DNA of 63,325 nucleotides, counting the filler, from Catajapyx aquilonaris (Eukaryota), in the NCBI GenBank assembly GCA_000934665.2. It is 2 parts of 2 records of this genome, joined end to end, with 100 filler letters (N's around TTAATTAATTAA, not from the genome) between each part and the next. Parts side by side here need not be neighbours in the genome. Positions count along the whole stretch, not along the records: positions 1 to 31,620 come from JYFJ02004508.1; 1 more part is not named here. The stretch is one strand, 5' to 3'. Under the pieces are notes generated by a model. It was not told the origin of the DNA and searched no databases. It saw nothing but the letters and a program-made list of their open reading frames with translations. Shown piece by piece: positions 1 to 63,325 of the stretch. The position numbers and the translations under genes were made by a program. The number at the start of each line of letters is the position of its first letter. Positions within the stretch are counted from its first letter, which is position 1.

Positions 1-67
1 GGGGGGTGGGGGGGGGCGCCTCCTTGAACCCTCGCCCAGGGCGCCATTTGCTCTAGGGCCGGCACTG
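1..67. mobile_element. Right end of a hAT-like MITE
   Basis: ...GCCCAGGGCGCC...AGGGCCGGCACTG terminus resembles the CAG(G/T)GCCGG TIR family at 42379. Confidence 0.5.
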
Positions 68-229
68 GTTGCAGGCAGGGGGAGTGGACGAGACGCTGCT
101 ACTGGAGACTTTAGTCAGGTCCCTGCTTATAGCTACATCCATTTCAATAACAGTTAAAACACTGCTACGTGATATTTGACCCACGCTCTCTCCTCTCCGC
201 CTTCCTGACTATCCTGAGTCCCTGTCCAA

Positions 230-416
230 GTCTCCCCGTCCCCGCCAGGTCCCCGCCGCGATCGTCCATTTTCTCGTTGGCTTTCAGGGCGTTGGTTCAC
301 GCCTATATTATACGGACACACTCCTCGACCGTGGTTAGCGCTTTTCGTGCTAGTGTGAGAGACTTAAATAAGAGGACGCAGAGTTGCCGTTTAGCGAGTG
401 AGGCCAGCCCCAATAC
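230..416 (+). other. Probable non-coding first exon (5' UTR) and promoter-proximal region of the SR-protein gene
   Basis: CpG-rich, pyrimidine-rich stretch ending at tandem GTGAGT donors (417, 421). The next acceptor (ttcacag, 2723) precedes the ATG exon. The 5' boundary is approximate. Confidence 0.45.
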
Positions 417-2737
417 GTGAGTGAGTACTGGAGGATTGTGAAAGCTTCAGTGGGTTGAGTGTTCATGTTTAAGACCCAACCAAAGTGCGAAACTGGGCTT
501 TTGAAATGTAGGGGTAGGCGGTGGTGCTATTAATGCGGGCTGAAGTTTTGAGCTACTTGGCCTTGTGTAGAGGCAGAAGTGTGGCAGATTGGGCTAAAGG
601 AAGGGGCTGTGGATTTAACGAGAGAATAATTGGCGTCGCAATGGGTGACAATCACTGCCAACAAATTAACTAACAAAAGGTTGATAGCTCTACCATTCAC
701 TGGTTGTATCAGTATTAATTTGGGGTGGGTTAGGATTGGAAACTGGATTGATCAGACAGGTAGCGAAGTTTGTAAATAAACTACTGGAGCTCCCCAACGA
801 AACCCTGGTACATAGAGCTTTTTCTAGTGCGGTTAAGAATCGAGTCGGGGGCGATATTACATTCACAACTTGGGTGGCGCAAATTTACATGTTGAAAAAG
901 TATGAGGTAACGGAATTAGGTCCTCATAAAATCCATCTACGAGGGTTGGTTTTTATATAGTGGCAACACTGATAATTACTACCATAGTTACAAAAGAGAC
1001 CTGTAATTAACAAATTTGTTATCTACATTCCTTCAATGTAGTTGCCCTGCACTCCATGACACCATCATGGTCACATGCGACCGTTCTAACATCGATGCCA
1101 TAGCTTAGGGCGGTGAACCAGGATGCGATCCCTTTGAACTACTCAGTCACCATCACCAGAAGCACAATCAGGTCCAAATTTGACATGAACAAGCCTCATG
1201 TCTGTCTGGATCACCCCCAGTCACTCCCTATACCAGTACATTGGTTAGCTCGGCTCCCCCACCGAGAGGGATTAGCCACGGTTGGCGCTAGAATCACTTA
1301 CCGAGATGGTAGCGCCTTACCTAGCGGCCAACTCTGAACCATTTTGGTCGACTTCTATTGGCTGGAGGTAGTACAGGGTGGACGGAAAGTTTCAGACCCC
1401 CCCGGTTTTTTAACCCTACTTTTCACAGCGTCTTTTCACATCTTTTAAAAGTCCACAAGCAGTTCTAATGTACACTATCTTTTGAAGCATAATCTTGAGA
1501 ACATCTCAGCACCTTCGCTCTCACAATTCCATTAATAACTTCGCCTCTGTGACTCATCTAAACATCCTATCTGCTTGTTGCCTTGGAGGACCCCTGGTCA
1601 TATTCTGCGTCAGATAAGGTTTTTATGACCCCTTCATGCAAATGTTGTGAACTCACTCCTGACCTTATTTTTCGCATTGGTCCATAACCTGGTCCAATAA
1701 AAATTTGAAAAGGAATGCATGAAATGGCGGACCCGGATGCATTACTTTCGAATTGGTACCATCACAGTTGTCTCCATTTTCACTTTAAAATAATTTTTTG
1801 GTGGGAAAGGACAGTAAACAATAATATTGTAACATTAGAGGGCACAATTTTAACTATTTTTACAAATGTGTGAGCTATTTCAGGTTCAAAGACACCTTTA
1901 ACTTCGGAACGGAAATGCTGATTTTGAAGTATTAATTTTTACAAATTAATTTTTTATTTGATAACCATAAAAAACGCCCTTCTTATTTTAAAAATATAAC
2001 AAGTATGGGAAAGGAGGGTAAGAGTACGGGCCTTTTATGTTTTTCTTCATAATTATTTTATTTTCCATCTAACTTGCAAGAGATTAGGGTATAATGATTA
2101 TAAGCGAAAATGCGAGAAAAACAAAAGGAAATCTGAGATACAAAATAAAACCTTTCATGAGGACACTTGTGTACTCTTGTCTGACGTGAAGGCCAAGAGT
2201 ACTATTGAGGGAGGCTAAGAGTTCGCACCTAACAACAGTCACTAATAAAATGTCAATTGCCCTCATAGCCAGAACAGGCCTCATGCCACCACTCCTGACA
2301 TTTCCCACATTGAACCCAGGACACATTGTAGTTATGAAGTGGGAGCTAGGAGTGGTAGACCTGCTCGTGACATCACAGGCTACGTGCAATTGTTCAAAAC
2401 ACGTTGGATGGAGCGGGTGACGTCACGAGCAGTGTCTATCACTTCTTACTCACACGGCCCCACTTCATAACTGCGATGCGCCCTTCTGCTGCCGTGAAAA
2501 ATGTCATTAGCAGTACGACGCGATTGATGTCCAACACTGTACTACAAGGAAAGCTTACACCCACTTTCATGATCATTTCTCAATTTGCCACTTTAAAAAA
2601 CACACCATTGCAGCTACTCATGCACCGCCTTCCTCCTCCTCCTCCTCACCCCCAAACCATCATGTCTCTATTATCATCACTACTACTTAATTTGTATTAT
2701 CTTTTATCCACTTTTCTTCACAGGTGACGCCCCCAGG

Positions 2738-2795
2738 ATGTCTCGATACCGTGATGGGTGTCCTTTGGATTGCAAAGTCTACGTGGGAGATTTAG
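2738..2795 (+). CDS. SRSF7: SRSF7/9G8-like SR splicing factor, coding exon 1 (MSRYRDGCPLDCKVYVGDLG; RNP2)
   Basis: ATG at 2738; SRSF3/7-type N-terminus CPLDCKVYVG; GTAGGA donor at 2796, phase 1. Confidence 0.92.
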
Positions 2796-3022
2796 GTAGG
2801 ATAGGTCAGGGCTTGTTCCAGGTTTTACTTGACGGGTTGGTAACCCTCATTTTTATCATTCTTGAAATCCATTCTCATTCATCGGTTCATATTTGTCACT
2901 TTTTCCTTTATTGAAGCATAGCAGCAGGGATTAATGCATGAACCTCCTTTTTTTGTTTTTCCTACACCTAACCTATCCTTCCCATCCCTCTTGCTCCTGG
3001 GGGAATAAAACAACATATCCAG

Positions 3023-3176
3023 GGTCTGGTGCGTCGAAGCAGGAGCTAGAGGACGCTTTCTCCTACTATGGACCTCTGAGGAACGTCTGGGTTGCTCGTA
3101 ACCCACCTGGATTCGCTTTTGTTGAGTTTGAGGATGCTCGGGATGCAGAAGATGCTGTACGTGGTCTTGATGGAAG
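3023..3176 (+). CDS. SRSF7: SRSF7-like coding exon 2 (RRM core: [30 protein letters not shown])
   Basis: Diagnostic SRSF3/SRSF7/RBP1 RNP1 sequence; AG at 3021-3022; GTCAGT donor at 3177; phases consistent. Confidence 0.95.
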
Positions 3177-3948
3177 GTCAGTATTAGCTGCTGCATGGTT
3201 ATACTCTCATAGCTGAGGCAATGCAAATGGGAACAAGCGAAGAAGGGATTGAGTCAAGCTTGAGTTTCAACAGGACAATTCAAGTGAATTGATTGATTAA
3301 GAAATGAAAATATTTTTTTTTAAATCAAGATACTTTTTTTGGGAGCAGTTACTTCTAAGGATGGCAAAATCATTGATTCTAGTACTAAGTAGAATAGAAG
3401 CGCCTTGGTTGAGTCTCTGTAGGGAAAAGGGTGGAAGAAAAGTGCTGACCTTAGATGTCAAGGCAGATGGTTCTCTGAAGAATCAGGTCATACTTTTCAA
3501 GGACTTGTTCAAGCATAGTTTTGCTGTGCACCATGATAATTTCTAGTGAAGTTTGTTCGAATAATTGTTGAAGAAAAAGTGAAACTCATTTTTTCCACTA
3601 TTTTAGGAATTGTGAAAATCCAGATTTTTAATGTGCAACTTTCCAAGGTTTTTTGCCCCCTCCCTTCAAATTTTACGTTGGTACAGTGTAACTTGTGCTC
3701 CAATCCAGGTGCCCAAGAGTTCCCGGGTGGTTGAATATAGCAGCTTCTATAGTGTGTTTCTTACTAGTAGGTCAACCCAAAGTCAGCACATTCCTTGGGC
3801 TAAAACAAGTCAAACATGTAGTGGGGAGAAATGTCGAGGGACCAAACTGTAAGGAGGTAGACGACCAGAATAATTGGCCAGTGTTTGCTTAGGGAGCGTG
3901 ATAAGAGCGTGATAATCGCTATTCCTCTTTCTTCACCCATGTTCTCAG

Positions 3949-4122
3949 GACTGTGTGTGGCCGTCGTGTTCGTGTAGAGCTGTCGACTGGGAAGAGCAAG
4001 TCCCGATTTCGCGGGGCTCCCCCTCGCTGGGGCCGCCCTTATCACCCGGAGGATCGCTGCTATGACTGTGGAGAGAGGGGCCACTATGCCCGAGACTGCC
4101 CCCGATACCGCCGGTACTATAG
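3949..4122 (+). CDS. SRSF7: SRSF7-like coding exon 3 (end of RRM plus CCHC zinc knuckle [14 protein letters not shown])
   Basis: The zinc knuckle separates SRSF7/9G8/x16 from SRSF3. Acceptor ttctcag at 3948; donor GTATGG at 4123, phase 2. Confidence 0.93.
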
Positions 4123-4719
4123 GTATGGAGAAATCCATACCTTTTCTCTATACCTTGGGTTTGAAGGGGGGTTTGGAGTAATGCCTGTGAAATTGAAATG
4201 ATTTACATATTCCAGATGTTTATTTTACTCTACTACTATTACAAGTACTATCAATAATCACAGGTTTTACTCTGTATGGAGTAAGTCAAAATTTTATTCC
4301 AATTAGCATGGCCTGCAAAGAGCAGGACAAAGCAATCCTGCTACATGGAATATTGAAAGTGTTTGTGAGGTCTGAGTAGGATTTGACCATGCACCTTTTA
4401 TTAGTTCTCAGTGGAATAATATTGCCCTATGCAGTAACTTATTTTTGTTCATGTCATTTGAGGGTGTAGGAATACAAATTTAGGCTCTGTTAAGGCAACA
4501 GAGCTTTTAGTAGCAGACAACATTTTAAACACTTGATGGGAGAAAGGGGGGCTTTTACAGCGTTGTTGGATTAAGTTCTGACGCCTAGGGCTGGGATGGG
4601 GTGAGTGGTAGCTTAACTCCATATTTTTGCACATTACCAAAAAGAAAGGAAAAAAATGGTATGAAGTTGGGGGCAGAGAGCAAGATTGATTGATATTCTT
4701 ATTCCTGACGTTCTTATAG

Positions 4720-4734
4720 GCGTAACGGCTGAAA
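4720..4734 (+). other. Candidate poison micro-exon A of the SR gene (in-frame TGA at 4730-4732)
   Basis: ttcttatag|GCGTAACGGCTGAAA|gtgagt. Joined to exon 3 it reads AGG CGT AAC GGC TGA. Confidence 0.5.
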
Positions 4735-5308
4735 GTGAGTTCAATAGACAGCCATGAGAGCTACTGCTACTACTACCACTGCATTCTCCTTCTACGGAGA
4801 GAGAGAGAGAGAGAGAGCAAAAGCGAGTCAGAGTATTTCGTGCGAAGGGTCTTCTCGCCCCATCGGGTGGCAGCGAGAAGGTTCTACGAGAGGGTACCCC
4901 CCAAAAGAGAGTGCACACCATGTTGTGACGGCCCCCATCTGTGTTCTGCCTGCCCGCCATGTGCCTGACCGTCCGACTTTTTTTTTGTACCTGCTCATTA
5001 CCTGGAGTGGGAAGGAAGGAAGGAGGGAGGGAGGGAGGGAGGGATGGATTGATGGATGGGAGGGAGGGGGGGAGGGATGAAACTGGGATTTTATTTGTTT
5101 ATTTATTTATTTATTTATTGTATTTAATTTTTAGAGTAAGCCCAACATTTGAAACCCTAGCATGCATATCACTTGATTGTATGTCATGACTACCACTAGC
5201 ATTTCCTTTCCTGTCATTATTGCACAGTTAAATGTTGATTTTCCATATTACAATATTCAAGCCACACATTCTTCAGTTACTATCCAGCCCATAACTGCAA
5301 CACATTAA

Positions 5309-5867
5309 CCCTCTCACCGCCGTGTCCGTGCAGCACGGACAAATACTTTTGAGAATTTGTTGCAAAAAAATCTATAAATCATTCATGAATGCGGTTTTCG
5401 GCATATTCACAAGCAAAACACGCAGAATCCGCCACAAAAATCACACACTCAAGTCCTTTGTCAGACTTTTTTGTATGACGTCATATTCCGACGGCCATAT
5501 TTAAAAAAAATTCTATGTGCAATGATCGAGATTGTATGAAGACTAGCTCAATTGTGGGAATTTAGCCATTCATTAGATCGGTTTCTAAGCAATATTTCAC
5601 ATAGAATCGTTCTTTAAACCTGTATACTTCACCCCTACGTTTTTTCTGACTCCTGAGTAGCTGCTTAGAAGTAGTTATAGCTGTTATGCCACACATGGCC
5701 TAGATTGTGGGAGCGGGCAGTAGATGTGGGGTGAGCAGCCATTCAATGCGGTTTGAATGATATAGCCGGCATGGGGCTAACACGAGCCATTAGTGAGATA
5801 TGGAATTTTTAAATTTATGATTACTTCATGCATGAGTCATGCGGGGGGAGTAGCGGCGGAGAGAGAG
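5309..5867. mobile_element. piggyBac-like MITE
   Basis: TTAA|CCCTCTCACCGCCG ... CGGCGGAGAGAGAG|TTCA (degenerate right end). Confidence 0.55.
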
Positions 5868-6657
5868 TTCATTGTTTCAGACCCCTCCTCCTCTTAAAGG
5901 GGTTCTTAACTGTTGTTTTGCTCATGCCATAATGTTGCTCATATAACTTAATATTTAATTTTAATCGTACACTGTACTGCCTTTTATTTAGTTAAATTTT
6001 ACTTATATCAGCAGTGACTCACAACTGCTTCATTTCTACAAAATCAGTTGCCTTCCTAACTCTGCATTTGTTTCACATAAGATGTTTTCCCTTTTCACAT
6101 GTTGAATTATTACTATTGGTTGCCTTATTTCAGCTTAGATTTCCTCAATACAACACCCCTTTAATCACAGAAAAATTGCAAGGCATTACAACCACTGATT
6201 ACACCTACACCATCCTTTCATCTTTCATATCTGATGTTTCCTTCATTGTGCAATAAGTTCTCAGCTGTATTATTTCTGCATCCAGTCATTCCCTCAGCCA
6301 TTTTGCTAGGAGGTACTCATCTTGACTTTAATTGCCCAAAATAGCCCTCATCCATTTTAGTTTCACCTCGGACCTTGTAGCTAAAGGTCAATGTTGTCAA
6401 AACCAGACAATCCTCAAGCAGCAGTTGTTACCCCTACACATTTGTACAATTTGAGATTCCTGTGTCCCCGATTCTTCACCTATCTCCAGTAAAATTTCTT
6501 ACCAATTACTGCCCTTTCAACTCTCCATGTAATTTTGTTCACCTGACATTCCTAAGCCGACTTGATCCTTTAATGTCTCCTATCAAAAAAAGAAAACAAA
6601 AAAAAGGAACAAGAAAAAAAAAGAGAGAAAGAAGAATAAGCACCAAGTCTCCCCTAG

Positions 6658-6945
6658 CCACTGTTTTGCTTAAAAATGGCCTACTACCAACCCACGATCG
6701 ACCCATGGGTTCACCCTACGAAGGGCAGCGAAAGAAAAAGGCTTCGAGAGTTACACAGCGTAGAGTCACTGAGATGATCGGAAGCGATCAAGTGTTGCCG
6801 ACGGGTTCATTTGCAACGGGTACAGAGAGAGCACACTGCTACTGCTACTACTCGACTAGGGGGTCTGCCTACTACAGAGTACTACTAGTGCTACTGCTGC
6901 GGTCTCACTCAGGTTGCGTTAACTGAGCGAGTCGTCGGCCTGTTT
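6658..6945 (+). other. Candidate poison cassette exon B of the SR gene (in-frame TAA at 6671-6673)
   Basis: tctcccctag acceptor at 6657; GTGAGT donor at 6946; CpG-rich island with CTAC/GAGA repeats inside an AT-rich intron. Confidence 0.45.
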
Positions 6946-7940
6946 GTGAGTCGGCTTGCAAATGGTAGGATCATGTATACTGTCCATCCCCTAAAACTGT
7001 TAAATTTTTCCCATAATTTTTTGGAAGCAATAAATTTGCAAATATCATTTTTTTTATGGCGTCAAATTAACATTTACCAAAAAATATGTGGGGAAAGTAG
7101 AGGAGGGCAGATGCATGTGACCAAAGTATATGAAAAGGTGGGTTTTGGTGTTTAAAATGCTCCAGGAAAACATTTAACAGTGTGATTGTTGCTGGGCATT
7201 TTCCTGAGGCATGTTAGTGAAGCAACTTCACTTTAATTGCATTGTCTTTGCTAAATTTATTTAGCACGTGGAGTTAGAGTGAAGCTGATTTTGATTGTTA
7301 ATAGTTTACACCAGGGGTGTCGCAGGAAAGTTTTGGCAGGGTATGCACTAGAAGGGCAAAGGCCCTTTGCTGTGTATAGCCTCACATTGTGCCTTTCTCT
7401 ACTGGGTAAATGTTGTATACCCACGTACCCCCTCTGCAACACCACTGGTTTACGCCGTTTATGATGAGCAACAATGTACAAGTAAAGCAATGGTTGATCA
7501 TTCAGGAAGAAGCACATGTTGGCTTAATATTTTTACAGCCCATACATGCACTGTTTATTCTGAGATTACAGTACACAGGGGATTAAACAAATTTATATCC
7601 ACACATTTTTGTGTATGACTGCAATTGTAGCACTTAACACTGTATCAAATAGCAGGAACTGTATTAGCTACTGCTCACAAGAAGTGGGTCATTCATTATG
7701 GTTAACATAATTGATGGACTGTGTACTAATAATGTAATTATTGTTCTTTTCTTTATATTAATTTTTATTTTTCATATTATGTGGGATTGTGTGTGAGATG
7801 TAAACACCATTGTTTGACTTTGCTTATTGTTGCTCTGACATGTTTGTTGAGATGGTGAGGCGAGTCTGAAACTGAGACATGCTATTAATATTTCTCTACT
7901 TCAAATCCCTCTCTCCCCTTTTCCTTCTTCGACCCTGAAG

Positions 7941-8231
7941 CCGTAGCCGCAGCCGCAGTCGCAGCCGTTCTCGTGGCCGCCGCCACTCTCGAAGCTACAG
8001 TCGCAGCCGTTCTAAGTCTCGCAGCCGCAGCCGCAGCCGCAGCCGCTCTCCGTCGAAGTCCCGGAGCCGCAGCAGGTCCAGGTCTCGTCACGGGAGCCAT
8101 GGAACTATGGGTGGGATTGGAGTGGGTGGTAACAGGGCAGGGGGGATGGGAGCAGGGACCAGTGGGGGAGGGGGTCAGGCTCATCGCAGCCAGACCAGGT
8201 CTCCAAGGTCCAGGAGCAGGTCCAGGTCCAG
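7941..8231 (+). CDS. SRSF7: SRSF7-like coding exon 4 (RS domain with a Gly-rich insert)
   Basis: Long pyrimidine tract then gaag at 7940; in-frame SRSRSR repeats; ends TCC AG|GTAGAG. If unspliced it reads AGG TAG (stop). Confidence 0.88.
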
Positions 8232-8728
8232 GTAGAGAGAAGATCAGCCAAGGTTGTTTTTCTTATTGTTTTGTTACTTCATATTTACTTTTTAAAGGCT
8301 TTCATCATTGTCATTTGAATTTAAAAGATCCTGGTGTAATTATGTGCCTGATTACACAAGCTAGAATGAGCTCTGCATAATGTTAAAAGTTGGTTCACGT
8401 GACCATTTTGTTACATGTTCATTCAAACTCTGTTAATACAATCTAGCAGCAATATACAGGGTGGTACTCTGTCCAACTAGACTGTTTGAGCAGAGGTTTG
8501 GAGAGGTAAGGGATGTTTCAGTTATACAGAAAGGTCTGCACAAATGCCAAATGATGAAAGAATTGAAGGTTATGTAACTTTTCCTGAAGTGTATAAAAAA
8601 AGGGATAGGCTGTTGGAACTTGCCTCTTGATTCGCCAATGAAAATATCAGCCCAATCAAATTGCTACTACCTGAGTGGCTAGATTTTCAGTCAGACTGAA
8701 ATAGTGCTACAGTTGAAGGATATACTAA

Positions 8729-9499
8729 CAAGGGAACTACCAGCACCTCCATGTCACCGATCGGACCAAAAATTACGTGGCTGGTCAATTGTAGGCCTGT
8801 TATGAATATGTGAAAATCACAAACGTCACTGCTCAAGCAAGTAATTAGCAATTGAATGTGGCCCGGTAACCACCACAACTGGGATAGAGCACAAATTGGA
8901 ACGTTCGGAATAAGTCAAGGTTGAGTAGCTCAGTTGGTAATGCTGCTGTTTACAGATCAAGGGTCCATTAAAAGAAGGACGATTGGACTCATCGTTTTGT
9001 TTATGATTCCTAGTCAATGGAAATCTGCTAAACACACCTCTGGAACCTTCCACTTTTCCTGTTTCCATGGAAATGCCCTCACACAACAATGGGAGTATAC
9101 AGTGTCAACAAAAAACAACGAAAGAACAATGTATGCTCATATTATGTGAGGGCATTTCCATGGAAACAGGTAAAGTGGAAGGTTCCAAAGGTGTGTTTGG
9201 CAGATTTCCATTGACTAGGAGTCATAAACAAAACAATGAGTCCGATCGTCCTTCTTTTAATGGACCCTTGATCTGTAAACAGCAGCATTACCAACTGAGC
9301 TACTCAACCTTGACTTATTCTGAACGTACCAAGTTGTGCTCTATCTCAGTTGTGGTGGTTACCGGGCCACATTCAATTGCTAATTACTTGCTTGAGCAGT
9401 GATGTTTGTGATTTTCACATATTCATAACAGGCCTACAATTGACCAGCCACGTAATTTTTGGTCCGAGCAGTGACGTGGAGGTGCTGGTAGTTCCCTTG
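8729..9499. mobile_element. Fold-back element with arms of about 360 bp
   Basis: 8729-9088 is the reverse complement of 9143-9499; CAAGGG/CCCTTG termini flanked by TAA on both sides. Confidence 0.9.
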
Positions 9500-9613
9500 T
9501 AAGTTGTAGCTGTGGATCAAGGGCCACTTCACTAATTGAATAATTTTAGACTATTTTTTGATCGCTTTTATAGGTCTGCAAATTATTATTATTATTTTTG
9601 CTTTCTATAGGTG

Positions 9614-10338
9614 CATCTGGAAAATAAGGTCAGTTTTTTATTAGATAAGCAATGATGTACTCCTGAATTTCCATTACATACATCTGAAAGCTTCAACTGT
9701 CTACTTTTTTTTCAAAATAGTTTCCAGCCAAATTGATGCATTTGTCATAGAGTTGCACAGGATTTTGTATGCGTATGGCATAGACGTTTGCCGCCAGCCA
9801 TTTCCCGATCCCTGAACATTGGACTGAAACCCCTCGTCATTGTCAAACCTCTGCTTTGCTTGCCATTTCTTCATGTCCATAGACAGGTGCCTCAGAAGAA
9901 AGTGATGAAACGATTCTCATTTGAATTGTTGCGACAGGGTGCCCGTATGCAAGGCAGTTGCATTGTTACGGCATGTTGAGTTCCGGGGTGTTTTTCTTGC
10001 ACGACAATGCTGCTCGCATATTATGCGAGCAGGCATTGTCATGCAAGAAAAACATGGAGGTGCTGGTAGTTCCCTTGTAAGAAATGCCAAGCAAAGCAGA
10101 GGTTTGACAATGACGAGGAGTTCCAGTCCAGTGTTCAGGGATCGGGAAATGGCTGGCTGCAAACGTCTATGACATTGGCATCCAAAATCCTGTGCAACTA
10201 TGTGACAAATTCCTCAATTTGGCTGGAAACTATTTTGAAAACAGAAGACAGTTGAAGCTTTCACATGTACATATGTAATGGAAATTCAGGGGTACATATG
10301 TTGCTTTTCTAATAAAAAACTCGCCTTATTTTCCTGAC
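9614..10338. mobile_element. Older inverted-repeat element with arms of about 255 bp
   Basis: 9614-9871 and 10078-10338 are reverse-complementary with many mismatches. Confidence 0.8.
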
Positions 10339-10728
10339 GAGCCAAATATTTGTGTGCAAGGTTTGGGAGGTGGGGTGGGAGGGAAAAAGTAACAAAAGGG
10401 TTGGTATGGGTTGGTTGTGGGAAGGAAAAGGGGTTGGGATTATGATTTGTACAGAAATTTGTATCAGATGTTGATTGCTTTCATTGGGCCATTGCTTAAG
10501 TATAGTGGAATCCGTTTTGAGCAGCAAAGTGGATCCGACATTATAGCTTTCCTCTCATATCCAAGTGTTCAATGTGTTCTGACCTTGGATGATGATTTTT
10601 TTTCAGTATTGCCATTTGGATATGTTTTAAACAAGCTTCTTTTGTTGGCCACCTTATGTCTTGCTACTTGCTACGTATATTATGGGGGCATATTGGGTTG
10701 AAATAGTGCATAAGGCTGTTACATTATA

Positions 10729-11168
10729 CAGGGTGAAGGGAAACTTGCGCCCAATCGCCAGGTAGACTTATAGTACTCATAAAACTAATATAGGGATGTG
10801 CAATTAGTTTTTGGTTCTCTTGCGTAGTTAATGTGTACGGCGCCCTTAAAGTGTAGACGGCCAAATGGTGGAATATGAGGCAAAAACGACAGTGTGTGGG
10901 TGTAGTACCAAGATTCTTACTCTGACGGGATTTGATCGCTTTTTGCACATGGAAGATGTGTTAGGGGACCATGGCAAGGGACCGGAGGCCCTCGAACTGA
11001 CTTTTGCTTCCTAGAAGCTGGCGGAACGGATGTGACGTCACGAAACTTTGACAGTGTCGTACGCATTAACTACACAAGGGAGCCCAAAACTAATTGCACA
11101 TTCCTATATTAGTTTTGCGAGTACTATCCGTCTACCTGACGATTGGGGGCGAGTTTCCCTTCACCCTG
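10729..11168. mobile_element. Tc1/mariner-type MITE (TA|CAGGGTG...CACCCTG|TA)
   Basis: TIRs of about 80 bp; TA flanks. Confidence 0.85.
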
Positions 11169-12329
11169 TATAATTTTTATGGACCTAGACAGCTTCCCCA
11201 TTTGGCTTCTTTCCCCCAAAAAAAGGGTGTTCTTTTTCAAAACGAAGAGGCTAGCTGGAAAACGGATTCCACTGGATTTCAAAGAGCTGCATGCAAGTGT
11301 TTAATTTTTTAAAAATTACTTACACATGCCAAAAAGTTAGCCACTTGTTAGCCAGACTCCACAGCTAGTTAGTGTTGAGTGAACACTATCTCATATCCTG
11401 CATATCAAAAAAAAATTGGCTAATATACAAGCAGGTTTGTAAAGGGTAAGAGAGCACATGGTTACCAGAATAGAGCAGGACTTCTTAAATAAAACGTAGC
11501 TGGTCAGGTGGGGCTTGGGGGNGGGGGGGAGAGAGCGAGAACAATTAAAGTGGTAATGACGCCTGTAGAGAGGATTTGGATGCTGTGTCGAGGCAGAACA
11601 GCCACCTCAGTATCAACCAGTGCCTTGTGTTGCATTAAGATGCATTTACATGTGGGCGATTTGATCGGCCATCTCATCGCCGAGTCATGAAATCCTAACG
11701 AAAGCAGTGATTTGGGCCGAAAGTAGCACTCGCATTTAAGACGATGACGTCGCTCAGGTCCCTCAAGTCTGTTTGAAGTAGACGATGACATCACCGCACA
11801 TCGCCTGCTTGTAAACATATGGGCGATGTATAAGGGCTATCTCTTGCGTCATGACGTTAGAACCGCTACAGCTCATGGGGGATGTTATCGCCCACATGTA
11901 AACGCACCTTTAGGCCCCGTTTATATTTTCGACTTAATAGGGACGACTGGCTGCAATGCGCAGGTGCTCAATCCGTCGGCCGCCCTTAGTGGTGAGCCTC
12001 CCAGTTGAAAGGAAATAGATCCTGCTCGAATTTGTGTTCGTCTGGGAAGACATGCCTACTACAGACAGTCGCTTCTACGAAGTCAAAAATGCAAATGGGA
12101 TCTTACAGGGAAAATTCTCACAATTGAGTTTAATCACTGCCATGCATAGAACAATTGGGTGGGATCAAACTCATCGATGAGAATAATTCTCACTGCTATG
12201 CAGCATAATGCTGACACCTAATGACTGGTTTCGTTAATCCAAGTATATACCATTGGATCCTATTATTTTAACCACAAACCAAGCCTAGCCTGTAGCTAAT
12301 GTATGTACAACAACATAGCTATTTTGAAG

Positions 12330-12862
12330 TAGTATTACCTCTCATAAAGCGATATGCCGGTATACCCGAGGGGTGCCCTGCATGCCGCTATAACCGAGGC
12401 AAATTTCCGTAATTGTGATCCTTGCCAAATTGGAATGCCTCTGGTACCATACTAAAATAATGTTACAATGAAAATGGCCAAGTGTACAGGCAGTGAGAAT
12501 ATGCAAGTTCTGTTGCACAGTGCATTTAAAAAATGTATAGTGTGACCAATCCCATCGTCAGCCTGCTTTGACAGGGGAACCCCCCACTCCAACATACTGT
12601 TTAAATATAGATTATTGCCAGACACTGCAATTGAAAACAATATATGGTACAGGTACTCTATTAGGAAAATGTGCCTTTTCGATAGCCTTTACGTGAATTT
12701 CGATTTCCAGGCAAATGTCAAGTTCAGGAAGGATAATGTAACTTATGTGATAACTTTCCGTCCTTGCCGTATACCGGCATGCCCAGATAATACCAGATAA
12801 TGCATTTCTAAAATCTGGTCGAACACAACTACACCGGCATGCCTCTTTATGAGGTAATACGG
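12330..12862. mobile_element. Uninterrupted copy of the same TIR element
   Basis: GTATTACCTCTCATAAAG ... CTTTATGAGGTAATACGG termini; high similarity to 18572-20104. Confidence 0.75.
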
Positions 12863-13839
12863 CATAATAACCTGCCCCTACCAAACCTTCTCAAACTAAT
12901 GCATACATGATAGTGGGGTTATGAAAATTTAAATTGCCTTACCCAAGATTATAACATGTGAGAATAAATAAGCACATGAGTTAAAATTAATCAAAGCTAT
13001 TTAAACACTCAGCACCAGAACAAGATGGGCAAAAAATTCTGCCAGGCTGTAGTTAGCTGGAAATGACCTGGTCCTCAACTACTGATAATCACACTCACAA
13101 TCTGTAGGGCTGCATTTGAATCCTGTTTCGACTCTCTCCAGCTAAGGGATATCCCAGCTAACCAGCACACCCTGCACATATGGCCCTATGTCAGTTGCCA
13201 CAACAGGATAGGTCATTGGCAGCTGGCAAGTCGAGCAATATTTTGGCGCAATTAGGTCATGCCTGCACCAAGTGTTCTCTAGCCAGGCCTTCTTTTTGAA
13301 GCATATTAGGTGTACATAGGGGTTAAATTAGTAGGTCTATAAGCAAGTGCCGTGCAACTTTTTATTCTTTCCCATTAGTCTTGGAAGGACGGGTAGTGCA
13401 GAGGGTGGGAAGTGTCAGAGGGCACAATTAGTCAGCAATGGAGGAGAGACCATTCATTGTTCAGATTGCAATGTTGATACTGTTCTTGGCCGAGTCATTT
13501 GGGAGTAGATTGGTATCTGTTCAGAATTGCAGAAACACGGCAGGTGTTTGAGTATACTCAACCTGTTTGCCTGTAAACAAGCCTTTAAATTATTGTGGTT
13601 CAGTTTTTCTGCACTTTAAGCACAAGGTTTAAGCATGCCTCACACTTTTGTTGGGTGTTGAAAAAGGTTATTACAAGGGTATAAATGAAAGTGAGCATGT
13701 CAACCATATCCAGATTTGGTTGCAAGTCATTCCAGGATGAAAAAAAAACATGCAAAAATGTGGACAGTAGACTGGAGGAAGAGCTCTGGTCTGCCATTCA
13801 CATCTTGATGCTCATGATTGTACCTTCACATAGATAATA

Positions 13840-14233
13840 CAGGGTGGACCAACTTCAAGCGTCGTTTTATAACGGCTATTAATAGAAGCGCTTTACGATT
13901 GACGTAGCAGCAACGTGTAAAATGGCCCACTTCGGCGCCATCGAAAATATTAGCTGTGTTTCATTTGCAGGTTTCCCCCTTGCATTACAGGTCCATGGTC
14001 CATCTGGTGCCTTGGACGTCACCCATTTCACCCAGGCGCATTGCAGGTCATGTGTGCACCTCCTTTTTTCCAGGTCAACCCAGCAGCAGGGTTGATTACA
14101 TGTGTGCTGCTATTGGCAGCTAATATTTTCGATGGCGCCGAAGTGGGACATTTTACACGTCGCTGCTACGTCATCGCAAAATCACTGCTATTAATCGTGA
14201 TTATAAAACGACACTTGAAGTTGGTCCACCCTG
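13840..14233. mobile_element. Tc1/mariner-type MITE
   Basis: TA|CAGGGTGGACCAACTTCAAG ... CTTGAAGTTGGTCCACCCTG|TA; arms of about 115 bp. Confidence 0.85.
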
Positions 14234-14411
14234 TATTATCATCCAGCCAGTGACGTATTAGTTGCCTTTTGAGTCACAGCAAAGCTGCTTAAAATTTTTT
14301 TCTGTTTATTTCACCCAAAATCCAACCCCATGTTTTGGAATTTTTCTCTCTAGGTTTGTGCTCAACTAGGTCTGCTTGAGGTTGACTGGCTCACTTTCAT
14401 TTGAGTAAAGT

Positions 14412-14813
14412 GGGCTCTACACACTCGGTCCGACTTTGACCGAATTCGACCATTGAACCTTCTGTGTAAATGGCATTCCATGTCGGAGCCAGGGAGGCCA
14501 GCTCAAGTCACCTAGGCAGATTGGAGACGGGAGAGTGGGTGGGGCAAAATGTCGGATTGACTGTGAATCACTGTCCGACTCATCCCGGCTCTCTGATTGG
14601 CTAGTGGGGTCTTCTAGTCGAACTCGATGCCCCCCACTCCTTTGCCACGTCCACCTTTTTTTAGTAAACAAACTTTGCCCCCACCCTCCACCCCCCTCCA
14701 CAAAAATGTGTCCCCCCACCTTCGAACATCGAACATCAGACCTCTGTCTGAAGAGGAGGATGTCCGATGCCTCCGAGTCAGAGAGAGTCAAAGTCGGATC
14801 GACTATGTAGCGC
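14412..14813. mobile_element. Harbinger-like MITE
   Basis: GGCTCTACACACTCGGTCCGACTTTGAC ... GTCAAAGTCGGATCGACTATGTAGCGCC imperfect TIRs. Confidence 0.6.
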
Positions 14814-15214
14814 CGACTTAACAATTATTATTAGACCTCCTCTGTGTTGTTTGCATCCTTGATGCATATCCAAGTGTCAAATTTGGCAAAAGGTGAGGCA
14901 ATGTTTTTGAAATGCCATGTTGCAAAAGGACTGCTGCAGAAATGGTCTGTGTATTATTGGTTAACGACATTTCACTAAACACGCCATGAACACTTGCATA
15001 CAGCATTTAAATTCCAATATTAAGCCCAGATCTTCACTTAATTTTCCCCACATGGAGAAATATTCTTAAACTGCTACATTTTCAACTCGAAATACTTACA
15101 ACAATGTGGGCAGATATTCTTGTGTAGTTTCATTTGCTAACTTTTCAAAATTGGTATGTAAGTGAATTGCTTTGAGTGTAGAAGATTATATCATTTCTCT
15201 CTTGTTCTTCGCAG

Positions 15215-15287
15215 GACCCCTGGAAAGGTGGGTGACAAAGGGAAGAGTCCTGACAAGCAAACTAATGGATCTGGAGGAGGAGACTAA
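15215..15287 (+). CDS. SRSF7: Probable terminal coding exon of the SRSF7-like gene (RTPGKVGDKGKSPDKQTNGSGGGD*)
   Basis: Strong acceptor tttctctcttgttcttcgcag; compatible with phase 2; TAA at 15285-15287; AATAAA at 15421. Confidence 0.65.
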
Positions 15288-16022
15288 TTTTAATCAAAGG
15301 GGAAGGAAAGAGTGTGTTTCCCTTATTATAACGAAGTAAAAAATGTATTCTGCTCATGTTGAGAGCAATCAGTTAAGTTAGATCTAGAGTTTTTCGAAAG
15401 CTCTTCCTTTTGAAGGGTGTAATAAAGGAACCATTCACATGAGGGAGTAGGGTTAGTGCCCATGATCTAAGTAATGTCATTTGAACGACACTCAATGCAC
15501 TTGTAACTGTTTCTCCATAGTGAATGGCCCCTGATCATAATCACATTGTAGCACGTAAGGCAAAGCTAATGCTTTGCAAAAAGATATTGTCATAGTCAAG
15601 ATTTACGTGTAGGGTTGAGAAACTTGTTTTGATGATAGAAATTGTGTTACATTTTATGTAGAATTGTAATTCCAGGGTGTGTGTGTGAATTAATGCTTGG
15701 TGAAGTAGGCATCCATTGCATTAGCATATAAGGGATTTTGGAAAAGAAAGGAAAAAGAACTTCTAAGAGATTACACATTCCACCACACACACCATGGTAG
15801 TAGTATAGCACGTCCATTGTTCAGGCATTTTCTTGGTTTTATGTATTGTGTTGACATGGGATTTGGGAACACGTTATGTAGCAAAATGATGTATCTTTGC
15901 TGAAATGAAAGTGTTTTTTCCCCTGCCCCCCTATATATTGTTGTAAAGAGTCGGTAGTCTTGATTTTCCCACCTAAACAGGAGTGAAATGAGATTGGATT
16001 ATAGACAGGTTCATAGGCTATA

Positions 16023-16524
16023 CAGGGTGTTTGAGAGTCACTGTTCAAGTGCCCGCGAGGGGGTGGGGAAAAATCGTAGGTGGCGACAACCCCGGTCGGT
16101 TTTATAAAACAATTAGAAATACGGCAGTAATCAATTTATTTATTACGGCCGTACAGCGTGACGTCACATCCTTTCTGTTTGAATTGACTGGCGCGGACTG
16201 GCAGGTGGAGTGGGTTGCACTGAAAAAGGCGCTCTCCTGCTATACCGGCAGGGTACTGTACACACCATTGTACAGTACCCTACCGGTATAGCAGGAGAGT
16301 GACTTTTTCAGTGCAACCCGCAAGGCTAAAAAGCCGTTCAACCCACTAGTGCACCTGCCAGTCAATTCGAAGAGAAAGGATGTGAGTCACGCCGTACGGC
16401 CGTAATAAATTAATTGATTACTGCCGTATTTCGAATTGTTTTATAAAACCGACCGGGTTGTCGCCACCTACTATTTTTCCCCACCCCCCCACGTGCACTT
16501 GACCTGTGACTCTGAAACACCTTG
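16023..16524. mobile_element. Tc1/mariner-type MITE, nearly fully palindromic
   Basis: TA|CAGGGTGTTT ... AAACACCTTG|TA; long inverted arms. Confidence 0.85.
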
Positions 16525-16944
16525 TATTACATGGAAACCGGTGGGATTGGAAGCCAAGAAACCTGAATATTGAAGAGGCATGCAGTAAGATCATGAAATC
16601 TCCCAAGTGGCATGGTCGGGCATGGTGGTCTAGTGGCCATGCTACTGGTGAGCCAAGTGGGGTTCAAATCCCATCACCTTTGCTTGGTTGGGTATTTTTC
16701 CACTTTCACCCAATGTGTCTGGGCAGACTTGCACTCCCTTCTCTGCCCAAGGCCAAGAGAAAAGTTCTGATATTTATGAGGGTCTGAAATGACTTGAGAA
16801 CCCTCCTCTCCTAAGAGGGCTCTGCCCCACGGACTAGGTGTCTCAGGACTGGTCACTCTTATCGCCTTGGGAGGGAAATGGGGAGGTAATGCAGAACGGA
16901 ACCATAGGTGGCACGTTGATCAGGGGCCAGACTGCAGAGGAACG

Positions 16945-17230
16945 CGTGCCAGTGGACTGGTGGTTAGCGCACTCGCCTCTGGTCCCAAGGTTGTGGGTTC
17001 GAACCCGGCAGAGGTCGGTGACTTTTCTCTGGGTGGTAGAAAAGTGAGAGTGCGCCTTCCTTCGGAGGGGAAGTAAAGCCGTTGGTCCCGTGTGCTTGTG
17101 ACATTGCGCGAGTGCACGTTAAAGATCCCCAGAGTGGCCAAATTTCCAGGAGGAGGACCACCCCCGGGCGTCGGTGTTGAACCTTAGAGGCAGAAATAGG
17201 CCGACGTTAAGCCCCGCTGATAAAAGACCA
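16945..17230 (+). mobile_element. tRNA-derived SINE with a Deu/Nin-like central domain
   Basis: TGGTTAGCGCACTCGCC...GGTTCGAACCC head; CTTCGGAGGGGAAGTAAAGCCGTTGGTCCC core. The domain assignment is from memory. Confidence 0.7.
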
Positions 17231-18004
17231 AAGAGATGCACATCACATTGGTCCATCAATGACAAGTTGACTCAATTGATTAGTTCAAAGAGGCTCAGGA
17301 CCCAGCAGCTCATTGGTTTAAATAAGACGCGATGTGCTTCTCTTCAGTCTGGGTCCTGATCAGTGTACCGCCTGTGGTGCATTACCTCCCTGTTTCCCTC
17401 CTAACACGATAAGGGGGGAAGTGGCCAGTCCTTTGATATCTAGTCCGTGCTTGCCCTATCATGGAGTTTTTTAAAAAATCTTGGACATGACCAAAACCAA
17501 GCAGCATAGCTCTAGCATAGGGCTGTCCCTGTACTGTACTATAATAGCATGGAGAATGACCTGCCCAATGCCTGATATTCTTCCTGCTACCTGACAGTCT
17601 TGAGAGAGAGTCATTCCCACGAAACAGGCCAAAGTGATGTCCTTTAGCGATACAGGATGTCAACTTCATGATGCTGTTCTCAACTTCATGATGCTGTTCT
17701 CACTGTTTCATATTTCATTTGGACAGCACCCAAGGGGCACAATGTAGGGCGCATGTCAAATAAGCAAAGTTATCTTCTGCTTAGAAGAGAAAAATTATTC
17801 CCTCACTTCTCGGATGCTTGGGAAAAAGAGAATAAGTCAGAAAATGTGCAATTTGAGTTGTGTGTCGTGTTATGGTCACAAGGAGTCCCTCTTGGTTCTG
17901 CCAGAAGGCTGCAAGTGCAAGCAAACTAGCAGGCTAGGAAAAAAATGTGCGAGCAAGAGTATGTCATCTTTACAAGGAGACCTGGCTCAGGAAGAGAGGT
18001 ACTA

Positions 18005-18142
18005 CGGGGCTCAACTTGTTTTGGCCACTTTATCCTGGTCTTGAAGCAACCCTTTGCACAGGCCCCACATTTAGCAGGTGTGTGTGTGTGTGAATGTTGC
18101 TTCAAGGCCAGGATAAAGTGGCCAAAACAATTTGAGCCCCAG
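18005..18142. mobile_element. Small palindromic TA-flanked MITE
   Basis: GGGGCTCAA...TTTTGGCCACTTTATCCTGG / CCAGGATAAAGTGGCCAAAA...TTGAGCCCC. Confidence 0.7.
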
Positions 18143-19046
18143 TACAAGTCAAGTGATTCCCATCCATCTTCGTAATCGACATCTATAAATGACGATGTTT
18201 GTGAGTGTGTGGGGTTGTTTGTTCGCTATAGAAATCCAGGGGAACACGCACCGCCTTCCAGGGGAATCCAGGGGAACTACACCGCCTTAAACTAGCACAC
18301 AAGGAAGGAATTTCATGCCGCATGTTTCAGCTTCCGAAAGTGAACCTATCTTGCACACTCCTCTCACTGCTCCCGTCAACAGTGTCCAACTTAACAATAT
18401 CTCACAACAATACTACTTTTGTTTGAAGGCACCTCCACGGAAACTTGAAAAGTGAGAAGTTCCAGAATAATTGAATTCTCGGTGATATCGGGTGTCTCCT
18501 TTCTGTTTCTCAATCAAATGCCTCCAAAGAAGAGTTGCACATTTGGACAATCTCCTGCTGCCAACGAACTACCGTATTACCTCTCATGAAGCTGCATGCC
18601 GGTATAAAACGAGGTCGACCAGCATGCCTGTATAACCCGGGGGTTCCCGGCAGGCCGCTATAACCGAGGCAGATTTCCTTAATTTTGATCCTTGCCAAAT
18701 TGGAATGCCTCTGCTACCTTACTAAAATAATGCTCCAATGAAAATGGGCGAGTGTAGAGGCAGTGATAATATCAAGTTCTGTTGCACAATGCATTAAAAA
18801 ATGTAGAGAGTGTGACCAATTCCATCGTCAGCCTGCTTTAACATACTGTTTATGTAGAGATTATTGCCAGACACTGCAATTGAAAACTATATGGGGGAGG
18901 TATGGTGGCCGAGATGGTAACGTCTCGGCTTGCTGAGTGAAAGGTCCCAGGTTCGATCGCCGCCTGGGAGCTACCTTTCGCCTGCGTCGGGAGGGTCTCT
19001 GACCTGCACCTTTGGAGGTGTCTGGCAACCTAACCTCCTGGGGGAC

Positions 19047-19303
19047 AGGGGCGACACGGTGGCGGAGTGGTTAGCGCCGCAGCCTTCCGCCTCTAAGGTC
19101 CCGAGTTCGATCCCCGGATCGGACAGAGGATACTTATGTGGATAGAGTTTCGATGGGTTCTCTCCGTGTTCGCGTGGGTTTTCTCGGGGCTCTCCCGTTT
19201 CCTCCCACTATCAAAATCCATCACAGCAAAGGCAATGATTAAAGTCGGTTAATTAAAAATATGATCCCCTAACAAAGCCCAAGGAGGCTTATCACGGGGT
19301 ATC

Positions 19304-19358
<55 letters not shown>
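19047..19358 (+). mobile_element. tRNA-derived SINE B with a V-domain-like core and (ATT)n tail
   Basis: A and B boxes; 14-bp TSD ACCTCCTGGGGGAC at 19033-19046 and 19359-19372; second copy at 52915-53130. Confidence 0.88.
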
Positions 19359-19361
<3 letters not shown>

Positions 19362-19459
19362 TCCTGGGGGACTGCACATGGCCCAAAGGCTAGGACAATG
19401 CACATGCACAAGTGTCCCCTCCCCAACAATCCCTATCCCTACCCTACTTCCCTAATTAT

Positions 19460-19740
19460 ACCGAAGCAGGTTGGCATAGTGGATAAGGCGTCCGACTGCT
19501 AATCGGGAGGTCCTGAGTTCGAATCCCGGGGCCAGCAACTCTGACCGTGGTTTTCTGTGGTTTCCCACGGTCCTTCCAGGGAAATTCAGGAGTTGCTTCC
19601 GTAATTAAAAGGCCACAGCCACTTCCTTCCGGCCCTATCCTATCCCAAAGAGCACAGTAAAATGAAAGCAAAGAGTTCCAGGCAAAACAAACTTCCCCCC
19701 TAAAGAGCCGATGGCTGATAACGGGGTATGAATTATTAAA
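19460..19740 (+). mobile_element. tRNA-derived SINE C
   Basis: A box TGGCATAGTGG; B box AGTTCGAATCC; TSD ACTTCCCTA(A/G)TTAT at 19446-19459 and 19741-19754. Confidence 0.85.
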
Positions 19741-20418
19741 ACTTCCCTAGTTATTCCTTGCACGGTGATCGAAGAAAATTAGAAAAATGACTCTATATGG
19801 TGGTAGACCACTCCCCTACAAACCCTAATCTGGTTATCACGGGGTAATAGAAAAAAATAAAATAAAATGACAACAATATATGGTACAGGTACTCTATTAG
19901 GAAAATGTGCCTTTTCGATAGCCTTTACGTGAATTTCGATTTCCAGGCATATGTCAAGTTCGGGAAGGATAATGTAACTTATGATTGTGAAAACCTCCTG
20001 TCCTTGCCGTATACCGGCATGCCCAGATAATACCAGATAATGCATTTCTAAAAACTGGTCGAACTCGACTACACTGGCATGCCGCTTTATGAGAGGTAAT
20101 ACGCAGCATGAAACAGGCAGTCAACGACAGTACCATCTAGAAGTTCACAAGCTTCACAAAGGCTTTCCATTTCTACTGAGTAGAATCAGTAATTGCCTCT
20201 GACAATAGGCACTTGGATTTACAACATGTGCAACAACTTTGGCTGTGGCATCATCAGGAATAATGTTGCTGCAACACTATTTGCTGATGGTAGGACATCA
20301 CATTCTGCCATTCAAAAGTAATGAAAAGCTTTGACTTGTTTTCAATCACTACACAATGGCCCATAAGGCCAGTTTTAAGGCATATCGAGTGTATGGAATG
20401 CAAATATAAACAAGCAAA

Positions 20419-20676
20419 TGTACCGAAGCAGTTTGGTGGAGTGGATAAGGTATTCAACTGCTAATCGGGAGGTCCTGGGTTCGAATCCCGGGGCCGACGA
20501 TCCTGACCATGGTTTTTGTGGTTTTCCATGGTCCCCCCAGGATAATTCCGGGGTTGTTTCTGTATAACAGCCGCTTCCTTCATTCCCTATCCTTGGCCCC
20601 ATCCAATGGTGGTACTCCACCCCCCTAATGGAGCACCGATTCTCCCAATGGGGTATAAAAAACAAAAACAAACAAA
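20419..20676 (+). mobile_element. SINE C-family copy
   Basis: Similar to 19460-19740; 17-bp TSD AAATATAAACAAGCAAA at 20402-20418 and 20677-20693. Confidence 0.85.
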
Positions 20677-20869
20677 AAATATAAACAAGCAAACTTGCTG
20701 AAATATAGATATATACTACCACAATACACCGCAATATCACAATACACCCCGGGCAATGCCGGGTAACCTGCTAGTGCAGGATTAATAAGATGGGGAATAA
20801 AGGAACATGTCAACTTATCCCCGTAAGCACATACAAATCCTGCTGCGTGCAGGGCAACATGTCATAATG

Positions 20870-21910
20870 CCATAATGGCAGCAATGCGTGAACCAGACTG
20901 CATAGCATTTTGCAGTCCCACTGGAGTGAAACACGTGATCCTCTTCGTGGACACATGTGGGGGACAAAACAAAAATTCCCATGTCTCAACCAATGTTCCT
21001 TGGAGCCATGGCAAAAATACTGACTGCAGACAATAGATCACAAGTTCTTGGTACCAGGACACACCAGGATGGAGTGTGATGCAGACTATTCAGCTATTGA
21101 GAAGCAAAAGAAAAAACCTCCATGTACTTGCACCTGCTTAGGGATTGGTATCAGTTAGTGCGCAGTCCGGGGAAGAAGCGCTCTTACGAAGTCATCATCA
21201 TGGAACAGGAGCATTTCCTCGACTTCACAAGCTTGCTGAAGGTTGTGGAGGAACAGAGATGACAGGGGTGAGAAGTTCATGTGGAGTCCAGCAAGATGGG
21301 TAAGCTTAAGCTACACATGAGAACCAGGTTTGGTGTACTACAAGACGTCCCTCCAGAAGGAATTCCCGTTTGGTTCATTGCATCAGCGTGGTACGTCTCC
21401 TGACGAACTTAACATCAGAAAGAGCTACTCAGAGCCGGTACCAGTAAGCGCCAGAAAAAAAGAAAGACCTCCTTGACATGCTACACCTTGTAGATCCTGT
21501 GTTCAATCTCAACCTCAGATACTGATATAAGGTGGAATAGAAAAATAATTGTAGGAAAAAAAGAGATGTGCCTTACATAATGGGGGGTTTCCCTTACGCT
21601 TCACCAAAAAGTACTTGTGTCATTGCCATGCATGTTTTCTCTAAATTCTACGTATATGCAAAAGGGCATACATGTATGTCATAATATTATCGAATTTTGA
21701 AATTGAATGTCATGTTTTCCAATACTCATGAGCATTAGACTGTTCCATGTATTGTTATGTGATGACGCAGGACCTAAAACCACACTTACGCAGCAGAAAC
21801 GCCAGTTCAGGACAGCATGCTGACCTACATAAAATGTGTAAAGTCCAGTGGTTTAGAAAATCTGCTCTCCTGAAAAAAAGACTTTTTTGACTTAGGCTCT
21901 TTTTCCCGTG
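20870..21910 (+). mobile_element. Second Sola-like transposase remnant (3' half)
   Basis: Manual translation gives LFVDTCGGQNKNSH (20941), HKFLVPGHTRMECDADYSAIEK (about 21039-21105) and a PVPVSARKK..DLLDML C-terminus; frameshifted. Confidence 0.75.
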
Positions 21911-24181
21911 CATCAGAGACTTGTCCCAATTTGCATTCTCAGTACTACAATCTATAATTTATCGTGAAGTCCGGGAAGTATCAGTTTACACTCGGACAGA
22001 ACATGTTCTCCATTGTTAAAAATGACGTCATGATGCAGAAATGATTGCACCTGATGAAACTACTCTGAACAGGTGAGCCTTCCATGGTTTCCCACGTAAA
22101 TCGTCATTCCCTCACTACTTCATGTCAGGTCATGTAACTTGCGATGAGATAGGTGGCAAGTGCTCTAATGAACGACCATCTGTTCTGGGCACTCATGAGA
22201 CGTAGGCCCACATAAGTCACTCATTCCCAGGTTGGCAGAGGAGGTGGAATGTGAGCATGAAAGGGCGAAAACTGCTGCGTGTTTAGCATGACTGTCATTC
22301 CCTCGCTGCTCTGTAAGCAGTCTTAACCGTACCCTCAAGGGGAAGAAACATGATGAAAGGGTGCCTTTCATGTTGGAGGACATGATGGTATTCTTGTTTG
22401 GGTCAAAAAGTGTAAGCGCGCCAGTCAGGGGGCCATTACAACTGAGTTCGTCATTCCCTCACCTTGCACAACATGAGGGAATGATGTAACTACTACCTGC
22501 CTGCACCTCCAACCAGCAATGCAAGCGTGTGTGGGGGTATCTATCGTTGTAAGGATAGATGTCAAAGATCCATATCTCCAAAATGGATCGTTGCCAGCCT
22601 TTAGGACCCATGCCATGCATTTGATCATATGCACCCCTAACACCTGTATCATTTTGGGAGATAAATTCACTTCGTCAGTTTTTAAAAATTCACATGTCAC
22701 AAATAATGCCCAAGGCTGTGACAATATTTTTTTTTCTTCCTTAGAGGGGGCATGACCTTCTTAGAAAAAATTACCACCATGATTTCACAACTGTCAATAT
22801 ATTAATTTTATTTACCTCAGATTGGCCTATTTAGTGAGAATAACCCAGGAATAAATGGGTGGGATCAAACTTGCTGATGCTTGCTGGTGAGAATTATTCT
22901 CATAATCTCAGTAGCATAAGAGTCCTAGGAAAAATATGCCTCTAAAGTGAAATGTTATATTATCATCACCCACCAAAATTACAGAGGTTGTACTGTAGAT
23001 GTTAATAATAACATATTACTAGCAAGTAACATGTTGTTGCCTGGGTGGTATGTGCAAGAATGTAATACACTCCATACACTCAATATGGTTAAAACTGGCT
23101 CTATGGGCCATTGTGTAGTAATTGAAAACAATAAGCCAAAGTATTTCACTAACTCGTCCGAAGGGGCCAATCATGCCTCAGTTAGTGGAGTTGTCGCATT
23201 GCTGGAATTTATGCCAATAAGACATGTAACAAGATGACTGCGGATAGAGCAAGCCCAGGAAAAGACTGCATGGGTTTTTTCCTTTCTGCCCCCTCCACTC
23301 TCCCACCTCGTCCCCTATGTTTGCCCTGAAGAATGCACAGATGCCAAGTAGGAAATTGAGGCGCTCAGAGGAAGAACGGCATAGGCTTTTTGTCTTCCGC
23401 TTTATCATGCAGCTAAAGCTACAGACAAATACAAGTGGAATATGTGAGCTTTGACATGGCCCGATTCATTTGGTACTTCAGCACATGAAAGGTAGATGGA
23501 AGGGGAGTACAACAGCACTACAAACTCAAAATTGGAGGTTGGTTGGGATATGCCGTTCTTCCTCTGAGCGCCTCAATTATGCTTCCATTTGCATCTGGCA
23601 ACTCTACTGCAAAATCCCATGAAATCCTGTGCAGTCTTTTCCGGGGCTAACTGTACGATAGGAACTAATGTGAGGTGGGCATCAGGCCTCAGTTAGCATA
23701 GTCGATGCATGCATAGCATTTACGGCTGTAGGATGTGTAAAATCAATACGATGGGTGGCAATGAGAGGAGTTAGGTGTGTTACACCTCATTTTCAAAAAC
23801 TGAAACATGCAGCATCAAATTCCTAGTGAAAAGTAGCCCCCGGTATACTAGTTTAAGGTGGTATACGTGCATTCCTTGGATTTCTGTAGCAAACATACTA
23901 ACAAACTTCCCAAAATATAGATGTAGATTTAAGGCACGGTAGGCTGGGTGTATGGCACAGGTATGGAATGGCTGACACATCAATGATGTTCATGGGCCTT
24001 ATCAAGGTGTGGAGTCATAAATTGGTACAAATTAAGATGTGTGGTACATGTTGGTGGCACATTGTTCTGGTTTCCATTATAACATTTGCACAGATATGCA
24101 ACTGACTTGAACCCACATCGTTTGCGTCAGTTTGTCAATACAACCCCAGAAGTGTAAATAATGGAACATCACAAATATAAA

Positions 24182-24588
24182 TCAGTCTGAGTCACTAAGT
24201 GTCCTTGGAATTTCAACTGATGTGGCATCCATATTGCTTTCCACGGAATCGTTTTGAAATTCTGGAAATGGTTCATATCGTGCCTCTTCTTCTTCTTCCT
24301 CCTCTCCCTCCTCCTCCTCATCCTCCTCCTCCTCCTCTTCCTCCTCGTCTCCTTCTACTTCAAATACCCTTACTCTCTTGCAGTTGCGGAACAGAACCAC
24401 TGCCACTTTACGAGGGCCACTAACAGCAAAGCGAACACATGGAAAGCGTTCCAATTCATGGATAGCACTTGGTTCAATCCTTGCTTCCACATCAATGGGA
24501 TGCTCTGGGAGGGAATCTTCAATGGGTGTTAAGTCCAACAGAAGCTGGGGAAGCCCTAACTGTGCAAATAGTGAATGGGTCTTGCCAC
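24182..24588 (-). CDS. ANAPC4: ANAPC4 last coding exon with acidic tail
   Basis: FAVSGPRKVAVVL...RVRVFEVE then poly-Glu; TGA at 24182-24184. Total CDS 2364 nt (787 aa). Confidence 0.9.
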
Positions 24589-25202
24589 CTAAATAGAAAA
24601 GAGCTGTTAATCTCAATTGCCTTCGGAGGATTCAAGTTTATGCAAAGGTTCCAGCAAGTAATAACAGTACTTCATAAATAATGGACTTTTTGTTATAACA
24701 GACTAGAAAGGTGGGTCCCAGCAAACTTCCACAAGGCACTGTGTTTCGACCACATGCCTCCTACCCTGGGGGGCCCACGTGCTAGCAATAAATCCAGTCT
24801 GCAGCTCTGAGTCACTGCCAGACAGCCATCCCCCCTCCCAGAAAATCCTTTCCCTTCATGAGGACCCCAAATTATCAACTTTTGGACCGAATGTGTGAAA
24901 AGAGGTTGAATCCCGAACACACAGATGGTGATTTATGGCCCAATTTTCCCATTTCTGCCCTTTTTCGGCCCTGAGATGGGACGGGAGGAGCGATTTTTTT
25001 TCGTTATATGCAAACCGAAAAACCTTTCGTTAAAAGCAGATATTTTTATCATGGGTTTATGTGGGGCCTCTGATGGTCGCCCAAAAAAAATCTGTTATAA
25101 GCGGATTTTCGTTATAAAGGGATTCGACAGTATCATGAATTCGTGAATGCACTTTTACGCAGAGGGTGTGATAAAATATAAATACCAAATGAAATGCTTT
25201 AC

Positions 25203-25454
25203 CACTTTGTGATGTATCAGCAAGAAGTAATGAAATGAAGTTTGCAGTGTAGAACTGCAAGTCAGTTATTAGGCGCTGGGTTTCACCCCTAGAGAAGCAG
25301 CATTTGGAGGCACGAATTGATTGAGCTGAGGTTGTTGTTATCTCCAACATCACAAACTCAGGGGCTGGAGATGACTGGAGCAGACCTGCCACAAAGATCT
25401 TGCCCTGCTCTGGGATACTCATACGAGTTAGACGGAGTTCATCTGAGTTGGTGC
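25203..25454 (-). CDS. ANAPC4: ANAPC4 coding exon 4
   Basis: Phase-1/phase-1 exon containing DLQFY; canonical AG and GT. Confidence 0.8.
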
Positions 25455-25548
25455 CTGCAGTGTACATGAAAAAAAGTTAATAAAGTTGAACTTAATCTCT
25501 GCCTTGATCTGTTAAATACTTTTATCTAAATACTGTTTTCTAACTTAC

Positions 25549-26044
25549 ATTGGACTTTGAAGATCCACCTGAGTTTATGCTCTCCAACTTCCCCACTGAT
25601 GATCTCACATGGCTCTTTAAAAATCCTCTGTACTGCTTCCTGCACCTTTCGATGCATTTGTACTAGAGACTTGCTAGTCTCTGGAACTACCAATCCTGGC
25701 ACATCTTTCAATTCAGGATGGGCCACCAGAAAACAAACCCATGGATTTGTTTCAATCCCAGAGGGCAGCACCAAGTCTTCGTCTTTGAGGTACTGACCAA
25801 CTCTTTCCAAGTATAGGCGGGAGCGAGGTTTGCCACTGCTATTATTTGCTCTCTCCGACATGAAATGGCTATAAGGAGCCTCAGAGGGGCGATCAAGACT
25901 CTGAAGGAAATCAGCAGTAAATCCTAGCTCCTGTTGACTGATGCGGTTCAGCTCAGCAGGGATGTGCTCATTGTTCAGTCGAAGTATTGCGACATATAGC
26001 CATCGGAAGAAGGCCTTGAAGTTTTTTGATGCTACTTCTATCAC
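25549..26044 (-). CDS. ANAPC4: ANAPC4 coding exon 3
   Basis: KNFKAFFRWLYVAILRL and LERVGQYLKDED APC4 motifs; taacag acceptor; GTAAGT donor. Confidence 0.93.
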
Positions 26045-26376
26045 CTGTTAGGGTTAGAAGTGAAAATTAACATTTCCTGTCCTCTGAATTATATTGTAAT
26101 TAGTGGAGTTACTTAAACCCAAGGAAAATGTATTCACAGAGCTTTCCCACCATATTTATGTTACTACTTGAAATTACATGACATTTTATTTACAGTTTGT
26201 TGTAAAAACCATGGTAAGTAAGTCCATGAGGTTAGGGTCAGGTTTGAGAGAGATAGAGATAGGCAGGGTCTGGAGGAGAGAGAAACACAAAGTAGTCTAG
26301 TCTCTATAGTCTAGTGGGATGATTCCCTCACCAATATACAGGAACCCATCATGAGAGAAATAACCCGAGTGCTCAC

Positions 26377-27479
26377 CTGCTGCACCTCAAGAGTCTTGGC
26401 CATAAACCTGCCCAATGCTCCATATGCCTGGAGAACTTCTGCTTCCTGCAGCCCGATTGCTTGGTATCTCTGGCTGAGGCGGGCCATTCCAAGAAGGGCT
26501 GCCAGGTGGAATTCCATATTTCTTCCAACACTCTGCAGGTGCTTCAGCACCAGCTTCTGGATGTTGGTGTAGCTCAAGTCAATGGAGTTGCCCAGCTTCT
26601 TTAGTCCTTTCTCTGTCAGGTCAGACACTAAGAAGTGCTCAAGCTCTGGTGATGGCATCCCGAAAATGAGTAACTCCAGAAAGTCAGCTGACAGGGAACC
26701 CCCAGATGACACGCTGTCAGCATACAATGCTAACTTTGAGTCCATCTCTAATAGGATACTCTCCCATGCTTCAGTTATAGCTTTGATTGTCTGGTTCATG
26801 TATGTGCACAGGCTAATAACCTGACCATACACCTTGGATAATGTCTGAAGCTCATACTGTCGGCTGGATAGCAGTGGAGTCTCCACAAAAATGATGCCCA
26901 CCCGCTGTTTGTTCTCTTCCTTGTTTACATCCAAAATCACTGCAATAATCCTCTCCATATTGCGTGCCATTCCTAAACTCAGCACTTTACATTTCTCTCC
27001 TGTCATGGCTGCTAGATCTATTTTAATGCACTGAAAAATACCATATGCATAGCCATACAATTTTCCAGCCTCAGTCCCTACCAGCAGGAAACTTAGTAAG
27101 TTCTGGTCTTGCACACGCTGGAAATCCTCCATGTTCTCATCCAGTTGTTTACTGGCTGACCCAAAGCTCTTGCTTAATGATGGCAGCTTTGGGAGGAAGT
27201 GGGATGGGGAATCTGGGAAGCCTACCTGTACACTCGGCTTTAAATCAGTAGCTTTTTCTAGGATTTGCAACCAGCAAAGTGATGAAACAGGTGAGTCCAC
27301 TTTGTTGGAATGAAGGACATCAGCATTTTCAATATCAATCACAAGGACATCCCCATTGTTGTAACCTACTGCGAGTGTCTTCCCATCTGGACGCCAGGCA
27401 AGTCCTGTCACTGTGCAGTCTTGTGGAGGTGGCAGAACCCACACTTTCTGCCATGACAAGCGGTGGAGGACAATCTCAC
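26377..27479 (-). CDS. ANAPC4: ANAPC4 coding exon 2 (WD40 repeats and Apc4 helical domain)
   Basis: LHRLSWQKVW, LAWRPDGKTLAVGY, EAWESILLEMDSKL, LTEKGLKKLGNSI; canonical splice sites; 1103 nt. Confidence 0.95.
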
Positions 27480-29432
27480 CTATGATACATAAAGAATTTT
27501 ATTTAGAGTATAGTACCTTGCATAGTCCAAATACAAATTATGATAATGTACAAGAAAATCTCAATGTTGCAAAGCAGTGCAGTGGTCTGAAATTTCTTCA
27601 CGTCACAAAACCCTTCTGACTTACAGAAACTTTGGCAAAACCCAGTCCAATAATTGCCTCATGTTACGATTTTCATGAAGACTTAATTACTGCATGGTGT
27701 TCCTCTCTCTTTTATCACACACATGTGGTCCACTCTCCAGGTTCTACTTTTCTAGAGTGAGAATAAGGGACCAGTATAATTTAATGATGTATAAAATACC
27801 AGTTGGGTACATGCTTAATGTGTGGATTTATGCTTCTCTGGTTTCAAAGGAAACATTCATTTTGGGGTCACAGAAGCAAAAACCAGATGGAGCTTCAAAC
27901 ATGATGCATAGTTGCCCTCCCTTTCTGGGGCAAAAAACACTACCCCAGGCTATGAAACTGAGCCTCAGATACACTTTATATTGAACTGTCAGTATCATAT
28001 CCCACGGCTTTTAAGGGGAAGGATGCAAGGGGGTAGCCACTCGAATGAAAAGTGTACACTGGAGTACCAAATTCAAGAAGTATCAAGGCGTACCACAGAG
28101 TAAGGCACCTAAGGAGTACCTGGGAGTACCACTCGCACGTCTACACCGGAGTACCGAAGTGGCTACCTCATTGAGCGCATGTGTTCCGTCATAAAGTCAT
28201 TTGTGTCTGGTTCAGTACTGCGGGGACTGTTGGTGTGCTTTCCTCTGTTTTCCGCAGGCATTTCCACTCCTTGCGACAAGCGACAAACTAGCACCTGAGT
28301 TCGTTGAACCATGTTCCAACATTTGACGCCCTGGTCCAGGGGCGAGGTGACAGAGAGGGGATGTGCAGTGCATTGTCGTTTACGAAGGTCATTTTGTGAG
28401 CTCGCCCGGGTGGTTAGTCTAGCGGAAATCCTACCCGAGACGAAACCAGAGATGACCCCGAACAATGCACAAGATGAGGGGGGAATGCCCGGGCTTGGGA
28501 TCGAACCCAGGGCCTTTCCATCCGTCGGTGCATATACGTTACTGCAGCGCCACTCCGCCTTCCCTGCATACGTTACACTTAGAGAGATACATTATGCTGA
28601 CATACATTATCAGACCATGAACACGGGCAGAATATGCGACATATGTATTTAGAACACCGCATGTGCCACTTAACCGGAGGAATCGGGAACCCTGCGGAGT
28701 GCCTAGATTCCGTGCGCTACCTTTCATGCGATATTCTATAGAATGTAAAACAGCACTATGTTTGGGGTATGTTGCAAGTGGGGGGTGTACTACTGCCTCT
28801 TACTGTACAGCTCCTGATTGAGCTACGAGAGTCGAACCACCTGGTATGGGTTCAGTTTCGACGAAACTATTTTTACCGCATTCTATTCTGCGAATCATAA
28901 TTGCGAGTTTCGTGCACCATAAATTTGATTTTCGCTCAACATAGTGTGGTTTTACCTTCCACGGCGGTGTGGAAATCAAAACGATGTTTTTTTTGGGCCT
29001 CTGCGAGGGGGGGGGGGGGGGGGTNGGGGGGGGGGGGTCCAACTTCGCTTGCCATTCAGTCATCGTTCAACCCACGAGGGTCGGATCACCTGGTATGTCG
29101 ACAGTTTCGCCAAATCTTTCCGTGGATACCAATATCATGCATGTGTGATCTGTATTTTCGTTATTATAGGCTTCGTTCAAAAAGGTCGAGATTCGCAAAT
29201 CTTGAAACACGCGCAACATAGCGCGGTTTTGATTCCACGATTCAATTATCTACATGGCAGTGTCTTGACACTGACAAAATGTTGAGATGGCTTGTAACCA
29301 TCACACTCATGATTTGAGTAACTATGTCTAAACTACTCTAGAAGTAAGATGCAGAATACTGACATAGCCGGGATGAAATGTTGCTTATTTTTTAGTTCAC
29401 CTGTGTAATATTAAAATGCAATGCTACATTGT

Positions 29433-31076
29433 ATGGGGGAAAAAGGTCCAAAAGGGACAGATGGTTTTGGAAAGGGGACAAATACAGATGGTAAACAAAT
29501 ACAGATACTTAGGATTGGTTCACAAGGAAGGGGGGGATACAGGAACATATCAAGTCGCAAAGACAGAAGGCATGGAGAGGATTACATAGGCTCAGGAGGA
29601 TATGCAGGCAACAAAAAATGGAACAGTGGAGTTTGGTAAAGGTATTGTATGGTAGCATGGTGAGAACGATCATACTGCAGGGAGCTGAGGTGTGGGCGTG
29701 GAAGGTGGAACGAGCAATGGAGTGTGTACAGCTGGGGTTCCTCAAGAGATGGCTAGGAGTGGCCCAGAATACGCTGCGGTACATTGTGCTGACAGACAGG
29801 CATGATGGAGGTGGAAGTGGCAGCATTAGAAAGGGCAGTTAGGTGGATTATGAAGGTAAAAAGGTTAGGGGAAGACAGACTGTTGTGAAGGATATGGGAA
29901 GAGATGAAGAATGAAAGGGAGGGGGGTAGTAAAAATGCCTGATGGGGAGATGTGAGGAAAAAGGAATGTGAATGGGGGGTGGAGTATGACAAGGGGTGGC
30001 AAAAGCGAACTTGGGAGGAACGATGGGACTTATGGTGGCAGGGACTGAGGGAGAGGATGATCAAAGAGAGGGAGGAGAGAATTGATACCACAAACAACTG
30101 GCCCGACAACAACTTTGTAAAGATGGAGAGAGAAGACCAATATCTGGACAGGAAAAATATAAATTTTTTGAAGGTGTGAGCTAAACTAAGATGTGGGACA
30201 CTGTGCAGGGCTAGCTAGTCGTGGCTGTCAGAAACGGATAGGAACTGTTTATGTGTGGGGAGGGGGAGGAGAATATGGGCACATTGTGAGGGACTGCAGG
30301 GTAATGAGGGAGGAGAGGAGGAAATGGATACCGGCGGTGGAGGAGATGGGGGATGAAGAGGTGTATAGCTTTGTAAAGAATGTTAAAAAAAGGGGAGCTC
30401 TGTGTAGATATCTGTATGGTATGGTGAAAAAGAGAGGGGATACAATCAGGGGCGGATTAGCCTTCTTTGCCGCCCTAGGCCAGTCCTGAAATTGCCGCCC
30501 CCGGAAACATCAGGGCAGGCGGGGGGGGGNGGGGGGGGGGCACGGTGGATACGGTTTAGGCCAGTGGTTCTTAACCTTTTCGGGCCTCCGCACCCCTTTG
30601 AAGACAGTTGGTCCTCGTCATTGCACCCCCTATACCATGCCAGGGGTGATAGATGCCGTTCAAAGATAGACGTAGGCTACACCTTGCTCACGGCCATTGC
30701 CAAAATCGCGTATTTAATTAAAATGATAGTTAATTTAAATGAAATATCCTTCAATGAAAGAGTAGAACACGTCGGAAATGGCGGGGAGGAAGCCCGCCGC
30801 AGGCGAAATTTTTTTTCGTTCAAGGCTTAATATATTCATATAATATTGCTTTATTTAAACTTGCCGGTTGCCGCCCTTCAAAATATGCCGCCCTAGGCCA
30901 TGGCCTAGTGTGGCCTTATGGGTAATCCGCCTCTGGATACAATTTTGGAGAGACAGGGGGAGGGGGTGAGTGAAAATGGAATTTTGTAAATGTAAACGTG
31001 TACAAAAGGAGGAGGGTCGGCCAAGCAGCATGTGCTGCAGGTCGACGAAATCTAAATAAAGCTATAAACAAACAAA
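29433..31076 (+). mobile_element. 5'-truncated non-LTR retrotransposon (LINE) in ANAPC4 intron 1
   Basis: Post-RT motifs (GAEVW..ECVQLGFLKRWLGV; HIVRDC); AATAAA plus (AAAC)n tail; 14-bp TSD CAATGCTACATTGT at 29419-29432 and 31077-31090. Confidence 0.85.
30447..30935. mobile_element. hAT-type MITE inserted into the LINE
   Basis: TIRs CAGGGGCGGATTA / TAATCCGCCTCTG; perfect 8-bp TSD GATACAAT at 30439-30446 and 30936-30943. Confidence 0.88.
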
Positions 31077-31262
31077 CAATGCTACATTGTCAGTGGGCAG
31101 GCAAAGGGAGCATCAGTATCATCAATCCCCTCCCAAACTGAAATCCTGTCTAGGTTGGTGGTGAGGCATAACTCCCACCTTTGCATTCTGCCTACTGATT
31201 CCAGGAACCATCACCGGGAAGCAATGGTTTTAACCAAATCCCCTCCACGAAGCTTATCATAC

Positions 31263-31368
31263 CTTTCTTATTGGCGACAGCTACAAGGTCCATCTTAGGT
31301 GACCAGATCATTTTCTCCACAGCAGTGCCCACATAGCGTTCCTCTAGCTGGTGCATGACAGGCGGCAT
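31263..31368 (-). CDS. ANAPC4: Anaphase-promoting complex subunit 4, coding exon 1 (MPPVMHQLEERYVGTAVEKMIWSPKMDLVAVANKKG)
   Basis: APC4 N-terminal WSPKxDL motif; donor GTATGA; phase 1 joins the GEIVLHRL exon. Not in the ORF track. Confidence 0.88.
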
Positions 31369-31620
31369 TAATGTTTTCTCCCTGTGTGAGCATATTCATG
31401 AAACATACCATACACGCATGGCTCTTTCAACAATCATCTCATGAGCATTTACACCTCCGTTATGACAATAAATGAGTGATTTTATTGCTGCTATAATTGA
31501 AAATATTACAACCAAATCATTGGGTATGTACAGTGCTGGACACAATAGCATATAACAAGTGTAAACAACGACTTTGGCGTTACCTGGCAACTGGTCGTGT
31601 TCGGACATCGTCATGTGGAG

Positions 31621-31720
31621 NNNNNNNNNNNNNNNNNNNNNNNNNNNNNNNNNNNNNNNNNNNNTTAATTAATTAANNNNNNNNNNNNNNNNNNNNNNNN
31701 NNNNNNNNNNNNNNNNNNNN
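31621..31720. other. Assembly gap / artificial contig linker (Ns around TTAATTAATTAA at 31665-31676)
   Basis: 100-nt N block with a central palindromic six-frame-stop 12-mer. Confidence 0.92.
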
Positions 31721-34700
31721 TTCTGGTACAGTATACTGTACACCATATCCAAAAGAGTGGCCGTTTTATGTTTCTGTCGCAACTATTTGTCGGTAAAAAG
31801 GTCCGAACAAATTTTCACATTGGAAACAACATTTTTTGTTAAACTTGGCCTACTGAAATGTAATCCATTATGATGGAACGGAGGCTATTGGTCTACTAGC
31901 TTTGCAGTTGGTACTGGTTAGCAGTGCATTGATCCCATCCTTAACTCTGCAACGGGGCAATCTAGTTTAACACGAGCTTTGCAAGCAAAAACTTGGCCCT
32001 TAAGTCGGTTCAGGCGAAGTTTGCACCAGTTTTACTGCTTATTTTCCGGTCATTAAATCATACCATCCAACAGGACTTGGCTTACTGCAAGTCAAGAAGT
32101 GGCTGCATAACAAGATGACTACTTTTTGTGAATCTTATGCAACCTAACATTAAGTTAACAATGGCGCCAGAAGAATGGTACTATTCTAATATTACTAACT
32201 TGTAGATTTGAGGATGAACATATAATCAACAAATTCATTTTTATTGACATACATTTTCAGTAAAGATATATGCCGCAGTGGAACATAATCTTCAATACGC
32301 ACTTCCTGGTGGTCAAATCTTCTAGAACAATTATTCAAGTTCGCCTGTACAGAACTTTTGAAAACAATGGAAGCAATCAGGAAATCCCCAAACCAAAACT
32401 TGCCACATCTCGTAATTATTTTCTCCATTTCGACTCTTTTATTATCACAAGCTCTTAACTTATAATTTAAATGGGCAATGAAAATAATCGGTTGGATCCG
32501 GGGGGGGTCACACAAGTACAATCACGCATTATTATGTTTTTTATAAAAGAAAGAAAAAACTTGGTTCATGGAATTGTTATTGCCGCCACATTGAAGCAGG
32601 TCAGGCACTAAGATGGAGATGGCTTGGGGTAGGGCAAGGTTGTGGTTGCTGAAGGTGGAAGAGGTGGAGGAGTTGGTGGGTTGGGGTTCTGTGGGAAAAA
32701 CGCATTGAAGGGACTGAGGTTGGGGTAGGTTAAGGAAGAAACGAATCAGGTTTGGAGATACTACCGTAATTGCACCACTCGGTCATGCCATGCACCGTGC
32801 ACGTGCATCTAACCCTACTCCAAATGGGTAGTTATTAACCCGCAGGCGATCACAAATATATTTCTTTTTTTAGAATCTGCGAATCAAGTCGGCTTTCCTG
32901 ATTAGAAGATGAGCATGCATGGTCAAAAAATTAAGTAGCAACATCACGTTTGACTCAAGTTCACGTTGGTATCGTTCCATCTATGTCACTCTTAGGCAAG
33001 TCAAGATTTTGTAATACTGATGATTGTTTGGTTGTCAGAAATGTGACGCAATAATGTTCGTGGATGATCTTGCGAAATTTTAGAGCTCAATGCCGAATGA
33101 GAAGGTCTCTACCGAACAATGCGTATAGGATGATGAACCCTCTGGCTCGTTGCGTGAGGCATTGAAATCATTAAAAAATATTTACGATAATTTATTTTCC
33201 TTTCCTATCTCCGCTATTATCTTATTGCGTGGAACCTTTTAAGATCCCTCACTGGTAAATTTATGTACATTTCAGGAGCCATTACCGCTGCTCCTCCTAC
33301 GTTTATAGAACATATTGTTTCACCTGGTCATCACATTAAAAATTCAATGTCAGTTTGCCTGTAAGACGTACGTTGGCATAAGACTGCAAGCTTGGCAATT
33401 AACCCAACTGTGCCAATTACTCTGATGCTTTTTTTCTAATTGTAAGTTACTATTCAATCATTACAATTAATCAATTGGAACAATACATAATGCAGCAAAC
33501 TGCAATGGCATGGAGCTTTATAAACATTGCACAAACATGCAATCATTCAAGTACCGAGTGGTTTACCCAAGTACGTGTAATAAAGGAGAATTTCCTTGAG
33601 TCATGTGTTGTGCGATAGTAAGTCAAATCGCAAAACCTTCATGAAGAGGAATAACCCAATACATACGTAGTGTTATTGTATCAACGCAACGTTAGCACGT
33701 AAAAGTATATAGGGCTGAAAATCGGGTGAGAGCCAGTTTTTATGTGCATCACATTTCTCTCTTTGAATGACCTTGAATGTGCCATGCTGTAATTACCAAG
33801 CAGTGAAAAACCTCATTACAAATGTATTACAGAAATTTTCCAGTTAAAAAAAATCACATATCGGCATACCAACGATTTGTCTTGTCGAGTTTATATGTGT
33901 AGTATATTCGTAAAATATTTATTGGGGAGTATACAGTTCCTGACATGATACTGCTGAATGCAATGTATTTTCTTGCTGAAACTATATTTCAAACTACGCA
34001 TTTCTGAGTAGCTTCGAGAAAATCTAACCATTATGTCACAGTGTAAGCACCTTTAAAATTGAATCACGCACAGTACAATACATCATATGGCACATTCGCA
34101 TGTATACAACAAAAATAATATTATAGCTGCCTCTCACATTAATTTTTAAAAATCAAACACCAAGTACCCTGTCACAAATTCAGCCCTGACTTGGCTATAC
34201 CTATTAGGTATGCAGAGCAAATTAAACGTCGTTCATGTTGCATATAGTTACCTACTGCTACGAAGCATACATAATAATATATCACTAATTTTAGGAAGTC
34301 ACGTCTAAAAAGAAATGTGCAACATTACTCTGCCACTTTCAACCTTGGAAATGATACAAAGGCCGAAAAAGGTGTAAAAGTAAGCAACAATAACACAGGG
34401 TGATTTTACATAAACCGCAGTTGCATAAAGTGAAGCAAAATACACTACTGCTGTATTTGACAAGAACTGAAACAAAATGAAGAATATGCCTTGGTTTAGA
34501 TGGGCTGCCTTTATCCGGTTGTAGATGATATAACTTATGTGCTGATTCAATTTATTGTCAATTACTTTTCAATTTATTGTCAATGGGGGTATACAGTGTA
34601 TTACAATAAGGCAGGTTATTTTTATTTCTCTCCACATTTCTTACCTAGTCTATAGACAATATATTATATAAGAGAACACTGCCATCATTATAACTGGCTG

Positions 34701-35592
34701 CATTTTACAGCAGGACTTTCCAGAGGGATAATGACAGCTTTGTGTTGCACCTGCTGGCTTGAGAACGAAGCAGATTTTGCCAGATTCATGCAATTCGTGC
34801 GAGGTGTCATTGGAATGACCTGTAAACTCACTCTTCAGGCTTAGGAATAAATTGTCGCCATGCCTCAGGTCAACATATATATTTTGTTAATGGTACGACT
34901 TTGCATATAGTGTATATTTTTGGATTTTGGAGATCCACCTCTGAACAAAGGCAGCCAACAGTATTGTTCAGTTGTTTACGGTTGTTTACTAGCAGCGCGA
35001 CGCCACGCACGTGAACCTGTTTATTTATAGTACAAGATGCGCGGGTCATGTCACATTATAATGTAGATAATAAGTGGCCTGTCGGGATTCACTAGTGCGC
35101 GTTGACATTGCGGTGACCCTGTAGCAAGTGGCTGCGGTCAAGGTCGCTATTGGCGTAGTTGGACTGTTTCCTCCAAGAAAGTTCTAGATTCTTTGGCAGA
35201 TATCTAATAAAGAAGCCTCTTCTGGCTTCTTCATACTCGACTTCAGATTCGGCCCCGCCCCAATATCACCTAAGTTCAAATATTCGTTCACTTCCCTTTT
35301 TAAGAGTAACTTTTAAGTATGACGTCGCTACGGTAGTTAGTGGTTTAGGCCACACCCATTTCGCCTCAGAGATTCCGAGTTCGATCCTTGGATCGGAGGG
35401 AGGAATTTTTTTATATGGGGTGACCGCCCCTAAAACAAATCCTTCATGCAACAAGTCATGCTGAAACCAACGGCTCCTACCATAATATCGACATAAAATA
35501 CAAAACTATTGCTAATTTACGCTTCTAGCGTATGTAAGGTTAGGTTAGGTTACATAAATAAAGTTACCCGGTATTTTGGGTCATAGGGCCTC

Positions 35593-35637
<45 letters not shown>
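35593..35637 (+). repeat. (GTT)n microsatellite
   Basis: Direct reading. Confidence 0.9.
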
Positions 35638-35638
<1 letters not shown>

Positions 35639-36631
35639 ATCATCATCATTATAATTAAAGGTTTTTTACATGGCTGTAGATGAGGACTTCAACTCTACGC
35701 TATACCCAGAGTTAGCCTATTCCCTCTCCTGAAAATTGCAAAATATTGAAGGCTGTAGCCTAATAACCGAGCAATTATAATGATTCACTTGTTTGCTTCT
35801 AATTTCGGAATCGACCGGATACTGTCGGATATCATGAGAGTGCTTAGCAGAAGTATTTACCTTTGGCTTTTCCCAAATTCTGCACTTGATTCTGACTCGG
35901 ATTTATCCAGAAAAATCCTACAATCATCTGAAGGTCTTAAATCTCAAGGGTTTATTGCCTTTTTGGAAAATCCAACCATAACAATGCAATGGCATCCGAT
36001 TCGTCATCCGTTTCCAGAATCCATTCACTGCCCCAGTTAAGTGCAAAACCCTACACAGGCCCCCAACTCCAGCCATCTATTATTAGGCCGGCACCAAAAT
36101 GGCCCCTAGGCCCAGCCTATACCGCAGCCCGGCTACCAGTTTTCCCTTAAGATAAAGGGTTCGGGACCGGAAACGAATGTCACCTTCGTCCCGAACCAGT
36201 TTTTTTTTTTTTCCTTCTCTTTCTTAGGTGAGCATGCTTCCTCCAATCCTTTCCCAGGCAGGTAATTTCGCCGGGTCCAGCGTGCAACCTCTCAAGGTTG
36301 AACTGGACCCCGATGGTTGACGGCCATGGCGGCAGTCAAAAAGGACAATCCCAGTCTCCCTGGACTTCAGTTTGTGACCCATTCCCGTCAGCGTCACTTA
36401 TTCAGGTTGGGGATTCCGACTTAGGCGAGTCATACGGGGTAAGTCCATCATCTATGACGACATAGTACACGCAAGTGTACGAGATATCCCGTCATTTTGC
36501 GTAGAAAACAGGTTTACATCTTTATAATTCCCAGCTTTTTTTTCTCCCACTACTCCCCTCGTTCCTCCCACCCCTCCTCCTTTTTTTTCTTTTTACTTGC
36601 TACTACCATTGGCTATAAGAGGCAGGGCAAC

Positions 36632-36775
36632 ATGTCTGTTTGGTATAGTGTGATGATGCTGCTCTGTCCGAAGAGGCCGTTTCTTATCCTGACCATAGGA
36701 GGGGTCACGATGATGTTCGCCATATTGGTGCAACATTTCATCTTCCCCAATGCTGTTTATCTGTACATCAGAAAG
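36632..36775 (+). CDS. CD36/SR-B family scavenger receptor 1, exon 1 (N-terminal TM helix)
   Basis: ATG at 36632; hydrophobic segment; AAG|GTAAGT donor, phase 0. Confidence 0.8.
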
Positions 36776-37980
36776 GTAAGTAGTTTAATTTCCTGATCAT
36801 ATAATATGAATATGTGAAATATAGAACGATTAGAGATTCATTTTATCGTTGTGTAATATAGTCCTTCGCATGTACTTTTTGATGGTAAGTCGAGTTTATT
36901 TTTCAATAACGAAATGTTCGTGAGTAAAGGATTTCCCTAAGGGAGAATGCAATATTTAAACAGCAATCTCGATATTATTGTGACTCTGATCGTTCTGCAT
37001 TTCAGGTTTTCATAGAGTAGGCTAATGTAGAGGGAGTTGGTTTACTACTGCAATGCCACATGGCAATCACATTTTAATATTTTGAACGTGCCATTAAATT
37101 TTCTCGATGGGGGGGTATTCATGTATGACAAGTGACATATTTGAATGCGTATCACCAGACTTCAGATTATTGAACTTTGATTATTTGACTTAGCTCAAAT
37201 GCCTCAGTCACATCGCATTGAACTTTGGACTGTCACATACCAAGTATGTAAACTTTTAGTCTTGACCCTAGCACCATACGCGAATTAATTAATTTCAATA
37301 GCGGCTAATAAATTAACATCATAAGGCACCAAACAAGTTCAGTATACAGTTTGTTTAATACAAGCTTAATATCAGGTGGTCGACTCTCAATTTCATTGTA
37401 TTTTCAAGTTTTAATATGGGTGTTCATTTCCCGAAGATCATTATCGTAACAACCTATGCAGGTGCAGCAATATTACACTTTCACATTCATTGGTCAGCCC
37501 GGACCTGTTCCTCTCAAGACTACGGAATTGTTGCATGGCTGTTTATTGAACCTAGGAAGAAGTCACTCGCCGCCACTGACCTTCCTCACTTGCCCGCAAG
37601 GCGAGAGGGTAGCTAATGGTTATACTCACGGAAGATCCAACCATACTATTGCTTACTTGTTAGATTGGCAGTACAAATGGCCTCATTTTTGTCCTGTCAT
37701 TATTTTGAACTTGAGGTACCGCAGTATATCTCATGCAATAAAAAAATCTTCGCATGCGTCCACGTACTTTATATCATGTCAGCATCCGACCTGACAGATT
37801 GTGGCGAAAAAAAGCCCGCGGAAAAAAATGGTCGCAAAGTAACCTGTATGATTCATATAAATGTCCTTACATGCATTCCGTAGAACGTGATTTGCTTTTC
37901 TTGCTGCTCGTTAGTTCTAGTTTAAATAATTGCTGTCTGATAACCATCTCATATGCTTTATTACTCATTTTTTTCCCCAG

Positions 37981-38141
37981 ACTTTATACCTCAGACCAGG
38001 TTCTGAGATGTGGGACATTTTTGAAGAAGTGCCTTTTCCGGTGCACATGCACTACTATTTATTCAACGTGAGCAACCCTGATGAAATTCAGAACCAAGGT
38101 GCTAAACCAGTTCTGCAGGAGATGGGCAGATATACATACCT
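37981..38141 (+). CDS. CD36-family gene 1, exon 2
   Basis: YLFNVSNPDEI...GAKPVLQEMGRYTY CD36 signature; canonical splice sites. Confidence 0.92.
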
Positions 38142-38266
38142 GTAAGTTCAAACTGCCCCCTACGAGGCCAAGTAGTCAGTAATTCGTTATTAGAGGGTGT
38201 GTTGCTTTGAAAAACCCTCCCTTCATACGCGATGGTATTCTACATGTTTTTCCCCCCTTTTTGTAG

Positions 38267-38408
38267 AGAAAAGTTCAAGAAGCACAACATAACCTTCAAC
38301 GATGACGGGACCATATCTTATTACCAATCCAAGACATACCACTTCCTACCAGAAATGTCCAACGGTACAGAGGATGATTTGATAACGCTGATCAACGTGC
38401 CATTCATG
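38267..38408 (+). CDS. CD36-family gene 1, exon 3
   Basis: KHNITFNDDGTISY...FLPEMSNGTEDDLITLINVP; phase-consistent. Confidence 0.92.
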
Positions 38409-39961
38409 GTAAGGTGATGTACATGGAATTTTGATCTACGGTAGCACTATTATGGCACTAATGTTCTTTACTAGCACTATATGAGCATTTATCACAGACC
38501 CAACAAAGGGCCCAAGTCTTGCATGGAAAGTTTTCCGTCAGACAAAATATATAACTACATAATTATGTATTTATTTAAAAAATTAAAACCTTTTTTTTAC
38601 ACTGCATGAGTTGGCCTTGAGTTTTACACACTTATAATTTTATGCATTTAACTACACTTTGGCAAAATGGTGACCTTGGCAATTGTGTAATTCAATGGTT
38701 CAGTTGTATGCGTTACTGCATAGCATGTTACATCTGTGTGCCCGCATTTTCTCACTTTTTATGTAGGCCCCTAATAGTAGTAATACAGCTTCTTTTAGAC
38801 GGAGAAAACAACCACTTGTTATGTGAGTGATCACTCTGAGATCGATTGAAGCGAAATAAATACTTCCTTACTCCAGTGAATACCGTTATTGGAGATTTTG
38901 CAATGCTTCTAATCAAGTTACGTGTTTGTAATAATACATTTCTTAATTGGCCTTTAGTTACATGAAAGGTAGCGCGGGACGAAAATACCTGGGATAGAGC
39001 AATTGAAATTTTCTGAAATTCTCTCTCGCTCCTATAGCATCATAAAAATAGTTTTCTACCACTTGAAATATCAACTTGAAGTTTCGGCAGTCATTGCTGC
39101 GTTCTTTTCAATGTTGTAATTGTTGCTGCATAATTAATATTAGCCTAATATTGGGATAGAAAGTTTTCATATCTAATTTAGTAGTATTAACTTATATCAA
39201 TTCTGGACGAAATTGAAACAATGTTAGAAAGTAAGGCAGATAATTTGTGTAGACACCTACTTGAAAGTGCTTACTAAAACTTGAATGCTAGCATTGAAAA
39301 ACAGAGTTCCTGAGCTGAAATGCAGTGGTCAGAATATTACACAATCGCAATTTTTCAAGTTTCAAATATAGATAACCACAGAAGGTCCTATAAATATAAA
39401 ATAAATTTAATTGCCATTTTTATGACCTTGATAGGTAACATTACATGTGTGTGTATTTTTGAGTGAAATACTTTTCACTATAAGTGACATTTAATGCACT
39501 TAATAATTATTGCGCAATACTTTTTGCACCATATGGCAATCCTTCAGTATGGGGTATTACTTTGGGATAAATCATCAAGTTCATTAGATGTCATTTTTAG
39601 TAAAAAAATATACCATTTAAAAAATTGGGCATCATCTACCAGTATTTTAAAAAATTGAATTCAGGTTCCTGATGGTAACTTTGAAACTGGAAAAACTGCA
39701 AATTAGCAGCTCTTTAATCCCAAAATGTCAGATCTATATCACTGGTTTGCAGTAGTGAATTTTACCTTATCAAGCACCATTTGCTCCCAAAAAAACATGG
39801 TATGCTGCGTCACATTTTGACAGAAAATTCGTGTCACCATAAATATTGCCTATTATGATAGGAAAATGTAAAACAAACCACGATATGAATATTGTTGCGC
39901 ATTTTAAAAATCAAAACTGGATATCACAATAATATAATGCTGAACTCTTTATTTTGTTCAG

Positions 39962-40174
39962 GGTGCGGCGCCATATTTCCAGCAAGTGGCTGGCTGGAAG
40001 CTGAGTGCGCCCTTCGTCAACATGATCATCCGAGGCTTCGATGAGCGGCTCTTTATCACCAAGAGTGTCCGTGAACTCATTTTCGGAGGTTACCACGAGC
40101 CGCTTCTGGCCCAAGCTCAGTTGCTAGGCGCTATGACCATCCTGAAGGACAACAAGTTCGGTTTCTTCAACACG
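39962..40174 (+). CDS. CD36-family gene 1, exon 4
   Basis: LFITKSVRELIFGGYHEPLL...KFGFF; canonical splice sites. Confidence 0.92.
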
Positions 40175-40675
40175 GTAACTACTTTTTTTTCTGATGCTTC
40201 ACCATTAATATTCTGGAATATACAACACATTCCAGAGTATCAAATCCCTTCAGGCTGTTCCTAGTTAATGGATGAATTTTTACCATCTATATTCACACTG
40301 ATAGGTCAGTTTAGTCATCAGCGATATGAATCTCCGTTTTAATAATCAGGTTAGCTATACATATGACGTATCAGAATGTTTCTGATACGCATTTATATTT
40401 TTGTTTCAATTTTTAGCGCGGATGTTTCGGTGAGTTATGTCGCAATTGCACCTGTATTCAAAATGGTTTTCATAAGCTAAATGCGTCATATTAAGTATCA
40501 TTTTGACACTTCAGATAGGATTCACTTTCTCAGTAGACACAATTGCCACTAAATTTGGTCATCAGCTTAAACACTAATAAATTAATGACAGTTTCAAAAA
40601 CCTTAGCCTTTTCATTTGACAATCATGTTTTATTGGAACCTAACCCTAATCTCGAATATATTTATTTATTTGCAG

Positions 40676-40884
40676 AAAAATGCCACTAAGGATGGTCCCT
40701 TCACGGTTCACAGCGGAAACAGAGATATAACCCATATGTTCCATATTCAAGACTACAAGGGATCACGGTTCACCCACAAGTGGAACGGAACGTGTGACAT
40801 GATCAACGGTACAGATGGTACCATGTTCGCTCCTTTCCTTACAAGGGACCAGAAGGTGCACCTGTTCGAGACCGACGCCTGTAG
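40676..40884 (+). CDS. CD36-family gene 1, exon 5
   Basis: CDMINGTDGTMFAPF...FETDACR signature. Confidence 0.94.
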
Positions 40885-41022
40885 GTGAGTTGTGTGGTCA
40901 CTCGACCTTGAAATTTAAGGGTGGAGGCATGTCATAGCTGGCGAAAAAGAAAAGGAAAGAAGAAGAAGAAAGAAAGAAAGAAAGAAAAAACAACCAAAGG
41001 TCTATATATTCCGGTATTTCAG

Positions 41023-41326
41023 GTCGGTTCACCTTACATACGAAAAAGACGCCAGCTACGCAGGAATACCAACCTACAGGTACACTCTTCCGGGCTCGAT
41101 TTGGGACTCCGCCACTGACAATCCTGATAACGCCTGCTTCTGTCAAACTCCAAATAACGTGGAAAATTGCCCTCCAAGGGGGCTGATCGACATTACCAAC
41201 TGTCGTGGTATTGAGTCATACATATCTAATCCACACTTCCTGGATTCTGACCCTTCTCTGCAAAATGGTGTTGAAGGTCTACATCCGGACGAGGACAAAC
41301 ACAAGACGTTCGCCGAAATCGAACCG
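41023..41326 (+). CDS. CD36-family gene 1, exon 6
   Basis: NPDNACFC...CPPRGLIDITNC...SNPHFL...EIEP. Confidence 0.93.
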
Positions 41327-41562
41327 GTAATTGTTTTAATTGGCGTAACACCCTTTCGTAATTTCAAGGTGAGGAAGGAATCACGGAAAACAACCTTACG
41401 ACGAAAATCTAGTCTGACCGCGTATATATATGGATGTCCCGAGATATTTTTGAACCACCTGTTCGATCGAGTGATTCATCCTATGTATATTGCGAAATTG
41501 CACGGCATTGCCTTGCATATAGATCAACGCAATTAACACGGCCTTTTTTTTCAATATTACAG

Positions 41563-41688
41563 GTGCTTGGAGTTATTGTGAAGGCCAGGAAAAGCATCCA
41601 GCTCAATGTTCAGTTGAAGCCACACATGGATTTGGCGGACTTGAGAAAAGTTCGTGAGGTCGTGTTTCCAGTCCTGTGGTTTAGTGAG
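41563..41688 (+). CDS. CD36-family gene 1, exon 7
   Basis: KARKSIQLNV...VVFPVLWFSE; 126 nt. Confidence 0.92.
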
Positions 41689-41998
41689 GTAAGTTGAGCT
41701 TAATATTTTTAAAATCTACCACAGCCTAATGTCGTTGTCATTGAGGATATTGGGAACGTCTCGTGTAATACATCTCTAAATACCTATACAATGAGTGAAA
41801 ACTCAAGTTTATGCCTGAGCCGAAACAGAAGTAACAATCATTACCTCTGTTTAAAATGGAAATGAGAAATTTGAATGAGCATTATGTAGACGTATAGCCT
41901 ATTAGCAAAGATTTCACTCTGCATGTTTGATCTCTCTATATCCAATATTTCAAACAATTGTATGCAAATAGTTAAATGTGCCATTTTTCTATTCGCAG

Positions 41999-42163
41999 GA
42001 AGTGTTACTAAGTGACCAATACGTCGATCTTGTACACAGGAAATGGGTGCTGCCGAACACCATAATGACTTGTCTATATTGGATTATTCTGGTGATAGGC
42101 GCAGCCACCTTGGCTTGTGGTATCGCTGTGTGGAGGATACAATCTAATACCAGATTAAACGAA
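41999..42163 (+). CDS. CD36-family gene 1, exon 8 (C-terminal TM helix)
   Basis: LYWIILVIGAATLACGIAVW hydrophobic segment; GAA|GTAAGT donor. Confidence 0.85.
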
Positions 42164-42272
42164 GTAAGTTCATTTTATGCGACTATACTTAATAATGACT
42201 TTACGACGTTCACCCCGACGAATGAAAACTAGTTTATTATAAAGGGTAATAATACGTGTTTCTATTTTTCAG

Positions 42273-42338
42273 AAAGCATTTCCGGCGGGAATGTACAAGT
42301 ATCTTCCGGCACCATTTGTGATCACCACTAAAGAGTAA
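42273..42338 (+). CDS. CD36-family gene 1, probable exon 9 (cytoplasmic tail to TAA)
   Basis: tttctatttttcag acceptor; phase 0; KAFPAGMYKYLPAPFVITTKE*. Total about 509 aa. Confidence 0.6.
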   Translation, partial: KAFPAGMYKYLPAPFVITTKE

Positions 42339-42378
42339 TCCAAAGCTCTTATGAGGATATTTAAATCGCTCATAGGGG

Positions 42379-42727
42379 CAGGGCCGGATTTTCCCCATCC
42401 CGGAATTCGCCTTGCTCTCCTCGGAAGTCCTGGGGCAGTGTTCGCCCCTCACCTCCCATTCTACACGATAATGATCGCATGTTCTCGAGAGGCCTTCTGT
42501 TCAACAAGGGGGGAAATGTTGTGTAATGTTTCAACCCAGTTTGCATAATTTTTAAGAAGAAATGTCTCCACGTGCGTAACTATAGCGTGCAGGACCACTG
42601 TTGCCGCTGGCGTGACTGTATACCTAGGTTTCTATTGCTGCTACACAAATGGAGAGAAATACCAAGGGCGACCTCTCCTAATTCATGGCCTTTTCCGCTC
42701 GCAATAGTAGGCCTAAATCCGGCCCTG
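42379..42727. mobile_element. hAT-type MITE just 3' of CD36 gene 1
   Basis: TIRs CAGGGCCGGATTT / AAATCCGGCCCTG; imperfect 8-bp TSD CATAGGGG / CATAGGAC. Confidence 0.75.
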
Positions 42728-43390
42728 CATAGGACAGTATTATAAGCAAAAGCTGTGAAGTTGTGTTCATAAGAATTGTTAACGTTAATTTTTTACTTGT
42801 AAGTTAGTCGATTGTTATCATGACAATAGACCTTGTAACAAGCAATATTTAATTAATTCTTCTTGATCATGCGTTTTTGTCATGTGTTCATGAAGAAAAG
42901 TAATAATAAAGTGTTACCATGTACGACTCGAATTTTATTTACCGTACATAATTTTATCAAGACAAAAATACATTATGTAGTCCTTTAAACGAAAGAATGG
43001 TCTGACGTCACAGAAGCAGTGTTTTTCTGATCATGCGCAGCAGTGATTCGAGGACGTGATAGGAGGGTAGAGCCGGGTGGAGGCGGGCTGAACGTGACGT
43101 CAGACCATTCTCTCGTTTCAAGAACTGTAGCAGTTTTAGCCCCAGACAGCTGTAGACTTAATTGGACAATACACGCGTTGCATAATTATGTCACTGTTAC
43201 ATAATAGTCAATATTCAATTTGATACTTGAAGCGAATTAGTAAAATAAAAATTGTTTTAAGGCCGCAGCATGTTCTAGCCATCCCTGACTCACCCGGTAG
43301 GGGTCTGGAATATAATACTGACCTTGTACTAGGTAAAAGTTATTTACCTTCATAATATAGCAATGCTGACAAACATGACTACTTTATCTG

Positions 43391-43952
43391 CATTTTATGG
43401 CACTACGTTCATCAATCTCACACACTGTCAGTTTTAGGCGGTATGGTTTAGTTGAAATCACAGTTTTATTAATATCCCCATTTCATATATCCATAGTCTA
43501 ACATCGCTGGCTGCCCCTTATATAAAGGGAAATGTCGTGATGGTGTTGATTGATTGATTGATGTAACCAGAACATGCGATGCTCTTGCTCAGATGCGCCA
43601 CAGCGTGTGGTGTGGATGACTTTAAGAGTATAATTTATGTAATATTAGAGAAAAAATTGCAGCTCTTACTATAAATGTCTAGTAAGAGCTGCAATTTTTT
43701 CTCTAATATTACATCAATTATACTCTTAAAGTCATCCACATACGCTGTGGCGCATCTGAGCAAGAGCCTCGCATGTTCTGGTTACATCAATCAATCAATC
43801 AACACCATCACGACATTTCCCTTTATATAAGGAGCCGCCATCGATGTTATGGATATATGAAATGGGGATATTAATAAAACTGTGATTTCAACTAAATCAT
43901 ATCGCCTAAAACGGACAGTGTGTGTGATTGATGAACGTAGTGCCATAAAATG
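43391..43952. repeat. Long palindrome / fold-back with arms of about 280 bp and an 8-nt spacer
   Basis: CATTTTATGGCACTACG...AGCTCTTACTA taaatgtc TAGTAAGAGCT...CGTAGTGCCATAAAATG. Confidence 0.9.
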
Positions 43953-45747
43953 TGTATGTGCAACCGTGTGTGCAACACACACAGAAAATTTTGAAAACAC
44001 GTCATTTACATTAAGCTTACGCGAAGAATATACATGAAAGCCTATATAGTTGCGTAATTTTCTCTTCCTAAAACAGATTTTGCACAGTAAAGACCTGCAA
44101 AGTTTACAACAAAATAGTATAGTATACGATAATGCTATGGGGATGACACTTCATTATTTTATTCCCTAAATGATTATTTCACCTCTTACGCAATGACGGC
44201 GCGACGTGACAAGAATTGCACCATTTTTATCCCACAAAGGCCGTAACTGCATCGCAGTACAATCAACTTTTGCTCATCCAGCTCAATTAGCTGTCACAGC
44301 AGGTTGCTGCAATCTAATTATTGAGATGGACAAGCAATACTTGACCTTACTGCCTTTTATGAAGCTTTTTTTTCGTAAGGCCTCAGAGTTGAAGACTTGA
44401 CATTCGGAACGATCAGTCATATTTTAATCGAGAAAAATGTTAGGCAATGAGCAATAGAGTCCTTGAAGCATAATTTCTGGCGGTAAAGTCTGTTTCTGAC
44501 TAGCGTTAAAGCACAACGATTTTTAGTGGAAGTTGTTCGTAATAGTGTAAGAGGATTAATTGGAGGCACAGTTTTGTCCTGTACAGCCTTGTATTGTGGA
44601 AATAAGCATTTGAAATTTTCAATTTTGCAATAAATTTTTCTGGTTTAATATCTCCACAGGAGACGGCAGATAAATTTCGTCTATTATTCTCGAACAATGT
44701 TAAATAATGTCCGATTTTTAAAGTTGCACATATTGTTCATCAAGGGTGATGGCTGGTGAATACGACCGTTTTGGAGGGAAAAAATTACCATCCTATTATG
44801 TAGTATGGCTATGAACATAAGAGGAGCTCCCAAGCAAAATCAGCTTTATTTTAAAATGAGTTTGAAGTGGCATTGGATTCTCCAGGTTGTCCTCTACCTA
44901 GTACCCAAATATGGTGTAGCACAGCTCACAGCCACACAGAAATTGGTGTAAATTAGCTCCAAATATGCGTGTCCTAAGCAAAAGTAGCTAAATCCAGGCT
45001 AAATCCAAGCCATGAAATTCGTTTGTTTCACGCAAAAGCAGCTAGGTCAAAGTTTGTGTGCATATCAAGCCAGCTCAAATGCGATAAATTTTCCATAATG
45101 TCAAATGTACCAATTTGAGTTTTTTTCCGTATCTATATGAAACATATACATGATACTGTCTCAGGAGTGGTGGAATCAGCATTTTAACACTCTTCATATC
45201 ATTGTTTAATAATATTTTTTGTGGAAAAATACTGTACTATTTTTCAAGCAAAACCAGCTATATCCAAACCGACCTCTAAATTTGTGACTAAACTATACCA
45301 ATCCACGTTATCGATAGTACAGTAAATGCAGAATAAGTAGTTGATGCAGTTCACATTTGTTAAGAATTTGTTGCATGCTCTAAAAGTCTAATATCCTCCT
45401 GAGACCCCTGGTACAGTATACTGTACCTTTGTTTTTTCCAGCACCCGTTTGACTAACTCAAACGCGTAAAAAAACCAAAAACAAAGGTACAGTATACTGT
45501 ACTCCGGGTCTCAGATGAGCATCATAGCAGAGAGAGAGGATGTTCAAAAGGGAGGACTATTCTGCTGATCATTTGACATTCGACCTTGGCCCTGGGCATA
45601 GAAGGGACTAATAATCAGCTCGGACACATTGGATAGAGATCAGGGAGAGTCCGGATGGCCACATCATATTGCAAAATGTTCTCACCACAATGACACTGTA
45701 TTTCGCCACTGCATTACTGCATGTAATAAGTTAATGTTGTTGCCGCT

Positions 45748-45750
<3 letters not shown>

Positions 45751-45815
<65 letters not shown>
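45751..45815 (+). repeat. (AAT)n microsatellite
   Basis: Direct reading. Confidence 0.9.
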
Positions 45816-45818
<3 letters not shown>

Positions 45819-46397
45819 CAACAATTTGAAGGAAAACCAGTGACAGAAGAGAGGACGGCAGTCCCAATGAAAAAAAGGACTAAGAATGATTATACCTGTG
45901 GCGTATTCAAGGTCCTAAAAGTTCAGGGTTTCAAAATTCCCACACGCTTGAACACAGGGGGAGAATATCATTAGTTTCATTTCTATACGACTTGTTTCAT
46001 GCTCCATAGCATATTATTATAATAAAAATAATTTTGCTTTGTTTGACTCCCTAAAAATTCGAGGTCATGAAATAAAGTACTGCATGCTCTCTGGTGGGAT
46101 TGAACTGACAGAATAACAATATTAAAGATTAAGTCATATATCACACGCTATTTTTGCTTGCAATTTTCCCGCAGCAACTCGTAATACTGTAATAATTCGC
46201 CACCTGAAATTGCTAGTAAGAATGGAATATTGCACTGTCATGTAACTTGTTTCTAAAAAAGGATCATGCCAGGTTTATTTTTATGACTTTCTGATATGTC
46301 AAAAATAGCAGAGAATAAGTGAACGATCTTTATTTTTCTAATGTAACAACAAATATTATTATTATTATTATTAAAACCTATATTACATGCACTTATA

Positions 46398-46988
46398 CAG
46401 GGTGTTTCACTAGGTAGTCTCCCGAAAGAACCAGCTGTATTTTTCTTCCCACTCAACCTAGAAACATGAGGTTTGTTCTAAAATGTACCTTAGTTCATGA
46501 GGATGTAGAGCTATTCAAAATATAAGCTATACTTGACCTTGAACGACGAATCTCCTTTATTAGAGAAGGTCCTCCCCAGCATATCTACATCAACAGTCCA
46601 GATTGCTGCATTGACAGCAGATTGACAGTGAGTGTTTTGGACCAATACAATGCAATGGGAGATGACCTCCTTTAGAGGAATAAAAAAATAACATCGAAAA
46701 AGTGAAGCACACTCACACTGGGAAAGCAACATCAGTGCATCAATTCAGATTGTTGATGTTGATATGCTGGGGAGGACCTTCGATATAATAAGGGTATTAG
46801 CGTAGTGTCTCGTTCGAGTGTGTATGGAGGTTACTGAAGGTCAATTACAGCATTTATTGCGAATAGTGCCATATTACCATGAACTAAGGTACAGTACTGT
46901 ACATTTTAAACCAATTCTCGTGTTTGTAGGTTGAGTGGGAAGAAAAATAAAGCTGGTTCTTTGGAGGACTACCTAGCGAAACACCCTG
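46398..46988. mobile_element. Tc1/mariner-type MITE
   Basis: TA|CAGGGTGTTTCACTAGGTAGTC ... GACTACCTAGCGAAACACCCTG|TA; related copy at 59303-59729. Confidence 0.85.
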
Positions 46989-49156
46989 TAAGTGTATAAC
47001 TGTCAGAAGGCAAAATGTCAAGAGGCATAAAATAGCAAGATATACATATGCATTACAATTTATTGTAACCTATCCTTCAATCTCTTACAGCAACTATGTA
47101 CCGTACTTTACAGAAACGGTAGGAAAACATGTCTATAAGTGTCGACTTCCAGTGCATATTGTAAAATAGCAGTAAGCTACAAACCGGTAACCGTAGATTG
47201 TTGTTAACGTCACAACCTCCCACCTCAGAGGTCCCGCGTTTGATCTCCGGGCTGGACAGGGGGGAAAAAATCATGTGGAGAGAGTTTATGTGAGTTATGT
47301 CTGCATTCACGTGAGGTTTTTTTTTTTCTCAGAATGTAATCCCAACGGAAATCAACGATTAATAAAATCTAAAATTTCAGAAGAGGATCCCCTAATCTGC
47401 CCCCAATAGTCCAAAGGCCTATCTTGTGGTAACCAACTAATTAAGTTAATTTTAGATTGTCCATCCCGATTCTTACACAGCTATACTGTTTGAATTATGT
47501 CCACACTTATTATCATACTTACAAGACCACCTACCCTACAGCTACATGGAATGTCATGGTAAGTTTACGGCCAGAAATAAAACAATGTTGCTAATCAGTT
47601 TTGATAATGACTGGTTTCCCAAACAATTTGTCAAGCAACTCTCACATAAAAGCCAATGAATAGTGTTGCAGAACCTGTCATTATATCGTCATTCCTGTCA
47701 CGTTCTAACACCATCTGAATCAAGTACCAGAGCATTATAATGCCTATATCCCTTTACCTATATAAGCAGTTGATGGCGCCCAATAGTCACAGCTAAGTAA
47801 CTTATATATTATACGCCATATATTTTGTCTGAGTTCTTTCGGACGTTTACGAGAAACGACATTGAATTCATCAAGGATGCAGCTTTAATTTATCGAGTCA
47901 CTGCAGATCCATTAAGACACGTAATTTGAAAATGTCGTCATGTGACAATAAACCGCGAAAACCTCGCCTTACGTAATGGTGGGAATCACTTGAGTGACAT
48001 TGACAAAACCGGTAGAAACCTCCATCCCCGTCATCTTGACCCGATCTGACGTAATGGCGTGGCAGCAAATTGAACAGTGCCGTCCGAGCATGCCCTTCGA
48101 CAGCATCATGGCCATCTACTCTAAATGCTGCGTAGAGGATCCGACTTCATTTATCACCTGACGCGTTCGTGAGCTCCTTTATGGAAGGTTACATATTACG
48201 TCGATTTCATTGCAGGCCACATTACGGAACTGTCGGTCACTAGAGGGTCCAGCGTCGAAGGACAACCGCTTCGGAAGTTATTCAACTTGCTGAGATAATG
48301 ACAGTTGTGACGACATATTCAGGCACGTCATGCTGTGTCATTCCACGTGTTTTTGGTATAGTCACAAGACGCACGTGCTGAATGGAGCCACACTATGTCG
48401 TGTGTCATAATCTGACGTCACGGGTTTTAACTGATACAATAAAAGATAAGTTTTACCTACGTGTACAAGTGTATTTTATTATATAACAATGCCGTACATC
48501 CACTGCATGCTTAATCCATTTCATTTGTTACAATAAAATACGCTACATGTCTGCAAAACCTGCGCGTTACGAATGGACAGAATGTCTGTTTTTGCGTGGA
48601 AATGCCCAGAAGTGTTATTGAATTACCCTTGGTATCATGAGAAAGGTTCATTTAGTGGGGTCACCCCGACGGTATGGTATGACCAAATCATGTACACAGT
48701 TAAAAAGTAGTAAGCATATCTACAAGACAACACACAATGGGGACGGTTGCAACAAGTTCCTTGGAGTCGGTTGTAACATCGTAAAATCATAGGAGAAAGG
48801 TCAAATATGTGTACAGATGTTACAGATACACATCTCACATATTTCAGAGTAGAAATAGTTATTATTTTGTGCAATAAAGCCTCTTATAACCACTTAGTCG
48901 AAAATTTATATGAATAAAAATCAATTGTACGTAGGACTATATGCTGAATAATTTCCAGTGTATCGAGAGATAAAGAGTAATCTAGGTGGATCAAGTAGGC
49001 TATAAAACAATATTGTCGAGAAGGTGAGTGGGTGTAAATTGTTCTTCCATATTACATTTTCCACTTAAGACACAGTGTTATACAATCGAACACGCCCTCT
49101 GTTACAACCGCACATATGATGGGGTCGGTTGTAACACTGCATTGCCTTGGAAAAAT

Positions 49157-49158
49157 AT

Positions 49159-49213
<55 letters not shown>

Positions 49214-49216
49214 TTT
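49157..49216 (+). repeat. (ATTT)n microsatellite, possibly the tail of a minus-strand retroposon
   Basis: Direct reading; followed by TACCCC...TATGGGG, the reverse of the SINE 3' motif. Confidence 0.8.
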
Positions 49217-49681
49217 TCATTACCCCAGAAGGGCCTTATACAGCCATATGGGGAGACAGTTCCAGTAGAGGAAAAATATTTATAAATCTATCAATTTTTT
49301 ATCTTAAGATTTTATTATGATAATTTTACAAAGAGGAATGTTGCAATATTTCCCCCATGTCAAAAACCTTTGCCTAAATGCATAATTATGTAACTGAATT
49401 TTAAAAATCTAGACTAAAAAGTGTTATAACCGTCCCCGATCTCCCTTATAGAGTCAGGAAAACATAATGCATATCGATTTTCCAACTTGGGTCAACTCGG
49501 GTCAACTTGGGCACCAATCAAGTAGATGCAAGCTTGAAGTCTTGTAATTTGAGAAATAGCTCCTTACCTTAACTGGCCAGTTCAATTTCAGCAATAATAT
49601 TTTGCGACATACACCCTTCTTGGAGGGAGGGGTTCAATTATGTCGGTAACGAGGATGCGAAGACGAAAATAATGATACCTC

Positions 49682-49803
49682 CAAGGGGTTAACAACTTCG
49701 GTACTCCAGTGTAGGCCTACACCTGTAGTGGTACTCCCAGGTACCCTTGAATTTGGTACTCCAGTGTAGGCTACACTTTACAGTCGGAGTGGTTAACCCC
49801 TTG
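49682..49803. mobile_element. Short CAAGGGGTTAAC-ended element with GGTACTCC repeats; relatives at about 28026-28165 and 58000-58102
   Basis: TIR CAAGGGGTTAAC / GTTAACCCCTTG; the shared core TTGAATTTGGTACTCCAGTGT occurs at three loci. Confidence 0.7.
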
Positions 49804-50322
49804 GATACTTCTACATGCAGTGATCAGCAGGTGCGTATGAAGAGCGCATAACTTTACCCTAGATGAGGTCTCTAATTGTCTTAAATAAACATGTCATATA
49901 GCTTATTGCAAATATAAAATCGATTGTAGCCGACCTATAGTAATGATTACATCCAAAACATCAAATTTCCCCTTAAATATCTGCAGAATCATAATTACCG
50001 ACATTATGGACACTGATACAGGGAATAGAGGGTCGATAAATCGATTTTCAATTTTATAATATCGTATCGTATCGTGACTATCGTACTCTTAGGCCACGTT
50101 CTTTTCCATCTTTTATTGTTTCCGCGCGGTTTCCAAGGCGACCTTTGCGAATGTTTGGTAGCCCAAATTGATTTGGCGTGCGTCTGTTGGATCACAGGGT
50201 GAAAGTCGTTGTCCTGCCCCGTGTCTAGACTGACCACATCCCTAACCATCAGTGAAGATCCGAACGTGTACGTAAGGGCAAAGGATCAAGAGGAGCTCGA
50301 GACAGAACCTAACCCAGCATCC

Positions 50323-50469
50323 ATGGAGAACCAAGACACGCCTGTGATTGAAGGGGATCAAGGAAACAGCAAAACAAGTATGCCTATGTTGAAGAACACT
50401 TTCCAGACCGGCTTTTTGTCGGTTTTTGACAGTATGGCCAAGAATCCGCTACAGGAATGGAACCAGAAG
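50323..50469 (+). CDS. CFAP20: Divergent CFAP20/Bug22 homologue, exon 1 (21-aa extension, then MLKNTFQTGFLSVFDSMAKNPLQEWNQK)
   Basis: Matches the canonical CFAP20 start [28 protein letters not shown]. Alternative ATGs at 50380 and 50386; AAG|GTGAGG donor. Confidence 0.85.
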
Positions 50470-50600
50470 GTGAGGGAGCGACCATGGCCACAGAAGGGGC
50501 GGGTAGAGCTTAGTGGGTAGAAGACAATCAGTTTCTAACCAATATTGTACACTTTTCACCACCACTAAAAGCATGTATTGTACATTTCCGATCCCTGCAG

Positions 50601-50798
50601 GGGAGGAATGGACACATTGAGCTAACCCCAGACGAGGACATTTATCCGCAGGTGTTGGAGCTGGTGGCCACCAACGTCGCCGCCACCTGCATTACTTGCC
50701 CGGCAGATAACCACACACATGCCACCCTTGGCATAGGGCTGCCCATCTTAGTAATAATCATAAAGAAAATTTCTCCACGCGTTGCAGTAGAGGTCCAG
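50601..50798 (+). CDS. CFAP20: CFAP20-like exon 2 (GRNGHIELTPDEDIYPQVLELVATNVAATCITCPAD...TLGIGLPILVIIIKK...EVQ)
   Basis: RNGHI, ITCPAD and TLGIxLP motifs; ccctgcag acceptor; GTATAT donor; 198 nt. Absent from the ORF track. Confidence 0.9.
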
Positions 50799-51363
50799 GT
50801 ATATACATAGCTACTTTGGTATAAATACAAGTACTCTGTCGGGAGAATTCAGAATTGCTTAAGAATAACAAAGGGTATAGGCCTGTTCCAGAAAATATGC
50901 TTAGTGGGTATCAGAAAACGGAAAAGTACCGGTCCTATTGTCATAGGATTACGCCCCCTTTTCGACTGAGCCAATTTATTGCATGCGGGTTAAAGGACCA
51001 CACCTCTCTGGCTAACCTATAGTGTGAGGGTCGGTGACGTCATTTCAAAGTCACCATAATTATGACATTACATTTAAAAAATGTATTTCGTGGGTTGTTT
51101 TAAAATATGAGTTCCAGAATACACATGTCATAGTCCATGTCAGCTGAAACCATTCAAACGCTTGCATCATAATTGGTTTGTCCATTAGTACAGAACATAA
51201 TTATGTGAATACGAGTAATGTTCCATGCTTCTGGACACTGAAGTTTTTCTTCTGGGGGTGTTCCTAATGGGGGTGCGTTTTAAAAATATTCATTGTTCTG
51301 GTTGCCACGGGATATTGGTAAATAACACGGAGAAATGTAATATACAGCCTATATAATAATATT

Positions 51364-52080
51364 GGGCCGTATTCAGAGTCAACAACAAGAAGTTAGTGCA
51401 GTGCTTTAAACCACGTGATTCACTAAGAAAAGTCGTATGCAGAGTCGCGCTTTAGGCCTAGTTCGGGCCTAGTGCGGACTTAGTGCGATCCTGCTAAAGC
51501 GGTGCACTGAGGCAAAACTTAATGAACGGGACCCCCTTCTTTTGCGTCGAACTAACATCGATCGAACTAGGCAGTGGCGTAGTTTGAAAATAACTTAGCA
51601 TATTTTTAAACTGCTGCTAAGCGATTTTTGGCGCTTAATCTTCATTATTTTGTTTCCCCAGCCTGGGGAAACAAATGAAGATCGTCGCCCTGGGGATTAA
51701 ATCACGATTAAATGAAGCGCGAATGGAGATCGTCGCCCGCCGACCTCAGCTCCGATTTTTGTTGCGTAAATTCGTCATTACTAATTATTTAATCATCTAA
51801 AATGTGTTTTCAGGTCTATAAAATGCATTAAAATCGAAAAAGACATGCATCAATATTTAAAAGCCCATTCATCGCACAGACTGTGCCCGAAAACCTGCCT
51901 GTGAAATCGTGGCAACACCGCGTCTCGCTAGTGCAGTGTTCGAACCTAGTGCGCTCCTCTAAGCAGGCAGTAAGGCGACTCTGAATGAGAGCAACTAGTG
52001 TGGCGCTAATGCGGACCAAGCGTCGCACTAGTTAGTGTGGACTTTTGCGCTGCATTAGCGAACGACTCTGAATACGGCCC
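51364..52080. mobile_element. PIF/Harbinger-type MITE
   Basis: Perfect TIR GGGCCGTATTCAGAGTC / GACTCTGAATACGGCCC; 3-bp TSD ATT. Confidence 0.8.
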
Positions 52081-52914
52081 ATTGTGTTCTTGCTGCTGGT
52101 ACCAGCCTGCTATGGGCGACCCTGAGGCACGCCCTTGACCCCAGGTCGTGCCTCAGGTCAAGAACGGCACAAATTCAGCGGAACTGGCAGCAAAGACGGG
52201 AATTGACGGGCCACGTACACGTCTCGTACAAGACACGTTCGATTTTCGACCGTGTTGTGTCACGTCGCCCTAGCTCACCTATTCAGGAAAGTGATAACTG
52301 ACCGCACCCTTCGAACAAGTTGGGGGGCTTGAGTGACGTCATGACGATGTGGCCAGAAGCATGGAACAATATCTCTTCCAGAATTAACGGATGGATTTTA
52401 ATTGAAGATGATACATTAATTTATAGACCATTGGAGTACTATGCAATGAAAGTGCTTATGACAATTTTTTTAAATAAATAGTAAATTCGAATTCTTTCAT
52501 TTTTCTTCATCTGGCAAGCCGGGGCCAGAAGATAGAACTCATTCTGATTGGCTCGCGAGGAGTTTAAAGTTCGTCCCATTGGCTTGAGTGAGAGTGGGCG
52601 GGGTTCGAAGTTAGATGTCCGACGACAATAGAATGATACAGTGAAACCTGTAGCCTACATCAGTTTACTAGACCCCGGAACATTGTTGTTCATTTAAGTA
52701 GTGGAGTAGCATTCATGCATTCCATTACACCAGGGAACAAAATCGAACTTTTTTTGGCCCACGTACATGAATGTACGATTTCTATTGTATTTTTTTGCGC
52801 TGATTTCAAGTATGTTAACGCAAATTTTCCATCACCCACAGTTTTTGAGTAATCAGGATTTTATGGTAGCCATGAACTTCCTTCAATGTACAGTAGCCTA
52901 ATTATATGTAGCAC

Positions 52915-53130
52915 GGGCGACACGGTGGCGGAGTCGTCAGCGCCACAGCCTTCCACCTCTACGGTCCCGAGTACGATCCCCGGGTCGGATGGAGGATACT
53001 TATGTGGATAGAGTTTCGATGGGTTCTCTCCGTGTTTGCGTGGGTTTTCTCGGGGTTCTCCCGTTTCCTCCCACAATCAAAATGCACCACAGCGCAGGAA
53101 ATGATTAAAGATGGTTCACGAAAAGATGAT
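52915..53130 (+). mobile_element. SINE B copy in the CFAP20-like intron, truncated by a fold-back element
   Basis: Collinear with 19048-19268. Confidence 0.85.
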
Positions 53131-53621
53131 CCCACCAAAAACCTTTCAGTAAAAAAAGGCCAAGTTCTCCTGACTGCTTGGCCGTAAAAAGTGGTGAGAT
53201 CTTAAATACGGCCAAGTTCAACGTCGTTGTCAATTACTGGCATTCTCAAATTCTTCAACCTAAACCACTAACTTTGTTTTTCCAGGTCGACCTTAAGTTT
53301 AATCATCAAAAAATTTTAATGGAATTTCTCTTGCTGTAACTTGGCCATTGCTCTTAAAACATTGAAACAGTTGTAGAATTCAACAATACCTCGGACATGA
53401 GCAATGGCCAAGTTACAGCAAGAGAAATTCCATTAAAATTTTTTGATGATTAAACTTAAGGTCGACCTGGAAAAACAAAGTTAGTGGTTTAGGTTGAAGA
53501 ATTTGAGAATGCCAGTAATTGACTACGACATTGAACTTGGCCGTTTTTCAGATCTCACCACTTTTGACGGCCAAGCAGTCAGGAGAACTTGGCCTTTTTT
53601 ACAGAAAGGTTTTTGGTGGGA
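53130..53621. repeat. Fold-back element with arms of about 225 bp in CFAP20-like intron 2
   Basis: TCCCACCAAAAACCTTTC ... GAAAGGTTTTTGGTGGGA; near-perfect arms. Confidence 0.9.
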
Positions 53622-53690
53622 TTTAATCTTCCCGAATGATATACTGTCGAGTGTGTAAAACCACTACTGAGTCAAATCTACTCTCCCCAG

Positions 53691-54002
53691 GTTAGGGATG
53701 ACAGAAACTGTCGCCGTCGATTCCAGGCTTCCACACAATATAAGAGTAGCTGCGTGAAGCCGTTCATCTGCCACCAACCCCTCGACCTTGACCTCAACAA
53801 CTGGTGCAGGATTGAGTTCGACCTCGCGGACATGACCCGGGTTGCCTACGATACCAGTTACATTGAGACCGTACGAGTTAAAATATATCCCAACTGTCGC
53901 ATCAGGAGGGTGTTTTTCTCCGACAGGGTGTACTCCGTGGACGAGTGGCCTGCAGCTTACAATCTCTACCAGTACTACGTCCAGGGAAAAACCCGAAAAT
54001 AG
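53691..54002 (+). CDS. CFAP20: CFAP20-like exon 3 (VRDDRNCRRRFQAS...VKPFIC...NCRIRRVFFSDRVYS...*)
   Basis: Canonical CFAP20 C-terminal motifs; ctctccccag acceptor; TAG at 54000-54002. Confidence 0.92.
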   Translation, partial: VRDDRNCRRRFQASTQYKSSCVKPFICHQPLDLDLNNWCRIEFDLADMTRVAYDTSYIETVRVKIYPNCRIRRVFFSDRVYSVDEWPAAYNLYQYYVQGKTRK

Positions 54003-54025
54003 CAGACAAAGTGCAGCACTCCCGT

Positions 54026-57000
54026 TGGATGGTAAAACCCTATGTTTGAGTTTTCAGCAACTTTTCAGGAAAAAATATTTTCATACAAACCCTTCCCGTT
54101 CGGTTCCTATAACAGTTGTAACGAGTGTGATAAGTGTCATGGGGTACTTTTTAATGCTGAATCCAATCATTTGGACGAAATCTCGCTGAAAGCAGTAGTT
54201 TGACCTCCGTGGAGTATATATTGTTTTACCATCTTGCTTATTGAACTCACATTTTGGTAAAACACCATATATACCATTTGTTCTGTTTTACCATCGTGCA
54301 TTTCAGTTAACTTAATATGCCGGAACATGTCAAACTGCACAATACACATCGTATAATTACCTGTAATCCTGCTTTACACTTTCGCATCACTTACAGCACG
54401 TCTAGGGATGTACTGGAGGAATAATAATCACCATGAAGCAATAAATAACAAGCCGTGTTAAGGTTTGAAGAGTCTGGACATTGCAGCCATTTTATTTCTG
54501 TATAATTTATACACCCCCTCACAAAGGCCAAGACTGACGTATGAATATTGTGATCATTGCCAGTTCGTTTATTCGCAATGATTCCCCAGGTCAGTGATCT
54601 CCTCGCTTTCAGGAAGAGACATCCAAAACTGCCTCCTGGTTTCAGGCATATTCTGGCAAAGTTTTTGAACTATTTTGTTCTTCTTGGCAGCGTTGATGCC
54701 TCTAGGAATATTCTTTGTTGTGGATGGAAAGCAAGGGCGACGGTTCTTCTTCATGGCATCAACGCGAGTAAGGACACTATAGTCCTTGTCGTGAAAGCTG
54801 GTTTTGTACCTCAATGAGAATGAATGTCGCTGAAAGGTGATTTCGCACATAGACGACAATAAAAGTGGCATAGCGTCGTTCTTTCCTTTTCTAACTCTGA
54901 ATGTACTTTCAAAATTGTACATCTCTTTGGCCGTGAGCATGACAGCACTGCAACCTACTGCAGACTCCTTGCACACATTGCAGAAGACAGTCACGTCGTA
55001 CACATTACGGACGCTGCGTAGTTTTTGCTATATCTTTCCATGAATCCCATCTGCAGCCATGTAGGTGTTGCCTGGTACGAGGTAACGCAATGAGATTTCA
55101 TTGGCTGCTATTCTGCTGCTGTTGACTGCTGCCATCAAAGCTGTAAAAAGGACGTAATTCTTGTTCTGGGCTGAGCAATTATCCAGCCATATGATGATCT
55201 TCTCCTTGTCACGAACAGTGTCCAGGAATCTTATGAAAGCGCTGGCAATGTCCGTTGCACTCCTCCCTGCTTCAGCTTCATGCCAATTAAACAACACACA
55301 AGTGCTGCTTACTACTTGGGGCTGAATTTTTTGACATATTAGCAAAAGTCTCGTTAAATACTACCAGGCGAGACGTAAAAAATGATGATTTCACATCAGG
55401 CATCCTCGGTAAAAGCACTACTTTCTGCAAGTCAGCTGCGTACACACAAATCTTGGGAAGGTTAATGGCCGAGTCGGAATCATACTGGGCTCGGGCTTCA
55501 GACACCTGCAGCATGTGAATCCTCTTGTTTTCTTCGCTACCTGGATTCATTTCATAGGACATACATTCCTCACACTTGTCTACGTTCGGAATGTTGAAGT
55601 AAATGTTCATGTCACGAAGCGTTCTCCTATATATATATCAACACCACACGGGCTGTTCGCGTGCTTTTCAAGATAGTCCTTACGCATTCTTGCAGCAGAT
55701 ATGTCTGAAGGAAGGAATCGTCTGTTTGGAGTGTGCGCCCTTTTGTAGTGGCACACTTGAGTGTTGTATGTCATGATATGCTTTTTAATGACAGTACGGT
55801 CTACCTTACTTGCAGGAGTTTTCTTGCCACGTTTGTCGGCTTCCGGTGAGATGGATTCAGTTTCCATAGTTTTAAAGGCCTCTACTATGATGCTGCTTGA
55901 AGTGAAGCCCAAAGTCTTGAAAAAAAAATCCATACAGACACGCCTCCTTACGCCTCCCACTGGCAAGAAACACTTCCTGGATTTGTTGCGGCGTTGTGGA
56001 TAACCACCACACCTGAAAATTAAAACCAGCTTGATGAAGATGTAGCCTGTGTGAAACACATGATTGAACTACACTCCTTTTTGAAATTTGCAATGGCAGT
56101 GGCAAACTAATATAATAATTCAGCCTGACCTGTTCCCTTCCTGACTGCATCTATTTGTATAATCGAGCTAACAAGCCATCTTTTCCTGGCATTGTAGTCC
56201 ATGCTCCAGAATTGCGAGTGCATATTTTGTCGGGTTTCCTCAGAGATAAAATCAGAACATTTGAAGTTGCACTTGGTCTGTGCTAGTGGAAGCAAGGGGT
56301 GCTTCTCTTTCGCATGCTGAATTTTTTGCTCCGGTGTACGGTAGCGTTTGTATTTCTTTTTCCCTGAGACTACCACCTCCTGCACCAACATCTGATTGCA
56401 AAGATTAGGATCATCTGTGACAGGTACTTGGTTTTCAGCTACTGTTGGCACTTCACAGTGTTGGGCCTCTACTTGCTCATGAATTCCAGGTATCACCACA
56501 TAATTTTCCATGTCTTTGGCCGGGTCTTCCGGTCCTCCAACAGCTTGATCATGGACATTTTGGGGCAGATCTACGGTAGAAATTATCGGTCATGCAAAAG
56601 AGGCAGTAAACGCAAAGTGAATATAAATAATTACCTTGCGCCGGTCCCCCTTCGGCATATTCTGCTTGCTGATTGTCACTATTATTCTTCCTGTCAGATC
56701 TTTGTCGCTTCCGCTTCCTGCTAGTCCTTGCACCAACTACAAGACGATACAGTGAATCCGAGGATGATGATGAGTTACTGTCATCATTTTTGGTCCCTTT
56801 TCCACTCAGGGTCACCCCCCGAGCTGTCTGATGGATCACTTGGCTCTACTTCGTCTTCCATTCTGTTAGTAAGAAATCACAGTATCACCTGTAAAACATA
56901 CTGTACGTTTTTGTTACCAGCGTGGGCTCTAATTACGCCTGCATCTAGGACGCCATCTTGATCAGCTGGCACCATAATCTGAGGGTTCTGATTGGCTATT

Positions 57001-57068
57001 GCATATAATAGTGTTTTACCGTCTGCCAGGCATGCATTTCTTTTCATATATAGTGTTCTAACATCTGA
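54026..57068 (-). mobile_element. Decayed DNA transposon with a DDD-type transposase pseudogene (Sola-like; about 56511-54569)
   Basis: ADLQKV, WLDNCSAQNKN, PGNTYMAADGIHGKI and DKCEEC motifs split over 5 ORFs by frameshifts and a TAG at 55028. Repeated GTTTTACCATC-like motifs near both ends. Boundaries are approximate. Confidence 0.8.
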
Positions 57069-57614
57069 TTATCTCAGATTCTACTGGGAGGAGCAGTACG
57101 GTGAAACCACGGTGAAACCACGGTCAAGTTGCACACATCATCTCATTTTTTATTTTTTTTTGGCGCAGCTATAGGACATATTTTTATACCGTATTTGTTT
57201 TCCTATACCGCCATTGCCTTTAACTGGGCTCCGCCGCCAAGCAGTGTGCCTATTAGCGACATACCGCTTTAAAAAAAAGTTTATCATGCAAGTTTGTATT
57301 TGCATGGTCTCTCGACCAATAAAATCATTCATAACAGTAGTCTTTCGACTTTCTTTCTACAGGGTGTCCACAATGAACCTCCCTAGTTTCAACTTGCTAC
57401 TGCTACGTCCTACGTAAGTTACTGGATCAAGGTGTCTAAATTGTACAAATGAGAAGGGACACTCATCAAGTTTATGTAAAAAAATTAACGTGTAGCCTAC
57501 TCCTTTACAATCAAACACAATAATATTTTAAGAAGAAAATGTCCCTTCCCCGAGGTTCTCTCCATCATGTCAGGGGTGATGGAGGGCACTTCATTATTTC
57601 GGCTGACCACTTAA

Positions 57615-57887
57615 CCCTGGAACCGTGACGTGCCTGAAAGTTATGGAAACCGTGACGTGAGGTCTTATAGGACCCCATCCATATTTTAATTTTTATTGAT
57701 TTTTATACTGTATAATACTTTTCAATTTTTGAACAATGCCTAAAATGATCGCTAATTAAAAATAAACATGCACGTCCTGTTACATACTTTTTTAAATGGC
57801 AAAAGATCATTGCAATTATCATGTTAATGCATTTTAATTTCTTTGGGGTCTTAAAAGTCCACACGTCAAGGTTCCAGCCTTCCAGGG
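57615..57887. mobile_element. piggyBac-like MITE
   Basis: TTAA|CCCTGGAA ... TTCCAGGG|TTAA. Confidence 0.75.
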
Positions 57888-58382
57888 TTAAGTTGCATAC
57901 TCTCTGTTTGGAGTTGTAGAAAGGCGAAATATCCAGCATGTCCAGCACTTCTGTGGCTAACCACCACACAACTTGCGTTTTCCCACTGCATATGCACTGC
58001 AGTGGTACTCCCAGGTACTCCTTAGGTGTACTTTACTCTTTGGTACGCCTTGAATTTGGTACTCCAGTGTGTACACTTTACAGTCGAATGGTTAACCCCT
58101 TGGTAGTACTGTACCTGTTTTATGGCAGATGTAAATAAAAATCTTCAAAACAAATATTTAAATGATTGATAAAACTTTTAAGATAGGAAGATACAGTACG
58201 TAACTGACTCACTGGCGTAATTTGCCTGGAACGCGGTACACAAGGAGAAATCGAGACACAAATGAATAAATGGGCCACACAAACGTCTCTATACAGTAAC
58301 TATACCAATCCTGTGTGGTGGTGGTTAATTTTCAGAATACTCTAATCTAATAGCAATCATTCACGCATATAGGGAAGTTTTA

Positions 58383-58652
58383 TTAATCACTACCACTTAC
58401 ATCTTGATGGGCGTTACAAGGTTGTAATAATAGTTCAGAATTTTGCCCAAGTAAGGCACCATTTGATGGCTCAGATTTAGGTTTGGAAACTTTGCCGTAA
58501 ATATATGGCTTCTTCCTCATGAGGACAAATCCAGTTATAATGAAGAGAACTCCAGCAATTTGTCCAATGCAACAGAGTATGCTCACTAAAGTCTTTGGTA
58601 AGATATATGCGAGTCGAACTAGGCGAGCGTAGTCGTCAGGGATGTCGCCTTG
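58383..58652 (-). CDS. CD36-family gene 2, last coding exon (TM helix and tail)
   Basis: ccag acceptor; ILCCIGQIAGVLFIITGFVLM TM segment; TAA at 58383-58385. Confidence 0.82.
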   Translation of the reverse strand, partial: QGDIPDDYARLVRLAYILPKTLVSILCCIGQIAGVLFIITGFVLMRKKPYIYGKVSKPKSEPSNGALLGQNSELLLQPCNAHQDVSGSD

Positions 58653-58773
58653 CTGGAATTAAATATCCGACATTAATTTAAGTAGGTATATGCCTCGGGT
58701 AATCAGGTGCACACTGTGTCATGTAATCAAACTCAATCATCAGATCTGATAACGTATATCCTTATGGAATATA

Positions 58774-59197
58774 CAGGGTGTATCTGAACTCAGTCCCCCG
58801 ACGTATATGACTGCCTTCCTAGCCACCAGAGGATCGATTTAAGTATAGGAGTCATATGTCTGGGCAGCCTCATTACGGAGATAATTGGCCGCAAACATGT
58901 AGTACAAAATATCCTGTCGGTTAGGCCACCCATCGAACCCTCCCCCAGTCAGAAGGCTCTGGAAGGTCTGGGGGCGGGACTTTGTTGGTTTGTTGCCCAC
59001 AGGTGGTAAGGCCTCTTTGGCTAGTTACACCAGAAAATTTTATTTAAAAGTCAGAAGGAGCGATTAGGCAAAAATCGCTAAAGAGTGTATCTCAGTAATG
59101 AGGCTGCCCAGACATATGACTCCTATACTTAAATCGATCCTCTGGTGGCTAGGAAGGCAGTCATATACGTCGGGGCACTGAGTTCAGATACACCCTG
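58774..59197. mobile_element. Tc1/mariner-type MITE in a CD36 gene 2 intron
   Basis: Near-perfect TIRs of about 100 bp starting CAGGGTGTATCTGAACTCAGT; TA flanks. Confidence 0.88.
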
Positions 59198-59302
59198 TAT
59201 TATGGGAAGTTACTAGCAATTGTAATTAGGTGCACACTTGATGGCAGGTGAGTGGTAAACCCCTTTTATGTACCGGTATGTATAAATGTGCAGGATAACA
59301 TA

Positions 59303-59729
59303 CAGGGTGTTTCACTATAGGTAGTCCCTCCAATGAATCGATTATACTTTTCTTCTTACGCTACCTAGAAACATTATGTTGGTTTAAAAGTTACCTTAGT
59401 TCATGGGAATCCCGTTTCCACATGTCAAAAGAGCCGCGAATGGGGATATTTGAAAAGTTGTGCTTACAACAACGACGTCAGAAGACTTGGAAGCAACATC
59501 AGTGCAGCAATCCTTACTCTTAATGTCGATATACTGCGGAGGATCTTCAATAATAAGGAGCATCGCGTCGAGTCACGTTCGAGTGCGTATAGAGGTCGCT
59601 GAATGTCAATTACAGCATTTATTGCGAATGGTGCCACAATCCCATGAACTAAGGTAACCGTTAAACCAAACATCACGTTTCTTAGGTAGAGTAGGAAGAA
59701 AAATATAGTCAAATCTTTGAAACACCCTG
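59303..59729. mobile_element. Tc1/mariner-type MITE, same family as 46398
   Basis: TA|CAGGGTGTTTCA ... TGAAACACCCTG|TA; shares internal sequence with 46398-46988. Confidence 0.8.
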
Positions 59730-59748
59730 TATAATGAACCATACTCAC

Positions 59749-59874
59749 GGCTTTCACCCATAAAATAGGAAAAACCACTTTAGGAACGTGCAGAAATTCT
59801 TCTAAGGACTGGTACGGCCTTAAAGCCACGTTCAGTTGACCAGCTGTAATTATCCGGATGGGAATACCCATATC
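59749..59874 (-). CDS. CD36-family gene 2, penultimate exon
   Basis: DMGIPIRIITAGQLNV...VVFPILWVKA; 126 nt, as in gene 1 exon 7. Confidence 0.9.
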
Positions 59875-60158
59875 CTGAAATATAGACAATACGGTTGTAA
59901 ACACTGTTCTTATGTATTGCTTGCATAAAATGTCAATTACGATAAGTTTCTTTCATACTTTGCCGATGTATGGTCAGCTTTAGAATAATGCTCAAGGTAA
60001 AGCAAAGTACCGTACTGCATAAAATCATGTCATCAACAATCATGTCCATCATGTAAATCAACAAAAAAACCAAATTGATAATTATATAGGGCTGTGTTAA
60101 TAATTAATGTCTGGAACAATTTGTCGCAGTCAGTGCATGCTTAACGTACAGTACGTAC

Positions 60159-60459
60159 AGGTTCAAGATCAGTGTACGATCCGTGTTTTGCAGCATCCGG
60201 CTGTAAACCGTCGACATCTTGAAGCAAGGACTTGTCGGCTTGGTAAAAGTGAGGATTTGACGTCAATAAATGCACATCAGTGCAGGGATAGTTGTCAAAT
60301 AAACCAGATAAAGGGCAGTTGTCTGAAGAAGATTCCATGCAAAAACATGCGTTGTCCGGGTTCTCCCTGGGACCCGCTAAGTTGTTATAAGATGAAATAA
60401 ATCTATTAACTGAAAAGCCGTTGGAAATCGTATGCTCCTTGTAATCAAGGGAGAAAGAT
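60159..60459 (-). CDS. CD36-family gene 2, next exon
   Basis: NPDNACFC...CPLSGLFD...SNPHFYQAD...DLEP. Confidence 0.92.
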
Positions 60460-60565
60460 CTGTAACATGATGAAGATTATTAATGAAAAATGCGTGTTAA
60501 ACAGCTGGTATAGCACTCGGTAACAAGATTGTAGGCCTACTAGTAGGCTAGGTTAAATGCCTCAC

Positions 60566-60777
60566 CTGCAGGATTCTTTTGAAAAGACGTACAGTTTCTT
60601 CGTCCTACGGACAAACGGAGGGAATATGGTTCCATCGGTTCCATTGATCATTTCACAATATTTGTCAGTCCACATGGACATAGCCTCTGCTCCACCGTAT
60701 GATGTAATTTTCCCAAGGTGTAGGATGTTATCTTTTCCAGTTTTCATAATGTACGGACCATATTTCGTCCCATTTTT
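60566..60777 (-). CDS. CD36-family gene 2 (5' exons not found in the window), exon equivalent to gene 1 exon 5
   Basis: KNGTKYGPY...CEMINGTDGTIFPPF...FSKESCR. Confidence 0.92.
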
Positions 60778-63325
60778 CTGAAATATTAATCATGATAATG
60801 ATGATAACTTGGGTAATGCCATATTAATTAAGATGTCAGCCACATTTCCATATGGGATGTAGCAGATTGACCAAAGTTAGTACAGGTTGAGAATTGAACC
60901 AAAGCTCGCGACCCCCAGATTGTAAACCACAGTGGCCTACAGCATTGGGAGTGGTGTCAATATTTTCCTCGCGTTTTCTACGTGTGCAATACACTTTTGT
61001 TGGTTTTTTTGGGAAAAAGCGCCCAGAGACTTTGTAAAACGTAAAAAACGCAAATTAAAAAACTCAGACCACGGCAGTTCCATGGCACCCCCAATTCCGC
61101 CTTTCAGGGCGCTACCTGCTTGGTCGCGACTGGCTTATTACTTCTGCACCTTACCGTCAGATGTCGCTTCGATGCTGCTGCCTCTCCCCCGTCCACTTTG
61201 CCTTTTGGCAACCGACTACCTAGGCTACGTTTCTTAATAGAGGTTATACATTAATCATGGAGGTAGTTTTATTTGATTTTTTCCCTGATTTTGTATGTGT
61301 ACGGATACAAGCAATGATGCTAGTCATGATACACTGACATGGAATTTTCCATTTGTGGCTCTTCATATGAGCACTCAAAATGTTTTCAAATTTTGGAATT
61401 TCGGAAAATAGATTCTCAACTTGTAGTTGAAAAAAATGAAAGAGTTGCAAATGACGCGTTCTTTGACTTTCACCGCCCTTGCCTGTACGCACGCATAATC
61501 CAAGAGATTGTCCTTCGATCAGCCTAAAGCTGCCGCACATGAGAAGGATCGACTAATGCCACTAGCGTAGTTCTGCAACTCCAACACTTCCATCAGAAAT
61601 CCCAATATTAGTACAGCTCCACTACAAAATATATTTACAGTCCCTTCCGGAAGAAAGGATGAAACTTGGCATGCACGTAGCTTTCATGTGTACGCTTCAA
61701 TTTGGATGTGGGAACACGTTGAGAAATCAGTGTTTCCCGCCAAATTTTTCGAAATTCAAAATGGCGGCTATAATAAGCGTAACTTTGCTGCAGACATAAT
61801 CAGTTGACACTGCGAGGTAATATAGGTGTCCACATATATGTTTTAGAGTACTAGGAATCCATTTCAATTATCAGATTTGGCATACAATTACAAAATGGAT
61901 GCCGAAAACCAAGATGGCCGACGGTTTCACCTTAGATTAATAAAACAAAACAGTCTTTGAAGTACAAATATTTAATGCTACAGGAATGTTACAACTGGAT
62001 TACATCATACATAACTATACAAAGTGTATATTTCTACGCCACTATATTAACCTTTGACGACTATGGACATCATATGATGTCCTGAGATTTGCCCTGACAT
62101 CTTGGGACATTTTTCAACTCGTAAAATTCCAACCTCACCGATTTTCTTGAAATTAGGTGCATTGGTAGCCCACCCCAAGGCATGAAAAACGCATCTATAG
62201 TGACCTAATCAAAATGACCCCGTGACCCATATTGGAGGGGGGCAGAGGTCAAAATCAAACCTCACCGATTCTCTTGATATTCGGTGCATTGGTAGCACAC
62301 TCCAAGGTATGAATAACGCACTTATATATATTATACTAGTCACCCAAGGCTCCCCATATAAGGATACACGTAGTACCCGCTTTACGCCGGTAATTGGCTT
62401 CCGCAAAACGCGGCGTAAAATGAAAAGGGGGAAAACGAGGCAAAATTATAGTGGAAGTAAATGAGATATGGTAGATTCCAAGATTTCCAAAAATTTCCCT
62501 GATACAGCATTAAATTGCAGTTTTTAATTCCGACTATATATCAAACATTTATAATGCGCGTTTTAATGGGAGGTTGCAGGTTAAGGGTCATCTGGTTCTG
62601 AGGCCTATTTTCCCTCCTTTTGGCAAGCACTGCAGTAGACGCCGTAGACGTAGGGTGTTTAACAGACTTCGGAGGGTTACAATGAGACCAACAATACAGT
62701 ACTGTATTTATCGATAGAACCCACCACAAGGCACCACGAAAGACAAAAAAATAGCATTATTTTATGGTGGTGCATTTGGACTCAAAAGTGTTGAAGTGTT
62801 GTGCTTTTGTTCAGATTGTGTTGTTATTGTCATATTTGTCCCAAATTTTCAATTTAAAAATTTTATAATGTCATTTTCAAACCGGCGTTAACGTAAAACG
62901 GCGTAAAATGGAGCGGTGTAAAACAGGTACCTACTGTGTTTGATAATTGGACGGTGTTATGCAATAATGCGTCAACCCACGCGAGACCAGTTTTGAGAAA
63001 AAGGGCTTTGCAGGTCATACCTGTGAAATTAATTCAGTGTTCTTTTCGGTCATTTGTGGCAGAAGTATAATTATGCAGATTTCACCAGCGTGATTTTAAC
63101 TGAATTAAGTAGGATTCTTTAGGCCAGAGGTTCTTAGCCTGGGGTGCCCACACCTCCAGGGGGTGCGAGGTGGCTTCCCTGGGGGTGCGAGCAAGGTGCA
63201 CCTCTGGACTTAATCAAACCAAGAGCTAATAACTGGCCTAACTATGAACGTAATCAATCACCCCTCGTATAGGGGGTGCGACAAGGACCAATATATTGTC
63301 TACAAAGGGGTGCGGAGGCCCGAAA

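Follow-up and report, generated by a model that had tools for sequence, protein, structure and literature searches.

The window, meaning the whole stretch of 63,325 nucleotides that was analysed, carries an SRSF7-like gene on its plus strand within the first 15 kb, and the exons and splice elements of the gene described below lie on that strand. The full product of this gene is a protein of 249 aa with an RRM, a CCHC zinc knuckle and an RS tail (translation and Pfam). The 5′UTR exon (249..416, start approximate) is placed by the letters of an RNA contig (contig 1), in which 168 unplaced letters lie ahead of 2724 and the 30 letters displayed match the window up to 416, where GTGAGT follows. The start-codon exon (2724..2795, ATG at 2738) is defined by junctions in the spliced contig and by translation, and the RRM exon (3023..3176; Pfam RRM_1, E=5.4e-14) likewise has both of its junctions in that contig. 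Since the 5′UTR exon ends at 416, the zinc-knuckle exon (3949..4122; Pfam zf-CCHC, E=6e-7) is the fourth of the transcript and not the third, as it had been numbered in the initial annotation. Translation of 7941..8231 gives the Arg/Ser-rich RS-domain exon, the 3′ end of which is joined to 15215; a contig end left loose at 8232 matches approximately 15215-15216, and the last junction is therefore 8231^15215. The coding start of the last exon runs over 15215..15287 with the normal stop TAA at 15285-15287.

The zinc-knuckle exon has two donors at its end, after 4113 and after 4122, which are 9 nt apart and both in frame, with use of the donor after 4122 predicted from sequence only. Decapod homologues likewise vary by short in-frame stretches at the 3′ junction of this exon. 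A search with the knuckle exon returned 98 homologues, mostly named SRSF7 or SRSF3-like, of which the best were from malacostracan crustaceans (82-88% identity), followed by insects and chelicerates. Judged by these homologues the window gene is arthropod-like, and its domains, its RS tail and the names of its homologues place it in the SRSF3/7 clade of SR proteins. Long near-perfect inverted repeats of a foldback/MITE-like kind were seen by eye at 8740-9500, 9700-10330, 10720-11170 and 16000-16520, positions that fall in the last intron (7 kb) and in the sequence flanking the gene on its 3′ side, and tRNA-like stretches, possible SINE heads, were seen by eye 3′ of the gene at 16600-16700 and 16950-17010.

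Splicing from the zinc-knuckle exon to a stop-containing exon

The RNA evidence consists of contigs from the single public run (X1) in which this DNA was found, its type unrecorded and its contigs plainly spliced, aligned to 2700-8300. Contig 1 (799 nt) is made up of the 5′UTR exon followed by 2724-2795, 3023-3176, 3949-4113 and 4720-4959. All three of its joints within 2700-8300, 4113^4720 among them, have GT..AG ends, and over 4720-4959 it is colinear with the genome, gapless and with no foreign letters. By joining the knuckle exon to 4720, contig 1 confirms the acceptor 4719/4720 and the in-frame TGA beyond it; of the junction 4122^4720 originally predicted the acceptor stood, while the donor proved to be that after 4113. 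The acceptor region (4705..4719) is composed of a branch-like CTGAC at 4705, a pyrimidine tract and AG, and the strings on which the prediction had been based are present, namely CTGAC itself, the 30-mer at 4711-4740 that takes in the acceptor, 15 nt and GTGAGT, and, by string search, CTACTGCTACTACTACC at 4761, TCTACGGAGAGAGAG at 4791 and TCTACGAGAG at 4883.

The portion of the exon covered by RNA (4720..4959) contains close to its start the hexamer GGCTGA (4727..4732), which ends in the stop TGA 4730-4732. By translation this stop is in frame after the knuckle exon, as had been claimed, and it lies upstream of the 7941 acceptor and of 8231^15215, so that a splice event after the zinc-knuckle exon does place a stop ahead of the RS exons. 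The product translated via 4113^4720 is 129 aa in length, compared with 249 aa for the full protein, and ends in Asn-Gly-stop.

The unit first proposed at this position was a poison micro-exon of 15 nt (4720-4734), with a cluster of SR-binding motifs in the intron downstream of it. In the one run available contig 1 reads through 4734|GTGAGT and continues 225 nt past AAA|GTGAGT at 4735, and because it extends to at least 4959 the motif block is exon and not intron. The cluster itself (4761..4892), with CTAC repeats, a (GA)n run and two TCTACG motifs, accordingly falls inside the exon. A micro-exon spliced at both ends, with the motif block as a downstream intronic enhancer and contig 1 as a half-spliced intermediate, could be defended on the grounds that the GTGAGT at 4735..4740 matches MAG|GTRAGT at 8/9 positions and is the sole site of at least 7/9 in 4735-5600, that 15 nt would preserve the frame with the stop inside, and that a contig from which the upstream intron has been removed with the downstream sequence unspliced is the expected leftover of a two-step removal. 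It is made quite unlikely by the passage of the sole RNA contig beyond this donor, by the GC and CpG content of the block, which is exon-like, and by the contigs of run X1, among which there is no joint from 4734 to either 6658 or 7941, the two acceptors that had been suggested; the comparison with relatives below points the same way. No other site in 4735-5600 approaches 4735 in donor strength, and it is therefore possible that a minor isoform has the micro-exon or that this site aids exon definition through U1 binding.

A long exon entered at 4720 may continue through 4960..5135, where GGGA/TTTA low-complexity runs lead up to a candidate donor, AGA|GTAAGC at 5136, which with 6/9 to the consensus ties with 4961 as the best after 4735. 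Neither the 3′ end of the poison exon nor a productive knuckle-to-RS junction is found among the contigs of run X1, which lacks cover at 3261-3821, 4196-4569 and 5131-7000 (6658-6963 included), gaps that are uninformative either way. No match to Rfam was obtained in 4000-8300 at E up to 1, and no Pfam family was assigned to three long stop-to-stop frames in the blocks 4720-4990 and 6658-6963. An ATG at 4754 opens an ORF of 108 codons (4754-5077, stop at 5078) in the same frame as the upstream coding sequence, partly of low complexity and without a Pfam match. This ORF ends before the best candidate donor at 5136, and no comparable ORF is present in the ant, termite-like and copepod-like exons described below, the longest there being 18-40 codons.

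RNA is also present from the downstream part of the intron (7097..7940), with contig 2 covering 7097-7697 and contig 3 covering 7692-7953 and crossing unspliced into the RS exon. These unspliced contigs over 7097-7953 suggest retention of the downstream part of the intron, for which the copepod-like cDNAs L004 and L001 provide parallels, as do the SRSF3 and SRSF7 genes of vertebrates. If the whole of 4720-7940 were retained once the acceptor had been used, the event would consist in the choice of an alternative 3′ splice site, with the intron kept in and the RNA detained in the nucleus, rather than in the inclusion of a cassette. In keeping with such an arrangement the insert of L004 and L001 extends as far as the RS exon, where its last letters (a pyrimidine tract and AG) are those of a 3′ splice site left unspliced; in the L004 form an alternative acceptor is thus used and all of the sequence from there to the RS exon is kept. 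In vertebrates, too, retention and binding are seen for the introns on either side of the SRSF3 and SRSF7 poison exons (PMC5737842). Set against this are the size of the insert that would result here, 3.2 kb, and the termite-like locus, where the exon is plainly a cassette ending at a donor of its own and the intron beyond it is AT-rich and evolves fast. Retention of the entire segment is on this evidence rather unlikely, while still carrying appreciable weight.

Composition and motif content

The segment 4720-4990 has a GC content of 0.535 and a CpG o/e of 0.72, compared with 0.15 and 0.24 in the flanking intron at 4123-4719 and 6964-7940, which bears out its earlier description as a CpG-retaining block. 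It has no second copy within the window, where BLAST of the intron parts found only a (TTTA)n run to be repeated. A second CpG-retaining, CTAC-rich block lies in the same intron at 6658..6963 (CpG o/e 0.88, GC 0.52), and joining it to the knuckle exon would bring stops into frame. One possibility is that this block is a second poison exon; another is that it represents the distal half of an ancestral exon of approximately 500 nt that was split by inserted DNA (5140-6657). An A-rich tract at 6585-6640, resembling the tail of a retroposon, precedes the block.

Motifs were counted in block A (4720-4990), block B (6658-6963) and the exons of relatives and compared with 500 dinucleotide shuffles. 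CTAC occurs six times in block A (0.8 expected) and ten times in block B (2.4 expected), and in neither case did any of the 500 shuffles reach the count, although the signal in the window comes partly from a short CTA/CTG repeat. Outside the window the enrichment is weak or absent, with five occurrences in L004 (2.0 expected, reached by 15/500 shuffles), five in the termite-like exon (2.4 expected, 37/500), four in the ant (1.9 expected, 51/500) and one in L001 (1.5 expected, 396/500). WCWWC is enriched only in block A (2/500 shuffles) and in the termite-like exon (3/500). GAYGAY is the vertebrate SRSF7 iCLIP motif; it is unenriched in all of the exons and blocks counted, with 0-1 sites, and the literal ACGAGAGA does not occur in 4601-7000. 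Of the motifs, only the enrichment of the CU-rich, SRSF3-like CTAC type stands up statistically. With both strands of the 63-kb window included, AGG-N6-GGCTRA is present at a single place, and with this uniqueness and the enrichment of CTAC the observation exceeds chance.

Conservation of the acceptor and stop in relatives

The alignment of the knuckle exon was scanned against metagenome contigs, which gave 49 loci, none of them from a close relative of the source species. The sequence downstream of the knuckle was read in 39 of these, 17 of which continue into an RS-rich tail like canonical cDNAs and two of which are cDNAs with an insert; the other 20 end in or shortly past the knuckle exon, as intron-bearing genomic DNA would. 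By reading, the intron after the knuckle exon is of phase 2 in all seven lineages.

In an ant-like genomic locus (L011) the knuckle exon is followed by an AT-rich intron of approximately 1.4 kb and then by an acceptor, G, six bases and GGCTGA, beyond which there is a GC-rich and CpG-rich block that contains CTAC and TCTACG motifs. When the knuckle exon of L011 is read on into this exon, the tail is Ser-Cys-Gly-stop, identical to that of the annotated ant isoform. The same module, AG|G-N6-GGCTGA, is present in eight of nine termite-like loci (L025-L032) approximately 190 nt past the knuckle exon, the ninth (L024) having just 78 nt downstream. In the window, in L011 and in these termite-like loci GGCTGA occupies the same offset from the acceptor, exon positions +8 to +13, and the termite-like TATTCCTAAC...TAG upstream of the acceptor aligns with and resembles the TATTCCTGAC...TAG of the window. 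The termite-like exon is 527 nt long, ending at its own GTGAGT donor, and is followed by an AT-rich intron and then the RS exon. Between two of these loci, L027 and L026, the poison exon differs at 2 of 527 nt, the flanking introns at 6/193 and 19/435 (25/628 nt together) and the coding exons at 3/197 and 9/276. In the copepod-like material the cDNA L004 differs from the canonical cDNA L002 in nothing but an insert of 520 nt, placed precisely where the knuckle and RS exons meet; L001 is similar, and the first in-frame stop of both L004 and L001 is within GGCTAA.

These relatives bear directly on the 15-nt unit discussed above. A GT at the place matching 4735 is absent in L011, L027 and L004, so the donor of the micro-exon is not conserved in the ant, termite-like and copepod-like counterparts, and the exon lengths found there are 527 nt and, for the L004 insert, 520 nt rather than 15.

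Conservation of the intron between species, which had been put forward as a check on the proposal, is seen for the acceptor-GGCTGA module in the ant and the termite-like loci and, between these distant species, is not seen for the exon body. The latter gave no significant alignment to the ant, termite-like and copepod-like exons past approximately 45 nt around the acceptor, the best local alignment Z being 2.5-2.8 compared with 1.9-2.2 for a control intron, and neither block A nor block B had convincing similarity to these exons or to that of L038 outside the acceptor region. In L034 (494-735), L036 (960-1455) and L038 (3479-3965), genomic loci read by eye, a GC-richer block was seen in the intron after the knuckle exon. 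These blocks have AG and GTRAGT bounds and an early in-frame stop, GGCTGA is absent from them, and the proteins look non-arthropod.

The support from RNA is one contig from one run, which would be compatible with splicing noise at a chance cryptic acceptor. The occurrence of the same acceptor-to-stop module in ant and termite-like genomes, together with the annotated isoforms of many arthropods, renders noise highly improbable.

Truncated isoforms among arthropod proteins

At the protein level 50 of the 98 homologues are without an RS-rich tail after the knuckle, and 15 of these 50 end in Gly, a C-terminus found in none of the 48 homologues that have RS-rich tails. In 12 of the 15 the tail is no longer than 23 residues past the knuckle; nine of these 12 are named, being from an amphipod, a dragonfly, two bugs and five Hymenoptera. 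Several of the short Gly-ending homologues are NCBI models of the 'isoform X2/X3/X9' kind, and annotation for many arthropods includes truncated isoforms, 122-145 aa long, that share this short tail. The RS-less Gly-stop isoforms of the 12 arthropod database proteins are explained by use of the entry module (acceptor-GGCTGA), and the recurrent models of approximately 130 aa labelled 'isoform X2/X3' of arthropod SRSF7 by the poison-exon event.

The breadth of this annotation favours an alternative in which the event would chiefly yield a stable RS-less protein of 129 aa (RRM and knuckle) with a regulatory role of its own, for example in competing with the full-length factor, with no decay of the message. 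In keeping with this the truncated protein has almost no foreign tail, because the stop is met just four codons in. It has been noted that SR isoforms lacking the RS domain could be active (PMC2265522) and that a truncated SRSF3 of 124 aa is encoded (PMC10321290). Neither AATAAA nor ATTAAA is present in 4720-5400 to provide for a short terminal exon, and a four-codon tail does not explain the high conservation of the non-coding body of the 527-nt termite-like exon, such that a stable protein as the main output is unlikely.

Proposed role of the exon

The best explanation, to which we attach a probability of about 0.7, is that 4720 is the entry of a long conserved poison exon, or a poison 3′ splice site, in an arthropod SRSF7 orthologue. 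The acceptor 4719/4720 is real, expressed and conserved, and the architecture is that of a long poison exon or poison acceptor and not of a micro-exon. The function of the event, including NMD, the binding protein and feedback, and the 3′ end of the exon are what we infer in the following scheme.

Use of the acceptor 4719/4720 brings in TGA four codons on (4730-4732) and leaves the message coding for the RRM and zinc knuckle alone (129 aa), while what remains of the exon would form, together with the RS exons and the last exon, a long 3′ UTR of the poison message. The body of the exon spans at least 4720-4959 and may reach approximately 5135. It is dense in CTAC, GCTAC and TCTACG motifs, which would act as putative enhancers to which the SRSF7-like protein, or another SR protein, binds to promote acceptor 4720. 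Abundant SR activity would tilt splicing towards the unproductive form, to be directed to NMD or to give the RS-less protein, such that the level of the full-length factor would be limited. A negative feedback is thereby proposed on the model of vertebrate SRSF3 and SRSF7.

Comparison with known systems

Poison exons in SR genes are a textbook form of homeostatic splicing control and of ultraconserved non-coding DNA, and their origin is debated. In Drosophila, Kumar and Lopez are reported to have described in 2005 the self-regulation of Rbp1 and Rbp1-like via a stop-containing splice form with conserved intronic binding sites; Rbp1 is an arthropod SRSF3-type factor, a different gene from that in the window and without a knuckle. 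The poison exon is thus of a kind already well known as a way for such genes to limit their own output, and the one feature that might be new to a specialist is that arthropod lineages share the acceptor-GGCTGA module down to the single base. Among the literature matches listed there was no paper on an arthropod SRSF7/x16 poison exon, although Lareau et al. 2007 may bear on the point, and among the same matches the truncated isoforms annotated in many arthropods appear to be undescribed.

The base-for-base conserved entry in this arthropod, ant and termites provides a testable handle on the age of the SRSF3/7 event and bears on what besides the stop codon is selected. It is possible, and is offered here tentatively, that the SRSF3/SRSF7 poison exon is an ancient animal feature of one phase-2 intron and not a vertebrate invention, with the arthropod entry module (branch site, acceptor and G-N6-GGCTGA stop) unchanged base for base between insects and the arthropod-like genome studied here, whose closest proteins are from crustaceans. 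Lareau and Brenner 2015 (PMC4379411), in a study of the SRSF4/5/6 group, argue that most SR events had independent origins, the SRSF5 event alone being ancient. Were the event considered here also ancient, it would be a second case of unproductive splicing in an SR gene of SRSF5-like antiquity, and the GGCTGA hexamer itself would be a functional element beyond the stop codon.

The C. elegans rsp-6 gene offers a likeness in being an invertebrate small SR gene with a PTC-containing cassette exon and a stop isoform without an RS domain (PMC2265522). The rsp-6 stop isoform is stabilised in smg mutants (PMC2265522, Table 2), which shows NMD dependence for that gene, whereas that of the window gene is putative, and the likeness is one of gene type and isoform.

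Vertebrate SRSF3 and SRSF7 have poison cassette exons in a conserved third intron, each protein binding this intron and exon of its own gene, and the poison isoforms rise under cycloheximide or UPF1 knock-down (PMC5737842). The location in the window matches the intron that carries these exons, as the initial annotation had proposed. With the SRSF7 (9G8) exon of intron 3 the window gene shares a host with RRM, CCHC knuckle and RS domain, the position between knuckle and RS exons, an early stop and an RS-less frame (PMC5737842; PMC12179342), and parts of the flanking intron are retained in RNA in each case (PMC5737842). GAYGAY is not enriched here and the likeness is one of layout. The SRSF7 Split-ORF (Konigs et al. 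2020, via PMC12179342), in which a second ORF runs from the poison exon into the RS domain, lacks a conserved counterpart here, and NMD and self-binding, demonstrated in vertebrates, are presumed by analogy for the window gene.

The likeness to exon 4 of vertebrate SRSF3 (SRp20) is that of a long non-coding alternative exon with a premature stop, the use of which is promoted there by the protein itself (PMC10321290 and PMC3439968). SRSF3 differs from the window gene in having no zinc knuckle, and conservation of its exon is documented in PMC10321290 only within vertebrates, down to a coelacanth. Overexpression of SRSF3 increases poison-exon inclusion in both SRSF3 and SRSF7, and its motif is CU-rich with no G (PMC3439968), to be compared with the CTAC-type motif enriched in the window. 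The sizes are also of the same kind to compare, with SRSF3 exon 4 at 456 nt and its truncated protein at 124 aa (PMC10321290) set beside 527 nt for the termite-like exon, 520 nt for the L004 insert, at least 240 nt for the exon in the window and 129 aa for its product.
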